Source: Dehalococcoidia bacterium (lineage in GTDB: Bacteria > Chloroflexota > Dehalococcoidia > Lucifugimonadales > SHYT01). From it: DNA of 64,000 bases. This document shows, piece after piece, positions 1-64,000 of this stretch. The DNA is taken from the NCBI GenBank assembly GCA_009693045.1, contig SHXZ01000003.1, forward strand, positions 53,092 to 117,091, read 5' to 3'. Both the position numbers and the translations under genes were made by a program. Positions within the stretch are counted from its first letter, which is position 1. The number at the start of each line of letters is the position of its first letter. The notes under the pieces are model-generated. The model made no database searches. It had not been told where the DNA came from and worked only from the letters and a program-made list of their open reading frames with translations.

Positions 1-2150
1 GCTACGTCAACAACTTCCAGGACTCCTACCGGCCCAAGGCCCTATCGCTGCCGCCCGGCCGTGGGACCGAGCTCGCCAGAAGCATGGAACAGCTCGTGCG
101 CCGTGCCCGCGAAGAGCTCACCAAAGCTTTTGAGAGCGATGACTACACCGCTCGCAGAGAGGAGATCTCCAAGGCCGTGCAGGCAACCCAGAGCGAGCAG
201 CTGGAGGAGCTTAACCAGAAGGCGCAACCCCTGGGCTTCACGGTGCGCGTCACCCAGGTGGGAATTACGGTTGTTCCCACGCGGCAAGGCAAACCCCTCA
301 CCGAGCATGACTTTCTCAACTTGCCCCCTCAGGAACAGAGCCAGCTGGAAGAGACGCGGCAGCAGCTTGAGCATGGCGTTCAAAACCTCCTCAAGAAGGT
401 GCGAGAGGTCCAGCGCTCCGCTGAGGCGCGCCTCGAAACCCTCAACCGCGAGGTGACGCAGCATGTAGTGAGCGGTCTCTTTGAAAGTCCGCTCGCCCAG
501 TTTAACGACTGCCCCGATGTCATCACGTACCTCGGCGATGCGCAGGAGGACATGATCAATCGCGTGCGCCAATTTCTCCAGAACCCGGAAAGCACCACCC
601 CTACGGCTGCCGCCCTGCTTCAGGAGACGGCCCTGCGCAGGTACGCCGTCAACGTTCTGGTTGACAACAGCCAGACCAAAGGCGCGCCGGAGGTCATAGA
701 GAATAACCCAAGTTTCACCAACCTAGTCGGGCGGCTGGAGCGTGAGGCCCTCTTCGGCGTGCTCCAGACAGACTTCACCCTCATCAAGGCAGGCGCGCTT
801 CACCGCGCGAACGGCGGCTACCTGGTCCTCAACAGTGCTGACCTTCTGCGCAACACCGGAAGTTACGAAGTGCTCAAACGCACCCTCCGCGATCGCTGTT
901 TGGTGATTGAAGACCTCAACGACCGCCTTGGCTTTACCTCCACCAAGAGCTTGCAGCCGGGCCCAATCCCCCTCAACGTTAAGGTCGTCTTACTGGGCAG
1001 TCCCATGCTCTATCACTCCCTCTACGCGGTAGACGAAGAGTTCCGCGAGGTGTTCAAAGTCCGCGCCGACTTTGACAACCGCATGGACCGCGACGTTAAG
1101 AACACCCAGGCCTACGCCGAGTTCGCTTGCGCCCAATGCCAGCGGGAGGGCCTCCGTCCCCTTGAGGCAGCCGCCGTGGCCAAGCTCGTGGAGCTCGGCT
1201 CGCGCCTGGCCGAGGACCAGGAAAAGCTCAGCACGCGCTTCAGCGAGATCGCCGACGTGCTCCGCGAGGCGAGCCACTGGGCAGTCCAGACCGACTCGCT
1301 CACGGTGACTCCAGCCCATGTCCGCCGCGCCATTGAGTCGAGGACGTACCGCTCCAATCTCATTGAGGAGCACCTCAGAGAGCTGATCGTCCGCCGCACC
1401 ATCCGCGTGGAAACCCAGGGCGCCCAGGCAGGCCAGGTCAACGGTCTTGCCGTCCTCATGCTCGGCGACTACGCCTTCGGCAAGCCCTCGCGCATCTCCG
1501 CCACCGTCGGGCTTGGCCAAGACGGCGTCGTTGACATTGAGCGCGAAGCAAAGCTTGGCGGCGCCACGCACACCAAAGGCGTCCTCATCCTGGAAGGATT
1601 CCTCGCCAACCGGTTCGCCACCGACAAGCCACTGAACCTCTCCGCCCGCATCGTCTTTGAGCAAAGCTACGACGGCGTCGACGGTGACAGCGCCTCCAGC
1701 ACCGAGCTCTACGCCATCCTCTCCGCGCTTTCCGGCGTCCCCATCAAGCAAGGCATCGCGGTCACGGGGTCCGTGGACCAGCTCGGCAACGTCCAGGCCA
1801 TAGGCGGCATCAATCACAAGGTTGAGGGCTTCTTTGACGTGTGCCGGATCATCGGGCTCACCGGGGAGCAAGGAGTCCTCATCCCTCGCACCAACGTCGC
1901 CAACTTGATGCTCCGCGAGGACGTTGTTGAAGCGGTGGCCGGTGGGCAATTCCACATCTGGGCCGTGGACACCATTGACGAAGGCATTGAAGTGCTTACC
2001 GGCGTTGCGGCCGGCGAGCGAGGAAAAAACGGGCGGTTCCCTCCAAAGACAATCAACTCCTTAGTCGACGCGCGCCTCCGCGATCTCGCGCGCCAGCGAA
2101 AAGAGTGGGGTGGCCCCAACGGCCGTAAGGCGGCAAAAACCAGCCCGTAG
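1..2150 (+). CDS. Lon-related ATP-dependent protease (LonB/COG1067-like), 5'-truncated by window edge
   Basis: Track ORF 84..2150. The same frame stays open back to base 3 (YVNNFQDSYRPKALSLPPGRG... precedes the first Met), so the N-terminus lies outside the window. The C-terminal Lon S16 protease region is present (..YDGVDGDSASSTELYAILSALSG.. and ..GGINHKVEGFF..). Confidence 0.8.
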   Translation, partial: YVNNFQDSYRPKALSLPPGRGTELARSMEQLVRRAREELTKAFESDDYTARREEISKAVQATQSEQLEELNQKAQPLGFTVRVTQVGITVVPTRQGKPLTEHDFLNLPPQEQSQLEETRQQLEHGVQNLLKKVREVQRSAEARLETLNREVTQHVVSGLFESPLAQFNDCPDVITYLGDAQEDMINRVRQFLQNPESTTPTAAALLQETALRRYAVNVLVDNSQTKGAPEVIENNPSFTNLVGRLEREALFGVLQTDFTLIKAGALHRANGGYLVLNSADLLRNTGSYEVLKRTLRDRCLVIEDLNDRLGFTSTKSLQPGPIPLNVKVVLLGSPMLYHSLYAVDEEFREVFKVRADFDNRMDRDVKNTQAYAEFACAQCQREGLRPLEAAAVAKLVELGSRLAEDQEKLSTRFSEIADVLREASHWAVQTDSLTVTPAHVRRAIESRTYRSNLIEEHLRELIVRRTIRVETQGAQAGQVNGLAVLMLGDYAFGKPSRISATVGLGQDGVVDIEREAKLGGATHTKGVLILEGFLANRFATDKPLNLSARIVFEQSYDGVDGDSASSTELYAILSALSGVPIKQGIAVTGSVDQLGNVQAIGGINHKVEGFFDVCRIIGLTGEQGVLIPRTNVANLMLREDVVEAVAGGQFHIWAVDTIDEGIEVLTGVAAGERGKNGRFPPKTINSLVDARLRDLARQRKEWGGPNGRKAAKTSP

Positions 2151-2224
2151 CTCAACAAACAACCGCGCTTCACGTTAACCCAGCAGAACGTACACCGTTG
2201 CCCTATAGCCCTAGCTCATCGACG

Positions 2225-2375
2225 CCATTCTGAGGCAGCGAAGCGACCGAGGCCTGCCCTCGACCCTGAGCGCACCGAAGGGGACGGGAATCTCCCCACG
2301 TCACGTCGCCAGCCCACAGAGCTGCGGAGCGTCTTCACGGAGTTTACCCTTGAGCGGAGCGAAGGGCTCGGAATG
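2225..2375. repeat. family A composite repeat with an internal insertion
   Basis: CCATTCTGAGGCAGCGAAGCGACCGAGG-cctgccctcgaccctgagcgcaccgaaggggacggg-AATCTCcccacg...cttcacGGAGTTTACCCTTGAGCGGAGCGAAGGGCTCGGAATG. It is nearly identical in layout to 47157..47342. Confidence 0.8.
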
Positions 2376-2380
2376 AAAGG

Positions 2381-2468
2381 AGGCAGGGAGGGCAATACCC
2401 TCCCTGCCTCCTTCGTTGACTCGCCCTCTCCCTTGATGGGAGATGGCGAGGGTGAGGGGCGAGGGTGA
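2381..2468. repeat. hairpin AGGCAGGGAGGG-caatac-CCTCCCTGCCT plus a family C unit
   Basis: The hairpin lies at 2381..2409. The family C unit ccctctcccttgatgggagatggcgagggtgaggggcgagggtga lies at 2424..2468. Confidence 0.7.
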
Positions 2469-2556
2469 AACCTCGCGCCGCCCACCACGACCAATCAAGG
2501 AATCACGAGGCAAAGCCCCAACGGCGTAACCGCATGACGACGAAAAGACCCGTGCC

Positions 2557-3348
2557 CTAGATCACCGGGCTTGTCCCGCCGTCAATGTTGACCGCGATGC
2601 CGGTCAGATAGCTCGCGCGCTCCGAGGCCAGAAACGCGATGACGTCGCCCGCTTCCCGAGCCTCGCCCACGCGGCCCAGGGGCACCGTCGCGCCGATCTG
2701 GCGATAGAAGGCCTCCAGCGTCAAGCCTGGATTCTCACGTTTGAGCTGCTCGTACCGGTGTTCGTGCTGGCCCGCCTTGACCAGGCCGATACACACCGTG
2801 TTGACCAGAATGCCATGCTCAGCGTATTCCTTGGACAACACCTTCGTCAGAGCGATTCCCGCCGCGCGGGATACCGTTGTCGGCGCCGAACGGGCGCCCG
2901 GCGCCCTCCCGCCGATCGCGGTCACGTTAATAATCCGTCCCCAACCGCGCTCCTTCATGTGAGGCAGCACCTCCCGGCAGCATCGTATCGCCCCATACAG
3001 CTTCAGGTCCAAATCCGCCGCCCAAGCCTCGTCGCCGGCGCTCTCAAACGGCATCGCCGCGGACGTTCCAGCGTTGTTCACCAGGATGTCCACCCGCCCC
3101 CAGCGAGACACGACGGCCTGGACCAGCCGCCGCACCTGCTCCGGCTTCATCACGTCCGTGGGCACGGGCATGACCTCCCCCTCCGTCTCCTTGCGGATAT
3201 CCTCAGCAGTCCGCTCCAGCACGTCGGGCCGGCGCGCCGCAATCGCAACCCTCGCACCCTCTGCGGCCAATCGCACCGCAGCCGCTTTCCCAATCCCTTC
3301 ACTGCCGCCTGTGACAATCGCAACCCTGCCCCTAAGACCAAGGTCCAT
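2557..3348 (-). CDS. SDR-family oxidoreductase (FabG-like)
   Basis: Track ORF of 263 aa. It has an N-terminal Rossmann motif (VAIVTGGSEGIGKAAA) and an NNAG motif (LVNNAGTS). Confidence 0.85.
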   Translation of the reverse strand: MDLGLRGRVAIVTGGSEGIGKAAAVRLAAEGARVAIAARRPDVLERTAEDIRKETEGEVMPVPTDVMKPEQVRRLVQAVVSRWGRVDILVNNAGTSAAMPFESAGDEAWAADLDLKLYGAIRCCREVLPHMKERGWGRIINVTAIGGRAPGARSAPTTVSRAAGIALTKVLSKEYAEHGILVNTVCIGLVKAGQHEHRYEQLKRENPGLTLEAFYRQIGATVPLGRVGEAREAGDVIAFLASERASYLTGIAVNIDGGTSPVI

Positions 3349-3506
3349 GACGCCCTCCAGTGCATAACTATGGAGCCACTAAAGTCGCTCAGCCCGCCGC
3401 TTCTACCATGCTGTGCCATTGTGGCGTGATTCCGCTTACGCAGGCAAGGCGCCTTTGGCTTCATTTCCGGACCGCCGCAAGAACCGGCACAGCACATCAC
3501 CTGATG

Positions 3507-3535
3507 TTGACGCCTCGCCATACGAATGATATGGT
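3507..3535 (+). promoter_or_regulatory. candidate sigma70-type promoter for the Fur-family/metal-ABC operon
   Basis: TTGACG (3507..3512), a 17-nt spacer, then TATGGT (3530..3535), about 55 nt upstream of the ATG at 3590. The small inverted repeats GATAtggTATC and GTGAGAcatcaTCTCAC overlap or follow the -10 and are possible operators. Confidence 0.4.
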
Positions 3536-3589
3536 ATCTCAAGTAGTGAGACATCATCTCACCTTGCACCACCGCAGGCCGGAGTTCCC

Positions 3590-4090
3590 ATGACATCCAC
3601 ATCGCCCACCTTGCGAGAGCAGAGCGAGCGGCTGCTGCATCGCCTCGCGGAATCGGGCGCGCGGCTCACCCCCACGCGGGCCGCAGTCCTCCGCGCCCTC
3701 ACGTCCCGGTCGGACGGGTTCACCGTCGAGGAGCTTTGCGGAGACGTGCGGCCCGTCGGGCGCGCCACCGTCTTCCGGACGGTTCGCCTGCTGCTCCAGA
3801 AAGGCCTCGTCTGCAAGCTGGCGATGGGCGATGCCACGCCGCGCTACGCGCTCTCACGCTCCGGCCACCACCACCACGCGGTGTGCGTCCGCTGCGGCGC
3901 CGTTGACGACTTCCGCGGCTGCGACCTGGACGACCTGGTCCAGCGTGTGGCCGCCGCCGCCGAGAGCGAGGTGCTGGGCCACCGGCTTGAGGTGTACGTC
4001 GTCTGCGCCCAGTGCCGGCGCAACGATGCGAGCGGCAGCGCGCCTTCCACTCACCACGCCAAGCATCAAAAGTTCCGCGCCATTGAGTAG
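3590..4090 (+). CDS. zur: Fur-family transcriptional regulator, probably zinc-responsive (Zur-like)
   Basis: Track ORF of 166 aa with a Fur-family layout: an HHHH run followed by CVRCG and CAQC Cys pairs. It lies directly upstream of metal ABC importer genes. Confidence 0.7.
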   Translation: MTSTSPTLREQSERLLHRLAESGARLTPTRAAVLRALTSRSDGFTVEELCGDVRPVGRATVFRTVRLLLQKGLVCKLAMGDATPRYALSRSGHHHHAVCVRCGAVDDFRGCDLDDLVQRVAAAAESEVLGHRLEVYVVCAQCRRNDASGSAPSTHHAKHQKFRAIE

Positions 4091-4118
4091 GTCCGCAAAA
4101 CCCCTGAACTGACAAAGC

Positions 4119-5102
4119 GTGAAGGTGTGCAACGGAATGATACCGAGTCTCAGTAACCAGATGAGACGAGTCCCGGCGCTGGCCGCGCTTTCGGCGCTTT
4201 CCCCCCTGCTCCTGGGATTCGCACTCGGCGCGTGCTCCAGCAATGCCCCTGCCGCCGGCACAGCGAAGGTCTCGGTCGTGACGACGATCTATCCGCTGGA
4301 GTTCCTCGCCCGACGCATCGGCGGCGACCGAGTAGACGTGGTAAACATGGTGCCGCCTGGCGTGGAGCCCCACGACTGGGAGCCGTCGCCGAAGGACATC
4401 GCGGCGATCCAACGCGCCCACGTGTTCATCGAGAACGGCGCCGGGTTTGAGCCGTGGGCGGCGCGGGTGGTGCGTGACCTGCCAAAGAGCGGCCCTCTGG
4501 TCCTCCAGGCCACGGACGGCCTGCCGCTCATGCCCCCTGCCTCCAGCGATGGTGAGGAGGGAGTGGCTTCGGGAGGGCTTGACCCCCACGTGTGGCTCTC
4601 CCTGGCTCTGTTTGCCTTCCAGGCGGAGCAGGTGAAGAACGCCCTGACAAAAGCGGACCCCGCGGGCGCCCAGACCTATGCCGCCAACCTGGACAGCCTC
4701 AAAGCCCAGCTCGCGGCCCTGTCGGACGAAATGAAACGCGGCCTCTCCTCCTGCGCGCAGAACACCATCGTGACCTCGCACGCCGCCTTCGGGTACCTGG
4801 CGAAGGACCTGGGCCTGCGGCAAGTCTTTATCTCCGGCCTGTCGCCGGAGGCCGAACCAAGCCCGGCCCGCCTCCGCGAGCTCATCGCCGAGGTCAAGCA
4901 GCTTGGCGTCAATTACATCTTCTTTGAGACGCTGGTCAGCCCGGCGGTGGCCAAAACCTTGGCGCGAGAAGTGGGCGCGAAGACCCTGACTCTAAATCCT
5001 TTGGAAGGTCTCACCAGCGAGGAAGTCCAGGCAGGTCAGGACTACCTGACGGTCATGCGGAGCAACCTGCAGAACCTCCGGTTGGCGCTCGAATGTCGGT
5101 AG
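4119..5102 (+). CDS. metal (Zn/Mn-type) ABC transporter substrate-binding lipoprotein (ZnuA/TroA family)
   Basis: Track ORF of 327 aa with a lipoprotein-like signal (..LLLGFALGAC) and cluster-A-I SBP-like sequence. The true start may be the internal Met at 4161 (MRRVPALAAL..). Confidence 0.8.
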   Translation: MKVCNGMIPSLSNQMRRVPALAALSALSPLLLGFALGACSSNAPAAGTAKVSVVTTIYPLEFLARRIGGDRVDVVNMVPPGVEPHDWEPSPKDIAAIQRAHVFIENGAGFEPWAARVVRDLPKSGPLVLQATDGLPLMPPASSDGEEGVASGGLDPHVWLSLALFAFQAEQVKNALTKADPAGAQTYAANLDSLKAQLAALSDEMKRGLSSCAQNTIVTSHAAFGYLAKDLGLRQVFISGLSPEAEPSPARLRELIAEVKQLGVNYIFFETLVSPAVAKTLAREVGAKTLTLNPLEGLTSEEVQAGQDYLTVMRSNLQNLRLALECR

Positions 5103-5860
5103 CAAGAGAGAGCGCGCCTCCCGCACTGACCTTCGACGACGTCAGCTACGCCTACGGCCTGACGCCCGCTGTGGACCACGTCTCGTTCTCGGTGGAGCGC
5201 GGCGAGTTCGTCGCGCTCATCGGCCCCAACGGCAGCGGCAAGACCACCCTCATCAAGCTGGCGCTGGGCCTGGAGCGGCCGCAGTCGGGCCGGGTGCTGC
5301 TGTTGGGCCAGGCCGTGGAGCGGTTCACCCAGTGGCGTCGCGTCGGCTACGTCCCCCAGTTTGTCAACGCCTTCAGCGTGCGCTTCCCGGCCACCGTGAG
5401 CGAGGTCGTGTCCCACGGGCTGTACCGTGGATTAGACCCGCTGGCGCTGTTCCGCCGGTCCCTCAGCCCTGGTGTGGAGCGCGGATTGGAGCAAGCCGGC
5501 ATCTCCGAGCTGCGCAACCGCCTGGTGAGCGAGCTGTCCGGCGGCCAGCAACGGCGCGTCCTCATCGCCAGGGCCCTGGTCAGCGGCGCGGAGCTGCTCG
5601 TCCTGGACGAGCCGACGACTGGACTGGACCAGCCCGGTCAGGAGCAGCTTTACGCCCTGCTCAGGCGACTGCGCGGCGAACGGGGCATCACCATCCTGCT
5701 CGTCACCCACGATCTGGGCGTGGTGCTGCACGAGGCGTCGCGTGTGGCGTGCGTGAACCAACGGCTCTTCGCCTATGTGCCCACCCAGGAGCTGACGCCC
5801 AGCGACCTGAGCAAGACTTACGGCACGACCGTTGACCTCGTCGTTCACCAGCACGAGTAG
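5093..5860 (+). CDS. metal ABC transporter ATP-binding protein (ZnuC-like)
   Basis: Walker [10 protein letters not shown], signature LSGGQQRR and Walker B LLVLDEP. It overlaps the SBP gene by 10 nt. Confidence 0.85.
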
Positions 5861-5937
5861 CGTATGCCAGCTTTGCTCAAAAGGTCCCCATGGCTTGACC
5901 GCCACGTTGCGGGGCTTTGACCAATGAGGGTGGTCAC

Positions 5938-6060
5938 TGCCTGCCCTGAGCGCAGCCGAAGGGTCCCTGAGAGAGTCCCGACGCGTCGGGACTCTCTCAG
6001 GATTGTCTCCCCCTTCTCCAGCAGAGCCTGTTCTGAGCGGAGCCGAAGGAGGGATGGGGC
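5938..6060. repeat. intergenic repeat cluster inside the metal-ABC operon, including a 36-nt perfect palindrome
   Basis: The perfect palindrome CCTGAGAGAGTCCCGACG|CGTCGGGACTCTCTCAGG lies at 5966..6001. It is flanked by ..ctgagcgcagccgaaggg.. and ..ttctgagcggagccgaaggaggg.. units related to the CATTCTGAGGGAGCGAAGCGA family. Confidence 0.8.
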
Positions 6061-6142
6061 ATTGGCCGAAAAGCGAAACAGGCAAGGCGATACGCCTTTA
6101 CACCCTCACTGCCTGACTCTGCGTTTTGGAGCAAAGTAGCGC

Positions 6143-7030
6143 ATGCCTGACATTTTTGAGTTCGGGTTCATGGTGCGGGCGCTCATCGTCGGCGGCCTCG
6201 TGGGCGTCGTGTGCCCAATCCTGGGGACGTTCCTCGTGCTCCGGCGGCTCTCGCTGATCGCCGACACCCTGGCCCACGTCGCCCTGGCAGGCGCCGCCAT
6301 CGGCTTGATGTTGCATCAGTCGCCGCTGCTGGTGGCCCTGCCCGTCTCCGCGGCGGCCTCGCTGCTCCTGGAGTGGCTGCGGAGCTCCCAGCGGCTGTCG
6401 GGCGACGCGTCGCTCGCCCTGGTGCTGTACTCCGCGTTGGCGGTGGCGGTCATCGTCCTCAGCCTCAGCGTGGGGCTTGGCGCGGGCGTGCTCGGCTACC
6501 TGTTCGGCAACATCGTGACGGCCACTAGGGTAGACGTCTGGGCCATCGCCGTGCTCAGCCTTGGCGCACTGCTCCTCGTGGGGCTGCTCTACACCGAGCT
6601 CGTCCAGTCCACCTTTGACCCCGTGCTCGCCAGGGTGAGCGGCGTGCCGGTCGGACGAGTCAACCTAGTGCTGGCCCTGCTCACCAGCGTCACAGTCACG
6701 CTCTCCATGCGCGTGGTTGGGGCGCTCCTCGTCGGGGCGCTCATCGTCTTCCCCACCCTTGCTGCGCTCCAGGCTGGCCGTGGATTCCGGCTCACCCTGC
6801 TGATCGGGGCTTTCCTCGGCGCCCTGAGCGTGCTCGTCGGGCTGACGGTGTCGTTTTACCAAGACATCGCGCCCGGCGGGGCCATCGTCCTGACCGCGAT
6901 AGCCATCCTCGCCGCAGCCACGCTTGGCAGGCGCGCGGTGGTATACGTGGGCGCCAGGACCGCCACCGCCTCGCGCTCCAAGCCATCAACACCAAGCGCG
7001 GGTGGCGGCGCGTTAAGCCGCGGCGGTTGA
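6143..7030 (+). CDS. metal ABC transporter permease (ZnuB-like)
   Basis: Track ORF of 295 aa, highly hydrophobic and multi-TM, in the operon with the SBP and ATPase genes. Confidence 0.85.
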   Translation: MPDIFEFGFMVRALIVGGLVGVVCPILGTFLVLRRLSLIADTLAHVALAGAAIGLMLHQSPLLVALPVSAAASLLLEWLRSSQRLSGDASLALVLYSALAVAVIVLSLSVGLGAGVLGYLFGNIVTATRVDVWAIAVLSLGALLLVGLLYTELVQSTFDPVLARVSGVPVGRVNLVLALLTSVTVTLSMRVVGALLVGALIVFPTLAALQAGRGFRLTLLIGAFLGALSVLVGLTVSFYQDIAPGGAIVLTAIAILAAATLGRRAVVYVGARTATASRSKPSTPSAGGGALSRGG

Positions 7031-7084
7031 CGCCGCCCTCCCAAACTACGCACCATAGGAGCAACGCATCAGGAGCGCGCAAAC

Positions 7085-7516
7085 ATGACCCACCACGAAA
7101 GCGTCCTGGCGGAGTTGAAGGCTGCCGGTGTCCGGCTGACGCCCCAGCGCCTGCTCGTCCTTCAGACCATCGCCGAGGCGCCGGGACACGCGAGCGTTGA
7201 GGACATCCATCGTAGGGCCAAGCAGGCCTACCCGTACCTGGACGTCGCCACGGTCTACCGCACCGTCCAGCTCCTCAAGCGCCTCAACGTCGTTACCGAG
7301 ATCGACATCGGCCACCGCCTGCACTACGAGATGGCCGCGGAGGGCGCGCGCCACCACCACATGGTCTGCGACGAGTGCGGCGGCACCTACGACCTGGCGC
7401 CCCGGCAGCTTGAGTCGCTGCGCCAACGCCTGGAGCACGAGTTTGGATTCCGCGCCAACCTGGATCACTTCACCGTGACGGGCGTGTGCGCGGCCTGCGT
7501 GGCGCGGGCGGGATAG
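7085..7516 (+). CDS. second Fur-family transcriptional regulator
   Basis: Track ORF of 143 aa with a Fur-like N-terminal wHTH, an HHHMVCDECG motif and a C-terminal CAAC pair. Confidence 0.8.
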   Translation: MTHHESVLAELKAAGVRLTPQRLLVLQTIAEAPGHASVEDIHRRAKQAYPYLDVATVYRTVQLLKRLNVVTEIDIGHRLHYEMAAEGARHHHMVCDECGGTYDLAPRQLESLRQRLEHEFGFRANLDHFTVTGVCAACVARAG

Positions 7517-7564
7517 AGCCTCCCCACACCGCGAACGGATCAACGTGCCCGCCGTCGGCCCAAA

Positions 7565-7900
7565 CATCCCAGACACGTAGGGGCGCACGCCCGCCCCGAG
7601 CGTAGCCGAGGGGGCCGTCCGCCGCCCTCTCACTAAGAATGCCCCTACCATTCCGCCCGCCTGTCATTCCGAGCGGAGCGAGGAATCTCCCCCACGCCAC
7701 GCGCTGCCCATCGTCGCCACCGTAGGCCCGCACCTCCCAAACGCGTAAGGCCGCACAGCCGTGCGCCACTTGCCATTCCATCCGCCCCTTGTCATTCCGA
7801 GCGGAGCGAGGAATCTCCCCCACGCCGCGCGCTGCCCATCGTCGCCACCGTAGGCCCGCACCTCCCAAACGCGTAGGGGCGCACAGCCGTGCGCCCCTAC
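7565..7900. repeat. tandem composite repeat: two full units of about 125 bp plus a partial leading unit
   Basis: Unit 1 (7648..7772) and unit 2 (7773..7900) are near-identical (ccattcc..gtcattccgagcggagcgaggaatctcccccacgcc.cgcgctgcccatcgtcgccaccgtaggcccgcacctcccaaacgcgta.gg.cgcacagccgtgcgcc). A partial related unit lies at about 7565..7647. Unit 2 ends in the hairpin GTAGGGGCGCAcagccGTGCGCCCCTAC (7873..7900). Confidence 0.85.
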
Positions 7901-7946
7901 AATTCCTACCACCACGTTCGGTGAAACTCCGCACGTTCCCCACACC

Positions 7947-7984
7947 CCCTCCCTCCCCATTCAGGGGAGGGATTGAGGGAGAGG
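7947..7984. repeat. CCCTCCC..GGGAGGG hairpin repeat with GATTGAGGGAGAGG tail (family C)
   Basis: ccctccctccccattcaggggagggattgagggagagg. Related copies are listed below. Confidence 0.7.
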
Positions 7985-8343
7985 TCGCTGCAATCCGCCC
8001 CTTCCGCGGCACACTTGCTCTGGAGTACCCTGACCCCATGACCACCGCAAGCTTCCGCACCCGAGCCTGCGTCCTCCGGACGCACGCTCGCCTCGCGCCG
8101 TCTCGTCTCAGGGTCCGGACGCCCCAGACACCAGGCAAAACAATGATCATTCTTGGAGACCAACAGTCGGTGCACCAAGCCCTTCACGGCGGGACAAACT
8201 GGCCTGGAACTGGCGCAAAAACAACGTCAGCCAAAGCTGGCCAGCCAGCAGAAAACAATGCGATCAATGATCGCCTCAGTCTTGGTGCTTATCCCAGCGC
8301 TGAATAAAGATGGCCCAATCCAGAAGGCTTCCGGCGATGTCGT

Positions 8344-8381
8344 CCCCTCTCCACATGAAGTGGAGAGGGGCAGGGGTGAGG
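8344..8381. repeat. family C hairpin repeat
   Basis: cccctctccacatgaagtggagaggggcaggggtgagg. Confidence 0.7.
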
Positions 8382-8476
8382 CGACGGTCCCCTTCTCGCA
8401 GAACTGGTAGAACAGCCGTACACTGACAACGCCCGCAAAACACCCTGCTGATTACCATGGCCTTAGGAGGTCATCC

Positions 8477-9670
<1,194 letters not shown>

Positions 9671-9684
9671 GCCGGAGGGACGAC

Positions 9685-9960
9685 ATGACCAGCAACGACT
9701 ACGTGTTTCTCACCCACCGGCTCATCTGGCTCAACCCGCTGCTCGGCAACGTGGACTACCAGCCGCTGACGCAGGGGATGCAGGCGGCGCTGCCCTTCGT
9801 TGACGACTTCCTACCGGTGCACAACCTGGCGAGCCTGGAGCAGCTCGCCCGCCACCTGAACCAGCTCTCGCCGGAGGCCGCCGTCACCGCCACGCCTGAC
9901 GCACCACGCGGCCACCTTGGCGCGAACCCGACGTTCCGGCATCCGCTGTGGGAGCGGTAA
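9685..9960 (+). CDS. hypothetical protein (91 aa), likely co-transcribed with the FIST gene
   Basis: It starts 15 nt after the FIST stop and has an SD (ccGGAGGGacgacATG). I recognise no family. Confidence 0.5.
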   Translation: MTSNDYVFLTHRLIWLNPLLGNVDYQPLTQGMQAALPFVDDFLPVHNLASLEQLARHLNQLSPEAAVTATPDAPRGHLGANPTFRHPLWER

Positions 9961-10001
9961 CGAGTGATATTCGACTTTCCCAGAGTCTGTCTGATACCAA
10001 C

Positions 10002-10039
10002 AATTGGGGAACCCTCTTTACAAAGAGGGTTCCCCAATT
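10002..10039. repeat. 38-nt near-perfect palindrome
   Basis: AATTGGGGAACCCTCTTT-ac-AAAGAGGGTTCCCCAATT. Confidence 0.8.
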
Positions 10040-10081
10040 CCTTCCCAGAAATACTTGTCGGATCAAGTTCTTTGGGGAGGA

Positions 10082-10119
10082 TTTGGGCACCCCTTTCTTG
10101 AAAGAAGGGGGTGCCCAAA
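10082..10119. repeat. 38-nt palindrome (one mismatch), same architecture as 10002..10039
   Basis: TTTGGGCACCCCTTTCTT-ga-AAGAAGGGGGTGCCCAAA. Confidence 0.8.
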
Positions 10120-10123
10120 CGTG

Positions 10124-10270
10124 TCATTGCCGCTTTTCCCCCCTCCACACCCCATACTCCCCCTCGTCCGGCCTACACACTTTGCACGCGCGGTACCCCG
10201 CCGCCCGCGCCACCTCCCGCGTGGCGAAGAACACGCGGTTCTCCGGCTTCGTGCGTCTGCCGGGCGACAG
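10124..10270 (-). pseudogene. relic of an Ada-type Zn-binding domain ORF with no usable start codon
   Basis: The minus-strand frame reads ..HHVYLLSPGRRTKPENRVFFATREVARAAGYRACKVCRPDEGEYGVWRGEKRQ* with the stop at 10124..10126. The ..ENRVFF....A..AGYR.CK.CRP pattern matches the Ada metal-binding domain. The open frame has no ATG, GTG or TTG start, and the upstream Cys ligands are missing. Confidence 0.3.
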
Positions 10271-10330
10271 TAGATATACGTGGTGCGGCAGGCGTTGACC
10301 TAGCTCATTGCAAACGTTAGTCCCCCGCTG

Positions 10331-10534
10331 GCCTTCGACAAGCTCAGGGCGACCGGAGATTCCTCTCCCGCTCGTGGTGACCTCTTTTTCCGTTCATGGT
10401 GAGCCTCTCCCGTTCGTGGTGAGCCTGTCGAACCACGAGTGGGCCCACCACGTCACGCCCCGTGCCCTAGCTGCGGCGGCATGTCCCCCCACAGTTCCCC
10501 CCTCCGTATGGACGGAGAGGGGTTAGGGGTGAGG
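10331..10534. repeat. cluster of dispersed repeat units (families D and C)
   Basis: gccttcgacaagctcagggcgaccgg lies at 10331..10356. A tandem ccgttcatggtgagcc / ccgttcgtggtgagcctgtcgaaccacgag lies at 10390..10439. The family C hairpin cccccctccgtatggacggagaggggttaggggtgagg lies at 10497..10534. Similar ccgttcgtcctgagcc(tgtcgaagg) units recur at 33921 and 34879. Confidence 0.7.
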
Positions 10535-10587
10535 TAGGCGGTGCGGCGAGGCAAACCTCCCAGTAACAGACACGGAGCAGAACCCCG

Positions 10588-11634
10588 TCACGCCCGCGCC
10601 CTGACCGTGGCGAGTTTCCTCGTGCCGTTCACCGCTGCGCGCCGCGCGCCGTTCACGGCGGGGCGCCGCGCTCCGTACACAGCAGTGAGCCACGGCGCGT
10701 ACGCGGGCATCTCCCCGCGCGCCGCCCGCAACAGCAGCGACTGGAGCTTGCGCGTGACGGGGCCGGGCTGGCCGTCGCCGACGGTGTACTTGTCCACGAA
10801 GACGACGGGCTTCACCTCCATCAGCGTGCCGCACAGCAGCACCTCGTCCGCGATGTACAGCTCCGTGCGGTCTACGTCCCGTTCCTGGACGGGCATCCGC
10901 AGCTCGTTCCGGAGCAGCGTGAACAGCGCCTCGCGGGTGATGCTCTCCAAGATGCCCGCGCTCCACGGGGGCGTGATGGCCGCGCCGTCGCGGATGAGCA
11001 CGACGCACGAGGAAGCCGCCTCCGTCACCTTGCCCGCCTGGTTCAGCATGATCCCCTGGTCGTAGCCGTTGACGCGCGCATCGGTGGGGACCAGGCGGCT
11101 GTTCTGGTAGTTGGCGAGGGCCTTGGCGCGCGGCGGCATTACGTTGTCGGCGATGCGCGCCCAACTGCTGATGCCGGCCGTGACGCCGCCCTCGTCCTCC
11201 AGCGTGGACGGCGACGGGCGCGCCGTGATGAGCACGTCCACTGGCCGGTCCAGCACGCCGATGTAGCCGGGGATGCCCTCGGCGAAGTACACGAGGGGCT
11301 GCACGTACACGTCCTCGCGGAACGCATTGGCGCGGAGCAGGTCAAGCACCGCCTGGCGCACATGGGCCGTGGTGATGTTGTCGGCCATGCGCATGAGCTT
11401 CATGGACTGGGCGAGGCGCTTCATGTGCGCGTCAAGCTGGAACACGGAGAGCTCCTGCTGCGAGGCGTTCCAGTAGGCGCGGATGCCCTCAAACACCGCG
11501 CTCACGGCCGTCCAGACGACGGAGGTGACGTGGACGGTGGCCTGCTCCCACGGCACGAGCTTGCCGGAGTGCCAGAGGAACTCCGGGTGCGGCTGGGTGG
11601 AGCGGGTGAGCTGCTGCGTCTTAGCTTGGGCCAT
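10588..11634 (-). CDS. ilvE: branched-chain amino acid aminotransferase (class IV aminotransferase)
   Basis: Track ORF of 348 aa with class IV aminotransferase-like sequence throughout. The C-terminal tail of about 28 aa contains a tandem GARR.AVNG repeat. Confidence 0.8.
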   Translation of the reverse strand: MAQAKTQQLTRSTQPHPEFLWHSGKLVPWEQATVHVTSVVWTAVSAVFEGIRAYWNASQQELSVFQLDAHMKRLAQSMKLMRMADNITTAHVRQAVLDLLRANAFREDVYVQPLVYFAEGIPGYIGVLDRPVDVLITARPSPSTLEDEGGVTAGISSWARIADNVMPPRAKALANYQNSRLVPTDARVNGYDQGIMLNQAGKVTEAASSCVVLIRDGAAITPPWSAGILESITREALFTLLRNELRMPVQERDVDRTELYIADEVLLCGTLMEVKPVVFVDKYTVGDGQPGPVTRKLQSLLLRAARGEMPAYAPWLTAVYGARRPAVNGARRAAVNGTRKLATVRARA

Positions 11635-11699
11635 GTGGGCCTCCCTTTGAAAGCAACGCGGCCCCTATTGTTTCCGAGAGTCCGATTGTCCGGTGCCTG

Positions 11700-11728
11700 G
11701 TAGGGGCGGGTTTGAAACCCGCCCCTAC
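11700..11728. repeat. GTAGGGGCG..CGCCCCTAC palindromic repeat (family B)
   Basis: GTAGGGGCGGGtttgaaaCCCGCCCCTAC, between the ilvE start and the NIPSNAP stop. Confidence 0.85.
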
Positions 11729-11760
11729 TCATCGCACGTGAAATGCGCCCTGCAGCCTCG

Positions 11761-12390
11761 CTAGTGCAGCCGCGAGAAGGCCGCAGGGACAAGCAGCTTG
11801 TTCTCCTGGCTCACCAACCATTCGCGGGTGGCGGGCGGCCACTTGCCGCTGGGGTCCTTGCCCGCCTCGGCGCGGATGCGGGCGCGGTCGGCTAGGTCCT
11901 TGTACGGCCAGACGTGGAAGAAGCGGTTCAGGCCGCCCAGCTCGCTGTACCAGCACGCCGCCAGCGGCGAGTACTTCTCGCGGTAGGGGATGGACTCCGC
12001 CCACCGCTCCAGCACCCTGGGCATGGCGCCATACTGGTAGGTGTAGATGCGCATCTCGTAGATGCTGCCCAGCGCCTGCGGCTCACCAAGGGGCCGCATG
12101 AACGGCGCGGGGTGCAGGATCTCCGACTGCATGGAAGCGATGAACTCGGTGATCTTGGGCGGCCACTTGCCGCCGGTGTCCTTGGCCGTGGCGGCGCGCA
12201 CTTCGTCGCGATGCGCGAGGTCGCGGTACGGCCAGACGTGGATGACCTGGTTGAGCGGGCCGATGTCGGTGTGCCAGAATGCGCCGAGGGGGGAGTACTT
12301 CTCGCGGATGGGCAGCCCCTCCGCGAAGCGTTCCTCAAAGGTGGCGACGGCGCCGGGCTTCAGAGTGTAGGTGCGCACCTCGTAGATCAT
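11761..12390 (-). CDS. NIPSNAP family protein (two NIPSNAP repeats)
   Basis: Track ORF of 209 aa. MIYEVRTYTLKPG...VIHVWPYRDLAHRDEVR is repeated as ..IYEMRIYTYQYG...FFHVWPYKDLADRARIR. Confidence 0.85.
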   Translation of the reverse strand: MIYEVRTYTLKPGAVATFEERFAEGLPIREKYSPLGAFWHTDIGPLNQVIHVWPYRDLAHRDEVRAATAKDTGGKWPPKITEFIASMQSEILHPAPFMRPLGEPQALGSIYEMRIYTYQYGAMPRVLERWAESIPYREKYSPLAACWYSELGGLNRFFHVWPYKDLADRARIRAEAGKDPSGKWPPATREWLVSQENKLLVPAAFSRLH

Positions 12391-12506
12391 GGCCCCTCCT
12401 CATGCAAGCGTGCCCGCATCCCAGGCCGCTGTGTTGTGGGCAGTGTAGCAGTGGCAGGTGCGTAGGCCAAGGTCGGTAAGAGAGAGCGGCGCCGTTTCCG
12501 CAGCGT

Positions 12507-13421
12507 CTAGGAGCGAACGTCCCCTTCGTCCGGCTCCAAGCCCGCGCTCCGGCGCGCCGCCTTGAGGGTGTTGACGAGGAGCATCGTGACGGTCATGGGG
12601 CCGACGCCACCGGGCACGGGGGTGATGGCCTCGGCCTTAGGCTCCACGGAGGCGAAGTCCACGTCGCCGACGAGACGGTAGCCGCGCTTGTCAGTCGGGT
12701 CAGCGACGCGGTTCGTGCCAACGTCTATGACCACCACGCCGGGCCTGACCATGTCGCCGGTCAGGGTGTTCGGGCTGCCGGCGGCGACGATGACGATGTC
12801 CGCCTGGCGAGTGAAGCTCGCGAGGTCGGGGGTGGCCGTGTGGCAGACCGTTACCGTGGCGTTGGCGCCTCGGCGCTTCTGCATGAGCAGTATCGCTAGT
12901 GGCTTGCCGACGATGTTGCTTCTGCCGCAGATGACCACGATCTTACCGCCGGGGTCGTAGCCGTAGCGCACAAGAATCTCCTGGATGCCCGCAGGCGTAC
13001 AGGGGACGAACATCGGCTCGCCTTCCACCAGACGTCCGAGGCTGGCCGGGTGGAGGCCGTCCACGTCCTTGTCCGGGCTGATGGCGTGGACGACCCGCCG
13101 CTCGTTGATGTGGCCTGGAAGCGGGAGCTGCACCAGGATGCCGTGGAATCTCTTGTCCTGGTTGAGGCGCTGGACAAGCGCGATGAGCTCGCTTTCGGGC
13201 ACGGTGGCGGGGAGCGCGAACGTCTCGCTGAATGCGCCGACCTCTTTGCAGGCGCGGCCTTTGGTTCGTACGTACGTCGCCGACGCGGGGTTGTCGCCGA
13301 CGAGGACGGCCGCGAGGCCCGGCGTGATGCCGGCCCTGCTCTGCAAGTCCTTAATCCCTTGCGCAACCTCAGCCCGTATCGTCTTGGCGATGGCTGTCCC
13401 GTCAAGTATTTTGGCAGGCAT
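12507..13421 (-). CDS. folD: bifunctional methylenetetrahydrofolate dehydrogenase/cyclohydrolase
   Basis: Track ORF 12507..13469. I place the start at the internal ATG at 13421 (MPAKILDGTAIAK..), the canonical FolD N-terminus. FolD-like sequence runs throughout (..GRSNIVGKP..PGGVGPMT..). Confidence 0.9.
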   Translation of the reverse strand: MPAKILDGTAIAKTIRAEVAQGIKDLQSRAGITPGLAAVLVGDNPASATYVRTKGRACKEVGAFSETFALPATVPESELIALVQRLNQDKRFHGILVQLPLPGHINERRVVHAISPDKDVDGLHPASLGRLVEGEPMFVPCTPAGIQEILVRYGYDPGGKIVVICGRSNIVGKPLAILLMQKRRGANATVTVCHTATPDLASFTRQADIVIVAAGSPNTLTGDMVRPGVVVIDVGTNRVADPTDKRGYRLVGDVDFASVEPKAEAITPVPGGVGPMTVTMLLVNTLKAARRSAGLEPDEGDVRS

Positions 13422-13555
13422 GCTGTTTCTCCGACATCCGTCAGGGTGTCCCGGGCGCCGATGAAGCAATGGAACAGCACAAAAGCATGTGGTTCACGGA
13501 CGAAGCGTTCGTTGTCGTGCGGGTGGGAGCGTAAGGTCCTCGCTGCCAGAAACGC

Positions 13556-13629
13556 TGGCTGGCCCGCCTGGATTCGAACCAGGGTCAGGGGATCCAAAGT
13601 CCCCTGTGCTACCGCTGCACCACGGGCCA
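13556..13629 (-). tRNA. tRNA-Gln (anticodon UUG), CCA encoded
   Basis: The manual fold of the reverse complement is TGGCCCG TG GTGC AGCGGTA GCAC A GGGGA CTTTGGA TCCCC TGAC CCTGG TTCGAAT CCAGG CGGGCCA G CCA. All stems are Watson-Crick. Confidence 0.9.
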
Positions 13630-13669
13630 ACGAAGGTGAACCGTTGGCGAAAAGACCAGCATCAACCGC

Positions 13670-14782
13670 TTATGGGGGGTCGGAGGGCTTGTGCGGAAGC
13701 GACGCCACGCTGCGCCGGACTATGTCCAGGGCTTCGTTGGCAACGGGGTCAACCCCGTAAAGCAAAGCCAGGTAATACGAAACCCAACTACCAAGGTACA
13801 CCATGCCAAGCTGGTGGGCCAGCGGCCCGAGCCCGCGGGCTCCCACTAGCTCGCCGTCGGCCTCCACCTTCTCGCCTGCGACCCCCGCCGACCGAAGCAG
13901 CTCTTCCGTAACAGGCACCCGCTGGCTGAGGGCACTTGGTAAATGTGACGATAGGAGGATAAGGGCATACGCGTTCCGGCTGAGAGTGCTGGGATGGCAA
14001 TAGCCGCTGACCGCGTTGTGCTGGAGCTCGGGCCATGTAGCCGTCACGGCCCACGCTTTGGCGTTCTCGTTGATGTCGTACTGCCAGCGCCGCGCCGCGC
14101 TCGTCAGCAGACCCGCTCCGTAGACTACCGGCACGCGCCCCCACAAACGCCTCGCCAGGGCCTTGGCCGGGTTCTCGGCCTCCGGCGTCGCCAGTCCAAA
14201 GCGAAGGGATTGCTGGTCAATGAGGGAGGCCGCTTCGTCAATCTGTCCGTTCAGGTCTGGCGCATGGCCGGCGGCCTGCAGGACACCGAGGAGCGCGGCC
14301 AGAGCCCCGGCGAGCGAGTGCCTGCCGCCCCATCGGCTCGGGATAGCCACGGGAGCGACGACGCACGCCCCGGCGCGCCTGGCGAGTTCCCCGCCGTTCG
14401 TGATCGGCACCACGCCGGCGCCACACTCGGTCCCGCTCTGGTACGCGGAGAGGGTCTCCGCCGTGTTGCCTGAGTAGCTGCACGCCACAACCAGCGTCTT
14501 CTCGCCCGCCCAGGCGGGAAGGCCGTAGTCGCGCCAGACCGTGAGCGGGCAGGGCACGCCAAGATAGTGGAGCAGGTCGGACGCCATCTCGCCGGCGAGG
14601 CCCGAGGTTCCCATTCCGGCGACGACCACGGACGTCGTGTGACGATACCTGGATGGCAACGAGAGCGACCTCGTCGCCGCCACAGCTTCACGGCACTGGG
14701 CGGCCATCTGGGGGAGGTGGTCCCGCATCCGGGCGGGGTCAAACCGCTCGTAAAGGTCAGGGCAGTCAAGCGAAGGCACCAT
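13670..14782 (-). CDS. bifunctional phosphoglucose/phosphomannose isomerase (SIS domain)
   Basis: Track ORF of 370 aa with SIS-domain sequence (..VVVAGMGTSGLAGE.., ..ACSYSGNTAETL..) and the PGI/PMI-type C-terminal half. Confidence 0.8.
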   Translation of the reverse strand: MVPSLDCPDLYERFDPARMRDHLPQMAAQCREAVAATRSLSLPSRYRHTTSVVVAGMGTSGLAGEMASDLLHYLGVPCPLTVWRDYGLPAWAGEKTLVVACSYSGNTAETLSAYQSGTECGAGVVPITNGGELARRAGACVVAPVAIPSRWGGRHSLAGALAALLGVLQAAGHAPDLNGQIDEAASLIDQQSLRFGLATPEAENPAKALARRLWGRVPVVYGAGLLTSAARRWQYDINENAKAWAVTATWPELQHNAVSGYCHPSTLSRNAYALILLSSHLPSALSQRVPVTEELLRSAGVAGEKVEADGELVGARGLGPLAHQLGMVYLGSWVSYYLALLYGVDPVANEALDIVRRSVASLPHKPSDPP

Positions 14783-14909
14783 AACGCCCCAAGTGTAACA
14801 CGACGGGCGCGGTCGGGACGCTAAACATGAGTGATGAAGGCCGTAGGGCGCTGATCCAGCCCTTTGTGATCATACCGGACAAGTGAACTCATGGCCCTAC
14901 TGGGAGTAA

Positions 14910-14996
14910 TGGTGCCGAAGGAGGGAATCGAACCCACATAGGCTTGTGGCCCAACGGTTTTTGAGACCGTCGCGTCTACCGTTCCGCCACTTCGGC
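14910..14996 (-). tRNA. tRNA-Leu (anticodon CAA), long variable arm, CCA encoded
   Basis: In the reverse complement the acceptor stem is GCCGAAG/CTTCGGC, the anticodon stem ACGGT/ACCGT with loop CTCAAAA, and the T-loop TTCGATT. It has a long variable arm and ends A-CCA. The T stem has one T-T mismatch in my fold. Confidence 0.85.
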
Positions 14997-15026
14997 ACGC
15001 CGATGAAGCTTGCGCGGGAACAAAAA

Positions 15027-15101
15027 TGGAGCGGAAGATGGGGCTCGAACCCACGACCTCCTCCTTGGCAAGGAGGCGTTCTACCACTGAACTACTTCCG
15101 C
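15027..15101 (-). tRNA. tRNA-Gly (anticodon GCC), CCA encoded
   Basis: Reverse complement: GCGGAAG TA GTTC AGTGGTA GAAC G CCTCC TTGCCAA GGAGG AGGTC GTGGG TTCGAGC CCCAT CTTCCGC T CCA. Confidence 0.9.
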
Positions 15102-15514
15102 TCAGCAAAGCTGATTCTATGCGGCGGCGTTGCCGCCGTCAAGGGCGGCGAGGGCAAGGAGCGTCGTGTTCATGCGGCCGCACCGACACGAAGAGTGCCT
15201 GCTGGCCCTAACTGGCGCGCAGCAGGCACTCGACCGTATGTGGCCCTGAGACTCTTCCCCGCTTCGTCTCACCGTCCAGAGGTCTCTAAGGGCCACAGAG
15301 GCTTTCGTTGCTTGTATCGAAACGCAAATAAGACTAAGCTGCCTAGAGTAGGATGGTTGACTGGGTTCATGGGGAGTTCGAGTGTCCTCCTGTCTCCGAA
15401 AATGGTGTTGTTCTATACACACCAAACCGTCGAGCGCATCAATTGGACTAATTTCGATCCCAGCAACGTGTACCAAATAGCCGACCTAATGAGCGTGAAT
15501 CCGGATTTTCTCGA

Positions 15515-15802
15515 TTAGCACTTCGTCCTATCCTCAAACAAAGCCGTATTTTGATCCTGTGGTTTCACAGTTCGCGGCGTGGCGTCAGAAACTGTGTTGG
15601 ATGAAGACTGGCTGGGAGGGCTGAGGTAAGGCTTGCCGTATTGGGTGATGGGCGTTTTCGGTGCCGGAGGTTGCTGAAACTTTTCTGGCGACTGGCATCC
15701 CACAGACACGGCCACGGCTGCAATAATGGCGGCCATGAGCACGGCCATCAAGCTGAACCGCCGAATCCCTTTTAGCCACACGTTGGCACCTCTGCAGAGC
15801 AC
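15515..15802 (-). CDS. small putative lipoprotein (Pro/Ser-rich), in the lower-GC islet
   Basis: Track ORF of 95 aa with a signal/lipobox-like ..LMAVLMAAIIAAVAVSVGC. A GTG at 15781 would give a more typical signal-peptide length. I recognise no family. Confidence 0.4.
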   Translation of the reverse strand: MLCRGANVWLKGIRRFSLMAVLMAAIIAAVAVSVGCQSPEKFQQPPAPKTPITQYGKPYLSPPSQSSSNTVSDATPRTVKPQDQNTALFEDRTKC

Positions 15803-15917
15803 AGATGGGTGCTATGATACTCATTCTTCGGGTGCGGGCCACGGTCGGGGAGAATCGCCAAGCCTTAGTTGCTCGGTGCCCCTACCTCCCACCTTCCCGT
15901 CACGTCGCAAATCTTGA

Positions 15918-16064
15918 TTATGCCTTATGATCCCTGCCACGTAAGATGCCAATGACAACTAGGACGACACCGACAACGATCAAGGCAATTGGGCTATTGG
16001 TACCTCTTAGAACGCATTCGCCAGATATGCCGCCGATAATGAATAGAATGCCGAAGATGACCAA
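15918..16064 (-). CDS. candidate 48-aa two-TM membrane protein (below the track size cutoff)
   Basis: My translation from a TTG start is (M)VIFGILFIIGGISGECVLRGTNSPIALIVVGVVLVVIGILRGRDHKA*. A purine-rich GAAGGGG lies about 7 nt upstream, and an in-frame TGA immediately upstream fixes the start. It is in the same orientation as the lipoprotein ORF and just upstream of it. Confidence 0.35.
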   Translation of the reverse strand: MVIFGILFIIGGISGECVLRGTNSPIALIVVGVVLVVIGILRGRDHKA

Positions 16065-16596
16065 TCAACACCCCTTCACCTCTTGCAACTTCATCCCTCT
16101 GTGGACTTGACCATGTTTGCTTTGGCCGCTTCAAACACTGGCCCCAGAAAACCCTAGCACGTGAAAGTGCAGCACAGAGTATGTGATGGTCACATAATGT
16201 TGGCCGCTGTTACCAATGAGAATTGCCCACGACCTGAAGAACGTCGTAGGGCCACGTAAGGCCGATGAGGCGCTGCGCAAGCTGTTCAAGTTGCCGGTAC
16301 CCCGCCGACCTTCGGCTGAGCCTCCTCGTGGACCATCCTGGCTAATCGCTCCAAGGCCCTTTCGGCTCCTGCCTGTAGCCCGGCAGCGTGGCGTTCCCAT
16401 AGGGGAGCCAGGACTGCTTGGGCCGCCACCACATCGGGCGTTTCCGGCTGGGCCACGCCAACATCGCCGTAACGGCGAACACGTACAGCCACGTGCTACC
16501 AGAACTCCAACGAGAAGCAGTTGGCAAGGTAGGGGCCTTGCTCTTTGGAGCGCCAAACGCTTGAATGGGTCAATTGGTGTCAAATTGGTATCAAAT

Positions 16597-16624
16597 GGCC
16601 CCGGAGGGTATTTCTTCCGGGGCC
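16597..16624 (-). terminator. hairpin downstream of tRNA-Phe, a probable intrinsic terminator
   Basis: The minus strand reads GGCCCCGGA-agaaataccc-TCCGGGGCC followed by ATTTGATACCAATTTGA. It lies 20 nt past the tRNA 3' end. Confidence 0.5.
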
Positions 16625-16643
16625 ATTCCGTGGCTTCATTGCC

Positions 16644-16718
<75 letters not shown>

Positions 16719-16959
16719 AGTGTCCTTTATCGTAGCGGCGGCGGCGCGCCCGTGTCAACGACGGCGCCACCGCCGTGCAGGTCGGCGCCGGCCTGAGTGC
16801 GCCTTTCGCAGTGCCTTTGGCGCTCACCGCAGCCGGACCACTTCCCGCCTCGGCTGTGGCGGAATGGCGGTCGCGCGGAGTGCCTGACAGCCGACGCTGC
16901 ATCAGCTACCATAGATCGAAGGAGACTCTGCCAAAGCGTGTTGTAAGGAAGGTACGTAT

Positions 16960-18076
16960 ATGCACCAGCTCGTCGCCAGAGCCCAGGCCGTAAGCGCCCG
17001 CATCGCCACGCTGACCGGGCGTCTTTGACCTGGCGGGCAAAGAGCGCGAGCTTGCTACCCTGGAAAAGGGTTCCGCCGCCGCTGACCTTTGGGACCAGCC
17101 GCAGGAAGCGCAAAAGCTGCTTCAGCGCCTCTCCCAGGTCCAGGGAGAGGTGGACTTGTGGCGGGGCCTGCACCGGGAAGCGGCCTCGCTGACCGAGTTG
17201 TCCGAACTCGTGGCCGCCGAGAACGACCCCGCGCTTGAGGGCGACGTGGAGCGCGAAGCGGCCACCCTGGAGAAGAAGCTGGACGCGCTTGAGTTCCAGC
17301 TCGTGTTCTCCGGACGGTACGACCGAGCCAGCGCCATCTTCGCGATCCACGCCGGCGCCGGCGGCACCGAGTCGCAGGACTGGGCCGAGATGCTGCTCCG
17401 CATGTACCTCCGATGGGCCGAACAGTCCGGCTACCGCACGTCCCTGCTGGACTCGTCCCGCGGCGAAGAGGCGGGCATCAAGAGCGCGACGGTGGAGGTG
17501 GCGGGCGCCAACGCCTACGGCTGGCTCAAAGGCGAAAAGGGCGTCCACCGCCTAGTCCGCCTGTCGCCCTATGACGCGGCCCACGCCCGCCACACCTCGT
17601 TCGCCCTCATGGAAGTGCTTCCAGAGGCAGGCGACGACGTGGATGTCGTAATCCGCGACGATGACCTCCGCGTGGACTTCTTCCGCTCCAGCGGCGCCGG
17701 AGGCCAAAACGTCCAGAAGACCTCAACGGCGGTGAGGATCGTCCACCTGCCGACCGGAATCACCATTACCTGCCAAAACGAGCGGTCCCAGAATCAGAAC
17801 CGCGAGACCGCCATGAAGGTGCTCAAGGCGCGGCTGATCGCCCGTGAGGAGGAGAAACGCGCGGAGGAGATGGCCCGCGTGCGTGGTGCGCACGTCTCGG
17901 CCGAGTGGGGCAACCAAATCCGGAGCTATGTGCTTCATCCGTATAAGCTGGTGAAGGACCATCGGTCAGGCTACGAGAGCCACAGCCCGCAGGATGTCCT
18001 GGACGGGGAGCTTGAACCGCTGCTTAAGGCGTACCTGCTCAGCCAAGTAGGGAAGGAAGAAGGCCAAACACGCTAG
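16960..18076 (+). CDS. prfB: peptide chain release factor 2, with programmed +1 frameshift
   Basis: The track shows only 17150..18076 (RF2 body, including ..SGAGGQNVQKTSTAVR..). Upstream, ATG at 16960 (SD AAGGAAGG) encodes MHQLVARAQAVSARIATLTGRL and then hits TGA at 17026. Shifting +1 at CTT TGA C continues DLAGKERELATLEKGSAAADLWDQPQEAQKLLQRLSQVQGEVDLWRG.. in frame with the 17150 ORF. Confidence 0.9.
17023..17029 (+). other. prfB +1 frameshift site CTT TGA C
   Basis: The heptamer is identical to the classical RF2 autoregulatory shift site. G-rich ACCGGGCGT lies just upstream as a weak internal SD-like element. Confidence 0.85.
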
Positions 18077-18121
18077 CGACGGACATTCTCGGATCCATCT
18101 AAAGCAAGCATACGAGCTATA

Positions 18122-19891
18122 ATGAGCCCCACGGAGGTCGCCATGAGACTAACAGCAAAGCTGTTCTTTACTCTGGGCATCATCGCAGTCGTGGGGGTAA
18201 TTGCCGCTGCGTGCGGCGGCGACCAAGCGCCCAAGTCGGCCAACAAGACGCCGTCCGGCGCCGAGGCGCCCAAGGCCGCGTCCCCCTCCCCAACTGCGTC
18301 TGCGCCCGAGGGTGGGGTGTTCCGCCGATTGTGGATGGACCCGCCAACCCTTGACCCGCACCTTGCGAACGACACGTCCTCAGCGGGCCTCATCGTTGAG
18401 GTATTCAGCGGGCTAGTGACGATTTCGCCGGCGCTAACGATAGAGCCGGACATCGCCGAGCGGTGGGACATCGGCACGGACCACCAGACCTACACGTTCT
18501 ATCTGCGCAAAGACGCCAAGTTTCACGACGGCAAGGCCGTGACCGCCAAGGACTTCAAGTATTCCTTTGAGCGCGCCACCGATCCAAGGCTCTTGTCCCC
18601 CGTGGCGGACACGTATCTGGGAGAGATTCAAGGCGCCAAGGACAAGATTGAAGGACGAGCGACCGAGGTGAGCGGCGTCAAGGTGATTGACAACTACACC
18701 CTGCAAATCACCACGGTCCGCCCAATGGCCTACTTCCTGGCCATGCTCACGTACCCAACGGCGTACGTGGTTGACCAGAGCAACATTGAGCGCCTTGGCA
18801 GAAACTGGGCGAGCCAGCCCAACGGCACCGGCCCCTTCAAGCTCAAGGAGTACCGCATCGGCGAGCGTGTGGTCTTGGAGCGCAACCCCTTGTACTACCG
18901 GGAGCCCGCCAAGCTTGACCGCATTGAGTACATCCTGAGCGGCGGCTCCCCAATGGCCATGTACGAGAACGACGAAATAGACATGACCGGCGTGGGCATC
19001 GCCGACATTGACCGCGTCCGGGACCCCAAGGACCCGCTGAACAAGGAAGTGCACGCCACGCCGCCGGGTTTTACCGTCAGCTACATTGGGTTCAACACAG
19101 CTAAGCCGCCTTTTGACGACGTCAACGTGCGCCGCGCCCTCAACTTTGCGACCAACAAAGAGCTCATCGCCAAGGAGATACTGTCCGGGCTGGCGATTCC
19201 AGCCTACGGCATCCTCCCCAAGGACTTCCCCGGCTACACGGGTCAGACCAAGGGGCTGACGTTTGACGCCGCCAAGGCGCGCCAGGCTATGGCCGCCTCC
19301 AAGTATGCCGCGCCTAACGCCAAAGACCTGCTGGCCCAATACGAGAGCACTCAGGACCCCAAGGCCCTGGCTGACTTTCAGGCCGCAACCGCCGGCAAGC
19401 TGCCGCGCATGGTGCTCACCGTGCCCGGCACCGGAGGCGGTTTGGGCCTGGACCTTGAGGTGATCGTGGAAATGTGGAAGGAGGCCCTTGGGCTCAACGT
19501 GGAGTTCCAGCAGGTGGAGTGGGCAACATTCCTGCAAGACCTCAACGCCAAGAAGCTCCAGGTCTTCTCCGGCCTTGGCTGGCAGGCGGACTACCCAGAC
19601 CCGCAGAACTTCCTTGACGTGCTGTTCTACTCCAAGAGCGACACCAACCACGGCGCCTACGCGAACCAGGAATTGGACAAGGTCCTGGAAGAGGCCCGCA
19701 GCGAGCCTGATTGGAACAAGCGCGTTGCGCTCTACCAGAAGGCCGAGCAGCTGGTGCTTGACGACGCTGCGTGGGTGCCCCTCTGGTTCAGCACCGAGGT
19801 CCCCGTGCTCATCAAGCCGCGGGTAAAGAACTACAAGCTGCTGCCCCTCATCGTCCCGCACATGCGCGACGTGTATATAGACAAGGGGTAA
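18122..19891 (+). CDS. ABC transporter substrate-binding protein, peptide/nickel (family 5, DppA/OppA-like)
   Basis: Track ORF of 589 aa with a lipoprotein signal (..GVIAAAC) and family-5 SBP-like sequence. The start may be the Met at 18143. Confidence 0.85.
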   Translation: MSPTEVAMRLTAKLFFTLGIIAVVGVIAAACGGDQAPKSANKTPSGAEAPKAASPSPTASAPEGGVFRRLWMDPPTLDPHLANDTSSAGLIVEVFSGLVTISPALTIEPDIAERWDIGTDHQTYTFYLRKDAKFHDGKAVTAKDFKYSFERATDPRLLSPVADTYLGEIQGAKDKIEGRATEVSGVKVIDNYTLQITTVRPMAYFLAMLTYPTAYVVDQSNIERLGRNWASQPNGTGPFKLKEYRIGERVVLERNPLYYREPAKLDRIEYILSGGSPMAMYENDEIDMTGVGIADIDRVRDPKDPLNKEVHATPPGFTVSYIGFNTAKPPFDDVNVRRALNFATNKELIAKEILSGLAIPAYGILPKDFPGYTGQTKGLTFDAAKARQAMAASKYAAPNAKDLLAQYESTQDPKALADFQAATAGKLPRMVLTVPGTGGGLGLDLEVIVEMWKEALGLNVEFQQVEWATFLQDLNAKKLQVFSGLGWQADYPDPQNFLDVLFYSKSDTNHGAYANQELDKVLEEARSEPDWNKRVALYQKAEQLVLDDAAWVPLWFSTEVPVLIKPRVKNYKLLPLIVPHMRDVYIDKG

Positions 19892-19946
19892 GCCATCGCC
19901 CAAAAAGGGGGAACCACGCGGTTTACCTCTACTTGTGAACCCGGAG

Positions 19947-20157
19947 TAATACCAGTTCTGCATGAGAGTGGCGCAAATCAACAATGCCATTCTGAGGGAG
20001 CGGAAGCGACCGAGGAATCTCTCCGCGTGTTGTTGGCCGCACAGGTAGCTGAAGAGATTCCTCGCGGAGTTTACCCTTGAGCGGAGCGAAGGGATCAGAA
20101 TGGTAGAAAAAATTCCTCTCTTGAATAGATGTCACCGTCACGCAGCGTTGGTATAGG
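19947..20157. repeat. MITE-like composite repeat of about 210 bp (family A)
   Basis: taataccagttctgcatgagagtggcgcaaatcaacaatgCCATTCTGAGGGAGCGGAAGCGACCGAGGAATCTC...GAGATTCCTCGCGGAGTTTACCCTTGAGCGGAGCGAAGGGATCAGAATGG...gttggtatagg. It contains internal inverted modules. It sits between the SBP and permease genes. Confidence 0.8.
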
Positions 20158-20279
20158 AACTGTCGTGTAGGAGCGATTCATGAGTCGCCCCTACAGAGCG
20201 CTTAGGAACCAGAGCTGCAATAGCGAGGCCAGGAGCGTAGTCAGACGCGCGGTGACCCTACTGCGAAGGAAAGAGAACG

Positions 20280-21209
20280 ATGGGGGCCTTCATCGTCAGG
20301 CGGTTGTTGTGGCTCCCGTTCCTGCTGCTCATCGTCAGCCTCGTCACCTTCGCGCTGGGCACGTACGGCCCCGGCGACCCGGTGGAAGTCCGCCTGGGGA
20401 CCAGGGCAAACCCTCAGACCGTCGCGCGGCTCCGCCGTCAGATGGGCCTGGAGCGTCCCTTCTTTGTCCAGTGGGGCGACTACGTCCGCAAGGCCCTCAA
20501 GGGCGACTTCGGAGAAAGCTTAACGTATCGCGGCCAGACCGTCGGCGGTCTCGTCGCCAAGAAGATATGGGTCTCCGCCCGCCTGACCTTTGCCGCGATG
20601 TTCATCGGCATCGGACTGGGCATTCCGCTGGGACTCCTGGCGGCGCTCAAGCAAGGGACGTGGCTTGACGGGGCCCTAGTGAGCTTTGCGCTCTTCTTCA
20701 ACGCGACGCCGGTGTTCATCACCGCGCCCTTCCTCATCATTCTCTTCGCGCTCAAGCTCCACCTTCTGCCAACAAGTGGATGGGATGGTCTGTTCAGCAC
20801 CAAGATCATCATGCCCGCGCTGGTGATGGGACTGCCGGGCATCGCGGGGCTGGCCCGCATGACCCGAGCAAGCGCGATGGAAGTCTTGGGGCAGGACTAC
20901 ATTCGCACGGCCCGCGCGAAGGGACTCAGCGAGTTCACCATCCAGGTTCGTCACGTGCTCCGCAACGCGCTCATCCCCGTCATCACCATCCTCGGCCTCT
21001 CACTCGCCGGACTGGTCGAGGGCGCCTTCATCACCGAGACCATCTTTGGCATCCCCGGGATCGGGCGCCTGGCGGTTGAGTCCATCTTCCATCGGGACTA
21101 TCCGGTCATCATGGCGCTCACGCTCATACCCGCCTGCGCGCTGGTCATGGCTGTGCTCATCTCCGATGTCCTGTACGCCGTCGTTGATCCGCGCATCAGG
21201 TACACGTAG
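20280..21209 (+). CDS. ABC transporter permease (DppB/OppB-like)
   Basis: Track ORF of 309 aa with the typical N-terminus MGAFIVRRLLWLPFLLLIVSLVTFAL and an EAA-like loop (..YIRTARAKGLSE..). Confidence 0.9.
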   Translation: MGAFIVRRLLWLPFLLLIVSLVTFALGTYGPGDPVEVRLGTRANPQTVARLRRQMGLERPFFVQWGDYVRKALKGDFGESLTYRGQTVGGLVAKKIWVSARLTFAAMFIGIGLGIPLGLLAALKQGTWLDGALVSFALFFNATPVFITAPFLIILFALKLHLLPTSGWDGLFSTKIIMPALVMGLPGIAGLARMTRASAMEVLGQDYIRTARAKGLSEFTIQVRHVLRNALIPVITILGLSLAGLVEGAFITETIFGIPGIGRLAVESIFHRDYPVIMALTLIPACALVMAVLISDVLYAVVDPRIRYT

Positions 21210-21213
21210 AACC

Positions 21214-22179
21214 ATGGCCGTGGAACAGGTCGCGGGCCGCGTCCAGCTCCGATATCGTTCCCGCGGGCTTCTGCGCAACGCCGTCCGCCGCCTGATCAAG
21301 AAGCCAAAGGCGGTTGTCGCCATTGCTGCACTGCTCCTCCTGTATGGGAGCGGAATTTTCGCCAACCTCCTCGCCCCCTATCCCTACACCGAGCAGGACC
21401 TCCACGCGGTCCGGCAGGGCCCTTCCGCCGAGCACTGGCTCGGGACCGACACCGCAGGGCGAGACGTGCTGAGCAGACTGATGTATAGCATGCGGGCCAA
21501 CCTCATCCTCACCGTTACCTCCATGGCCACCGGCACCCTGGTAATCGGCATTACGCTCGGGCTCGTTGCCGGCTACTACCGGAAGTGGGCAGACACCCTC
21601 ATCAGCAGACTCGGGGAGGTCTTCCTCGCCTTTCCCGGCATCCTCCTGATGATCCTCATGGCGGCCACCATCAAACCCCGAGTGCTGGAGCTTACCCGCG
21701 CCTTTGAGGACTCCACAGGCATAACCGGGCTGGTCCGCTGGGGCTTGGCCGACTACCTGGTCATCTTCTTCGCCCTCGCCGCGGTGAGCTGGGTCGGCAT
21801 GATGCGGCTGGTGCGCGGGCAGATCCTCTATCTGAAGGAGGCGCAGTACGCAGACTCCGCCAGGGCCATGGGCGCGTCCACAGCCCGCATCATCTTCGTC
21901 CACCTGCTGCCCAACGCGCTGCCGCCGGTGATCGTCTCCATCTCCATGGGCCTGGGCGCCATAGCGGGGGCGGAAGTGGCGCTCAGCTGGCTAGGCATCG
22001 GCATCCAGCCGCCCGTCCCCAGCCTAGGGAACCTGATCCGGGGTGGCCAGGATATTTCTCTCCTGCGCAATCACCCTCACCTCATCCTCTCTCCCGTCAT
22101 TGTCGTAGGAACCCTGATTTTCGCGTGGAACCTACTCGGTGACGCCCTGAACGACGTGTTGAACCCCCGTGCGCGCTAG
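21214..22179 (+). CDS. ABC transporter permease (DppC/OppC-like)
   Basis: Track ORF 21046..22179. I place the start at ATG 21214 (MAVEQVAGR..), 5 nt after the upstream stop, because the earlier part overlaps the previous gene out of frame. Confidence 0.85.
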   Translation: MAVEQVAGRVQLRYRSRGLLRNAVRRLIKKPKAVVAIAALLLLYGSGIFANLLAPYPYTEQDLHAVRQGPSAEHWLGTDTAGRDVLSRLMYSMRANLILTVTSMATGTLVIGITLGLVAGYYRKWADTLISRLGEVFLAFPGILLMILMAATIKPRVLELTRAFEDSTGITGLVRWGLADYLVIFFALAAVSWVGMMRLVRGQILYLKEAQYADSARAMGASTARIIFVHLLPNALPPVIVSISMGLGAIAGAEVALSWLGIGIQPPVPSLGNLIRGGQDISLLRNHPHLILSPVIVVGTLIFAWNLLGDALNDVLNPRAR

Positions 22180-22326
22180 GCCATTCCAAGAGCGTTCGCG
22201 GTCTTGTTATCTCTGCTAACAATGCGTGACGCTTTACTCCCTCCCGCCGCAGCTAAAAGGCTGGGGCAACAGATGTAGGACCTGGCAGGTCCGGGACACG
22301 ATCTTCGTGAAGGCGCAGGTGCTCTT

Positions 22327-22787
22327 ATGACCACCAAGGGAAACCGGGCGGAGTCCATCATCCAGGCGGTCCCGCTCTTTGCGGCGCCGCTCAACCGGTG
22401 AGCGCGTGCCGCAGCGCCCTCGTTGAGGACGCGTAACTCCAGACGTTCCCCAAGACCGCCGCCATCGGGGAACAGAACACCCCCTGCGAGGGCCTGTTCG
22501 CGCTGAACCATGGCGCGGCTCGCGAGTTCATCCGTGCGCCCGGCGCCGGCGGCGAGATAACGCTCCGGCTGCTCAAACCCGGCGACGCGTACGGGCTGGT
22601 GCCGCTGGTGGACGAAAAAGACAGCGCCACGAGCCTGGCGGCGCTCCAGACGTGCGAGTTCCTAGTGGTGACCAAGGCCAACTTCCAGGCGATCCTCCAG
22701 CACCATCCCGAGGTCTTCCGAGACGCGATGGACCACCTGTGCCGCGAGGCTCGCCAGGCGTACCTGTGGATCGCCACCCTGGCGTGA
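22327..22787 (+). pseudogene. disrupted cyclic-nucleotide-binding (CAP_ED) domain gene
   Basis: ATG at 22327 gives MTTKGNRAESIIQAVPLFAAPLNR and then TGA at 22399. Another frame reads ..SALVEDA-TAA(22434)-LQTFPKTAAIGEQNTPCEGLFALNHGAAREFIRAPGAGGEITLRLLKPGDAYGLVPLVDEKDSATSLAALQTCEFLVVTKANFQAIL..* and ends at 22787. A cNMP-binding fold is recognisable but needs one frameshift and one stop read-through. Confidence 0.5.
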
Positions 22788-22887
22788 CTCTTCCCGTGCC
22801 GCTGGCGCGCCGACTCCGTTGCCGTGCTGACGGGTCTTTCGCAACGAAGGCCAACTGAAGGAGTGTGGAGGTCTTCTAGCGAGAGTA

Positions 22888-22916
22888 TTGACTTTTTCTC
22901 AAACAATTCGTATGCT
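22888..22916 (+). promoter_or_regulatory. near-consensus sigma70-type promoter
   Basis: TTGACT (22888..22893), a 17-nt spacer, then TATGCT (22911..22916) in a locally AT-richer patch, about 85 nt upstream of the ATG at 23000 (SD GGAGGA). Confidence 0.5.
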
Positions 22917-22999
22917 ATCTCAGATAAATAATTGCGGCCCGCCACGCTCGTTGCACCTACGCAACAGTGCGGCGGTAAAGTCGCCATTGGAGGACAGAC

Positions 23000-23305
23000 A
23001 TGGCCGACGCAACTCTGCTGGCCCCGGCTCTCCAGCCCAAATCAGCTCAAGATGGTCTTGCCAAAGTCCTAACTGGACTTGTGAAAGAGCAGCAGACGTG
23101 GTACCAGACTGAGGCGAAGTTCTCCGCGTTCGCCAAGGACCTGGCGGCCCAGCTAGAGGTCATCCAGAAGCACAAAGATTACGATTACACGTATCAGCTC
23201 TATCAGACCGCCTGGGCGCTGACGCTGATCGCCCGCCTCGGCGTTGAGTTGACGCAGATGGCCGAGCGACTGGCGATGGTGGAGCAAGCCGTTAAAGCCA
23301 GATAA
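23000..23305 (+). CDS. hypothetical protein (101 aa, predicted helical)
   Basis: Track ORF with a good SD (attGGAGGAcagacATG) and its own promoter-like element. I recognise no family. Confidence 0.55.
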   Translation: MADATLLAPALQPKSAQDGLAKVLTGLVKEQQTWYQTEAKFSAFAKDLAAQLEVIQKHKDYDYTYQLYQTAWALTLIARLGVELTQMAERLAMVEQAVKAR

Positions 23306-23407
23306 TCGCGCGCAGAAGAGGAGAAGGAAAGAGGGAACTGTTTCGCGGGTTCCTCTTCTTGGATGTTGAGGTGTCCCAACGGCGGCCAACGGCTCCAGGT
23401 TGAACCG

Positions 23408-24784
23408 TTACCCTCGCCACCGCCTCCGCACTGCCACGAACGCCAGCGCCCCGGCCAGCCCAAGCCACATCCCCACGTCCGCCGAGGCCCCCTCCGAGCG
23501 AGAGCACGCGCCGCCGGCGCGGCGCGGCTTGTCGCTCTCCGCGCCGGTTGCACCGGTGGGGCTTGACGCCTGAGGCTGGCTGGTCGTGGCCTGCGGGAAC
23601 TGCAAGGGGGCAGCGGTAACCGTCTGCGCCTTCGGCAGCTCGGTCTTGGTAACGTCTTCAGGCAGCGGCAGGCCGATAGTCTTGCGCCAACGCTGGTCCA
23701 GCCCAAAGCGGTCAAACCCATACGCCTGGGTCAACGCCGAGTCCATCCCTTGGCCAGCCCGAAGGAGCCGAAACAGGGTCCGGAGCTTTTCGGTGCCGCT
23801 GGGCTCGCTCTCAATCAAGTACTCCATCACGCTGCGCCCAAGGCCGTACACCACCATGACGTCCTCAGACTTCCCGGGCATCTGAGTAAGCGACGTCAGG
23901 GGCTTCAGTGTCCCGCGGACAATAGCCAGGGAGAGGTACTGCTCGTAGACCTGGCTTGGCTCCAGGTTGGCGTACTCGGCGAGGCCTTCGTTCATCCAGA
24001 CAGGGATGTTATCGTTGCCGAGTGCGTCGTGGATCAGGAAGTGGGTCATCTCGTGCGAGGCCAGACCGCGCACCTGAGCGTCGTCGGCCAGCAAGAGAAT
24101 GATGCCGAAATCGCTGAACGTAGTGCCCTCCGTGATCAACTCGCCCCGCTGTGTTCTGCTGGTGAGGGGCAGGGCGTTCACCATGTCATTCCAGTTGTTG
24201 TACAACGTGAGCCGGACCGGGCTGACTTGCGTCAAGCCGAACAGCTTCCTACCAACCTTGTCAATCGTGGTGTCCACGGCATCCACAACCGTCTGCGCGC
24301 GGGTCTTCATCGGCCCGTAATAACGAATGGTTATGTCGCCTTGCTTCAGCTCGTGCCAGGTGAAGCGCGAGTCGTCAAAGATGAAACGCTTCGGCTGGGA
24401 GCTGACCACATTTCCGATTGTGTCCTCTACCTCAAAGTAATACTCCATAAGCACGCCCGGTGGTATGTACCGTTTGAGGTCGGAGCCGGTGCGGATGAGC
24501 ACTTCGCTCGTGCCGGTGGAGGCGTCGGGCGCCGGCAGGTAGTCGTACCGCTGCACTCTGCCGCCGACGATGCTGAAGTGCACGGTCACGGTTTTCACAT
24601 CTCCTGGATTGCTGACCCTAACCCGGAAGAGGATGCCGTCGGGGAACTTGCTTTCCGCCTTGGCGTCTTGAACGGTGACGCGCGACGAGTCGGCGGAGAC
24701 GACGCCGTCGGCGCGGAGTCCGAGCGCGAACACCGCCGCCAGAGCAAGGAAAACGACGAGGAGCGTTGACCTGCGCATGGACAT
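23408..24784 (-). CDS. secreted/membrane-anchored peptidase MA-family (HExxH) protein
   Basis: Track ORF 23408..24889. I place the start at Met 24784 (MSMRRSTLLVVFLALAAVFALG, a signal peptide). The zinc motif is HEMTH with a downstream NEGLAEY. A C-terminal hydrophobic helix is followed by RRRWRG. Confidence 0.75.
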   Translation of the reverse strand: MSMRRSTLLVVFLALAAVFALGLRADGVVSADSSRVTVQDAKAESKFPDGILFRVRVSNPGDVKTVTVHFSIVGGRVQRYDYLPAPDASTGTSEVLIRTGSDLKRYIPPGVLMEYYFEVEDTIGNVVSSQPKRFIFDDSRFTWHELKQGDITIRYYGPMKTRAQTVVDAVDTTIDKVGRKLFGLTQVSPVRLTLYNNWNDMVNALPLTSRTQRGELITEGTTFSDFGIILLLADDAQVRGLASHEMTHFLIHDALGNDNIPVWMNEGLAEYANLEPSQVYEQYLSLAIVRGTLKPLTSLTQMPGKSEDVMVVYGLGRSVMEYLIESEPSGTEKLRTLFRLLRAGQGMDSALTQAYGFDRFGLDQRWRKTIGLPLPEDVTKTELPKAQTVTAAPLQFPQATTSQPQASSPTGATGAESDKPRRAGGACSRSEGASADVGMWLGLAGALAFVAVRRRWRG

Positions 24785-24797
24785 CTGTCTCTCTACG

Positions 24798-25562
24798 TTA
24801 TCGCGGCCTGGTGAGCGCCGACGTCGGACCGCCCACCGGCGTCTGCGTATTCGGCACCTTCGCCACCTCAAGCAGGTCCTCTCGGCCAACCGCGGTGAGC
24901 ACTTTCTGGAGGAGCACCTGCTCCGGCACCGCGCCGAGGACTTCCACCGTGTTGTTGATCACGATCTTGGGCACCGCCTGCACCCGGTAGCTCTGCCCCA
25001 GGTACGGGAACTCCTGGACCTCCACCACGTCCGCCCTAATCTGCTCCGTCTCCATCGCCATTGCGTGGGCCATCCTGGCCACACTCGGACAGTGCGGTCA
25101 GGTAGGTGTGACGAACACCTGGACGTGCGCCGGCTTGTCCAGCCTTTTGAGAGCCTTACGCGTGAGCGGCTGGAGCGGATTGACGTTGCGCGAGAGCGCC
25201 ACCATGCCCTCCAGCAACGTCACGAATTCGTAGCCGGACGGGGTGCCGTACAGCTTCATGTTGGAAGCCTTGTGCCCAGCGGTGCTCAGGACGATGCAGG
25301 GGACCCGGTCAACTCCGTGGTCGCGCGCCAATTGCGCCTGGGTGTAGAAGTCGTAGGTCTCCACCTTGATGCGGGGCGACAGGGACGCGACCTCGTTGAC
25401 CAGCTCGTTGACCTGGGGGCAGGTCGGGCACTCGCGTCCGGGGACGACCAGCAAACCGGCGCTCCGTACGGTGAACAGCTTGATCGTGACGTCGCCCTTC
25501 AGGTCCGTCTTGAACCGCGTTTGCAGCGCCCTCTTGTCCTGTTCGGAAAGGAACGGCATCAC
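24798..25562 (-). CDS. two-domain thioredoxin-fold (glutaredoxin-like/PDO-like) protein with in-frame TGA: candidate selenoprotein (CPTC + UPHC)
   Basis: Track ORFs 25098..25562 (..[10 protein letters not shown].. ending ..VQVFVTPT) and 24798..25082 are in the same frame and separated only by TGA at 25098..25100. Read-through gives ..[55 protein letters not shown]... The start overlaps the recA stop. Confidence 0.55.
25065..25100 (-). promoter_or_regulatory. candidate Sec-recoding signal (UGA-C plus downstream stem-loop)
   Basis: mRNA: UGA CCG CAC UGU CCG A-GUGUGGCC-AGGAU-GG(C)CCACGC. That is an 8-bp stem with one bulged C and a 5-nt loop containing GG. The loop begins about 21 nt after the UGA. 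Confidence 0.4.
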
Positions 25563-26653
25563 TCCCCCCTGGACACGCCGTTGGTGCTCGGTGCGAAGGC
25601 GTCTTCTCCGGCGTCGGTATCGGAGGCTGGCGACGCGCCCAACTCGTAGGCGACCGTGGTGGCGCTGCGGATCTCGCGTTCTATCTTGTCGGCGATGTCC
25701 TGATGCGTGCCCAGGAACTCCCGCGAGGCCTCTCTGCCCTGGCCGAGCCTGGTCTCACCGTACGAGTAGAAGGCGCCGTTCTTCTTCAGCAGACCCTGGT
25801 TCACGCCCAGGTCCAGCAGGTCGCCGGTCTTGGAGATCCCCTGGTTAAACATGATGTCAAACTCGGCGGTCCGGAACGGCGGCGCCACCTTGTTCTTGAC
25901 CACCCGCGCCCTTACACGCGCGCCAACCACGTCGTTGCCGTGCTTGACCGCTTCTATGCGCCGGAGGTCCAGCCTCACCGACGCGTAGAACTTGAGGGCG
26001 CGGCCGCCGGACGTGGTCTCCGGGTTGCCGAAGAGCACGCCGATCTTCTCACGGATCTGGTTGATGAAGATCATTGTGGTCTTGGAGCGGCTGATGGAGC
26101 CCGTAAGCTTCCGGAGCGCCTGGGACATGAGCCGCGCCTGGAGCCCCAGATGCATGTCGCCCATGTCGCCCTCAAGCTCCGCCTTGGGCACCAGCGCGGC
26201 CACGCTGTCCAGCACCACCACGTCCACCGCCCCGCTGCGCACCAGGTAGTCGGCGATCTCCAGCGTCTGCTCGGCGTAGTCCGGCTGGGAGATGAGAAGG
26301 TCGTCCACGTTGACGCCCAGCTTGCGCATGTAGGTGGGGTCCAGCGCGTGCTCCACGTCCAGGTAGGCGGCGGTGCCGCCGGTGCGCTGGGCGTTGGCGA
26401 CCACGTGGAGGGCCAGCGTGGTCTTGCCGGAGGCCTCCGCGCCGTAGATTTCTATGACGCGGCCACGGGGCAGGCCGCCCACGCCCAGGGCCAGGTCCAG
26501 CGCCAGCGAGCCGGTGGAGATGACCTCCACGCCGAGCTGCTTGGCGACCTCGCCCATGCGCATGATGGTGCCCTTGCCGTACTGATGCTCCACCTGGGCG
26601 ATGGCGAGATCAAGGGCCTTACGCCGTTCGCCCTGCTGTGAAACCGTGGTCAT
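25559..26653 (-). CDS. recA: recombinase RecA
   Basis: Track ORF 25559..26707. I place the start at Met 26653 ([35 protein letters not shown]..). Walker A is GAEASGKTT, and the sequence is RecA-like throughout. Confidence 0.95.
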
Positions 26654-26897
26654 GTTGCTCCTTTCCCGCGCTCTGCAACGCCACTCCCGCATCGTACCAC
26701 AGCCCAAAACCGCCGAGAAGCCGTCGTTCCAATCCCCACGCCTTCAGGCGTGGAGAACCCCGCCCGGGGCGGGTAACTCGCCAACTCTTCGCCAAACTTA
26801 TCCCCAACGCTCCCGGAGTTATTCTCCTTGACTTCCACACCTCGCTCACCGCACACTCATCGATAGGCGTGTTCATCAACGGGGGCGGCCCGGCTGG

Positions 26898-26926
26898 TTG
26901 CTCCCAAGTGTACCGTATGGTAAACT
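26898..26926 (+). promoter_or_regulatory. candidate sigma70-type promoter upstream of rplI
   Basis: TTGCTC (26898..26903), a 17-nt spacer, then TAAACT (26921..26926). Confidence 0.4.
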
Positions 26927-26940
26927 AGAACGCAAGTTCG
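26927..26940. promoter_or_regulatory. candidate LexA (Cheo-type) box GAAC-N4-GTTC
   Basis: aGAACgcaaGTTCg lies immediately downstream of the putative -10, in the divergent recA / rplI-dnaB intergenic region. Confidence 0.35.
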
Positions 26941-26967
26941 ATTCCGAGTCCGGAGTGAGGTGTCTCC

Positions 26968-27519
26968 ATGCGTGTCCGGCTACTGTTTCTCCAGGATGTG
27001 CTCCCCCGCTACCGGGCGGGCGAGGTGCGCGAGGTTACGCGCGGCTACGCCCGCAACTACCTCATCCCGCACGGGTTCGCCGTTCCGGCCACCAAGGACC
27101 AGCTCAACCGAATTGAGAAGGTCAAGTCGGTCGCTGCGGAACACAGGAAGGTCGAGTCCGTACGCATGGGCGACCTCGCGGGGCTGCTCCAGGGCGCGTC
27201 CATCACCATCCGCATGCGCTCCGGCGAGGGCGGCAGGCTGTACGGCGCCGTCACCAACATGCTGCTGGCTGAGGAGTTGAAGAAGGCCGTCGGTATTGAC
27301 GTGGACCGCCGCCAGATTGACCTGCGGGAACCCATCCGCGCGATCGGGACGTTCCTGGTGCCGGTGCGTCTGGGCGAGAACCACACCCCAACTATCACCG
27401 TCACGGTGGAGTCCAGCACCCAGTTTGGCCAGGCAGCGACCCCGGTGGCTGCCGCGCCGACCGCAACCGCGGCTGCGGATCAGCCTCAGGACGCGGGTCC
27501 GACCGAGAACGCAACCTAA
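26968..27519 (+). CDS. rplI: 50S ribosomal protein L9
   Basis: MRVRLLFLQDVLPRYRAGEVREVTRGYARNYLIPHGFAVPATK.. is the canonical L9 N-terminus. It has an Ala/Pro-rich C-terminal extension. Confidence 0.9.
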   Translation: MRVRLLFLQDVLPRYRAGEVREVTRGYARNYLIPHGFAVPATKDQLNRIEKVKSVAAEHRKVESVRMGDLAGLLQGASITIRMRSGEGGRLYGAVTNMLLAEELKKAVGIDVDRRQIDLREPIRAIGTFLVPVRLGENHTPTITVTVESSTQFGQAATPVAAAPTATAAADQPQDAGPTENAT

Positions 27520-27653
27520 GGGGCGGGTCGGGGCCCGCCCCCGCAAACGGTGGCCCTGACCAGTCCGGCGCAGAGGCCGACAAAGCACAGGGCCGTCCGC
27601 TGTCGTAGTCCAGGCGCTTCACGAGATGGCGCCTACCGTAGTTCGCTGACGTC

Positions 27654-29045
27654 ATGGCATCTGGGGGGTACCCAATGGTGTACGCAGAGAGGGTGCTGCC
27701 CAACAGCATAGAGGCCGAGGAGGGCGTGATCGGTTCCCTGCTGCTTGACAGCGAGGGGATCATCAAAGTCGCCGAAGTCCTCCGTCCCGCCTACTTCTTT
27801 AACGAGACCACCCGCCGCTGCTACGAGGCGTGCCTTACCATCTTCCAGCGCAGCGGGACCGTTGACCAGCTCACCGTGGCGGACGAGCTTGACCGCCGCG
27901 GCTGGCTCGCGGACGTGGGTGGTCATGCGTATCTCAGTAGCCTCATCGCCGCACTGCCCACGTCGCTGCACGTCGAGGAATACGCCAAGATCGTCTCGCG
28001 CATGGCGCTCCTGCGAGGCCTCATCAATGCCGCCTCGGAGATCGCCGCTCTCGCCTACGAAGGCCCGGTTGACTCTGAGAAGGCCTTGGAGCAGTCCGAA
28101 GCCGTTCTGTATCGCCTCCGCACCGACTACCCCTTCCGCCAGTTCGTCCCACTTCGGGAAGTGCTGGACAAGTTCCTCGCGGACATGTCCAACGCCACGC
28201 TGGCCGGCCCCCTGCAGACGGGCGCCGCGCCCATCCCCACCGGCCTCTCGGACCTGGACCAACTCCTCGGCGGGCTCCAACGCGCCGACCTCGTCATCCT
28301 GGCGGCGCGGCCCAGCGTCGGCAAGAGCGCGCTGGCCGTCAACATCGCGCGCAACGCCGCCGCCCAGGGCGCCGTCGTCGGCTTGTTCAGCCTGGAGATG
28401 GGCAAGGAGCAGATCGCCCACCGCCTGCTGGCCTCGGAGACGGGCATCGACACGCACCGGCTCCGCCTCCACCTGTACAGCCAGGAGGAGGAGCGCCGCC
28501 TCATTGACGCGGTGGGCCGCCTCTCCGACCTCAAGATCTTCATTGACGATACGCCCATGCAGACAATGGTAGGCCTGCGCTCTCGGGCGCGTTTACTCCA
28601 ATTCCAGCACCATGTGGACCTGATGGTGGTGGACTACCTGCAGCTCATCCAGGGGCCGAGCAACCGCCCGGAGAACCGGGTGCAGGAGATCAGCGAGATA
28701 TCGCGCTCGCTCAAGATGCTGGCGCGATGGCTCAACGTGCCGGTGCTGGCGTGCTCCCAGCTCAGCCGCGCCGTGGAGATGCGCACCGGCCACCGCCCGC
28801 AGCTCAGCGACCTGCGTGACAGCGGCTCCATTGAGCAGGACGCGGACGTGGTGATGTTCATCCACCGCGAGGACATGTACATGCAGCAGGAGGAGTGGGA
28901 GCTGCGCAACCCCGACCGGCCGTACCCGAAAGACCTGGCGGAGATCATCGTGGCGAAGCACCGCAACGGGCCGGTGGGCAGCCTGTTCCTCCGCTTCAAC
29001 GGCAAGCTGGCGCGCTTTGAGGACTACTCCGCTGTTACGGAATAA
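27654..29045 (+). CDS. dnaB: replicative DNA helicase DnaB
   Basis: ..LPNSIEAEEGVIGSLLLD.., Walker A AARPSVGKSALA, ..VVDYLQLI.. and ..SQLSRAVE... The start could be the Met at 27675. Confidence 0.95.
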   Translation: MASGGYPMVYAERVLPNSIEAEEGVIGSLLLDSEGIIKVAEVLRPAYFFNETTRRCYEACLTIFQRSGTVDQLTVADELDRRGWLADVGGHAYLSSLIAALPTSLHVEEYAKIVSRMALLRGLINAASEIAALAYEGPVDSEKALEQSEAVLYRLRTDYPFRQFVPLREVLDKFLADMSNATLAGPLQTGAAPIPTGLSDLDQLLGGLQRADLVILAARPSVGKSALAVNIARNAAAQGAVVGLFSLEMGKEQIAHRLLASETGIDTHRLRLHLYSQEEERRLIDAVGRLSDLKIFIDDTPMQTMVGLRSRARLLQFQHHVDLMVVDYLQLIQGPSNRPENRVQEISEISRSLKMLARWLNVPVLACSQLSRAVEMRTGHRPQLSDLRDSGSIEQDADVVMFIHREDMYMQQEEWELRNPDRPYPKDLAEIIVAKHRNGPVGSLFLRFNGKLARFEDYSAVTE

Positions 29046-29176
29046 TCCCCAGTATCCACCGAGTGTTTTTGCCGCCAAAATTCCTGCACAATCTGCGGAT
29101 AGGTCCAGCGCATAGGCTCCATGGAAACGCCGTTTCGTTTCTTCATATTTTGAGGTTACCGCTAGCACTTGGCATT

Positions 29177-29212
29177 CCCTCTCCCCTTGTGGGAGAGGGT
29201 TAGGGTGAGGGG
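29177..29212. repeat. family C hairpin repeat
   Basis: ccctctccccttgtgggagagggttagggtgagggg, between dnaB and the loader gene. Confidence 0.75.
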
Positions 29213-29226
29213 TCTGACCAACTGTC

Positions 29227-30636
29227 ATGGAAAAGCTCGGCGACGTGCTCAACAAGCTCCGTTTGAAGGGTGCCGCGGCCCCAAACGGTACGCCGCTGCC
29301 TGATCTTCCCGCCGAACAGGCCCCCGCGCCCCCCTGCCCGCGCTGCCACGGCCTCGGCTGGGTGCGCCACCAGGTGCCCGTCACTCACCCCGACTTCGGC
29401 AAAGTCTTCCCCTGCGCCTGCCAGCTTGGGCAGATGCAGTCCACGCGCAACGCCGATCTGCTCCGCTACAGCGGCCTGCAACACATGGCCCGCTTCACGT
29501 TTGCGACATTGGCGCCAGAGGGCAAGGGGCAGTCGCTGGAGGAACGGCGGCAGTTCCAGAAGGCCCTCGCCGCTGCGCAGGCGTACGCCAAAGAGCCGAC
29601 GGGCTGGCTCGTGCTCACCGGCCCCAGCGGGTGCGGCAAGACCCACCTGGCGGCGGCCATCGCACACCGGCTTCTGGAGAACGGACGCCAGGCGTTCTTC
29701 GCCTCGGTGCCCGACCTGCTGGACCAGTTCCGCGCCAGCTTCTCGCCCTCCAGCGACGCCTCGGCGCCCTACAGCGACCTGTTCCAGCGCGTCGCCAACG
29801 CGCCGGTGCTGGCGCTGGACGACCTGGGCGCGCACAGCGGCACGCCCTGGGCGCAGGAGAAGCTGCTGCAGCTGCTCAACCAGCGGTACAACCTGCTGCT
29901 GCCCACGGTCATCACGCTCAGCGTGCCGCTCTCGCAGCTTGACGAGCGGCTGCGCTCGCGACTGGGCGACGCGACGGTGGCGAGGGTGGTGGAGGTCGCG
30001 ACGCGGCGAGACGAGGTGCGGGTGTGCATCGGGCGGAGCGAGGAGAGCCTGGCGGGGATGCGCTTCGCGACGTTTGAGACGAGGCGGCCCGGCGACGACG
30101 CCACGGACGAGAAGCGCCTTGGCCGCGCGCTGGCCCTCTGCGAGCAGTTCGCGGAGACGCCGCTGGGGTGGTTCCTGCTCATCGGCCCAACACTGCAGGG
30201 CAAGACGCATCTGCTGGCCTCGGTGTTCAACGAGCGCAAGGATTCCGACCAGCCGGTGGCCTACGCGTGGGTGCCGGCGCTGCTGGAGGAGCTGCGCAGC
30301 ACGTTCAGCCCCGGCAGCGAGGTGGCCTACAGCGAGCTGTTTGACCGCGTGAAGAACGCGCCGGTGCTGCTGCTGGACGACCTGGGCTCGGAGCACGCCA
30401 CGCTCTGGGCGCAAGAGAAGCTGTACCAGCTCCTGGTGCACCGCCACGACGCCTGGCTCCCGACCGTGGTCGCGACGCACCTCACAGAGCCGGAACTGCG
30501 GGACGGCCTGCCTGCGGCGCTGGTCTCGCGCCTGCTGAACGAGACGAAGGTGGAGATCCTTCCCATCGGCGTGTTTGAGGCGCGCGGCGTGCGGCGGGGC
30601 CCGCCGCGGCCGACGCAGCGCCGAGGACGAGGGTAG
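29227..30636 (+). CDS. DnaC/DnaI-like helicase loader with tandemly duplicated AAA+ module and N-terminal Cys cluster
   Basis: Track ORF of 469 aa. The N-terminus has CPRCHGLGW..FPCAC. Module 1 has GPSGCGKTHL and VLALDDLG. Module 2 has GPTLQGKTHL and VLLLDDLG. The two modules align (..FRASFSP..YSDLFQRVANAPVLALDDLGAHSGTPWAQEKLLQLLNQRY versus ..LRSTFSP..YSELFDRVKNAPVLLLDDLGSEHATLWAQEKLYQLLVHRH). Confidence 0.8.
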   Translation: MEKLGDVLNKLRLKGAAAPNGTPLPDLPAEQAPAPPCPRCHGLGWVRHQVPVTHPDFGKVFPCACQLGQMQSTRNADLLRYSGLQHMARFTFATLAPEGKGQSLEERRQFQKALAAAQAYAKEPTGWLVLTGPSGCGKTHLAAAIAHRLLENGRQAFFASVPDLLDQFRASFSPSSDASAPYSDLFQRVANAPVLALDDLGAHSGTPWAQEKLLQLLNQRYNLLLPTVITLSVPLSQLDERLRSRLGDATVARVVEVATRRDEVRVCIGRSEESLAGMRFATFETRRPGDDATDEKRLGRALALCEQFAETPLGWFLLIGPTLQGKTHLLASVFNERKDSDQPVAYAWVPALLEELRSTFSPGSEVAYSELFDRVKNAPVLLLDDLGSEHATLWAQEKLYQLLVHRHDAWLPTVVATHLTEPELRDGLPAALVSRLLNETKVEILPIGVFEARGVRRGPPRPTQRRGRG

Positions 30637-30646
30637 ACTAAAACCT

Positions 30647-31022
30647 CCCACATTCCCCCTCTCCATACGATGGAGAGGGGGAATGTGGGCTGATTGGAAG
30701 GCGCTCCGAGTTGATTCGGGGCGCTTTGAAATTTTTGGCGTGCTCGGTGCTGGCGTAGCGGCGGTATGGATGGCGAATGCGTCGATTTTTTCGGTGGGCT
30801 TTTCGTTTGCTGAATTTGAAGGAACGAATCCGAGGACGAACATCACCCCGCTACCCTCTCCCTGTGGGAGAGGGTAGCGGGGTTTAGGCGGGTGGACTGG
30901 ATGGCGATGGTGGTGGTCATAGGCGTAGGATAGGACTGGTGTTCTACTTTGCGCAAGGGACGGATGGCAGTGACCTCTCCCCCCTTCCCTCCCCGGCGCG
31001 GGGAGGGAAGGGGTTGCGGGGG
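30647..31022. repeat. cluster of three long family C hairpins with AT-richer spacers
   Basis: 30647..30689 is CCCACATTCCCCCTCTCCAT-acg-ATGGAGAGGGGGAATGTGGG (20-bp stem). 30846..30882 is CCCCGCTACCCTCTCCC-tgt-GGGAGAGGGTAGCGGGG. 30981..31013 is CCCCTTCCCTCCCCG-gcg-CGGGGAGGGAAGGGG. Confidence 0.85.
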
Positions 31023-31346
31023 ACGGGGGCACGCCGAGGGACTGCTAGCCCATCGGGCTCCCCGAGCACTGGGAGCGAACGGAGTAGGGTAGGGCGGGGG
31101 TGGAGGTTCGGGGAAGGAGCGGATGGCCAGGGAATAGCCCGCTCCGCCCTCTGCTCTCTCTTCACGATAGGAACGCGCGCGCCCCAAGGCTGCGCCCTTG
31201 CGAGTGCGCGCCCCGTGTACTACCCTGCCCTCATGCGCTTCGTTGCGTCCCTGGCGAACACGCGAAAGCGTAGTGCGTTCCGTTTTTAGAGAGCATGTGG
31301 GCGGCGTGACCATGCGCGGCCTATCGCTGCGACAAAAGGAGCATGG

Positions 31347-31685
31347 ATGAGCGAACAGTTGCCCACCTGCGTCTTCTGCCAGATCGCCGCCAAGCAGTCG
31401 CCCGCCACCATCCGGTACGAGGACGACGACGTCATCGCGTTTGACAACCGGCTGACGTGGGTGCCGGTCATGGTCCTGGTCATCCCCAAACTGCACATGC
31501 GCCAGGAGGAGCTGTGGGCCAGCCCGATTATGGCAAAGATCGGCGCCGTGGCCGCAGAGCTGGGTACTCAGCTCTGCCCGGGCGGGTACCGGATGCTGTC
31601 CAACGTGGGCAGGCACGCCCACCAAAGCCAGCCGCACGGCCACCTGCACGTGCTGGGCGGGACGGACCTTGGGCTGTACGCGTAG
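31347..31685 (+). CDS. HIT family (histidine triad) protein
   Basis: Track ORF of 112 aa with SD AAGGAG and the triad ..HQSQPHGHLHVLGG... Confidence 0.85.
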   Translation: MSEQLPTCVFCQIAAKQSPATIRYEDDDVIAFDNRLTWVPVMVLVIPKLHMRQEELWASPIMAKIGAVAAELGTQLCPGGYRMLSNVGRHAHQSQPHGHLHVLGGTDLGLYA

Positions 31686-31776
31686 GACTGAGGCACAGCT
31701 GGGAAACATTGGAACGTACGCCTTTGGAGCACGGCCGTCGCTGCTGCGTGCCGTCTCTCCGCCGCTCCCTACTTCA

Positions 31777-31959
31777 CTACTGCCGCAGCGCGGGAGGCAG
31801 CAGATTGGGGATGCTCTCCTGGATGAGGTAGGTCTCCTTGCACGCCGCGCACACCAGCGCGCCCGTGACGACCTCCCCCTCCTGCTCCTTCTCCACCGTC
31901 AGCGTCAGCGGCCCCTTGCAAACCGGGCACGCCAGGATGTCCATCAGGTCACGACGCAT
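31777..31959 (-). CDS. Trm112-family small zinc-ribbon protein (UPF0434/YcaR-like)
   Basis: MRRDLMDILACPVCKGPLTL...LVCAACKETYLIQESIPNLLP shows the typical Trm112 pattern. Confidence 0.8.
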   Translation of the reverse strand: MRRDLMDILACPVCKGPLTLTVEKEQEGEVVTGALVCAACKETYLIQESIPNLLPPALRQ

Positions 31960-32001
31960 GGCCCCCTCCGTCTCGGATGTCGTGGATGCGCTACCACCAT
32001 T

Positions 32002-32787
32002 CTATCGCGCCGCCTCACCGCCGCCGAGCTTCACGGCACCGAACACCACGTGCAGCGGTATCTGCTTGATCCACTCGCCCTCGGTGTCGTTCTGGAGGAA
32101 CTCCTCGGTCGGCGCCGGCTCCTCCAGCGCCGTCACGGCCAGGCCCGTCGCCGACAGCGCCCGCACGTACCAGGAGAGGGGCCGGTGGTACCACCGCGTG
32201 TGCCATATCTCGCCAGGCCCCACGCGCCAGAAGAATGTGCTCTCAAACGGCTCGCGGTACCGGCCGACTTTGCGCGACACCTGCGTCGCCGGGCCTATCC
32301 TCTCCACGAGCCACGCCGAGTGCTCGCCCTGCTCAAAGCATGGGTGGACGATGCTTGCGACGAGCCTACCGCCGGGCAGCAGCACGCGCGAGACCTCGCG
32401 CAGCGCGCCCTCCACGTCCGCGATGTCCATGAGCGCCATGTTGCACACCACGGTGTCAAACGCGCCGTCCTGAAGCGGCGTCAAGCGGGCTGCGTCGGCT
32501 GCGTGGTAGACAATGCCCAACGGCTCCCGCGCCTCACGCTCCCGCGCCCTGACGAGCATCCCCTCGGCGCCGTCCACGCCCGTGACCCAGGCGCCGCTCC
32601 GCGCGAGCTGCCTGGACAGCGCGCCGTTGCCGCACGCGAGGTCCAACACTCGCTTCCCGGCCACGTCGCCGAGCACGCGGAGCACCGTGGGGTTGATGAG
32701 CGCGCGGTGCCACAGGTCGCCCTCGTCGCCCTGCTTGGCGTCAAAGTACTCGGCGATCCCCTCCCAGGTCATCACGTGGTCCGCCAT
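32002..32787 (-). CDS. class I SAM-dependent methyltransferase
   Basis: Track ORF 32002..33096. I place the start at Met 32787 (MADHVMTWEG..). Motif I is VLDLACGNG. The upstream part of the track ORF is Arg/Trp-rich and overlaps the neighbouring gene. Confidence 0.8.
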   Translation of the reverse strand: MADHVMTWEGIAEYFDAKQGDEGDLWHRALINPTVLRVLGDVAGKRVLDLACGNGALSRQLARSGAWVTGVDGAEGMLVRAREREAREPLGIVYHAADAARLTPLQDGAFDTVVCNMALMDIADVEGALREVSRVLLPGGRLVASIVHPCFEQGEHSAWLVERIGPATQVSRKVGRYREPFESTFFWRVGPGEIWHTRWYHRPLSWYVRALSATGLAVTALEEPAPTEEFLQNDTEGEWIKQIPLHVVFGAVKLGGGEAAR

Positions 32788-32812
32788 GGCGCCCTCCCGC
32801 GAGTTATCGCCG

Positions 32813-33361
32813 CTACCCACCCTGCCGGAGCGTTTGCTCAAAGAGCGCGCGCAGCAAGTCCGAGAGCACAAATACGACCACACCCAGCACCGCCACCAGG
32901 TTCGTCCAGGCGAGCGCCCGTCCTGCGCACGCCCACCACGGTGCGGGCCCCACTGACGACGCCGCTTCCGCCATCGGCGGCCGGCTTCCGCGCAGCCGGC
33001 TGTGCGCCAGGAAAAACATCCACAAGCTGAGCGCCACCTTCGCGGCGAGCACGCCGACGTACACCGCTCCGATGCGCGGCGTCGTGAGCCGGTCAAACGC
33101 CAGCACCGCGCCCGTGAGCACCAGGACGAGGATGGCCGTATCCACCGCGGCGCGGAACTCCTGCCGAGCGCGGCGCTGCACCGCCTCGCCCTCGGCGCCC
33201 TCGGCGCGCGCGGCGGGACGCAGCACGATCAGGTAGAAGATGCTGCCACCGACCCACACCACCGCCGCCAGCAGGTGGAGCCACCGCACGACGAGCAGGA
33301 ACCCCTCGCCGACGGTCACCTCTCCAGCCCCCGGCGAAGCCGCAGGACCGTCACCGTACAT
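32813..33361 (-). CDS. integral membrane protein (CopD-like, function uncertain)
   Basis: Track ORF of 182 aa with about 4 hydrophobic helices (..VVRWLHLLAAVVWVGGSIFYLIVLRP..). It is upstream of the methyltransferase in the same orientation, with a 25-nt gap. Confidence 0.6.
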   Translation of the reverse strand: MYGDGPAASPGAGEVTVGEGFLLVVRWLHLLAAVVWVGGSIFYLIVLRPAARAEGAEGEAVQRRARQEFRAAVDTAILVLVLTGAVLAFDRLTTPRIGAVYVGVLAAKVALSLWMFFLAHSRLRGSRPPMAEAASSVGPAPWWACAGRALAWTNLVAVLGVVVFVLSDLLRALFEQTLRQGG

Positions 33362-33469
33362 GCGCCCAAGGCGCGGAAGTCAACCAATAAGCACGTCGTC
33401 ACGCCTATCAGGGTATCACGGCGACGCCCTCACAATCCCCACCCTCAGTAGCCGGTGTAACCAACAAAA

Positions 33470-33506
33470 GGGTACTCCGAGGGGTTGCGAACCCCTCGGA
33501 GTACCC
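33470..33506 (-). terminator. intrinsic terminator-like hairpin immediately after the sbcD stop
   Basis: GGGTACTCCGAGGGGTT-gcg-AACCCCTCGGAGTACCC forms a 17-bp perfect stem. On the minus strand it is followed by TTTTGTTGGTT. Confidence 0.6.
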
Positions 33507-33507
33507 A

Positions 33508-34845
33508 TCATCCCCGCTCCCGCGCCTGCTCCTCCTGGATGAGCTGCCGCCCGGCCTCCAGCGCCCGCGCGCGCACCGCCTCGCTCGAGCCCTTCCGCGT
33601 CTCCAGGTAGCGGCGCAGCGCCTCCTCCGGCGTCAGGCTGGAGGCGGGCATGCCGAGCCGGGGCCGCTGGTCGCGCGCCACGTCCCGCGCGATGGCGGCC
33701 ACGTGGTGCGCCGACGCCAACGCCTGCCGCACAGCTCGCTCGTCCACGCCGCGCACGGCCGCCTCCGGCCCGGCGATGCGTACGCGCACCACGGCGTCGC
33801 GGACGTGCTTCCTGCCGATGGCCTCCAGCACGCGCTGCGTCGGCGATACGTCCTCCGCGTCCAGGGTCACGTCCACCGTCACGAAGCTGCGCGCCTGCAC
33901 CGCCACGAACTCCCACCTAACCGTTCGTCCTGAGCCACCGTAGGGGCGACCCGGCGGGTCGCCCCTACCAGAAATCTCCACCACGCAGAAGCCCTTCTCC
34001 TCCACCTCCTCGCCGAAGTCCACGCGCTGCAGGCTGCCCGCGTACACCACCGGCGGCGCGCCACCGCCGAGGACCTGATGGCGGTGCAGGTGCCCCAGCG
34101 CCACGTAATCCACGCCCGGCAGCGCCAGCGCGCTCCGCGTCAGCACGTGGTCACGGCCCAGCGCCATGGACTGCTCCGAGCCGCCCACACCGCCCATCAC
34201 CGTCACGTGGCCCGCGACGACCGCGGGCAGCGACGGGTCCAGCCGCGCCGCCTCGGCCATCACCAGCTCCGTCAGCCGGTCCTGCACGAACTGCGCCAGC
34301 TCCTCCTGCGACTTCCCGCGATGCTCCTCGGCGGCGAGGAACGCGCCGCGCCGCACCCACGGCACGGCGACGATCTGCAGCGGCCCGCTCCGCGTCTCCA
34401 TCCGGTGCGTCGCCACGCGGTCGGCGACGACGACCTGCGGCACCGCCAAAGTGGGAAAAATGTCCAGCGCGGTGGCCCGCCCCAGGCTGTGGGGCTGGTC
34501 GTGGTTGCCGACGAGCAGGAACACGGGGATGCCCGCCTGCGCCAGCCTCGCCACGCGCCGCGCGAACTCGCGCTGCTGCGTCTGCGAGGGGTCGCGGCTC
34601 TTGTACGCGTCGCCGCAGAACAGCGCCAGGTCAACGCGGCGCTCCACGGCGTACGCGACGACCTGGTCCAGCGCGGCGAGGAAGTCCAGCAGCCGCGTGG
34701 AGAGGCCGCTGTACGTGCGGAGTCGCTGCTCCGGCGACAGCTCCGGCGCGAAGTGCGCGGGCAACGCGGCCACGTCGGCCTCCGTGGCGGGCCGCCCGTA
34801 GCTCTCCACGCCAATGTGGACGTCCGCGAAGTGAAGGATGCGCAT
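33508..34845 (-). CDS. sbcD: exonuclease SbcD / Mre11-family nuclease subunit
   Basis: MRILHFADVHIG.., ..GDAYKSRDP.., ..VGNHD.. and ..GHLH.. are metallophosphoesterase motifs. No sbcC/rad50-like gene is adjacent. Confidence 0.85.
   Translation of the reverse strand: MRILHFADVHIGVESYGRPATEADVAALPAHFAPELSPEQRLRTYSGLSTRLLDFLAALDQVVAYAVERRVDLALFCGDAYKSRDPSQTQQREFARRVARLAQAGIPVFLLVGNHDQPHSLGRATALDIFPTLAVPQVVVADRVATHRMETRSGPLQIVAVPWVRRGAFLAAEEHRGKSQEELAQFVQDRLTELVMAEAARLDPSLPAVVAGHVTVMGGVGGSEQSMALGRDHVLTRSALALPGVDYVALGHLHRHQVLGGGAPPVVYAGSLQRVDFGEEVEEKGFCVVEISGRGDPPGRPYGGSGRTVRWEFVAVQARSFVTVDVTLDAEDVSPTQRVLEAIGRKHVRDAVVRVRIAGPEAAVRGVDERAVRQALASAHHVAAIARDVARDQRPRLGMPASSLTPEEALRRYLETRKGSSEAVRARALEAGRQLIQEEQARERG
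33921..33968. repeat. family D + family B repeat copy embedded in frame within sbcD
   Basis: ccgttcgtcctgagccacc-GTAGGGGCGACccggcGGGTCGCCCCTAC. On the coding strand it is translated as ..GRGDPPGRPYGGSGRT... Confidence 0.8.
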
Positions 34846-34878
34846 GGGGGTATTGTAGGGGACGCCGAGCCTAAAATG

Positions 34879-34907
34879 CCGTTCGTCCTGAGCCTGTCGA
34901 AGGATGA
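34879..34907. repeat. family D repeat unit
   Basis: ccgttcgtcctgagcctgtcgaaggatga, just upstream of the sbcD start. Confidence 0.65.
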
Positions 34908-35011
34908 ATAGCAGGGATTACGCCAGAGGGTCGTGACCCTCTGGACTCCCGAACACTACCAGTGCTTGCGCAAAGTCACGCTGCGCCTGCGCAAACCAGT
35001 CGCGAGAGCGG

Positions 35012-35362
35012 TCAACCACCGTTAGCCTCCCGCGCGTTTTTCCGCGCTTCCTCGAGACGTTGGTCTTCCTGTTCTCGCAGGGCGATGAACTCAGCAAGCA
35101 TGGGTTGCAACTCGCGCGCGGACTCCAGCGAGATGCTTCCTTCGTCCCAATGCCCGTAGCTGTATCGGCTCCGAGCACCAAAGATGTACCGCAGCGCAAG
35201 CCAGCACCGCTTCGGGAAGCCGTGTAGCTGGTTGAGCTGCACGCTTATGTAAAGCTCCGCGTCGTCGTCGTCCCACTCGTCAAGAATAAACTCCATCTGG
35301 TGGGACGGATCCTGGCATTCGCATAACGTTGAGAGTCGCCTGCGTGGCTCGGTCGTGGTCAT
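35012..35362 (-). CDS. hypothetical protein (116 aa)
   Basis: This is part of track ORF 35012..35560. I place the start at Met 35362 (MTTTEPRRRLSTL..) with SD GGAGAGGTG. The segment has somewhat lower GC, and I recognise no family. Confidence 0.5.
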   Translation of the reverse strand: MTTTEPRRRLSTLCECQDPSHQMEFILDEWDDDDAELYISVQLNQLHGFPKRCWLALRYIFGARSRYSYGHWDEGSISLESARELQPMLAEFIALREQEDQRLEEARKNAREANGG

Positions 35363-35395
35363 CACCTCTCCTCTCTCCCACCGGGACGGCCCGCA

Positions 35396-35437
35396 CCCTC
35401 GCCCTCTCCCAGAAGGAGAGGGGAAAAACCTCACCCC
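35396..35437. repeat. family C hairpin repeat
   Basis: ccctcgccctctcccagaaggagaggggaaaaacctcacccc. Confidence 0.7.
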
Positions 35438-37002
35438 TCCAGCCGCTCCGCCAGCACGCGCTCCAAGTCCGCGATGGGCACGCGCGTCTGCTCCATGCTG
35501 TCGCGCTCCCGCACCGTCACCTGCTTGTCCTCCAGCGACTGGAAGTCCACCGTCACGCACAGCGGCGCGCCCAGCTCGTCAAACCGCCGGTACCGCCGCC
35601 CGATGCTCTGCGCGTCGTCGTACTCCACCGGCCAGCGGCCCCTGCGGCGGAGCGCCTGGTGCACCTCGCGGGCCAGCGGCACGAGCTGCTCGTGGCGGCT
35701 CAAGGGCAGCACGGCGGCCTTGATGGGCGCGATGCTCGGGTGCAGTCGCAGCACCGTCCGCTTCTCGCCCTTGACCTCTTCCTCGTCGTAGGCGTCCACC
35801 AGGAACGCCAGCATGGCGCGGTCGGCGCCCGCGGCGGGCTCCACCACGTACGGGATGACGTGCTCCTTCGTGTCCTCGTCAAAGAAGCTCAGGTCCTGGC
35901 CGCTGAACTTCGCGTGCTGCTTCAGGTCGTAGTCCGTCCGGTTGGCGATGCCCTCCAGCTCCGCCCAACCCCACGGGAAGCGGTACTCCACGTCCGAGGT
36001 GGCCTTGGAGTAGTGCGAAAGCTCCGCCTTCTCGTGGGCGCGGACGCGCAGGTTCTCCTTGCGGATGCCGTGGCGGACGTACCAGTCAAAGCGCTCGTTG
36101 ATCCAGTAGTCGTGCCACCGCTCGTCGTCGCCCGGCTTGACGAAGAACTCCATCTCCATCTGCTCAAACTCGCGCGTGCGGAAGGTGAAGTTGCCCGGCG
36201 TGATCTCGTTGCGGAACGACTTCCCCATCTGCGCGATGCCGAAGGGCAGCTTGCGCCGCGTGGCCGTGACGACGTTCCTGAAGTTGACGAACATGCCCTG
36301 CGCGGTCTCGGGCCGCAGGTACACCTCCAGCGCCGTCGCGCGGATGGGCCCCAGGAACGTGGCGAGCATCAGGTTCGCGGGCTTCGGCTCCGAGAGCGCG
36401 CCGCCGCACGCGGGGCAGGGCGTCTGCGCCTTGCCCGCCGCATCCGCGCCGAGCGCGCGCATGAAGGCGAGGAAGAGGTCGTCGGGGGCGTCAAAGTCGG
36501 CGGTGACCTCGGTGAGCGCCGCGACGACGGCCTGCGGGCGCTGGACGAGGCCCAGGTTCGGCGCGGACTTCTTGCCGTCGCCGTCGGCCCAGCGCTGCAA
36601 ATCCCGCTGAGCGTTGCCGCTCGTGTTCCGGAGGCGCCGCCGCAGCGACAGCCACCACTCGCTCTCCCACAGCATCCCCGGCACGTGGTCGGCGCGCCAG
36701 TTGCGGCCGCAGCCGGGGCAGTTGGCGTACGGGTCGCTGAAGCTGGCGAGGTGGCCGCTGGCCTCCCATGTCTTGGGGTGCATGATGAGCGCGCAGTCCA
36801 GGCCGACCACGTCGTCGCGCCGCAGCACCATGTCGCGCCACCAGGCGTCCTTGACGTTGCGCTTCATCTCCACGCCTGCGGGGCCGTAGTCCCACGCGTT
36901 GGCGAGGCCGCCGTAGATCTCGCTCCCAGGGAAGATGATTCCGCGCCGCTTGCACAGCGAGACGATGGTTTCCATGCTGACCGACTCAATGCCGCGGGCC
37001 AT
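35431..37002 (-). CDS. glyQS: glycine--tRNA ligase (dimeric GlyQS type)
   Basis: This is within track ORF 35431..37890. I place the start at ATG 37002 (SD GGAGG; [41 protein letters not shown]..). Class II motifs and the C-terminal anticodon-binding domain are present. The upstream part of the track ORF is Arg/Pro-rich and overlaps the next gene. Confidence 0.9.
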
Positions 37003-37086
37003 ACGTTCCTGCCTCCGGACCGGCCTGGCTGGCCGGGCCTTACGAAATCTGTACGAGCAAGCGTAGCGCAGGCCATGATGACATGC

Positions 37087-37130
37087 AACGGTACGTAGGG
37101 GCGAGGCATGCCTCGCCCCTACGTACCGTT
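37087..37130. repeat. 44-nt perfect palindrome, family B
   Basis: AACGGTACGTAGGGGCGAGGCA|TGCCTCGCCCCTACGTACCGTT. Confidence 0.9.
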
Positions 37131-37163
37131 GCCACCAGGTAGGCAAACGGCGGCGCGGGCGGC

Positions 37164-37869
37164 CTACAGCCCCTTGAGGAACGGGTTCCACCGCCGCTCG
37201 TCGCCGATGGTGGTGGCCGGGCCGTGGCCGGGGAAGACGCGCGTGGCGTCCGGCAGCGCCAGGAGCACGTCGCAGATGCTCGCCAGCTCCTGCCGCTGGT
37301 CGCCGCCCGCGAAGTCCGTGCGCCCGATGCTCATCCGGAACAGCGTGTCGCCGGTGAAGATCAGTCCGTCGCCGGGGAACGGGACGTAGAAGCAGATGCT
37401 CCCTGGCGTGTGGCCCGGCGTGTGGAGGACATGGACTTCCACGTCGCCGACGGTCAGGATCTCGCCGCCGTGCAGGACGCGCTCCGGCTGCGGCGGGTCC
37501 TGATAGCCGGAGAACACCTCGCGCAGCGCTTCGCCTCGGCCGAGGGCGGGGACGTCGGCGGCGTGGAGGGCGTAGGCGGGCGGCGTGGGGCCGCCGGAGG
37601 CGGCCCGGCCGTCCTTCCGGGGCGGACGGGAGGCTGACGAGGAAGGAAGGACGGCCGCGGCGCGGAGCGCCGCCACGCCGCCCACGTGGTCGTAGTGCGC
37701 GTGCGTGCTGACCACCGCAACCGCGCGCAACCCCAGCACCGCCAGCTCGCGCGCGACGCGCTCCCCCTCCGCGCCTGCGTCCACCACCAGCGCCTCGCCC
37801 GACTCCTCGGAGCCGACCACGTAGCAGTTCGTGCTCAGCGGGCCGACAACGAACGTCTTCAGCAACATG
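37164..37869 (-). CDS. MBL-fold metallo-hydrolase (glyoxalase II-like)
   Basis: This is within track ORF 37164..38219. I place the start at Met 37869 ([18 protein letters not shown]..). It has [20 protein letters not shown] and a C-terminal ..[11 protein letters not shown]... It contains a low-complexity insert (..[24 protein letters not shown]..). Confidence 0.85.
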
Positions 37870-38016
37870 GCGGAAGTATAACAGCCGCAAATGCCTCTCT
37901 TACGAGAGGTGGCGGACATCCCCGCTTTCCGCCAACAGCCACCTTCGCCGCTCGTGCGCCTTGCTATACTGAAACACGGCTGTTCACGGCACATCATCCG
38001 TTGAAGTGAGTATCTC

Positions 38017-39921
38017 ATGGCGCTCTTCACCGCCTCGGACCTTGGCATCCAGTACGGCGCAGACAGCATCTTCTCCGGCGTGAGCCTGGAAATCCAGGAG
38101 GGTGCGCACATCGGCCTTCTTGGCGCGAACGGCGCCGGCAAGACCTCCCTGCTCCGTGTTCTGGCTGGCGAGCTTGAACCCTCATCCGGTGAAGTCCATC
38201 GCGCCAAAAGCACCCGCATCGGTTACGTGCCCCAAATCCCCGTGCTGACCAGCGGTGGCGCCCTGTACGACGAGATCATGGGGGCTTTTGACGAGGTCCG
38301 CCTTCTTGAAGAGGAGTTGGCGGCCAGTGCCCACGCCATCCAGGAAGCGGCGCCCTCGGAACGCGCTCGCGCCGAGGGGCGCTATGCAGCCCTCCTGGAA
38401 CGGTACGAGGCTTTCATTGTCCAGGACCCGGAAAACGCCGTTCAGCGCGCCGCCGCCGGCCTTGGGCTCAACGCCCAGGCGCTCACCACGCCCGCCTCCG
38501 CAGCCAGCGGCGGCGAGCGGACGCGGGCTGCGCTCGCCCGCGCCCTTCTGGCTCAACCGGATATCTTGCTGCTGGACGAGCCGACCAATCACCTGGACTT
38601 GCAAGGACTGGCGTGGCTGGACGGCTTCCTGGCCGCCTACCCGCACGCCCTCGTCGTCGTTTCCCACGACCGCTATTTCCTGGATAAAGTGGCCGCGCAG
38701 ACGTGGGAGATGGAGAACGGACGCCTGCGCGCCTACCCCGGCAACTACTCCAGGTACCGGGTTCTCAAGGCGGAACAGACCCTCCGCCAGCAGCGAAGTT
38801 ATGACAAGCAGCAAGCCCACATCGCCAAGGAGGAGGATTTCATCCGCCGCTACCGGGCCGGACAGCGCGCGCGGGAAGCGCGAGGCCGCGCTACCCGGCT
38901 GGCGCGCCTGGAACGGGTGGCGGGTCCGCAGCGGGAGTCCACGGTCGCCATGCCGACCATTGCCGCCAGCCACACAGCGCAGGTCGTGTTCGCCACGCGC
39001 GATCTTCACGTCGGCGTTGCGACCGACGAGGGTCCTCGGCCTCTGCTCACGGTGCCGGACATGAAGGTGGAGCGTGGCGCGCGCATCGGCATCATCGGAG
39101 AAAATGGAGCGGGCAAAACAACGCTGCTCCGCACTCTTTTGGGGTTGCAGGCGCCACTCGTGGGCAGGGCCACCGTGGGCAACGGAGTGAACGTCGGCTA
39201 TTACCGCCAAGGGCTGGAGGACTTGCCTGCAAACGCCACGGTACTGGACGCGTTCCTCCAGGCGGCGGAGACGCCCATGGGGGAGGCGCGCTCGTACTTG
39301 GCCCGTTTCCTGTTCCGGGGCGACGACGTTGACCGTCGCGTGGGGCAGTGCAGCGGCGGCGAGCGGGCGCGCCTGGCGCTGGCCCGCCTGCTCGTTACCC
39401 AGCCCAACGCGCTCCTGATGGACGAGCCTACCAACCACTTGGACATCCCCAGCCGGGAGGCGCTGGAGGAAGTGCTCCAGGCCTACGACGGCACGCTGCT
39501 CTGTGTGTCCCATGACCGCCGATTCGTCTCGCTGCTGGCGGATCAACTTTGGGTGGCGCGAAACGGCCAGGTTGAGGTGTTCAGCGGCACGTTTGACGAG
39601 TGGCAGGCAGCGGAAGAGGAGGCGGAGAAGCAGCGCGAGGCGATGAGCAAAGCCGCCCGGACGCCACGCCCTCCCCGGCTCGCGCGCCTACCCGGACCCT
39701 TGGCGGCTGGGACCAGGCCGGTCCTCAAAACCGCTAACGTTGACCACGAAAAGCTCATCAGCGAGCTGGAGGCGCGCCTGCGCACGCTGGAGCAACAGTT
39801 GCAATCGGCCGCGGAGCGAAACGCCTTCGCCGAAGTGGCCAGCCTCGGCCGCGAACACGCCGACACGCAGGTCGCACTCGACCAGGCATGGGAGGCGTGG
39901 CGAGCAAGCGCAGGCGAGTAA
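38017..39921 (+). CDS. ABC-F family ATPase (two NBDs, no TMD)
   Basis: Walker A motifs GANGAGKTS and GENGAGKTT, signatures SGGERTR and SGGERAR, with an inter-domain linker and a C-terminal coiled-coil-like tail. Confidence 0.9.
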   Translation: MALFTASDLGIQYGADSIFSGVSLEIQEGAHIGLLGANGAGKTSLLRVLAGELEPSSGEVHRAKSTRIGYVPQIPVLTSGGALYDEIMGAFDEVRLLEEELAASAHAIQEAAPSERARAEGRYAALLERYEAFIVQDPENAVQRAAAGLGLNAQALTTPASAASGGERTRAALARALLAQPDILLLDEPTNHLDLQGLAWLDGFLAAYPHALVVVSHDRYFLDKVAAQTWEMENGRLRAYPGNYSRYRVLKAEQTLRQQRSYDKQQAHIAKEEDFIRRYRAGQRAREARGRATRLARLERVAGPQRESTVAMPTIAASHTAQVVFATRDLHVGVATDEGPRPLLTVPDMKVERGARIGIIGENGAGKTTLLRTLLGLQAPLVGRATVGNGVNVGYYRQGLEDLPANATVLDAFLQAAETPMGEARSYLARFLFRGDDVDRRVGQCSGGERARLALARLLVTQPNALLMDEPTNHLDIPSREALEEVLQAYDGTLLCVSHDRRFVSLLADQLWVARNGQVEVFSGTFDEWQAAEEEAEKQREAMSKAARTPRPPRLARLPGPLAAGTRPVLKTANVDHEKLISELEARLRTLEQQLQSAAERNAFAEVASLGREHADTQVALDQAWEAWRASAGE

Positions 39922-40008
39922 TACCACTCTACTTGCAGGCTGCATTCGTTGAGTCTCCAGTTCAGCCAACTAAGGGTCTCTCCGAACACGCTCTCGAACG
40001 TCGAAGAC

Positions 40009-40203
40009 TAATACCAGTCCTGTAAGAAAGTGGCTCCGGCGCAACCATGCCATTCTGAGGGAGCGAAGCGACCGAGGAATCTCACCACGTTGCGCTGCCC
40101 GCCCAGATACCTTCGGAGATTCCTCACTGTGGCCAGAATGGCGCGAACAACGGTATTCTCTCTACTTTGAAGTCTCCAACTGCATAACTCCGATTGGTAC
40201 AAG
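40009..40203. repeat. MITE-like composite repeat (family A), full-length copy
   Basis: taataccagtcctgtaagaaagtggctccggcgcaaccatgCCATTCTGAGGGAGCGAAGCGACCGAGGAATCTC...GAGATTCCTCactgtggCCAGAATGG...gattggtacaagg. It is collinear with 19947..20157. Confidence 0.8.
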
Positions 40204-40283
40204 GCGAGACAAAAGCGCCTCGGTTGCGCCTGACTGCCAGGCGATGTACCATCCCAGGAACCCGCTTGCGGTAAGAGGATGGT

Positions 40284-41609
40284 ATGCAGCTCGCCTCACG
40301 TCTAAGGCAATGGCCTCGAAAAGTGTTCCACGGCTGGTGGATCCTGGCCGCCGCTACGGGGTTCAATTTCTTTGGGCACGGTCTCCATACGAACGGCTTC
40401 CCCAATTATTTCTTGCCGCTCACCAAAGACCTCGGTCTCAGCCGGGTCCGCACCTCCATCGTGTTTTCGGCAACGCGGCTTGAGAGCGGCGTTGAGGGCC
40501 CCTTCGTCGGCTGGGCCATCGACAAGTTTGGACCCCGGCCCGTCATGCTGGCTGGAGTCGCCCTGGCGGTAGGCGGATACATCCTCATAGGCACCGTCGT
40601 GCACGGCTTCTGGAGCCTCTTGGTAGTCTACGTTTTCGTCCTCTCCCTTGGAGTCAGCGCGGGGTTTTTCCCCCCGATCTCAGCCGCCATCAACCAGTGG
40701 TTCGTCCGCCGGCGCGGGGCGGCCAACGGGACTTTGGTCGGAGGCTTTCGCCTGGGGGGAGTGGTATTCGCGCCGCTCACCGCGTTCATGGTCATTCACT
40801 TTGGGTGGCACACTGCCGCCATTGCAACGGGCGCCATCATGCTGGTGGCGTTGCTGCCCCTCTGCTTCGTCATTCGCCCCTCGCCTGAAAGCATGGGTCT
40901 GCTGCCGGATGGAGACCAACCCGGTCGCGATCTCTCTGCCCACGGTGCGGCAGCCGTGAGCAGGAGCGTTCGAACTACCGTGGACTTCAGCGTCGACCAA
41001 GCTCTGAGAACGCCCACCTTTTGGCTCTACACTCTGGCCAATGGGCTCAAGATGCTCGCCTCTGGGTCCATCATGGTCCACATGATCCCCATGCTGGTGT
41101 GGAAGGGTATAGACCAGCAAGCTGCGGCAACCATGTTTGGCCTCACCTCCCTGGTGGCATTGCCCTTTTCCCTGCTGTGGGGCTCCTTTGCAGACCGCTG
41201 GCCGGCGCATCGCGTTTACGCCGTTTCCGTCGCTTTTAGCGCTGTAGGGTTGGCCGTCATTACGTGGAGCACTGCCCCGTGGCACCTTTACTTCTTCGTC
41301 CTCTGCTGGGGCATTGCCGAGGGAGCAGTCCCGGTGATGATAACCATCACGGGCGACTTTTTTGGGCGCAAGAGCTTTGCTACGTTACGCGGCGTCCAGA
41401 GCTCAATTTTTGCGTTGCTGGGGTTTGCGACCCCCGTGGTCGCCGGCCTGGTCTACGACCGAACCAACAGTTATCTAGGGGCCCTCGTTCCGGCGTTACT
41501 GGGCACGGTTGCCTCTTTGCCGATCTACTTCTTCCTGCCGCGGCCTCGTCTGCCCGTAGCTGCTCCGAGTCCAACACCGCCGCAAGGTCCGCCGGAACCC
41601 AGCCAGTAG
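40284..41609 (+). CDS. MFS transporter
   Basis: Track ORF of 441 aa with about 12 hydrophobic segments and an MFS-like loop (..GWAIDKFGPRP..). Confidence 0.85.
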   Translation: MQLASRLRQWPRKVFHGWWILAAATGFNFFGHGLHTNGFPNYFLPLTKDLGLSRVRTSIVFSATRLESGVEGPFVGWAIDKFGPRPVMLAGVALAVGGYILIGTVVHGFWSLLVVYVFVLSLGVSAGFFPPISAAINQWFVRRRGAANGTLVGGFRLGGVVFAPLTAFMVIHFGWHTAAIATGAIMLVALLPLCFVIRPSPESMGLLPDGDQPGRDLSAHGAAAVSRSVRTTVDFSVDQALRTPTFWLYTLANGLKMLASGSIMVHMIPMLVWKGIDQQAAATMFGLTSLVALPFSLLWGSFADRWPAHRVYAVSVAFSAVGLAVITWSTAPWHLYFFVLCWGIAEGAVPVMITITGDFFGRKSFATLRGVQSSIFALLGFATPVVAGLVYDRTNSYLGALVPALLGTVASLPIYFFLPRPRLPVAAPSPTPPQGPPEPSQ

Positions 41610-41806
41610 CAGCGCCCCTGTTCCGCGCAGGCTGCTTCAGCTATCCTCACTCCGCCCTGAGGGATAGCGGGGGCAAGACACGACGGGTGATACTGAAACC
41701 GCGAGGAAATGCAGGCGCACGGTACGGAGTACGCCCAGCCACCTCCGGACTCAAACCGAGGCGGAGCGAAAGGCCCTCCTGGAATTGGTCAGCCTGAACC
41801 GGGTAC

Positions 41807-42805
41807 ATGCGATGGAGGAAGCTTCCCATGATCAAGTTCGGCATCCAGCAGCCGTCCCACACGTTCCCCCAAAAGCCGCCTCGCGGAGAGCGCCCGACGG
41901 AAGGCCACGCCATCTTCCAGAACGTCCAGCGCGTCGCCCAAGAGGCCGAGCGCGTCGGCTTTGACTCGTTCTGGATCATGGACCACTTCATCCAGATACC
42001 CATCGTGGGCAGCCCCGATGAGCCGATCCTGGAGCCGTGGATAACCCTTGCCGCGCTGGCCGCCACCACCAGCAAAATCCGGCTCGGCACCATGGTCACC
42101 GGCACGCCATACCGCAACCCCGCGCTCCTTGCCAAGATGGCCGCAACCGTGGACGTGGTGAGCAACGGCAGGCTGTTCATGGGCATCGGCGCCGGGTGGT
42201 ACGAGCGCGAGTTCAACGCCTACGGCTGGACGTTCCCGCCGCTCGGCGAACGCATGAAACGACTGGAAGAGGCCATCCAGGTCATCACTGCCATGTGGAC
42301 GCGCAACGCCCCGTCGTTTCAGGGGCGCTACTACACCATCAAGGACGCCATCTGCGAGCCGCGCCCCGTCCAGCAACCCCGCCCGCCCATCCTCATCGGC
42401 GGCGGAGGCGAGCAGGTGACGCTCCGCCTCGTGGCCCGCTACGCTGAGGCCAGCAACATCTTCGGCGGGCCCAGCGACGTCCGCAAGAAGTACGCCATCC
42501 TCGGGCGCCACTGCCAGGCCGTGGGCCGCGACCCCTCCACCGTGCTCAAGACCCGCCTCGGCCAGATGCTCATCGCCCGCAACGAGACGGAGCTGACCCG
42601 CAAGCTGGCCCGCTACTTCCCCGGCGGCCTCGGCGACGACCCCGGCTGGAGCGTCATCGCGGGAACGCCCGACCAGTGCATTGAGCGCTGCCAGGCGCTC
42701 CTTGACGCCGGCGTGGAGTACCCCATCTTCAGCTTCCCGGACGCCGAGACGCTGGAGCCGCTGCACCTCTTCGCCAAGGAGGTTGTCCCCGCCCTGGAGG
42801 GGTGA
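41807..42805 (+). CDS. LLM-class flavin/F420-dependent oxidoreductase
   Basis: Track ORF of 332 aa. The likely start is Met 41828 (MIKFGIQQP..). It has luciferase-like TIM-barrel sequence (..FDSFWIMDHF.., ..RLFMGIGAGW..). Confidence 0.85.
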   Translation: MRWRKLPMIKFGIQQPSHTFPQKPPRGERPTEGHAIFQNVQRVAQEAERVGFDSFWIMDHFIQIPIVGSPDEPILEPWITLAALAATTSKIRLGTMVTGTPYRNPALLAKMAATVDVVSNGRLFMGIGAGWYEREFNAYGWTFPPLGERMKRLEEAIQVITAMWTRNAPSFQGRYYTIKDAICEPRPVQQPRPPILIGGGGEQVTLRLVARYAEASNIFGGPSDVRKKYAILGRHCQAVGRDPSTVLKTRLGQMLIARNETELTRKLARYFPGGLGDDPGWSVIAGTPDQCIERCQALLDAGVEYPIFSFPDAETLEPLHLFAKEVVPALEG

Positions 42806-42845
42806 CAAAACGCCTCCTTCTTTGTTGCTAGGCCTCTGTTGAACC

Positions 42846-42898
42846 GTAGGGGCGGGCCGTAGTGGTCGGCTTGAAAACCCGCCCCTACGCGTCTTTTT
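42846..42898 (+). terminator. family B palindrome followed by a T-run, a probable terminator of the LLM gene
   Basis: GTAGGGGCGGG-ccgtagtggtcggcttgaaaa-CCCGCCCCTAC followed by gcgtcttttt. Confidence 0.5.
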
Positions 42899-42935
42899 GC
42901 AGACCCCACCCCAGCTCCCCCTACAGGGGGGGTCA

Positions 42936-44135
42936 CTAAGGCGTCGTCGCCCGCTGCCCGTGCCTCCGTCCAGCCCTGTAGGCCCAGTACGACAGTCCGC
43001 CGACAACGCCCACCGCGACCACGATGATAATGACCAGGCCCACAATCTCGGCGACCGACCAGCCTTGCTCTTCCGTGAGCGACAGGCTCATGCGCGCCGT
43101 CGGTTTGCTCGGCGGCTTGGCCCCGGCGAGCGGCGGCGTCCCCTCGCGCACCTCGCGGCTCCGCACCTCGCCCTCGCTCGCCAGCGTCGCCAGCGCCAGG
43201 TCAAAGTCCACGGGGAACACCCGCATCACGATTTCTGCTTGCTTCTCCCCGTCTCGCTCGGAGATGAAGACGCTGTCCACGATCCCCTTTTGGCTCGCAA
43301 CGAACACCTTGACCCGCTCCACCGTGCGCGCCGCGTCATCTACCTCCAAGCCCAGCGCCGCCGACGGCGCGTCCCCAGACGCCTCTTCCGGCGGCGCGAG
43401 CGTCACCGTGATCGTCGCTAGGTCAACCCGGCGCTCCAGGAAGTTGAGCTGCCCCTGGGACCGCTCAATGTCCGCGCGTATCCGCGTCAGCTCCCGCTCA
43501 ATCGTCAAGATGTCCGTGACGCTCTGCGCCCGCTGCAGCAACGTAAGCAGACTCTGCTCCTGCCGCTGCCCCGTTTGCAGCCGCGCCTTCAGGTCAATGA
43601 ACTGCTCCGTCACGTCCTGCGAGCCGATGTTCTGGCTGAGCACAATGCCCAGCGCGGAGATGTGGTCCATCGCCGCAAAGAACCGGTCCTGCGTCACGCG
43701 GACGGTCACCGTGGCCCGCTGCTGCTGCGCGTCGCCGGAGCTGGACAGGTTCTCCACGAAGCCGCCCAGGTTCTGCGCCGTCGTCCGCACCTCGGTCAGC
43801 GCCTTGGAAACGTCTGCCACCTCCACCACCATGGACGCCGTCGAGATCACTTTCCGGTCTGCAACGTCCAGTCGGCCCGAGGCCATGCCTGCGCCGCCCT
43901 GAGGCGACGGCGCTGTAGCGGAAGGGGGTGCGCTTGGCGCAGCAAATATGGGTGCTCCTGCTGGGGCTGGCATCGGCGCAGGCACCCCAATCCCCTTAGT
44001 CGCCGTTGCTTGCCCGCCTTCCATCAGAAAGCCCCCATCCCTTGCCGGAGAACTGCTAGCCACTTCGTCATTGGCGCACGCCACGAGCAGCACCAGCAGC
44101 AACAACACGCCGGCAACCATCACGAGCTTTTTCAT
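42936..44135 (-). CDS. DUF4349 domain-containing lipoprotein
   Basis: Track ORF 42936..44174. I place the start at Met 44135 (MKKLVMVAGVLLLLVLLVAC). It has the coiled-coil core typical of DUF4349 (..FIDLKARLQTGQRQEQSLLTLL..ERELTRIRADIERSQGQLNFLERRVDLATITVTL) and a C-terminal TM. Confidence 0.75.
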   Translation of the reverse strand: MKKLVMVAGVLLLLVLLVACANDEVASSSPARDGGFLMEGGQATATKGIGVPAPMPAPAGAPIFAAPSAPPSATAPSPQGGAGMASGRLDVADRKVISTASMVVEVADVSKALTEVRTTAQNLGGFVENLSSSGDAQQQRATVTVRVTQDRFFAAMDHISALGIVLSQNIGSQDVTEQFIDLKARLQTGQRQEQSLLTLLQRAQSVTDILTIERELTRIRADIERSQGQLNFLERRVDLATITVTLAPPEEASGDAPSAALGLEVDDAARTVERVKVFVASQKGIVDSVFISERDGEKQAEIVMRVFPVDFDLALATLASEGEVRSREVREGTPPLAGAKPPSKPTARMSLSLTEEQGWSVAEIVGLVIIIVVAVGVVGGLSYWAYRAGRRHGQRATTP

Positions 44136-44307
44136 AGACGCCTCCTCAAGACTGCTACCTAGTAGAACGCACAAGCCCTGGCAATTGTTTGCTCTCAGCC
44201 CCCTAATTGCCGTGCGGCTGACTGAGAACGCCTAACGACACAACGGCGACGGCCTGGACCCACGCCTTCATGCCGTTCGCTTCAGGGATGCGCGCATCCT
44301 GTTTTGC

Positions 44308-44411
44308 AATGCCAGTGCTACAAGAAAGTGGCGCCGACGCAACCATGCCATTCTGAGGGAGCCCATTCGCTTCGCTCAGGGTAAACTCCGCGACCGAGGA
44401 ATCTCCCCACG
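44308..44411. repeat. family A repeat, truncated or variant copy
   Basis: aatgccagtgctacaagaaagtggcgccgacgcaaccatgCCATTCTGAGGGAGCccattcgcttcgctcagggtaaactccgcgaCCGAGGAATCTCcccacg. Confidence 0.75.
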
Positions 44412-44527
44412 TATCGTCCCCGCCCGCGTATCCGCGAACGGCTCCAGCCGCCGCTAGTCGTACCACGACGGTGCTGTCGCCCGACTCCGTGGTGGTGCGT
44501 GATCGTCCCACCCTGCCCTACCTCCAA

Positions 44528-44570
44528 CCTCTCCCCTCTCCAAGTTATTGGAAAGGGGCTGGGGGTGAGG
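44528..44570. repeat. family C-like hairpin repeat
   Basis: cctctcccctctccaagttattggaaaggggctgggggtgagg. Confidence 0.6.
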
Positions 44571-44574
44571 CCGT

Positions 44575-45384
44575 CTACCCTTGGTCAAACACCGCCTTCG
44601 CCACACCGAGCGCGTTCAGCGCCGCCGGAAGGCCGCCGTACGCCGCCGTGTGCGTCAGCACCTCCACCACCTCCTGTTTGCTCAGGCCCACGTTGAGCGC
44701 CCCCCGGATGTGCACCCGGAGCTGCGCTTCCCGCCCAAGCACCGTCAGCACGGACAGCGTGCAGACCGCCCTCTGCTTCAGGTCAAGCCCGGGGCGGTAG
44801 TACACCTCGCCGAACAGGTAGGCGTACACCACGTCAATGAACTCAGGGGCAAGCTCCTGCGCCGCCGGCACCGACCCGGTCGGCTGCGCGCCCCACAGCT
44901 TACGCCGCATCTCCGCCGCCTTCTGCCGCCGCTCCTCCATGGACGCCGGCCTGGGCGCCGCCAACTCCTTGGGCGCGGCGGCCTCCCACTCGGGCCGCTG
45001 CTTGAACACCTCGCGCGCGACTTCTATGCCGCCAAGCGCCGCAGGCACGCCCGCGTAGAAGCTCACGTGCACCATCACCTCCAGCACTTGCGCCGGCGTG
45101 ATGCCGCTCCGCAGCGCGTTGGCCGTGTGCCCGCGAAGCTGCGCGGGCCGCACCAGCGCCGTCAGCGCCGAGACGGTCGCCAGGCAACGATACGGCACCT
45201 CAAGCTCGGGCCTCGCCCACACGCCCCCGTACCACAGCTCGGTCACGATGTCGCCGAACCCCGGCACCGACTGTATCCCGCCGCCGGTTGCAGGCGTCGG
45301 GAGCGTGCCTCCCGCCAGCCGGGTGCGCACCGCCCGCGCCCGCTCCTTCAAGTCCTCCCAGGTCGCGCGTTTGACTGTAGTCAT
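44575..45384 (-). CDS. carboxymuconolactone decarboxylase (CMD) family protein, two CMD domains
   Basis: Track ORF 44575..45468. I place the start at Met 45384 (SD AAGGGGGG). It has duplicated ..L..R....L.V.....A..Q...H...AL..G....E..E...H...Y.G.PAAL.. modules. Confidence 0.8.
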   Translation of the reverse strand: MTTVKRATWEDLKERARAVRTRLAGGTLPTPATGGGIQSVPGFGDIVTELWYGGVWARPELEVPYRCLATVSALTALVRPAQLRGHTANALRSGITPAQVLEVMVHVSFYAGVPAALGGIEVAREVFKQRPEWEAAAPKELAAPRPASMEERRQKAAEMRRKLWGAQPTGSVPAAQELAPEFIDVVYAYLFGEVYYRPGLDLKQRAVCTLSVLTVLGREAQLRVHIRGALNVGLSKQEVVEVLTHTAAYGGLPAALNALGVAKAVFDQG

Positions 45385-45664
45385 CCTGCCCCCCTTTTCC
45401 AGTTGATGGCCCATGATAGCGGAACCGGGCAGGCGCTGCCTCCCACACCGCATTCTTCCATCCGCCACTTACCCACAGCAGGTCGTCAGCGAAACCTCGT
45501 GCCATCCCCCTCAGAGCCACCCTCCCATCATCCGTCTAAGCCATGAGCCCAGAGGCCGCCGACCCGCCTCGGGCCTTGGTCATTCCAATCTCACGCACCC
45601 AACTATTCCCTCCCCCGTCGAGCGACAACGGGAATCGCCGCGAGTGAATCCCTTGCGAAGCCTC

Positions 45665-46912
45665 TCACACGTACTGCCCAGCGCAGTAGCCGGAAGCCCA
45701 GGCCCACTGGAAGTTGTACCCACCGAGCGGCCCCGTCACGTCCACCGCTTCGCCAATGAAAAAGAGTCCGGGCGCCTTTACGGCCTCCATCGTCTTGGAC
45801 GAGAGGCCGGTGGTGTCCACGCCGCCAAGAGTGACCTCCGCCGTCCGGTAGCCCTCCGTCCCATCGGGCGAGATGCGCCAGTCCTTCAACGTGTCAACAG
45901 CGGCGCTAAGGTCCTTGCTGGAAAGCTGGGCCATGGCCCGGTTGGGCAGCCCTGTCTCGCACATCGCCTCCACGAAGCGCCTGGGGAGCAACGCCGAGAG
46001 GATAGTCTGCAGCTCCGCCCTTGGCCTGGCGGTCTGCTGCTCCTTCAGATGGGCAAGCAGGTCAAAGCCTGGGAGCAGATCAAGATGGACCTCCGCGGCC
46101 TCTTGCCAGTGGGATGAGACCTGGAGAATCGCTGGCCCGCTCATGCCCTTGTGGGTGAAGAGCAGGTTCTCCGCAAAGCTGGCGCCCACGCAGCTCGCGA
46201 TGCAAGGGATAGAGACTCCGGCCAGGCGTCTGCACAACGCGAGATCCTGGCCGCCACAGGTGAACGGGACCAGTGCAGGCCGGGTCTGCGTAACCTTGAG
46301 CCCAAACTGCTGGGCAGCCACGTAGGCGAAGCCGGTCGCGCCCATTTGAGGGATGGAGAGCCCTCCAGTGGCCACCACCAGCGAGTCGGCGGCAACAGCC
46401 CCAAGGTCCGTCTCTATCAGGAAACCGTCGCCGCCCCGGATGCTGACGACCTTGCACTGCAAGCGAACCGTCACCTTGGCCGCTTCGGCTTCGTCCAGCA
46501 ACATCCGAACAATCTCCGTCGCGGAACCGTCGCAGAAGAGCTGTCCCAGCTTCTTTTCGTGGTAGGCAATGCCATGCTTTTCCACCAGCGCGATGAAGTC
46601 CTGCGGCGTATACCGCGTCATGGCCGAGACGCAGAAGGCCCTGTTCTCCGACTGATAGCAATCGGGCGTGGCGTACAGGTTGGTGAAGTTGCAGCGCCCG
46701 CCGCCGGAGATGAGGACCTTTTTGCCGGCCTTGTTGGCGCGCTCCAGCACCAGCACGCGGCGCCCTCGCTTACCGGCTCCAATGGCGCACATGAGGCCCG
46801 CCGCCCCGGCGCCAACGATCACCACGTCATACCGCTCAACGCCAGGGTCGCCACGACGCGAAGGTGATGTGGCTGCAGCGAGATCATGCGCCGCTGGATC
46901 AAAAGTGTTCAT
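45665..46912 (-). CDS. NAD(P)/FAD-dependent oxidoreductase, HI0933/BaiN-like flavoprotein
   Basis: Track ORF 45665..47035. I place the start at Met 46912. It has YDVVIVGAGAAGLMCA (GxGxxG), ..GGGRCNFTN.. and the C-terminal ..FFIGEAVDVTGPLGGYNFQWAWASG... Confidence 0.85.
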   Translation of the reverse strand: MNTFDPAAHDLAAATSPSRRGDPGVERYDVVIVGAGAAGLMCAIGAGKRGRRVLVLERANKAGKKVLISGGGRCNFTNLYATPDCYQSENRAFCVSAMTRYTPQDFIALVEKHGIAYHEKKLGQLFCDGSATEIVRMLLDEAEAAKVTVRLQCKVVSIRGGDGFLIETDLGAVAADSLVVATGGLSIPQMGATGFAYVAAQQFGLKVTQTRPALVPFTCGGQDLALCRRLAGVSIPCIASCVGASFAENLLFTHKGMSGPAILQVSSHWQEAAEVHLDLLPGFDLLAHLKEQQTARPRAELQTILSALLPRRFVEAMCETGLPNRAMAQLSSKDLSAAVDTLKDWRISPDGTEGYRTAEVTLGGVDTTGLSSKTMEAVKAPGLFFIGEAVDVTGPLGGYNFQWAWASGYCAGQYV

Positions 46913-47156
46913 GGCACACCCAAGCTTAGCACTGGTCGGAGCCCCAGCGTATGTCCAGGAACATTCACTCCAGGATCTTTCAATTCTGCCATGCTGAACG
47001 GAGCGAAGCATCTCTCCTGGCTCCAAAGCCTCCACCTGACGCGCGATGATTCCAGATGTCCGCTGTTTCGTCGGCCCCAGGATGCCTTAGTTGCTGAGAA
47101 CTGCAAGGCCCTGACACTCTCCCTGAGGCCTGGCCTTTTTGAGGTTCGCCGGCTTC

Positions 47157-47342
47157 TTATACCAGCTCTGTTAGAAAGTGGTGCGAACCCAACCATGCCA
47201 TTCTGAGGGAGCGGAGCGACCGAGGCCTGCCCTCGACCCTGAGCGCACCGAAGGGGAAGGGAATCTCTTCACAGTACGTTACCCCCCCTGATACCTGCGG
47301 AGATTCTTCGCGGAGTTTACCTTGAGAGTCGGTGAACCAATG
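47157..47342. repeat. family A composite repeat with an internal insertion, as in the copy at 2225..2375
   Basis: ttataccagctctgttagaaagtggtgcgaacccaaccatgCCATTCTGAGGGAGCGGAGCGACCGAGG-cctgccctcgaccctgagcgcaccgaaggggaaggg-AATCTC...GAGATTCTTCGCGGAGTTTACCTTGAG.. Confidence 0.8.
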
Positions 47343-47370
47343 CCGACGTCCGCGTCGCCGCTCAGATAAT

Positions 47371-47409
47371 GGGATCCCTCCCCGACGCGGAGAGGGATTG
47401 AGGGAGAAG
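47371..47409. repeat. family C hairpin repeat
   Basis: gggatccctccccgacgcggagagggattgagggagaag. Confidence 0.65.
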
Positions 47410-47646
47410 TGGAGGGTGTAGCCGACGGGGAAAGGTCAGCCCATCGTCCTAGCCCCTTGCCCCTCCTCGAAAAGTCCAGTCTCTGGAATCTGCGCAATCT
47501 ACGGATTGTCTCTCCACCCTGCCATCCGCCTCTTACCCAAAGCACCTCGTCAAGCGTAACCTTGAGTCATGGCCCTTCAAAGTGCGCCCTCCCACTGCTT
47601 GCGGAAGCCACCAGCCCACGAGTCGCTGGCGCGCCTCAGGGCCTTG

Positions 47647-47729
47647 GTCATTCCGTGTGCCGTTCCGCGCCCACCTCTCGTCATTCCGAGCACCTCCCTT
47701 GTCATTCCGAGCGGAGCTCGGGATCTCCC
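47647..47729. repeat. three closely spaced GTCATTCCG(AGC) units (short form of family A)
   Basis: gtcattccgtgtgcc..., cgtcattccgagcacctccctt, gtcattccgagcggagctcgggatctccc. The same core occurs in the 125-bp tandem at 7648..7900. Confidence 0.7.
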
Positions 47730-48062
47730 TCCATCCCTTGCTGAGCAACAGCCCGCGCGAGGAAACAGATCACTCGCCAGGAGCCTGCGCTTAGCAACCA
47801 GAGCGAGTCCAAAATAGGCAATTCTTGGGAGCGCGCGCAAACGCACCGGACCCGTCACGGCCAGCTATCCATATCCAAGACCGCAACGAAAACAACTCCT
47901 GCCAAAGCTGGACAACACAAAAAGACAAAGCCATCAACGTCCGCCTCTCCGTCTTTCCCCGAAGGATGGAAAGGACGCGCGCAGCACGCGCCGCCGTCCC
48001 TCTAGGTCGGTGTTGCGCATGGTCCATGGCGCTCCAGAGGCGATCCTTGCCCCGGAGCACAA

Positions 48063-48094
48063 GGAAACCCGCCGGATGCCTCCGGCGGGTTTCC
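48063..48094 (-). terminator. 14-bp perfect hairpin just past the transposase-fragment stop
   Basis: GGAAACCCGCCGGA-tgcc-TCCGGCGGGTTTCC. The U-tract is weak. Confidence 0.4.
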
Positions 48095-48113
48095 TACAAG
48101 GCTCCCTACGCTG

Positions 48114-48530
48114 CTACTTGAGCCGAGGTCGCCCCGCCGCGCTCCGGCGGTACGCCTCCATACAGCGCTGCCGTTCCTGCGGATCCAGCGTCGCCAGGAA
48201 CGCCGTCCAGATGGACTCCCACGCGCCATGCTCCTGCCAGTCTAGGAACCGGCGGTGGCGCGTGGCTCGGCTGGCGTACTGAGGCGGCGCGTCACGCCAG
48301 CGCCACCCGTTGCGCACCACGTGCAAGATCCCATTGAGCACCTGTCGGTCGTCCGCCCGTGGCCGTCCGACGCCCTTCCCTCCAGGCATCACCGGACGAA
48401 TGTGCTCCCACTGCGCGTCAGTCAGCTCTTGACCGGCTACCGGTTCGCTGCGGGCGACGGCTTCTCGCTCGACTACGTCAGGCATTTCGTCGCACTTGCT
48501 CCTGCCTACAAGATGGTGGGCCGCCCTCAC
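48114..48530 (-). mobile_element. IS5-family transposase N-terminal fragment (DUF4096-type ORF-A only; no DDE domain follows)
   Basis: ..LTDAQWEHIRPVMPGGKGVGRPRADDRQVLNGILHVVRNGWRWRDAPPQYASRATRHRRFLDWQEHGAWESIW.. is typical of the N-terminal region of IS5/IS427-group transposases. The downstream 300 bp shows no DDE-like ORF, and I identified no terminal inverted repeats. Confidence 0.7.
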
Positions 48531-48683
48531 CGGCGATGTCCTTGGAAAGAAGCGTCATTTAGCGTACCGCCCTTGCTTGCCGCAAGCAAGCCCGAACCTT
48601 AGGGTGAAAGCGCTTGCAAAAGACGCGGGGCCTGCAGTTGAGATCTGCAGGCCCCGCTCGCCTTGTCGAATCCTTGGTTTCGG

Positions 48684-49946
48684 CTAGGCCTTGGCTAGCT
48701 CCTGCTTGTGCTTGGCCCAGACGTCGGGCCCAATGCCGGTGCCGTCGTTGGACTCAAACGGTCCAACCAAGCCCATCTCCTTGCTCATCTCGCGGAGGGC
48801 GGGCAGGACCTCGGAGCCCATCAGCCGGAAGCTGCGCATCTGGTCGTCGTGGGTCATGGCACCGTCGCCATCCCAAATGTAGAGCGTGCCCGGGCGCAGA
48901 AGCCCCAACACATGGCGGAGCTTGGCCAGGACCGTCTTCGGCGTGCCGGAGACGATGCTGTACTGCTCAACCTGGGTCTCGTAGGGGGCGCGGAAGGTGG
49001 AGGCGGTGCTGGCCGCGCCGCCGGTGCGGGCGCCAAGCAGCGCCGCCTGGCGCTTGCGCGAGTCAGCAGACGAAAGCCCCGGCAGACCGGTGAACAGCGG
49101 CGCCGCAGCGGTGTTCCCCGCGATGAACGGGTTCTCCGCGCCGCTAATGTAGCGACGGCCTACCTGGTCGGCCAACTCCTCGGTCTCATCCGCGTGGACC
49201 TTGAACAGGTAACCAAGGTTCTGCGAGCCGGCCTTGTAGCCGAACTCCTGCGCGCACTCAAAGTAGTAGTCAAACATCTCTTTGGTAGGCCCCAGCAAGG
49301 TCGCAAGCATCACGTACGGATAGTGGTGCTGCGCCGCCCAGCGCACAGTCTCCTTGCTGGCGACGCCGGGGATCATCGCAGGCGGGTGCGGCCTCTGGAA
49401 CGGCATGGACCAGGGATTCACGTACCGGTACTGGTAGTGCTTCCCTTCCCACCGGAAGGGGCCCGGCGTGGTCCACGTCTTGACGATGAAGTCGTGGGCC
49501 TCCTCGTACCGCTCGCGGTTGTACGCGGACGGCGCGTTGTGCGCCACGCTCTCCGACGGCGCCCCGCGCACCCAGCCGCTCACCAGCCGCCCGTGAGAGA
49601 TCATGTCAATCATGGCAAGCTGCTCGGCCAGCCACAGCGGGTCGTCCCAAATCGGCAGTACGTTCCCCAGGATGCACAGCTTGGCCCGCTTGGTCTGGCG
49701 GGCCAGGATGGCGACGCCGACGTTCGTCACCCCCTGCATGCAGAACGCCGTGCTGTGGTGCTCGTTGAACATCAGCCCGTCAAACCCGATCTCCTCGGCG
49801 TACAGCTTTTCGTCCAGGTATCGGTTATAGAGCTGGCGTCCAACCTCCGGGTCGTAGAGCTTGTTGCTAACATCCAGGCGAATGGTTCCCAGGTATCCCT
49901 GCGTGGCGTCCTGCCAGGGCTGCTCGGTGAAGTGCCCGATGAACAT
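48684..49946 (-). CDS. LLM-class flavin-dependent oxidoreductase (about 420 aa, paralog 1)
   Basis: Track ORF of 420 aa (MFIGHFTEQPWQD...NEHHS...LAEQLAMIDMISHGRLVSGWVRG...). Confidence 0.85.
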   Translation of the reverse strand: MFIGHFTEQPWQDATQGYLGTIRLDVSNKLYDPEVGRQLYNRYLDEKLYAEEIGFDGLMFNEHHSTAFCMQGVTNVGVAILARQTKRAKLCILGNVLPIWDDPLWLAEQLAMIDMISHGRLVSGWVRGAPSESVAHNAPSAYNRERYEEAHDFIVKTWTTPGPFRWEGKHYQYRYVNPWSMPFQRPHPPAMIPGVASKETVRWAAQHHYPYVMLATLLGPTKEMFDYYFECAQEFGYKAGSQNLGYLFKVHADETEELADQVGRRYISGAENPFIAGNTAAAPLFTGLPGLSSADSRKRQAALLGARTGGAASTASTFRAPYETQVEQYSIVSGTPKTVLAKLRHVLGLLRPGTLYIWDGDGAMTHDDQMRSFRLMGSEVLPALREMSKEMGLVGPFESNDGTGIGPDVWAKHKQELAKA

Positions 49947-50064
49947 CCCTTGCCCTCCTCGCTGGCTGTGCCTTTACGCATGGCTTTCTGCTGGACAGAG
50001 TAACGGCAATCTTGACGCAAGCTCGTAGCGCCGTCAAGAGGGATAACGAGACAGCATGGGTATG

Positions 50065-50096
50065 AGGTTGGGCTGTGGAGCCACGCAGCCCAACCT
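50065..50096 (-). terminator. 11-bp hairpin between the two LLM paralogs
   Basis: AGGTTGGGCTG-tggagccacg-CAGCCCAACCT. There is no clear U-tract. Confidence 0.3.
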
Positions 50097-50157
50097 CCCA
50101 AGGACCGCAGCCGTGAACTCGCCTGGCGTTTGATTTCCGTGGCGTGTCCCTGCGCCG

Positions 50158-51423
50158 CTATCCTCTCAAGGGAGCGACCGACTTCATCTTGGCCCAGGCC
50201 TCCTGGTCAAAGCCCGTGCCGTCGTTCACCTCGTACGGGCTGAGCAAACCAAGCTCCTTCCCCATCTCCTTGGCGGCGGGGATCACTTCCTCCCCCATGA
50301 GGCGCAGGCTCCGCACCTGGTCATCGTGGGACATGGCGCCATCCCCGTCCCAGAAGAAGATGGTCCCCGGCCGGAGGTACTCCAGGATGTGACGGACCTT
50401 GGGAATGACGGTCTTTGGCGTTCCAGAGATGATGGTGTAGTCGCTAAGCTGATCGTCGTAGGTGCGGAAGCGCGCCCCCTGGCGCCCTCTGGGGCCGAAG
50501 GCCGCCGCGCCCAGCTGCGCGGCGCTGCGAGGTCTCATTCCGGGGAGCACGGTGAGCCAGGGCTTCACGGTGCCCTCGTTGCCGGCCAAAAATGGGTTAC
50601 TAATGCCTTCAATGTACTTGCGCCCGACCTCGTGCGCCTGCTCTTCGGTCTCCTCCACGTGCACCTTGAATAGGTAGCCCAGGTTCTGGGTGCCGGACGT
50701 GTACCCCTGTTCGGCGGCGGAGCGGTGGTACAGTTCAAACGCCTCTTTGGTGGCGTCCAGCTTGGTTGCGAGCTGCACGATGGGGAAATGATTCTGAGCG
50801 CACCACAGCACCGTGTCCACGCTCACCGTGCTGGGGATCCAGATGGGCGGATGGGGTTTCTGGAACGGCATGGACCAGGGGTTCACGTACCGGTACTGGT
50901 AATGCTTCCCTTCCCAGCGGAAGGGCCCCGGAGTCGTCCACGTCTTGATGATGAACTCGTGGGACTCCTGGTGGCGTTCCCGGTTGTAGGCTGGGACGGC
51001 GTTGTGGGTGATGCTCTCCCGGCCACCGCCGCGCACCCAGCCAGAGACCAGCCGCCCGTGGGATATCATGTCAATCATGGCAAGCTGCTCGGCCAGCCAC
51101 AACGGGTCGTCCCAGAGCGGGATGAGGTTGCCCAGGATGGTGATCTTGGCCTTGGTGGTCTGCCTGGCGAGGATGCAGGCCTCCACGTTCGTGACCCCCT
51201 GCATGCACCCCGGCAACGAGTGATGCTCGTTGAGCATCAACGCCTCAAACCCAACCTCCTCGGCGAACAGCTTCTCGTCGATGTACCGGTTGTAGAGCCT
51301 GCCGCCAATGGCGGGGTCATAAGCCTCGTTGCTGATGGCCAGGTCCGTGATGCCGGTGCCGCCCTTGCTGAAGTCAAGCCTGGGGTCCTGCCAGGGCTGT
51401 TCATTGAAGTGACCGATAAGCAT
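50158..51423 (-). CDS. LLM-class flavin-dependent oxidoreductase (about 421 aa, paralog 2)
   Basis: Track ORF 50158..51501. I place the start at Met 51423 (SD AGGAGGA; MLIGHFNEQPWQD..). It is collinear with the 48684..49946 product and shares long identical blocks (PLWDDPLWLAEQLAMIDMISHGRLVSGWVRG, KTWTTPGPFRWEGKHYQYRYVNPWSMPFQ). Confidence 0.85.
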   Translation of the reverse strand: MLIGHFNEQPWQDPRLDFSKGGTGITDLAISNEAYDPAIGGRLYNRYIDEKLFAEEVGFEALMLNEHHSLPGCMQGVTNVEACILARQTTKAKITILGNLIPLWDDPLWLAEQLAMIDMISHGRLVSGWVRGGGRESITHNAVPAYNRERHQESHEFIIKTWTTPGPFRWEGKHYQYRYVNPWSMPFQKPHPPIWIPSTVSVDTVLWCAQNHFPIVQLATKLDATKEAFELYHRSAAEQGYTSGTQNLGYLFKVHVEETEEQAHEVGRKYIEGISNPFLAGNEGTVKPWLTVLPGMRPRSAAQLGAAAFGPRGRQGARFRTYDDQLSDYTIISGTPKTVIPKVRHILEYLRPGTIFFWDGDGAMSHDDQVRSLRLMGEEVIPAAKEMGKELGLLSPYEVNDGTGFDQEAWAKMKSVAPLRG

Positions 51424-51661
51424 CCCGTCCTCCTGCTGACGACGCGCTAAACGAGCCATCGCTTCCCCATCGTGGCGCGTTGCTGCCCAAGTATATCGCA
51501 ACGTTTGGCTGTGTCAATCTCGGATGCTCGGTGCGTACAAGACGGGAACGGCCATTACCGCAACACTGTGCCAAAATGCAACGATATCCGTCACATGCTA
51601 AACAGCAGCCAGGGTTATGGCTGGAAGACCAGACTACCTCTCGCGCCATCGAGATGGGTTC

Positions 51662-52171
51662 TCACTCGCCGCCCCCGGTCCCTGGGGGAAAGGCGCCCCA
51701 GTAAACCACGCCCACCCGGCCCACGGCCCCGGCCAGCTCCGCTATAGTCCGGCCCAGCGCGGGGTGCCGCACCTGCGCCGCAATGTCGGCCAGCGGGACC
51801 AGGACGAAGGTGCGCGCCTGCATTCGCGGGTGCGGCACTGCTAGGTCGGGTTCGCTAAGAATGCGGTCGCCGTGCAGCAGTAGGTCAAGGTCTATGACGC
51901 GGGGCCCGTTGGGGAACGAGGGTGTCCGCCCCATCTCGCTCTCAATGCGCCGTATCTCCGCCAGAAGCTCTCTGGGGGGCAGGTCGGTCTCTACTCGGCA
52001 CGCGGCGTTCAGGAACTTGGGCTGCTCGGTGTAGCCCACAGGGTCGGTCTCGTAGATGCGGGACACGGCAACGACCTTAATGCCGCGCTCGTTCATTCGC
52101 GTTAAGGCGCTGAGCAGATGCGCGTACCGGTCGCCGAGGTTGGAACCGAGGGCGACGTAGGCGGTCGTCAT
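51662..52171 (-). CDS. folK: 2-amino-4-hydroxy-6-hydroxymethyldihydropteridine diphosphokinase (HPPK)
   Basis: This is within track ORF 51662..52537. I place the start at Met 52171 (MTTAYVALGSNLGDR..IYETDPVGY..QP.FLNA...IDLDLLL...L..PHPRM..R.FVL.PL). Confidence 0.9.
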   Translation of the reverse strand: MTTAYVALGSNLGDRYAHLLSALTRMNERGIKVVAVSRIYETDPVGYTEQPKFLNAACRVETDLPPRELLAEIRRIESEMGRTPSFPNGPRVIDLDLLLHGDRILSEPDLAVPHPRMQARTFVLVPLADIAAQVRHPALGRTIAELAGAVGRVGVVYWGAFPPGTGGGE

Positions 52172-52220
52172 TTGTAGCCGGACGACGGCAAGCCAAGTGG
52201 CATAACCCAAATGGCCTTCT

Positions 52221-52802
52221 TCACGACAGTTGCGGGGGCCTTCGGCTGCCGCCGCGAAAGACGTCAGTGCCTCGGTAATGCGCGTTGATGTGGTTAATCT
52301 CACCCGCGTGGTAGAGGTCATGCTGGACCATAACCTGCATAACCCAGCGGATGTCCCGTGTCTGCCCAGATGATAAGGCGTAACCCGGCTGCCGCAGGCC
52401 GGTATCGTCCAGCGCAGCCAAGTGCGCCCGCAGACGGCGGTGGCCTTCGGCCAGCCAGCCCATAATGGCGACTCGCGAGGGCTCATCCGGAAGCCCCAGT
52501 ACGCCCGATTGCATCTCTTCATGGGTGAACGGCGCACTTGCGTGGCCGGAAGTGGACGAGCGGGGCATAGCGGGGCTGTTCCAGGTTACGCTCCGGTCGC
52601 CAAAGGCCTGGTTGTCGTACCGGTATTTGCAGGCTGCAATGTGCCCCACCATGTGGCGGATGGAGCGCTCGTTTCCCGGCGGCAGCCACAGCCAGGCCTC
52701 ATCGGGCACTGTGCTCAGGTTGGCGAGGAGCGAGTGCTCGCGGTTCTGGTCGTACGCCTGGTCCATGATGAGGAGCAGCTCATTAACTGCGACCTGGCTC
52801 AT
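52221..52802 (-). CDS. DinB-family (DinB_2/DUF664-like) metal-dependent protein, in the folP-folK operon
   Basis: Track ORF 52221..52823. The ATG at 52802 overlaps the folP stop (ATGA). The His pattern is typical of the DinB four-helix bundle (..IRHMVGHIAACKY.. and ..VQHDLYHAGEI..). Confidence 0.75.
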   Translation of the reverse strand: MSQVAVNELLLIMDQAYDQNREHSLLANLSTVPDEAWLWLPPGNERSIRHMVGHIAACKYRYDNQAFGDRSVTWNSPAMPRSSTSGHASAPFTHEEMQSGVLGLPDEPSRVAIMGWLAEGHRRLRAHLAALDDTGLRQPGYALSSGQTRDIRWVMQVMVQHDLYHAGEINHINAHYRGTDVFRGGSRRPPQLS

Positions 52803-53713
52803 TGAGCGCCTTCCTTTCTCCATCCACGTACAATTGCGTCCGCCACCCGTGCCACGCGGACCATCTCCTTCACGTCATGGACGCGAACGATGTCCACGCC
52901 CTTGGCGATTGCCAGCGCGACGGTGGCGGCGGTCCCCTCCACGCGCTCCTGCGGTGGCAGCCCGCCCAGCACCAAACCAATGTGCGACTTGCGCGACGTG
53001 CCAACCAGCATCGGCTTGCCGAGGGCCGCCTTGAACTCGTCCAGGCGACGCAGCAGCTCCAGGCTCTGCGCCGCGTCCTTGCCGAACCCGATTCCAGGAT
53101 CCACGATAATCTTGTCCGAAAGTACGCCTGCCCTCTCAGCGTTCCAGACGCTTAGCCGAACACCCGCGATTATGTCAGCCAGCAAGTCGCGATAGGCGTA
53201 GCCCTCCTGGTTGTACATGAGGATTATTGGCACTCCTGCCTTCGCGGACACACGGGCCAGATCCGGGTCCCGCCGAAGGCCCCACACGTCGTTGATCATC
53301 GCCGCGCCGGCGTCCAGGGCCTGGCGGGCGACCTCGGCACGGAACGTGTCCACGCTGATGGGGATGCGAAGGACTCCAGCCATGCGCTGGATGACCGGCA
53401 CAACCCGACTGGCCTCGTCCTCCGGTGAGACCTCCGCCGCACCCTCCCCATAGACCCTGCCCGGAGGCCGCGTTGATTGGCCGCCAACGTCAACGATGTC
53501 GGCCCCCTCATCCTGGAACCGGAGCGCCTGCTGCACTGCCGCGTCCACGTCAAGGCCGAGGCCGTCTCCGGAAAACGAGTCCGGCGTCATGTTGACCACG
53601 CCCATGACATACGTACGCTCTCCCCACCGGAACACGCCGTTGCCGATGCGGAGGCTATGATCGGTTGCGGGTGGCGTAGCCAAGAAAACCACCTTATGCG
53701 CTGTTTGCCCCAT
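52799..53713 (-). CDS. folP: dihydropteroate synthase
   Basis: ..[17 protein letters not shown].., ..[15 protein letters not shown].. and ..SVDT.. are canonical DHPS motifs. Confidence 0.9.
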
Positions 53714-53752
53714 TGTATGCCACTATGCCACATGGAACGAAGCGGGGACGAG

Positions 53753-53779
53753 CAGGGGCGATGCATGCCTCGCCCCTGG
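53753..53779. repeat. family B-like palindrome variant
   Basis: CAGGGGCGAtgcatgccTCGCCCCTG in the divergent folP/carboxyltransferase intergenic region. Confidence 0.6.
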
Positions 53780-53892
53780 CAAGAGAGCAACCGCGCCTTG
53801 CAGCCATCGCGTTGCTTGTGTTAGCATTTGGCCGTCTATCGCGCGCCGAACTTGTGGCAGCACTCGTATTTCACTGGACAGGACGTAACACC

Positions 53893-55461
53893 GTGACCAC
53901 ACAACAACAGGCCACGAACAAGGGCCCTCAGCAGATCCTCAAAGAAAAGCGGGAGCTTGCGAGCCTTGGCGGCGGCGCCGCCCGCATTGAGGCGCAGCAC
54001 AAGCGCGGCAAACTCACCGCCCGCGAGCGCATCACCAAGTTGCTGGACGAAAGTACCTTCCAGGAGCTTGATCCCTACGTGCTGCACCGTGAGACTGATT
54101 TCGGCCTGGCCGATCAGAAGTTTCTCGGCGACGCGGTGGTCACAGGCTGGGGAGAGATTGACGGGCGCAAAGTACTGGTCTATTCGCAGGACTTCACCGT
54201 CATCGGCGGCTCCGTCTCCGAGGCGGTCGCTCAAAAGATCTGCAAGGTCATGGACCTGGCCATGAAGGTCGGCGTGCCCGTCATCGGCCTCAACGACTCC
54301 GGCGGCGCACGCATCCAGGAGGGCGTGCTCAGCCTCAAGGGCTACGGCGAGATCTTCACCAAGAACGTCCTTGCCTCCGGCGTCGTGCCTCAGATTTCAG
54401 TCATCATGGGCCCGGCGGCCGGCGGTGCGTCGTACTCTCCGGCCCTCACCGACTTTGTGTTCATGGTCAAGGGAACCGGGCAGATATACATCACCGGCCC
54501 CGACGTCATCAAGGCCGTCACCGGTGAGGAGGTCACGCACGAGCAACTCGGCGGCGCGGAGACGCACACGACCAAGAGCGGCGTCGCGCACTTTGCGTAC
54601 GATACCGAAGAGGACTGCCTGAACGAGGTCCGCCGCCTTTTCTCCTTCCTCCCGCTGAACAACACGGATGACCCTCCCGCCTTTGATTCTGCGGACCCCT
54701 CCGACCGCAAGACCGAGGAGCTGCGGACCGTCATTCCGGAAGACCCAGTCAAGTCCTACAACATGAACGACATCATCCACGCACTCGTTGACGACGGTGA
54801 CTTCATGGGGGTTCACGAGCGGTTCGCGCCGAACATCATCGTCGGCTTCGCCCGAATGGCAGGCAAGTCGGTGGGCATCGTGGCGCAGCAGCCCGAGTTT
54901 TTGGCTGGCGTGCTGGACATCAACGCCTCAGTCAAAGCAGCCAGGTTCGTGCGTTTCTGCGACTGTTTCAACATCCCGATCCTCACGCTTATTGACGTTC
55001 CGGGCTTCATGCCTGGCACGGACCAGGAATACGGCGGCATCATACGCCACGGGGCCAAGCTGCTGTTCGCCTACGCCGAGGCCACGGTGCCCAAGGTGAG
55101 CGTGCTGACCCGCAAGGCCTACGGCGGCGCGTACCTGGTCATGAGCAGCAAGCACCTGCGCGGCGACATCAACTTCGCGTGGCCCACCGGCGAGATCGCC
55201 GTGATGGGGCCGGACGGCGCGGTCAACATCATCTACCGCAACGAGATACAGAAGTCCGAAAACCCCGCGCAGACGCGCGGCAAGCTGATCCAGGACTACA
55301 AGGACCGGTTTGCCAACCCGTACGTCGCCGCCAGCCACGGCTTTATTGACGACGTCATTGACCCCACCGAGACGCGGGAGAGAGTCATCAAGGCCTTCTC
55401 TCTGCTCCAGAACAAGCGCGACACCGTGCCCGCCAAGAAGCACGGGAACATCCCCCTGTAA
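53893..55461 (+). CDS. acyl-CoA carboxylase carboxyltransferase subunit (PccB / methylmalonyl-CoA carboxyltransferase 12S-like)
   Basis: This is within track ORF 53713..55461. I place the start at GTG 53893 ([44 protein letters not shown]..), which gives the usual length of about 520 aa. Carboxyltransferase sequence runs throughout. Confidence 0.85.
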
Positions 55462-55518
55462 TGGCGCTCCTGTCCTCAAGCCGCGGAGCTGGCCCACACG
55501 CCGAAAGGTCGTTCGCCG

Positions 55519-55749
55519 ATGGTCTTTGCCGATCGCAACGGCGATAGTCCGGTCTTGCGGGCAGTTGTGCTCGCCGCTGTGGACCTGTATCTCGCTGACG
55601 AAGCAGCGGTTGAGGCCCCGCGTAAGACCGGAAGCCGATGGCGCGCGGCTGAACGGCCCTTCCTCAAACAGCCGACGCTCTGGCGCACCCTGGCGTGGGC
55701 TGAGTCCCGCCACAGGATGAGCACATTCAAGAACGCTTCAGGAACATAG
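55519..55749 (+). CDS. possible small accessory subunit (76 aa) between the carboxyltransferase and 5S genes
   Basis: Track ORF. ..PVLRAVVLAAVDLYLADEAA...SRWRAAER.. loosely resembles the small OadG-like or epsilon-type proteins found in such operons. This is weakly supported. Confidence 0.3.
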   Translation: MVFADRNGDSPVLRAVVLAAVDLYLADEAAVEAPRKTGSRWRAAERPFLKQPTLWRTLAWAESRHRMSTFKNASGT

Positions 55750-55754
55750 CCGTT

Positions 55755-57644
55755 ATGACCACGAGCAGGATCAAACCCGCCGCCAAGCAGGCGCCGCTCA
55801 AGATCACCGACACCACCATGCGGGACGGCCACCAGAGCCTTGCCGCCACGCGCATGCGCACCCAGGACATGGAGCCCATCGCGGCCCGCATTGACAGGGC
55901 GGGGTTCTACTCGGCGGAGGTGTGGGGCGGCGCCACGTTTGACGTCGCCACCCGTTTCCTCTACGAAGACCCGTGGGACCGGCTCCGCAGCATGAAGCGC
56001 CTGATGCCCAACACGCCCCTGCAGATGCTCCTGCGCGGCCAGAACCTCGTCGGCTACCGCAACTACGCCGACGACGTGGTGGACGCCTTTGTCGCCCACA
56101 CCGCGAGCTGCGGCATGGACATCTTCCGCATCTTTGACGCACTCAACGACGAGCGGAACCTCAAGCGCGCCCACGAGGCCGTGAAGGCCGCCGGGAAGCA
56201 CTCCCAACTCTGCATCTGCTACTCGGTCACCGAAGAGGGCCGGATGGGTGGCCGCGTGTACAACCTGGCCTACTTCCTGGGAAAGGCCCGCATCCTGGAA
56301 GACATGGGCGCGGACAGCATATGCATCAAGGACATGGCGGGCCTCTTGGCGCCGCCGGACGCTTTCACGCTGATACAGGCGCTGAAAAAAGAGGTCAAAG
56401 TCCCCCTTCAGCTCCACACCCACTACACCAGCGGCATGGCGTCCATGACGGTGCTCAAAGCGGTCGAGGCGGGCGTGGACATCGTGGATACCTGCCTGGC
56501 GCCGCTGGCGCTACGCACTGCGCAGCCCGCGCTGGAGCCGCTGGTGGTAACGCTGCGAGGCTCGCCTCGGGACACCGGGCTTGACCTGAATGAGCTGATA
56601 GCCATCGGGGAATACTTTGAGACGCTGGGGCCGTATCTTCGGCAGCACATGGCCGACGGGCGCCTAGCCGTGGTGGATCCGCGCGTGCTCACCCACCAGG
56701 TGCCGGGCGGCATGGTCAGCAACCTGATCTCGCAGCTCCGCGAGGCCGACGCGCTGGATAAGCTCCCCGCGGTGCTGGACGACCTGCCGAGGACCCGCCG
56801 CGAGCTGGGCTATCCCCCCCTGGTGACGCCCACCAGCCAGATTGTCGGTGTGCAGTCCGTGAACAACGCGCTCTTTGGGCGATGGAAGGTCATCTCGTCG
56901 CAGGTCAAGGACTACTGCTACGGCCTGTACGGAAAGCCGCCGCAACCCATTGACCCCAACGTTCGGGAGATGGCCCTCAAGGGCTACGCCCGCGGCGAAC
57001 AGCCCATTACGGGTCGCGCCGCCGACGAGCTCAAGCCCGAGATGCCAAAGGCGAGGGAGGACTCCAAGGGCGTGGCAAAGGACATCGGCGACGTTCTGAC
57101 CTACGCACTGTACCCGACGACTGGGATGCAGTTTCTGAAGGTGAAGTACGCCATGGCGCAGCGGCCTGCTGAACCCGCGCCGCAGACGCCGGCGGCTCCC
57201 GCGCCGATGGCCCAGGTGCAGGCGTCGGCGAGGGCGCGCAGCTTCAACGTGTCCGTGGACGGCAAAACGTTCCAGGTGGTCGTCGATCCCGCGGACGGCG
57301 GCGGAGCGCGGACTGCGGTCCGCGCGGCCGCTCCGCGGCCCGCAGCGGCCCGGGCCGCTGCGCCCGCCGCGACGCAGACCACGGCCCAACCCGCCCCCAC
57401 CAACGGACACAAACTCGGCGATGGAGAATCCCCGATCACCGCGCCCATGCCGGGGATCATCATACGTTATGTCGCGGCGGAAGGCACAGCAGTCAAAGCC
57501 GGCGACACCGTCGTGGTGCTGGAGGCAATGAAGATGGAGAACGCACTGCCTTCGCCTGCGGACGGCGTGGTAAAGAAACACCTGCACATGCCGGGCGCGC
57601 GCGTCCCGCGTGGGGCGCTTCTGGCGGTCGTGGGAGCGAAGTAG
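55755..57644 (+). CDS. pyruvate carboxylase subunit B / oxaloacetate decarboxylase alpha-like (5S carboxyltransferase + C-terminal biotinyl domain)
   Basis: ..ITDTTMRDGHQSL.. is the HMGL-like TIM-barrel start. An Ala/Pro linker follows, and the C-terminal lipoyl/biotinyl domain carries VLEAMKMEN (biotin attachment motif AMKM). Confidence 0.9.
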   Translation: MTTSRIKPAAKQAPLKITDTTMRDGHQSLAATRMRTQDMEPIAARIDRAGFYSAEVWGGATFDVATRFLYEDPWDRLRSMKRLMPNTPLQMLLRGQNLVGYRNYADDVVDAFVAHTASCGMDIFRIFDALNDERNLKRAHEAVKAAGKHSQLCICYSVTEEGRMGGRVYNLAYFLGKARILEDMGADSICIKDMAGLLAPPDAFTLIQALKKEVKVPLQLHTHYTSGMASMTVLKAVEAGVDIVDTCLAPLALRTAQPALEPLVVTLRGSPRDTGLDLNELIAIGEYFETLGPYLRQHMADGRLAVVDPRVLTHQVPGGMVSNLISQLREADALDKLPAVLDDLPRTRRELGYPPLVTPTSQIVGVQSVNNALFGRWKVISSQVKDYCYGLYGKPPQPIDPNVREMALKGYARGEQPITGRAADELKPEMPKAREDSKGVAKDIGDVLTYALYPTTGMQFLKVKYAMAQRPAEPAPQTPAAPAPMAQVQASARARSFNVSVDGKTFQVVVDPADGGGARTAVRAAAPRPAAARAAAPAATQTTAQPAPTNGHKLGDGESPITAPMPGIIIRYVAAEGTAVKAGDTVVVLEAMKMENALPSPADGVVKKHLHMPGARVPRGALLAVVGAK

Positions 57645-57648
57645 CGTC

Positions 57649-57679
57649 GCCCTTCCCTTTTGTGCGGGGAAGGGATGAG
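57649..57679. repeat. family C-like hairpin repeat
   Basis: cccttcccttttgtgcggggaagggatgagg. Confidence 0.6.
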
Positions 57680-57731
57680 GCGTTAGATCTAGGAACAACG
57701 CAGGTAAACCCTGCTAGGAGAGGGAGATATC

Positions 57732-58955
57732 ATGCCCATTGACACCAAGGCTATTGAAGCCGCCAAGGAGCACTTTGGCAAAGTGCTCACACAGCAGCTT
57801 GAGCGCGTGGAAACGCTCAAGAAAGGCCAAGAGTGGACCGACTTCTCCAAGATCAATCCCATCATCGTCGGGATCATCGGGGGCGACGGCATCGGCCCCG
57901 CCATTGCCGCGGAGGCCCAGCGCATTCTGGAGCACCTGCTCAAGCAGCAGGTGGACGCGGGCAAAGTGCGGTTCCGCACCATTGAGGGCCTGACCATTGA
58001 GAACCGCATCGCCAAGATGAAGGCCATCCCGGAGGACGTGCTCGCGGATATCAAAAAGTGCCACGTCACGCTCAAAGGCCCCACGGAGACGCCGGAGCAG
58101 GGCGATGGACGCCCCAACATTGAGAGCGCCAACGTCTCCATGCGCAAGGAGCTGGACCTCTTCGCTAACGTCCGCCCCGTCCGCATCCCGCAGGACGGCA
58201 TTGACTGGACGTTCTTCCGCGAGAACACCGAGGATCTCTACGCCCTCGGTAGCCAGGGCATCAACGTGACGCCGGACGTGGCGATTGACTTCCGCCTCAT
58301 CACCACTCAGGGTACGGAGCGCATCGTTGAGGCCGGGTTTGACTTCGCCAAGCGCAACGGCAAGACGAAGGTGACCATCATCACCAAGGCCAACGTGGTC
58401 AAGACCACGGACGGCAAGTTCCTCACCATCGCGCGGAACATTGCCAAACGGTATCCGGGGATTGAGATGGACGCCTGGTACATTGACATCATGACCGCCC
58501 AACTGCTGAACCCCCTCCGCCGCTCTGAATTCCAGGTGATGGTGCTTCCCAACCTGTACGGCGACATCATAACGGACGAGGCCGGACAGATCCAGGGCGG
58601 CGTCGGCACCGCGGGCAGCGCCAACATCGGCAAACAGTTCTCCATGTTCGAGGCCATCCACGGCAGCGCACCGCGCATGGTCCGCGAAGGCCGCGCCCAG
58701 TACGCCGACCCCAGCTCCATCGTGCGCGCAGGCGCCATGCTTTTGGAACACATTGGGTTCAGCGACCTTGGTATGCGTGTCCACAAGGCCCTTGACATCT
58801 GCGGCCAGTACGAGAAGAAGATCGTGATGACCGGCCGCAGCACGGGCGCCACCGGCAAGGATTTCGGCGACTACCTCATGGCCACCGTCCGCGACCCGCG
58901 CATCAACGAGCGCTGGGACGGGTACGTCAAGGCGACGACGCCGAAGAAGAGCTAG
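57732..58955 (+). CDS. icd: isocitrate dehydrogenase (isocitrate/isopropylmalate dehydrogenase family)
   Basis: Track ORF of 407 aa with ..[14 protein letters not shown].., ..[11 protein letters not shown].. and ..GSAPR... Cofactor specificity is not determinable here. Confidence 0.8.
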
Positions 58956-58981
58956 CGTCGGAGCGAGCCAGTCGTACGTCT

Positions 58982-59009
58982 GTAGGGGCGACTGGCCAGT
59001 CGCCCCTAC
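58982..59009. repeat. family B palindrome
   Basis: GTAGGGGCGACtggccaGTCGCCCCTAC between icd and mdh. Confidence 0.85.
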
Positions 59010-59043
59010 GTTGCGCAACCCAAACGCGAGAAAGGAACGAGAA

Positions 59044-59988
59044 ATGCGCAGAAAAGTCACCGTCGTCGGCGCGGGGAACGTCGGCGCCACCGTCGCCCAG
59101 CGCGTCTTTGACAAGGGCTACGCCGACGTGGCGCTCATTGACATCGTGGAGGGGCTGCCGCAGGGCAAGGCGCTGGACATGCTGGAGTCAGGCCCAGTCC
59201 TCGGCTCCGACGCCACCATCGTCGGCTCCAACGCCTACGAGGTCAGCGCCAACTCCGACATCGTGGTCATCACCTCCGGCATCGCCCGCCGACCCGGCAT
59301 GAGCCGCGACGACCTGCTCTTCACCAACATGAACATCATCGGCGACGTGACGAAAAAGGTCGTGGCGCAGTCCCCCAACGCCATCCTCATCATCGTCACG
59401 AACCCGCTGGACGCCATGGCGCAGCACGCCTACGAGGTGAGCGGCTTCCCGCGCGAGCGCGTCATCGGCATGGCTGGCGTCCTAGACAGCGCCCGCTTCC
59501 GCACGTTCGTCGCCCAGGAGCTGAAGGTTTCGGTGCAGGATGTGCACGCGTACGTGCTGGGCGGCCACGGCGACCAGATGGTGCCGCTCGTCGGCTACAC
59601 CAACGTCGGCGGCGTCCCCATCAACCAGCTCCTCTCCAAGGAACGCTTGGACGCCATCGTCAAGCGCACCCGCGACGGCGGCGCTGAGATCGTCAACCTG
59701 CTCAAGACCGGCAGCGCCTACTATGCCCCGTCCGCCTCCGTCGTCTCCATGGTGGAAGCCATCCTGCTGGACAAGAAGCAGGTCCTCCCCTGCTGCGTGC
59801 TGCTCAAGGGCGAGTACAACGTCCGCGACCTGTACGTCGGCGTGCCCGTCAAGCTGGGCGCGAAGGGCATGGAGGAGATCGTGCAGCTCGTCCTCAGCCC
59901 GGAGGAATACGTGGAGCTGCGCAAGTCCGCCGAGGCCGTCCGCGAGCTGGTGAACCTGATGCACGAGAAGGCAAAGGCCAAAGCGTAG
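59044..59988 (+). CDS. mdh: malate dehydrogenase (LDH-like MDH)
   Basis: Track ORF 59011..59988. I place the start at ATG 59044 ([16 protein letters not shown]..). It has ..[13 protein letters not shown].. (the Arg typical of MDH) and ..GGHGD... Confidence 0.9.
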
Positions 59989-60013
59989 CCCACCTCGGGA
60001 AACCTGCTTCAGT

Positions 60014-60042
60014 GAGAGGGCGCTGGTTCGCAGCGCCCTCTC
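60014..60042. terminator. 12-bp hairpin between convergent mdh and nnr
   Basis: GAGAGGGCGCTG-gttcg-CAGCGCCCTCTC. There is no strong U-tract on either strand. Confidence 0.35.
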
Positions 60043-60332
60043 CTCGTTGGACATACTTATTGCATACGAGCAGCGTGATGAAAATCCCGGGACCGCCACC
60101 CCAATAGTGCCAGCCGTTGACCACCCACCCACTTGACATACTTCTCAGAATAGTACTAAACTTCGTTCAATCTGCGCGGTGTGGGGTCAAGTGTCCCGGT
60201 CCACCACACCCTATGTTGCCGAGTCTCGGCTGGTTCCCCTACTGGCCGAGACCCGGCCCGGATAGAACGGACTCGCAGCGACGGCCTGCCACTGGTGGAT
60301 TGCCGCCTTTCCCACCCCAACCTACGCGCCGA

Positions 60333-61910
60333 CTACCACCCGTCTGCCCAACTCCCCTCCCATATCCCTCGCAGCGCCTTGGGCAGCAGCGGCAGCAGGT
60401 CACTGGCGATGCCGCCCGCGTCGCCGAACTCCTGACGCATCATCTCTCCAGCCACGCCGTGGAGGTAAACGCCTGCCGTGGCGGCGTCGTTGGGCGAGAC
60501 GCCCTGGGCCAGCAGCCCCGCGATAACGCCCGCGAGCACGTCGCCCGTTCCCGCGCTCGCGAGGGCGGGGTTGGCGAAGGGGCTAACCCGGAGGCGCCCC
60601 TGCGGCGAGGCAACAACCGTGAAAGCGCCCTTCAGCACCACGTTCGCGCCCCATGACTCCGCGCTCTCCGCCGCGCGCGCCCAGCGGTCTTGCTGGACGT
60701 CGGCCGTTGGCTTGTCCAGGAGGCGGGACATCTCGCCTGGGTGCGGCGTGAGGACGGCGGGGGACTTGAAGCCCTTCCACCAATCGGAAGTCTGAGCGAG
60801 GATGTTGAGCGCGTCGGCGTCCACCACGACGGGGGTGGTCATCGTCGGGTCGCCCAGAAGGGTGTTGCGAACGACGGCGGCGGTGGCCGGGTGCTGGCCG
60901 AGGCCCGGGCCGATTAGCAGGACGTCATAGTCGCTGACTGCCTGCCGCAGCACGCGGGCGGCCTCCGGCGAGAGCGACCCGGGCACGCGCTCAGGCAGCG
61001 TCAGGTAGGTCGCCTCCGTAAGCTTGGCGGCGATGATAGCCTGGATGCGGAAGGGCGCCGCCAGCGTGACGTAGCCGGCCCCGACGCGCGCAGCGCCCAT
61101 GCAAGCCAGGTACGCAGCGCCAAGGTAGCTCTGGGAGCCGGCAACCACCAGCACCCTGCCGAACGTGCCTTTGTGGGAGTCCCGGTGGCGCGTCGGGAGG
61201 ACGCTGCGGACCCAGTCGGCGGAAATCAGCTCCGGCGCGTCAACCCCTTCCGCCGCCTCGGTCGGGACGCCGATGTCAACGACCTTGATCTGCCCTGCAT
61301 AGTCCGCTCCGGGGAACTTGAACAGCCCCGCCTTGGGCAGACCCAGCGTCACGGTCAGGTCAGCGGGCGCGCAAACGGGATCAACCTCGCCGGTGTCGGC
61401 GTTCAGGCCCGTCGGGATGTCCAGCGCGAGCACGGTGAGTCCCGCGTTCCGGCGTCGTGACGACACGACGTGGCGGAGCAGGGAGGCCAGCAGGCCGGTG
61501 ATGGGCCTTGAACGGCCAATGCCCAGAATCGCGTCAATGACCATGCTGCTTTGACCGAGGGCCATCTCCAGTTCAGCAAGCTCCGGATCGCTGGCGGAGT
61601 CTGCGACCGTTACTCCTTGGGCGACCGCGCTCGCCAGCTTCGGGTCCTCACCGGGGCGCGCGGCGCAGAGGTAGGCGGTGACGGTTGCGCCGCGCGCCTG
61701 AAGATGCCGCGCCGCCACCAGGCCATCGCTTCCGTTATTGCCCGGGCCGACCAGGACGAGGACCTGGGGCTGCTGGACACCTGCGAGGCGCTCCAGGGCC
61801 ACGCGCGCCACGGCCAGCCCCGCGTTTTCCATGAGGCGGTCCAGCGAAACGCCGCGCTGCACGGCCGCCTGTTCAACCACGCGCATGTGCTCAGCGGTGA
61901 CCAGTTTCAT
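60333..61910 (-). CDS. nnr: bifunctional NAD(P)H-hydrate epimerase / ADP-dependent dehydratase (YjeF/Nnr)
   Basis: Track ORF 60333..61937. I place the start at Met 61910 (MKLVTAEHMRVVEQ..). It has the N-terminal YjeF_N (..GPGNNGSDG..) and a C-terminal carbohydrate-kinase-like domain (..GTGDVLAG..). Confidence 0.9.
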   Translation of the reverse strand: MKLVTAEHMRVVEQAAVQRGVSLDRLMENAGLAVARVALERLAGVQQPQVLVLVGPGNNGSDGLVAARHLQARGATVTAYLCAARPGEDPKLASAVAQGVTVADSASDPELAELEMALGQSSMVIDAILGIGRSRPITGLLASLLRHVVSSRRRNAGLTVLALDIPTGLNADTGEVDPVCAPADLTVTLGLPKAGLFKFPGADYAGQIKVVDIGVPTEAAEGVDAPELISADWVRSVLPTRHRDSHKGTFGRVLVVAGSQSYLGAAYLACMGAARVGAGYVTLAAPFRIQAIIAAKLTEATYLTLPERVPGSLSPEAARVLRQAVSDYDVLLIGPGLGQHPATAAVVRNTLLGDPTMTTPVVVDADALNILAQTSDWWKGFKSPAVLTPHPGEMSRLLDKPTADVQQDRWARAAESAESWGANVVLKGAFTVVASPQGRLRVSPFANPALASAGTGDVLAGVIAGLLAQGVSPNDAATAGVYLHGVAGEMMRQEFGDAGGIASDLLPLLPKALRGIWEGSWADGW

Positions 61911-62100
61911 GGGGTTATGTTCCTTACGGAGCTGCAAAGCGTTATATACAGCCTAGCGGTGCCGCGCCCTGAAGGGCGCGGCATGGCACTGCATCTTGCA
62001 GAGCGCGTCGACCAAGTCCCTATGTTCAGGCCGAGTGAACAACTTGTCATTGCTGACGTGTAGAGAATCGGGCAGTTCGAGCTCCACGGAGGAACAAGGG

Positions 62101-62478
62101 TCACGAGGCGGGTCCGCCGCTCTGCGCGACGACAAACGCGATGGCGTAGTCGCGCGAGTGCGAGATGGAGAGCGCGAACGTGGTGAGTCCCAGACGGCAG
62201 GCGCGCTCGGCGGCGCGGCCGTGCAGGCGGATGGTAGGCGCCCGCCCCCGCTCGCGCACCACCTCAATCTCGCGCCAGCCGACACCGCGGACGCCGGTCC
62301 CGAGCGCCTTCATGGTGGCCTCTTTCGCGGCGAACCGCCCGGCGAGCTGAGGCGCGCGACCGTGAGAAAAGGCCTGCTCCCCCGGCGTGAAGATACGGTT
62401 GAGAAAGCGGCTTCCCCAGCGCTCGTTCGCCGCCGAGATGCGCGGGATTTCAATGATGTCGACGCCAGTTGTGAGCAT
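62101..62478 (-). CDS. acpS: holo-[acyl-carrier-protein] synthase
   Basis: MLTTGVDIIEI.RI....R.G.RFL.RIFT..E......R....LAGRFAAKEA..KALG is the canonical AcpS pattern. Confidence 0.9.
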   Translation of the reverse strand: MLTTGVDIIEIPRISAANERWGSRFLNRIFTPGEQAFSHGRAPQLAGRFAAKEATMKALGTGVRGVGWREIEVVRERGRAPTIRLHGRAAERACRLGLTTFALSISHSRDYAIAFVVAQSGGPAS

Positions 62479-62493
62479 TACTTGTGACGTCTT

Positions 62494-63402
62494 TCAGCGA
62501 GACGACTCAACAGGTGCGGCCAGGCCGGCTAGTTCCAGCACCTCTGGAATACGGCGCTCCCAGCCCAGGGCCATGACGTGAACGCCCCGAAAGCGGACTG
62601 CGGCCTCCCTGGCAAGTGCAGCGGCAATCTGCACGCCCCTCTCGCCGGGCTTGGGTGCGCTCTCCAGTTCGTTGATCAGCGCGTCCGGCACCTGGACGCC
62701 GGGGAGGTTCTGCGTCATCCAGCGCGCCATCCGGGCAGACTTGGGGATGATGACGCCCATGAGAACGGGAACGCCGCGGCCTTCCACACTCTTGGCGAAG
62801 CGGTCAAGCAGGCTCATGTCAAACACCGCCTGGGTCTGAAAGAAGGCGGCGCCGGCGGCGATCTTCTCGTCCATGCGCCGTAGCTCTTTGTCCAGGTCCG
62901 GCGCGCCGGGGTTGACCACGGCGCCGGGTAAAAGATCAGGCGCGTCCTTTAGCTGGTTGCCTGCCAAATCGCGACCGTTTCTAAGCGCGGTGACCGCCTC
63001 AAGCAGGGCCATCACGTCCAGGTCAAAGACCGGCTTGGTCTCCGGGTTGTCTCCGGCTTTTGGGTCATCGCCGGTCAGGCACAGGACATTGGTGACGCCG
63101 AGGGCCGCCGCTGCGAGCAAGTCGGCCTGGAGGGCGATGCGGTTCCGGTCGCGGCACGAGACTTGGAAGACCGGCTGCACACCGATGTCAACAAGCCGGT
63201 GTGCCAGAGCGAGGCCCATCTGCGACATGACGGCTGCGTGGGAGTCTGTGACGTTGATCGCGTCCACGATGGGGCGAAGGGCTTCCGCTATGGAAAGAAC
63301 GGCCGTAAGGTCAACACCTTTGGGCGGGTTGAGCTCCGCTGTCACAACGGATGGGCCGCTGCGAAGCCGCTTGGCGAGGCTATTCAAGAGCGTCTTCTCC
63401 AA
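62494..63402 (-). CDS. metF: methylenetetrahydrofolate reductase
   Basis: Track ORF of 302 aa with MTHFR-like sequence (..VVTAELNPPKG.., ..INVTD.., ..LCLTGD.., ..FFQTQAVFD..). Confidence 0.85.
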   Translation of the reverse strand: MEKTLLNSLAKRLRSGPSVVTAELNPPKGVDLTAVLSIAEALRPIVDAINVTDSHAAVMSQMGLALAHRLVDIGVQPVFQVSCRDRNRIALQADLLAAAALGVTNVLCLTGDDPKAGDNPETKPVFDLDVMALLEAVTALRNGRDLAGNQLKDAPDLLPGAVVNPGAPDLDKELRRMDEKIAAGAAFFQTQAVFDMSLLDRFAKSVEGRGVPVLMGVIIPKSARMARWMTQNLPGVQVPDALINELESAPKPGERGVQIAAALAREAAVRFRGVHVMALGWERRIPEVLELAGLAAPVESSR

Positions 63403-63487
63403 GGCTGCGAAGGGTTGCGGTCATTATAGACGCGGCGGCGCGTACTGCACAATCCAACGCGTCGGAGGCGGCGGTTCATCACGGCGG

Positions 63488-64000
63488 TCAGACGCGGGGG
63501 GCTGCGCCACGCCGGTAGCGTCGGACGTGGCGCCAGACGTACCAAGCAACGAGCGCGAGAAGGACGGCCGCAACAGGGATGTCAAATGAGCGCATTCCTC
63601 GCCGGAGGGATTCCCAGTTGTCGCCAAGCAGGTAGCCGCCGAGCGCCAGCCCCAGACACCAAGGATACGCGCCAAGGAACGTGTACACGGAGAAGCGAAG
63701 CAGGCTCATCCTCGCTAAGCCAGCGGGAACGCTCACGAACGTGCGCACGACAGGCAAGAGGCGCGCTGCAAAGACGGTGATCTCGCCGTGGCGGGCGAAC
63801 CACCGGTCGGCAACGTCCAGGTCGTGGGCGGAGATCAACACGTAGCGCCCGAAGCGCTCCAGCAGAGGCCTCCCTCCCCTAGCGGCGACGGCGTAGGCGA
63901 CGAGCGAGCCGAGCAGGTTCCCCAGCGCCCCATAGAACGCGGCCAGAAACACGTAAGACCACGAGTGCCCTTTGGCCTGGATGAGCATCCAGCCGCTCAA
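63488..64000 (-). CDS. DedA-family membrane protein, 5'-truncated by the window edge
   Basis: ..GNLLGSLVAYAVAARGGRPLLERFGRYV...ADRWFARHGEITVFAARLLPVVRTFVSVPAG.. is the DedA/SNARE-associated core. The ORF runs off the right end of the window. Confidence 0.85.
   Translation of the reverse strand: MSGWMLIQAKGHSWSYVFLAAFYGALGNLLGSLVAYAVAARGGRPLLERFGRYVLISAHDLDVADRWFARHGEITVFAARLLPVVRTFVSVPAGLARMSLLRFSVYTFLGAYPWCLGLALGGYLLGDNWESLRRGMRSFDIPVAAVLLALVAWYVWRHVRRYRRGAAPRV

Follow-up and report, generated by a model that had tools for sequence, protein, structure and literature searches.

RESULTS

An oxidoreductase gene interrupted by a single in-frame TGA

Within the window, by which we mean the whole analyzed stretch of 64 000 nt from a Dehalococcoidia MAG, a gene for a PDO-type oxidoreductase is located on the minus strand between recA and a metalloprotease gene. 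The features of this locus are listed below.

25559..26650, minus strand: recA (PF00154, 446 bits), with its TGA stop at 25561..25559
24798..25559, minus strand: PDO-type oxidoreductase gene, 253 residues with a predicted Sec at residue 154; glutaredoxin-like homologue of the AhpF N-terminal domain
25419..25430, minus strand: CPTC redox motif of the first unit, residues 44–47, opposite CQYC of the Pyrococcus furiosus PDO
25098..25100, minus strand: in-frame UGA, predicted selenocysteine codon, residue 154, opening a U-P-H-C motif (25100..25089)
25063..25084, minus strand: candidate bacterial SECIS hairpin GUGUGGCC-AGGAU-GGC(C)CACGC, loop at 25076..25072, inside the codons for S-V-A-R-M-A-H-A
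23408..24784, minus strand: Peptidase_MA_2 metalloprotease gene (PF13485, 79 bits; HEMTH motif), 13 nt after the stop codon of the oxidoreductase gene

Reading the minus strand from 25559 to 24798 yields one frame of 253 codons, in which the TGA at 25100..25098 is the sole interruption: 153 codons are followed by the UGA and by 99 more, and the frame closes with TAA at 24800..24798. The minus-strand reading agrees with a preliminary description of the sequence, which had noted a frame split by this TGA alone, an ordinary CPTC retained in the first unit (25430..25419) and a C as the base 3′ of the UGA. The gene starts with the ATG at 25559..25557 in the context GTGATG, and we prefer this ATG to the GTG one codon upstream because the homologues all begin with MP[ILFV]LS. 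The GenBank entry comprises the first 153 aa only (MSQ13086.1, EXR47_02895, ‘hypothetical protein’, Dehalococcoidia MAG). By GC3 and codon log-likelihood scans the site ranks first among the in-frame-TGA candidates of the window. The other candidates were dropped, as their translations were Arg/Gly/Ala-rich sequences of off-frame or antisense-looking type.

MAG sequences do contain errors, and the sister sequence from Lake Baikal (L001) carries TGC at this position, which would fit the reading that the TGA is a sequencing or assembly error for TGC or TGT. However, the identical TGA is present in the independent Logan assembly of SRR8561391 (L081) and on further ENA and JGI contigs, and the truncated product of 153/154 aa (the same sequence or a cluster of at least 90% identity) is found in seven database entries (NCBI, ENA, JGI, Logan). 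Because the Logan assembly and these seven entries agree, we conclude that the TGA is no read or assembly artifact. As the same codon also occurs in 42 other species (see below), the chance that it is an error is negligible.

By sequence, the product is a two-unit thioredoxin-fold protein

For database searches we used the fused product with Cys put in place of the TGA. It matches the NCBIfam model TIGR02187.2 (‘PDO_seleno_TRX’, protein disulfide oxidoreductase) with 229.8 bits, above the equivalog cutoff of 185, over residues 6–222 of the protein and positions 2–208 of the 209 profile positions, and Pfam Thioredoxin_3 matches it in two stretches. The best solved structures are the PDOs of P. 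furiosus (1a8l, E = 6.6e-36) and P. horikoshii (1j08), followed by those of Aquifex (2ayt and 2ywm). Residues 4–224 align to 1a8l and 1j08; in both alignments the UGA faces the first Cys of the C-terminal CPYC, while CPTC faces the N-terminal CQYC. Judged by sequence, the end-to-end alignment to the two structures and the two Thioredoxin_3 stretches place two tandem thioredoxin-fold units in one polypeptide, with the UxxC at the helix start of the second unit (U-P-H-C compared to C-P-Y-C of 1a8l). A two-unit glutaredoxin-like or PDO-like protein, with the UGA as the first Cys position of its second CPxC site, is what had originally been proposed for this locus. Alignment A1 shows no variation at C44 or C47, and in none of the 64 aligned sequences whose UxxC/CxxC motif opens with UGA or Cys is the second Cys of this motif replaced.

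UGA and Cys codons alternate at the same column in related species

We scanned one genome per species and collected 80 Dehalococcoidia/Chloroflexota loci, in 70 of which the site could be located. At the UGA column, 42 of these 70 loci carry TGA, 21 carry TGC or TGT and 7 carry a codon for Asp, Ser or Asn. The in-frame UGA is thus aligned with Cys in homologues and has UGA orthologues in other species, which is the classical Sec/Cys pair that the preliminary description had suspected when it spoke of a Cys-to-Sec replacement in a CxxC motif and asked whether homologues are single genes with Cys or Sec at this column. The frame remains open past the TGA for 76–103 codons in 40 of the 42 TGA loci, compared to 69–111 codons in the Cys forms. 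The two exceptions are L019, which ends at a contig edge, and L057, which reads TGA TAG (L057:6454-6459) where its near-identical relative L059 reads TGA CAG. This TGA TAG could be a second stop after the Sec codon, i.e. a pseudogene, or a base error in the MAG. In the databases, 15 relatives with 56–87% identity end at exactly 153 aa with VFVTP[TG], and full-length Cys homologues are found as well (e.g. P0001 with 72% identity).

The mean column entropy at codon positions 1, 2 and 3 is 0.70, 0.55 and 1.22 downstream of the UGA, compared to 0.80, 0.60 and 1.39 upstream. Because the codon-position entropy resembles that of the upstream region, the region past the UGA evolves as coding sequence. 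This extends to the codons directly after the UGA: the Cys codon three positions after it shows synonymous variation only (TGC/TGT), and the following Pro codon has an invariant CC with a free third base.

These observations bear on the reading that the UGA is a true stop, so that the locus would encode an N-terminal, thioredoxin-like protein of 153 residues and perhaps, as a second product, a C-terminal protein starting at the GTG at 25082 or at a later ATG, either as a split gene or as a decaying pseudogene. Gene callers in four sources annotate the locus in this way, an in-frame GTG lies 6 codons past the UGA, and some truncated product is expected anyway since RF2 termination always competes with Sec insertion. 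However, the five codons from the UGA to this GTG evolve as coding sequence, as seen for the Cys codon (TGC/TGT) and the Pro codon (CCN). Since the codons between the UGA and the nearest restart behave as coding, a split gene with an untranslated gap is excluded. Moreover, a restarted protein would be devoid of the entire active site, and the GTG is not conserved as a start: five sequences have GTC instead, and others have CTG, GCG or ATG. Pseudogenes do not behave in this way either: 42 species retain the stop codon at the column of the catalytic Cys, and the domain after it is intact. Taken together, we regard a true stop at this position as very unlikely.

In a neighbor-joining tree the UGA forms occur throughout, and Cys forms are nested among them several times: L021 beside L018, L035 inside L026/L038, and L001 as the sister of the window sequence. 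This repeated nesting indicates that Sec and Cys have been exchanged repeatedly.

Among the seven remaining loci, the first position of the active site is Asp in L029, L041 and L058, Ser in L039, L074 and L079, and Asn in L062 (around 6430-6460 of each locus). These DxxC, SxxC and NxxC homologues form a SAR202/Dehalococcoidia sub-clade in which the second Cys is kept. The replacement would imply an altered chemistry or a single-Cys mechanism.

A hairpin downstream of the UGA is constrained in UGA forms only

The candidate SECIS hairpin begins 14 nt after the UGA, has a stem of 8 bp with one bulged C and places its apical loop 21 nt after the UGA. It was confirmed at 25084..25063 as an 8-bp stem-loop with one bulge and a GG-containing loop at about 21 nt, just as it had been described beforehand. 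For evaluation we used the bSECIS consensus model of Zhang and Gladyshev 2005, as summarised in PMC13188914 (Figure 2A): a loop of 3–9 nt that has a G within its first two positions and, as a rule, G or U after it, a stem of 4–16 bp, a distance of 16–37 nt from the UGA and a minimum free energy (MFE) of −7.5 kcal/mol or lower. The hairpin of the window agrees with this model in all four respects (AGGAU, 8 bp, 21 nt, −12.1 kcal/mol).

Folded singly, however, it does not exceed chance expectation (z-score −1.23), since 26 of 200 shuffled sequences fold at least as well. We therefore derived the significance of the hairpin from the comparative analysis only. The MFE fold of the window sequence prefers a competing pairing of CGCACU, located just 3′ of the UGA, with AGUGUG. 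This alternative (25080-25096, minus strand) competes with the lower SECIS stem and is not conserved in the relatives. No SECIS-type family of Rfam was found, neither in the window at the gathering threshold nor in 24980..25140 at E-values up to 10; three chance hits were obtained.

For the comparison of Sec and Cys forms the sequences were treated as independent, i.e. phylogeny was left uncorrected. An N-G-[G/U]-N-N loop is present in all 43 UGA forms and in 12 of the 21 Cys forms. When an MFE of −7.5 kcal/mol or lower is required in addition to the NG[G/U] loop, 40 of the 43 UGA forms remain compared to 5 of the 21 Cys forms. The mean hairpin energy is −10.0 kcal/mol in UGA forms and −7.1 kcal/mol in Cys forms (Mann–Whitney p = 1.3e-5, phylogeny uncorrected). 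Of the six core pairs, the five inner ones are kept in 98–100% of the 43 UGA sequences and the outermost in 81%. We further observed compensatory changes: five sequences have C:G instead of G:C at columns 21/33, and L025 has A:U at columns 19/36. RNAalifold recovered the 4-bp GGCC/GGCC core only.

The pairing alone is confounded with coding, because the peptide V-A-R-L-A-H (GUG GCC AGG UUG GCC CAC) is inherently quasi-palindromic in GC-rich codons. Paired cells at the hairpin make up 82% in the UGA forms and 68% in the Cys forms; as the Cys forms pair at such a rate as well, we rejected pair counting as a discriminator and used the contrast in third-position entropy instead. For codons +6 to +11 this entropy is 0.53, 0.00, 0.79, 0.16, 0.84 and 0.79 in the UGA forms, compared to 0.86, 1.56, 1.82, 1.70, 1.51 and 1.00 in the Cys forms. 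Outside the hairpin codons it averages 1.2–1.4 in both groups alike. Because the synonymous sites are near-frozen in the UGA forms alone, codons +6 to +11 are under a constraint at the RNA level that acts only when the UGA is present.

Three Cys forms that stand beside UGA forms in the tree (L017, L021 and L035, each at 6451-6516) carry a full SECIS-like hairpin of −10 to −12 kcal/mol. We interpret these hairpins as probable fossil SECIS elements that have remained after recent conversions of Sec to Cys.

Sec-type SelD genes in relatives and the question of readthrough

Using tblastn with E. coli SelA, SelB and SelD as well as ARAGORN and Rfam, we found no selA, selB, selD or tRNA-Sec within the 64-kb window. 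ARAGORN detected no tRNA-Sec in the window or in 60 related loci. The window contains a loose cluster of four ordinary tRNA genes at 13556-16718 on the minus strand (Gln-TTG, Leu-CAA, Gly-GCC and Phe-GAA), none of them tRNA-Sec. Across the related loci, tblastn with the same three proteins gave convincing SelD matches in two loci only; weaker matches comprised the SelD family in L040 and L016 and a weak GTPase match in L072. The two convincing genes are:

L042:9848-10894, minus strand: SelD gene with an in-frame TGA at the E. coli Cys17 position (SHCAG-U-AAKIS)
L043:9104-10150, minus strand: SelD gene with an in-frame TGA at the same position (SHCAG-U-AAKIS)

Both are located 3–4 kb from a UGA-form PDO gene, and in both a hairpin GGACCU-CGUGC-AGGUCC follows about 20 nt downstream of the TGA. 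Most of the best 120 database relatives of SelD are without about 20–30 N-terminal residues (89–94% query coverage). Such short N-termini are expected if gene callers start after the UGA, and they suggest a systematic mis-annotation of Sec-SelD. A database search with a Dehalococcoidia SelD returned 8000 matches, none of which is on the 194-kb contig of this MAG. In BSepDB, 46 and 49 selenoprotein genes are listed for MAGs of Dehalococcoidia (PMC13326102). Together with the SelD genes of L042 and L043 and the short N-termini of their relatives, these numbers give indirect support for a Sec machinery in the host of this locus.

An UGA followed by C is a weak, leaky termination context. Together with the 64-kb window being free of Sec machinery, this context would also fit a UGA that is read through as something other than Sec, either by near-cognate or suppressor insertion of Cys or Trp or by a reassignment of UGA in this lineage. 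However, UGA elsewhere in the window serves as a normal stop, including that of recA, and the code is therefore not reassigned. The hairpin constraint that is specific to UGA forms fits the published bSECIS model, relatives possess Sec-type SelD genes, and the site is the nucleophilic Cys of a CxxC motif, a typical place for Sec. We thus consider readthrough as an amino acid other than Sec highly improbable.

The recA linkage is confined to one clade

In the window, the recA TGA shares one base with the ATG of the oxidoreductase gene (1-nt overlap). The preliminary description had reported this overlap of the gene start with the recA stop and had proposed co-expression with recA. The overlap stands for the window, but the adjacency is limited to the closest clade and the overlap is absent there: apart from the window, only 11 of the 12 closest species (L002–L012) have recA directly upstream of the PDO gene, with gaps of 1–38 nt and no overlap. 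In L001 recA is located 1.7 kb from the PDO gene, and it is not within 6 kb of it in the remaining loci. The recA–PDO pairing is a lineage-specific synteny, and we rejected it as a general functional coupling.

The Peptidase_MA_2 gene, whose product has a hydrophobic N-terminal stretch resembling a signal peptide, occurs 3′ of the PDO gene and in the same orientation in 22 loci; two further loci have it at a distance of about 3 kb and in the opposite orientation. Its linkage to the PDO gene is broader than that of recA. Between the recA, PDO and peptidase genes we found no promoter-like or terminator-like sites, and a recA–pdo–peptidase operon is plausible in the clade of the window. Divergent from recA, the genes for ribosomal protein L9 and the replicative helicase DnaB are located at 26968-29045 on the plus strand. 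The same L9/DnaB neighborhood is present on the ENA contig bearing the same PDO protein.

DISCUSSION

A selenocysteine codon as the preferred interpretation

We infer that the UGA at residue 154 is genuinely decoded as selenocysteine, and we hold this interpretation with high confidence. The locus would then encode, as a single gene, a cytoplasmic thiol-disulfide oxidoreductase of the PDO type that has two thioredoxin folds and in which selenocysteine takes the place of the attacking Cys at the C-terminal active site, giving U-P-H-C. SelB with Sec-tRNA(Sec) is predicted to bind the hairpin that begins 14 nt past the UGA, with its AGGAU loop at 21 nt, and would thereby deliver Sec to the UGA in competition with RF2. 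The resulting protein of 253 residues may reduce or isomerise disulfides by means of a selenol/thiol redox pair, and some truncated product of 153 residues is probably made too. Most likely, one transcript covers the gene together with recA upstream and Peptidase_MA_2 downstream.

A wider scenario may be drawn, which we offer as speculation that is rather unlikely to hold as a whole. In this scenario, the PDO selenoprotein would be ancestral in Dehalococcoidia and its SECIS element would have been built from the coding sequence of the conserved active-site helix (V-A-R-L-A-H), so that switches from Sec to Cys, Ser or Asp would happen with unusual ease and frequency; one clade would have recruited the gene into a recA operon. 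If true, this recruitment would couple a disulfide reductase that depends on selenium to the response to DNA damage or oxidative stress.

The value of the locus lies mainly in annotation. Truncated calls recur over many Dehalococcoidia and SAR202 MAGs, and an abundant redox enzyme is thus systematically missed. The family also provides a clean contrast of 42 UGA forms and 21 Cys forms of one protein, and it illustrates that a SECIS element overlapping a conserved coding helix is detectable by synonymous-site suppression even where the peptide confounds base pairing. Of modest interest are the SECIS element carved from a helix-coding segment, the repeated exchange of Sec, Cys, Ser and Asp across Dehalococcoidia and the recA link of a single clade. 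Knowledge of Sec decoding and of selenoprotein families is unchanged by this locus.

Comparison with known systems

The archaeal and Aquifex PDOs (1a8l, 1j08, 2ayt and 2ywm) align over nearly their full length (E = 1e-28 to 1e-36) and share with the window protein both CxxC positions as well as the A-x-R-x-A-H helix after the second site. They differ in having Cys at the second site (CPYC), and no Sec form is involved in their source organisms.

Regarding the RNA element, the AGGAU loop fits the N-G-[G/U]-N-N pattern of the E. coli fdhF-type SECIS and the bSECIS consensus, as do the stem (8 bp and one bulge), the distance of 21 nt and the energy of −12.1 kcal/mol. However, the hairpin has no sequence similarity to the E. 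coli fdhF element, and binding of SelB is a prediction here.

The UxxC selenoprotein family of PDO type has been catalogued since 2006 (PMC1794560, PMC13188914). Members were predicted in Carboxydothermus hydrogenoformans (ABB15282.1) and Symbiobacterium thermophilum (Zhang et al. 2006, PMC1794560; review PMC13188914), and a PDO selenoprotein has also been reported in Asgard archaea. The window protein matches the same TIGR02187.2 model and has the same layout of two thioredoxin folds with the UxxC at the second active site; its likeness to the C. hydrogenoformans and S. thermophilum selenoproteins is thus one of common model and layout, rather than of a direct alignment with ABB15282.1. The candidate SECIS element is likewise located directly downstream of the UGA, inside the coding region. 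The differences concern the host, which is a Dehalococcoidia (Chloroflexota) MAG, the U-P-H-C motif, and the flanking recA and Peptidase_MA_2 genes. Taken together, the window protein belongs to a known selenoprotein family, as an ordinary member that has been mis-annotated, and its host to a class known to be rich in selenoproteins.

Follow-up and report, generated by a model that had tools for sequence, protein, structure and literature searches.

A probable replicative-helicase loader with two AAA+ modules encoded downstream of dnaB in Chloroflexota

The known models of bacterial helicase loading, represented by DnaC, DnaI, lambda P and, more recently, DciA, involve single-module loaders arranged around the replicative helicase DnaB. 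The N-terminus of DnaC is a short helical helicase-binding domain without zinc. Several AAA+ modules per polypeptide are also found in the type II AAA+ proteins (p97, NSF, ClpB), dynein and midasin, which belong to other AAA+ clades, lack the initiator-type insertion and have no link to helicase loading; within the DnaA/DnaC/IstB/ORC clade, a tandem member is not known to us. In Bacillus subtilis DnaI, the zinc ligands are C67, C70, H84 and C101 (PMC2673437), and on the helicase this protein is seen as three dimers, a “trimer of dimers” (PMC3791466). In Escherichia coli DnaC, R216 is the arginine coupler, R220 the arginine finger and R237 the sensor-II arginine (PMC8213410). As for Chloroflexi, Brezellec et al. 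2016 list a single resident dna[CI] gene, and dciA as absent, for every genome that they examined.

We analyzed a 64,000-nucleotide stretch of a Dehalococcoidia bacterium contig (SHXZ01000003.1; hereafter, the window) that encodes, next to dnaB, a protein with two AAA+ modules. Judging from sequence comparison and structure modeling, this protein is likely to be a resident replicative-helicase loader of the DnaI/DnaC clade in which an ancient tandem duplication doubled the AAA+ module. The identification as a loader follows from DnaC/DnaI-type matches in Pfam/NCBIfam, PDB-profile and Foldseek searches, together with the aligned zinc ligands of DnaI, whereas resident status is indicated by the conserved linkage to dnaB, the DnaD-like neighbor in related loci, the housekeeping flanks, the lack of a transposase nearby and the survey of Brezellec et al. 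2016. The initial annotation, which pointed out the tandem architecture, knew of no described loader of this kind, and our search of the literature available as searchable full text (most subscription journals lie outside it) likewise turned up no account of DnaC/DnaI loaders in tandem form.

The locus and the domain layout of the loader

The loader gene (Table 1) starts with ATG and runs in an unbroken frame; the start codon is correct, given that the N-terminus, MEKLGDVLNKL, fits the family consensus. The gene lies directly after rplI and dnaB on the same (+) strand, as the initial annotation had it, and both neighbors are supported by Pfam/NCBIfam, with the dnaB product matching TIGR00665 at 474 bits (cut-off 385). 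The loader sequence is 100% identical to GenBank MSQ13090.1, “AAA family ATPase [Dehalococcoidia bacterium],” and four database entries of differing origin contain this same protein. The gene is flanked by dnaB and a HIT-family gene, the surrounding genes are housekeeping ones, and no transposase, including IstA, was seen among the neighboring genes. In the window, we detected neither a second DnaC-like gene (tblastn and family profiles) nor a DnaD-like ORF (tblastn and a profile derived from DnaD-like proteins encoded at related loci). GC-rich repeat elements are located on either side of the loader gene.

Table 1. Features of the loader locus, with nucleotide positions in the window, amino acid positions in the loader and residue counts from the family alignment
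Feature	Position	Strand	Remarks
rplI (ribosomal protein L9)	26968..27519	+	Pfam Ribosomal_L9_N, _C; opens the conserved rplI-dnaB-loader string
dnaB, replicative DNA helicase, 463 aa	27654..29045	+	presumed client of the loader; Pfam DnaB, DnaB_C
dnaB-loader spacer, 181 bp	29046..29226	.	74/80 relatives have a ~235-aa DnaD-like gene here
GC-rich REP-like hairpin repeat inside the spacer	29176-29211		repeat family D12
Tandem-AAA+ loader gene, 469 aa	29227..30636	+	stop codon 30634-30636
Conserved short helix (aa 4-13) and linker, aa 1-35	29227..29331	+	consensus MExLGDxLxR
Cys/His cluster C37-x2-C40-x13-H54-P55-x7-C63-x-C65, aa 37-65	29335..29421	+	putative zinc-binding helicase-interaction module, DnaI-N type
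AAA+ module 1, aa 88-262	29488..30012	+	“ARFTF” lead-in, helix a0, core and two-helix insertion
Module 1 Walker A, GPSGCGKT, K138	29620..29643	+	K138 109/110, T139 108/110
Module 1 Walker B, VLALDDLG, D198/D199	29806..29829	+	D198 110/110, D199 105/110
Module 1 box VII, DERLRSRL	29941..29964	+	R241 (Arg-coupler position) 97/110, R245 (Arg-finger position) 107/110
Inter-module linker, aa 257-277	29995..30057	+	variable
AAA+ module 2, aa 278-453	30058..30585	+	“MRFATF” lead-in, helix a0, core, sensor-II tail
Module 2 Walker A, GPTLQGKT, K326	30184..30207	+	K kept in 110/110
Module 2 Walker B, VLLLDDLG, D384/D385	30364..30387	+	D384 109/110, D385 107/110
Module 2 box VII, AALVSRL	30517..30534	+	A431 at the coupler position; R435 at the Arg-finger position, invariant
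Module 2 sensor-II position, VFEAR, R453	30571..30585	+	R453 106/110; family consensus APDYR
C-terminal tail, basic, aa 454-469, GVRRGPPRPTQRRGRG	30586..30633	+	poorly conserved
Palindrome, 20-bp stem, hairpin just 3' of the loader stop	30647-30689		consensus match only
Terminator-like stem followed by a T-run, 3' of the loader stop	30698-30727	+	consensus match only

In the protein, a Cys/His N-terminal module is followed by AAA+ module 1 and, after a linker, by AAA+ module 2, which ends in a sensor-II tail; all the motifs initially quoted for it (CPRCHGLGW...FPCAC, GPSGCGKT, GPTLQGKT, VLALDDLG and VLLLDDLG) were found. The two modules had been described as aligning with each other over roughly 150 residues; when aa 91-275 were compared with aa 276-469 by BLAST, the identity was 41% across 164 aa (E 2e-39), well beyond chance. 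At the DNA level, 29763-29916 and 30321-30474 form a repeat that is 72% identical, with a spacing of 558 nt. The Pfam family IstB_IS21 (PF01695) matches the loader in two stretches, at 76.6 bits (cut-off 24.1), the best stretch in module 1 being aa 127-253. In the single-chain AlphaFold model (pTM 0.64), both modules have the element order b1-a1-b2-(two-helix insertion)-b3-a3-b4-a4-b5, with the initiator-type insertion placed between b2 and the Walker B strand (helices 161-172 and 182-190 in module 1; 349-358 and 368-376 in module 2); neither module has a canonical lid domain. Two segments were modeled with pLDDT <50, namely, aa 13-28, which are probably disordered, and aa 452-460 in the C-terminal region. 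Whole-chain Foldseek matches to p97 and DnaA, at rmsd >13 A, are uninformative on the packing of the modules.

The search of the PDB with the family profile produced DnaI (4m4w) as the best match (E 7e-23), followed by DnaC (6qel) and Aquifex DnaC (3ec2), with IstB behind. In this search, module 1 matched DnaI 4m4w and DnaC 6qel, and module 2 (profile positions 277-441) matched 3ec2, 2w58, 2qgz and 5he8. The target-normalized Foldseek TM scores are 0.72-0.80 to the AAA+ domains of DnaI and DnaC, as opposed to 0.53-0.66 to IstB. By these profile matches and the predicted structure, both halves of the loader are DnaC/DnaI-type AAA+ folds, the second half included, as the initial annotation had proposed, and the duplication is old.

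All NCBIfam loader models score under their cut-offs for this protein. The best of these, the clostridial-type “DnaC” model PRK08116, reaches 182 bits (cut-off 189) when summed from two stretches; it is followed by PRK06835, at 120 bits, the match to which begins at residue 37 and so covers the Cys cluster. The profiles of PRK08116 and PRK06835 span 269-330 positions, that is, a single AAA+ module and an N-terminal region, and, as far as we know, both families are themselves uncharacterized. The DnaI model (PRK08939) yields 113.9 bits (cut-off 228), and the DnaC model (PRK07952) 70.8 bits (cut-off 357). With B. subtilis DnaI (4M4W, 2K7R; AAA+ domain 2W58, 5HE8), the loader shares the initiator two-helix insertion, the DD Walker B, the “LPT..T” motif and box VII, but it contains two AAA+ modules per chain rather than one, and its gene, unlike that of DnaI, adjoins the helicase gene itself. 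E. coli DnaC (6QEL/6QEM) and Aquifex aeolicus DnaC (3EC2/3ECC, with a target-normalized TM of 0.80 between 3EC2 and the loader model) belong to the same AAA+ clade and share the Walker A lysine, Walker B, and the arginine coupler and finger (E-R-x3-R); however, DnaC has a single module, and Walker B of the loader is DD, not DE. IstB, the IS21 helper (5BQ5, 8Q3W), has PF01695 and the AAA+ core in common with the loader, which differs in lacking an IstA partner, in being resident rather than mobile, and in its N-terminal domain; the score against the corresponding NCBIfam model, IS21_help_AAA (NF038214), is 102.7 bits (cut-off 200).

The Cys cluster had been likened to the zinc-binding domain of DnaI, and this likeness is borne out for the four ligands but not for the domain as a whole. 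HMMER pairs C37, C40, H54 and C63 with C67, C70, H84 and C101 of DnaI, in the same ligand order and with an identical CxxC-x13-H spacing, and the cluster is conserved throughout the family (C37 in 109, C40 in 110, H54 in 102, C63 in 110 and C65 in 110 of 110 sequences). In contrast, Pfam DnaI_N does not match the loader, and the model of the isolated N-domain (aa 1-100, pLDDT 76) showed no significant fold match in the PDB, DnaI-N included. The N-domain lacks the first ~60 residues of DnaI-N, a feature of the entire family, and has an extra invariant cysteine, C65. Going by the aligned ligands, the cluster appears to be homologous to the zinc site of DnaI.

Catalytic and DNA-contact residues of the two modules

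The conservation counts given here and in Table 1 refer to the family alignment of 110 sequences. Box VII of module 1 has the E-R-x3-R pattern of DnaC (ERVMDR), a correspondence established by motif, with the edge of the HMMER alignment shifted by 4 residues. At the coupler position of module 2 (431), the query has alanine and 76 of the 110 family members have arginine; the sensor-I asparagine (position 232), present in 60 of 110, is replaced by serine in the query. The sensor-II signature “APDYR” is kept in module 2 only, with none in module 1, and the family consensus of the inter-module linker includes neither a conserved sensor-II arginine nor any other conserved residue. The module 2 signature resembles the ...DSYR segment of DnaC (R237).

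The equivalents of the ssDNA-contacting tetrad of DnaC (K143/F146/S177/Y179) are R169/F172/T206/W208 in module 1 and R357/F360/T392/W394 in module 2, and the residue type at these positions (aromatic F/Y, hydroxyl T/S) is held in 109-110 of the 110 sequences. Both nucleotide sites, both arginine fingers and both ssDNA-contact sets are thus conserved family-wide. We attempted to pair fingers with sites through correlated loss of Walker B and the trans arginine finger among 91 diverse representatives; this approach was dropped given that the fingers are nearly always kept. The few finger losses among these representatives probably are not phylogenetically independent.

Relatives of the loader in Chloroflexota

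A scan of species-representative genomes yielded 511 confirmed sites, of which the best 80 were inspected. In all 80, the match spans both modules, and all but one are labeled Chloroflexota, so that the fused form, for which the initial annotation had suggested a phylogenetic survey, is not a rarity of the query genome. Of the 76 loci with enough upstream sequence, all from different species, 75 have a dnaB gene upstream of the loader and in the same orientation, and the L9 gene lies upstream of dnaB in 49 of 80. Directly upstream of the loader gene, usually between it and dnaB, 74 of the 80 loci encode a DnaD-like protein (Pfam DnaB_2); a pairing with a DnaD/DnaB_2-domain protein is likewise found for DnaI in Firmicutes. 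The DnaD-like gene is missing not only in the query but also at the loci of its closest relatives. A connection between the loss of the adjacent dnaD-like gene and the divergence of module 2 was considered and rejected, six other dnaD-less loci having a canonical module 2.

The tandem form is represented in Dehalococcoidia, SAR202, Anaerolineae and MAGs labeled Chloroflexia and, by sequence, is the usual one in most of the Chloroflexota classes sampled. The number of modules varies among orthologues from the same dnaB-dnaD-like-loader operon: two from Ktedonobacteria (L085 and L086) have one module and another (L084) has four diverged modules, and in these, too, dnaB is upstream on the same strand. 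Phage records include only single-module relatives, at about 30% identity. The nearest neighbor of every module 1 is module 1 of another protein, and 109 of the 110 module 2 sequences are likewise closest to a module 2; together with the conserved Walker, arginine-finger and tetrad positions, this indicates that both modules are under selection. In a neighbor-joining tree built from 259 modules, with DnaC and DnaI as outgroups, the internal branches are near zero, DnaI is nested inside and the root is unresolved, so that only the coarse pattern can be read: first, internal and most single modules cluster together, and the last modules (M2, 3m3, 4m4) fall outside this cluster, mostly among each other.

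Alternative readings, proposed arrangement and implications

The double module could, in principle, result from duplication during assembly or from fusion of two genes through a sequencing error, and some database relatives are indeed suspect: P0145, with two modules 85% identical, and P0146, with frameshift-like repeats, are possible artefacts and were excluded as evidence. For the query, however, such an origin is barely conceivable. Its modules, old and diverged, share only 41% identity at the protein level and no more than 72% in the detected DNA repeat, the frame is continuous, the identical protein is found in the four entries, and the two-module layout recurs in the 80 inspected of the 511 sites and, overall, in hundreds of independent assemblies, which removes the concern over mis-assembly raised at the outset. 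It is also highly improbable that the gene is an IstB-like IS21 helper, or a phage or plasmid DnaC-like gene, rather than a chromosomal loader. Such a reading can draw on IstB_IS21 being the best Pfam family, on the 103 bits obtained with IS21_help_AAA and on the GC-rich repeats that flank the gene, yet this score is well under the cut-off, no transposase, IstA or other, is encoded nearby, the neighbors are housekeeping genes, the gene keeps its place after dnaB throughout the sampled classes, and both DnaI and DnaC outscore IstB by sequence and by fold. A phage origin of the tandem form specifically was rejected in view of the phage relatives being exclusively single-module.

Two other alternatives accept a chromosomal loader and concern how its modules are used. 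In the query lineage, module 2 departs from the near-invariant family positions at 11 of 53 and module 1 at 4 of 55; the module 2 changes of this clade include G323L, T416A, R431A (loss of the coupler), D438N and APDYR to VFEAR. Leucine at P-loop position 323 is limited to the query's own clade (the query and L081-L083), and glycine is found there in 104 of 110 family members. Module 2 appears to be drifting in this lineage and may no longer be a normal ATPase there. That module 1 is the sole working ATPase, with module 2 a degenerating pseudo-ATPase retained as a structural or regulatory partner (contributing, for example, an arginine finger and DNA contacts), would agree with this imbalance and with the recurrent loss of a single site, the second Walker B acid being absent from module 2 in 13 and from module 1 in 8 of the 91 representatives (about a quarter). 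Nonetheless, we consider such degeneration unlikely: K326, T327, D384, D385, R435 and R453 are all retained, GxxxxGK[ST] remains a valid Walker A, and the fourth position of the P-loop is not glycine in RecA or DnaB either. Still less probable, in our assessment, is an arrangement in which six chains, and hence six zinc domains, bind each DnaB hexamer, with the two modules forming stacked spirals or rings like D1 and D2, so that DNA or DnaB is handled by one tier and regulation falls to the other. This arrangement keeps the canonical 6:6 anchor stoichiometry; moreover, the modules are stacked in classical-clade AAA+ proteins of the tandem type, Foldseek loosely aligns the whole model with p97 chains, and sensor II in module 2 only, along with the recurrent Walker B losses, fits specialized tiers. 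But the p97 alignments have TM scores of 0.2-0.3 and rmsd >15 A, the modeled arrangement of the modules is unlike that in p97, and the tetrad equivalents and arginine fingers are kept in both modules. Furthermore, AAA+ proteins of the initiator clade form open helical filaments, not stacked closed rings, orthologues with one, two and four modules fit a filament of variable length more easily than tiers, and DnaI has already been seen as three dimers on the helicase.

The most far-reaching reading, to which we assign somewhat less than even odds, is that Chloroflexota load the helicase with covalent concatemers of protomers, mostly with two per chain and in some lineages with one or four; the two-module chains would form a trimer with three zinc anchors, in which intramolecular and intermolecular ATP interfaces would have different jobs. 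The view of the modules as interchangeable protomers derives from the existence of one-, two- and four-module orthologues in one operon and from the three dimers of DnaI. Like DnaI-N, the putative N-terminal zinc module would dock on the RecA-like C-terminal tier of DnaB, and modules 1 and 2 would occupy successive protomer positions, side by side, in an open spiral like that of DnaC. The six AAA+ modules per DnaB hexamer would then come from three chains, in place of six monomers as with DnaC or DnaI, and the helicase would be anchored at only three points; the “trimer of dimers” of DnaI would become covalent, with one intramolecular and one intermolecular ATP interface per chain. We infer the 3:6 stoichiometry, the side-by-side geometry, the docking site and the specialization of the sites from sequence and by analogy; the four-module orthologue, which does not divide evenly into a hexamer, counts against the 3:6 ratio. 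Because a sensor-II arginine is present at the module 2 site only, the two ATP sites probably are non-equivalent; the loader would resemble the repeated AAA+ machines in this respect, given that their nucleotide sites tend to diverge in function. The tandem loader probably alters the number of loaders per helicase ring, as the initial annotation had also supposed. In most of the relatives, the DnaD-like protein encoded directly 5' of the loader is a likely co-loader; in the query lineage, the candidate gene is not at the loader locus.

In a homo-oligomer, it is hard to assign separate roles to single ATP sites or to single interfaces between protomers, a difficulty of long standing. A naturally tethered dimer, with one- and four-module orthologues available, makes two sites genetically separable and directly tests if each of the three DnaI dimers seen on the helicase works as a unit. 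Most of the Chloroflexota lineages sampled appear to possess a dnaB-dnaD-like-dnaI-like operon with a loader architecture that is not described in searchable papers, and such proteins are currently annotated as “AAA family ATPase,” “ATP-binding protein” or “DnaC.” If the concatemer reading is true, this loader would show a stoichiometry and a division of labor unseen in DnaC, DnaI, DciA and lambda P, would give the DnaA/DnaC/ORC initiator clade its first tandem member, and would imply that a DnaD-plus-DnaI-type pathway operates beyond Firmicutes.

The tandem-module gene and its family assignment

A DnaC/DnaI-like helicase loader with two tandem AAA+ modules and an N-terminal cysteine cluster, encoded directly after rplI and dnaB, had been proposed in the initial annotation. 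The open reading frame, its position and the tandem modules were confirmed by an ORF check, by Pfam and NCBIfam searches, and by BLASTP, which aligns residues 91–275 with residues 276–469 at 41% identity over 164 residues (E 2e-39); every motif quoted in that annotation was found in the protein, its interpretation as a loader is supported overall, and the finding is real. The start codon is well placed given that the N-terminus, MEKLGDVLNKL, agrees with the consensus of more than 100 homologs (MExLGDxLxR), and the duplication is also detectable at the DNA level.

Pfam assigns both halves to IstB_IS21 (PF01695), a family that also contains DnaC and DnaI. None of the listed NCBIfam loader and helper models reaches its own cut-off with this protein: the top model is PRK08116 (182 bits vs a cut-off of 189), PRK06835 is also among the best, and the scores of DnaI (PRK08939), the IS21 helper and DnaC are 114 vs 228, 103 vs 200, and 71 vs 357 bits, respectively. 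A search of PDB sequences with a 110-member family profile gave Bacillus subtilis DnaI (4m4w, E 7e-23) as the top match, followed by Escherichia coli DnaC (6qel), both to module 1; module 2 matched Aquifex DnaC (3ec2) and DnaI (2w58, 2qgz, 5he8), and IstB ranked below all listed DnaI and DnaC chains. In an AlphaFold model built from the 110-sequence alignment (pLDDT 85.7, pTM 0.64), both halves show the layout of the initiator/loader clade (b1, a1, b2, two-helix insertion, b3, a3, b4, a4, b5), with target-normalized Foldseek TM scores of 0.72–0.80 for DnaI/DnaC AAA+ domains vs 0.53–0.66 for IstB. The protein belongs to the DnaC/DnaI/IstB AAA+ superfamily, and its predicted working mode is most like that of DnaI; it falls short of the curated score cut-offs for both DnaI and DnaC and departs from their one-module architecture.

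The zinc-type cluster and the motifs of the two modules

In a HMMER alignment with DnaI (chain 4m4w_J), C37, C40, H54-P55 and C63 align with C67, C70, H84-P85 and C101; in DnaI-N, the helicase-interaction domain, zinc is held by exactly C67, C70, H84 and C101 (Loscha et al., PMC2673437). The CxxC-x13-H spacing is identical to that of DnaI, and the four putative ligands are conserved in 109 (C37), 110 (C40), 102 (H54) and 110 (C63) of the 110 sequences; unlike DnaI, the family has an additional cysteine, C65, invariant in all 110. Pfam DnaI_N does not match the protein, roughly the first 60 residues of DnaI-N are missing from the family, and the model of residues 1–100 (pLDDT 76) has no fold match in the PDB. 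On this balance the cluster is treated as a metal site homologous to that of DnaI within a shortened DnaI-N-like module, a reading backed by sequence and unconfirmed by structure.

The motifs of the AAA+ modules were assigned from residue roles in DnaC (PMC8213410), whose box VII, ERVMDR (R216, R220), corresponds to the E-R-x3-R pattern of the family. The Walker A lysine is K138 in module 1 (109/110) and K326 in module 2 (110/110), the Walker B acids are D198 and D199 (110 and 105) and D384 and D385 (109 and 107), and the arginine-finger position is occupied by R245 (107) and R435 (110). The arginine-coupler position is R241 in module 1 (97/110) and R431 in module 2 (76/110; alanine in the present protein), and sensor II, R453 of the APDYR motif (106/110), has no counterpart in module 1. 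By HMMER, R169, F172, T206 and W208 of module 1 align with the single-stranded DNA (ssDNA) tetrad of DnaC (K143, F146, S177, Y179), the module 2 equivalents being R357, F360, T392 and W394; residue type (F or Y, T or S) is kept in 109–110 of the 110 sequences, and the two arginines and two tryptophans are invariant. Given this conservation of Walker, finger and tetrad residues, both modules seem capable of binding nucleotide, supplying an arginine finger and contacting ssDNA; judged by their motifs, the two nucleotide sites are different. In a set of 91 diverse two-module representatives, 68 have an intact Walker A and both Walker B acids in each module; the second Walker B acid is missing from module 2 only in 13, from module 1 only in 8 and from both in 2, so specialization of one site recurs, in either direction.

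The present protein and the three sequences nearest to it in the alignment were set against the remaining family members; the protein carries a different residue at 11 of the 53 near-invariant positions of module 2 and at 4 of the 55 of module 1. Among the module 2 changes are G323L (P-loop GPTLQGKT), which is limited to this clade, T416A and D438N; in addition, the coupler position has R431A, and APDYR is replaced by VFEAR. The catalytic lysine, both Walker B aspartates, the arginine finger and R453 are retained. From these substitutions and retained residues, module 2 may be drifting towards a regulatory role in this lineage, though it is not obviously dead. In P0005, a clade member 68% identical to the present protein (loci L081 and L082), Walker B of module 1 reads LDGLG, with the second acid lost, and module 2 carries the clade-specific P-loop GPTLSGKT, so both sites are atypical.

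Spread, module number and gene neighborhood

A word-indexed search produced 7991 relatives, the best 120 of which are nearly all 420–490 aa long and cover the whole protein at 40–50% identity; an exhaustive HMMER search of 1.84 billion representatives gave 561 cluster representatives at E ≤ 1e-30, and a scan of one genome per species identified at least 511 sites with confirmed relatives. The best 80 of these loci are Chloroflexota by label, except for one MAG labelled Proteobacteria, and include Dehalococcoidia, Dehalococcoidales, SAR202, Anaerolineae and MAGs labelled Chloroflexia, with matches spanning both modules. The exact protein is present in GenBank (MSQ13090.1, ‘AAA family ATPase [Dehalococcoidia bacterium]’, on a 194-kb contig), and three further database entries are near-identical 469-aa members of the same 90% cluster; with this exact match and at least 511 related sites, the two-module layout is neither an artefact nor rare. 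When the 110 proteins were split into modules, the nearest neighbor of each module 1 was module 1 of another protein, and that of module 2 was another module 2 in 109 of 110; identity between the two modules of one protein is 0.51 vs 0.50 between modules of different proteins. This pairing across proteins, with within-protein identity no higher, indicates one old duplication without concerted evolution.

Module number varies in the family. P0144 (827 aa; related locus L084, 7001–9484) combines the zinc module with four AAA+ modules that are 41–65% identical to each other and at most 70% identical in DNA, a divergence that shows the gene to be real; a sensor-II-like LPDYR or LPNFR comes after each of modules 1–3, and the fourth closes with APDYQ, in which the arginine is missing. 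P0275, a 276-aa protein encoded in a Chloroflexota MAG, carries a single module with APDYR after it. In a large Ktedonobacteria group, with cultured Dictyobacter and Reticulibacter species among its members, the zinc module and a single AAA+ module are preceded by a long N-terminal extension of low complexity (190–380 residues in P0256, P0263, P0278, P0290 and their relatives) that is probably disordered. Loaders of these three types share one operon order, dnaB, DnaB_2-domain gene, loader (L084, L085, L086). Inteins (Pfam Intein_splicing, LAGLIDADG_3) are present in the dnaB genes adjoining the four-module loader (L084, 4433–6259) and the Ktedonobacteria-type single-module loader (L085, 3318–6173); dnaB of the window has none.

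Of the 76 related loci whose upstream sequence is long enough, 75 have dnaB upstream of the loader on the same strand. The typical gap of about 650 bp is filled by a gene of about 235 aa that overlaps its neighbors at start and stop and has a match to Pfam DnaB_2 (PF07261), the domain at the C-terminus of DnaD and of B. subtilis DnaB; in 74 of 80 loci this DnaD-like gene directly precedes the loader, usually lying between it and dnaB. No DnaD-like ORF was found in the 64-kb window by tblastn and the family profile, and in the closest relatives the DnaD-like gene is likewise missing from this position (a 275-bp gap in L081; an unrelated 352-aa gene without a Pfam match in L083). On the downstream side, gene order agrees with that in relatives, a HIT-family gene following the loader; the neighborhood further contains recA, a Trm112-like gene, a methyltransferase and a calcineurin-like (Metallophos) phosphoesterase with, by eye, an Mre11/SbcD-like appearance. 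There is no transposase among the genes flanking the loader in the window, and phage records contain single-module relatives only (about 30% identity, Firmicutes phages).

Coordinates of the loader gene and other features in the window
Feature	Coordinates	Strand	Remarks
Loader ORF	29227..30636	+	ATG start, 469 aa
Duplicated segments of the loader gene	29763-29916, 30321-30474		72% identical, 558 nt apart (repeat finder)
rplI	26968-27519	+	directly upstream of dnaB/loader; Pfam
dnaB	27654-29045	+	directly upstream of loader; Pfam and NCBIfam TIGR00665, 474 bits
dnaB-loader spacer	29046-29226		181 bp, with REP-like hairpin; compared with related loci L004 (5385-6083) and L015 (5370-6083)
REP-like elements, D12	29176-29211, 30647-30689, 30853-30875, 30975-31020; also 2423-2458, 7950-7985, 47375-47410		
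Dispersed intergenic repeats	2183-2375, 19979-20125, 40008-40125, 44306-44417, 47156-47348, 7522-7898		
Palindrome, 48 nt	37085-37132		perfect
Related hairpins	20166-20201, 53751-53786, 58981-59016		D11, I3, I8, I12
Luciferase-like monooxygenase genes	48684-49946, 50158-51501	-	Pfam Bac_luciferase
tRNA genes Gln-TTG, Leu-CAA, Gly-GCC, Phe-GAA	13556-16718	-	four genes

GC-rich palindromic REP-like elements (CCCTCTCC…GGAGAGGG, family D12) occupy the intergenic stretches flanking the loader, recur across the window and give spurious ORFs translating ‘…PLPQGERE…’; possibly they are traces of the rearrangement by which the DnaD-like gene was lost. Further dispersed repeats of 26–130 nt (for example …CCATTCTGAGGGAGCGRAGCGACCGAGGAATCTC…; families D3, D4, D6–D10, D18, D19) look like MITE- or REP-type elements. 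The 48-nt palindrome (GCAACGGTACGTAGGGGCGAGGCA / TGCCTCGCCCCTACGTACCGTTGC), just 3′ of a glycyl-tRNA synthetase-like coding region, and the three hairpins (GTAGGGGCGA…TCGCCCCTAC) may be terminators or a repeat family. The adjacent luciferase-like paralogs account for a direct repeat of about 600 nt (75–78% identity, 1465-nt spacing; D1, D2). Apart from the tRNAs, no Rfam family reaches the gathering score in the window.

A proposed mode of helicase loading

DnaI-N binds the helicase (PMC2673437). Six DnaC protomers build a spiral on DnaB, with ATP held at their interfaces and ssDNA on the tetrad (PMC8213410), and three DnaI dimers sit on the helicase in a 7.5 Å crystal structure (PMC3791466). 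The present family has a defined domain order and conservation pattern and is linked to dnaB and, in relatives, to the DnaD-like gene. We propose that the zinc module of each chain would anchor it on the C-terminal tier of DnaB and that modules 1 and 2 would form two consecutive protomers of a DnaC-like spiral; three loader chains would then serve one DnaB hexamer, each with one intramolecular and one intermolecular ATP interface and with sensor II only at the module 2 site. Orthologs with one, two and four modules in one operon fit the notion of modules as interchangeable filament units; the four modules of P0144, not an even divisor of a hexamer, speak against this proposal. The chief competing model has six chains arranged in two tiers. 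That the protein is a helicase loader is very probable, and the side-by-side geometry of three chains on six helicase subunits is tentative, with close to an even chance of being correct.

Every Chloroflexi genome examined by Brezellec et al. 2016 (including Dehalococcoides, Anaerolinea, Chloroflexus, Roseiflexus, Sphaerobacter and Thermomicrobium) carries a single resident (‘domesticated’) dna[CI] gene and lacks dciA; the text of that study and the supplementary files consulted do not mention a tandem architecture. Neither a tandem DnaC/DnaI loader nor a DnaD-like partner in Chloroflexota was found described in the full-text literature searched, a body that leaves out most subscription journals, so that absence from it is not proof. 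The loader family is widespread, conserved and, as far as could be found, undescribed. The biology is wider than one gene: a family of concatenated-protomer loaders, with a DnaI-type zinc site and usually with a DnaD-like partner, is common to most of the Chloroflexota lineages sampled, and would load the helicase by a mechanism that is, at present, a proposal.
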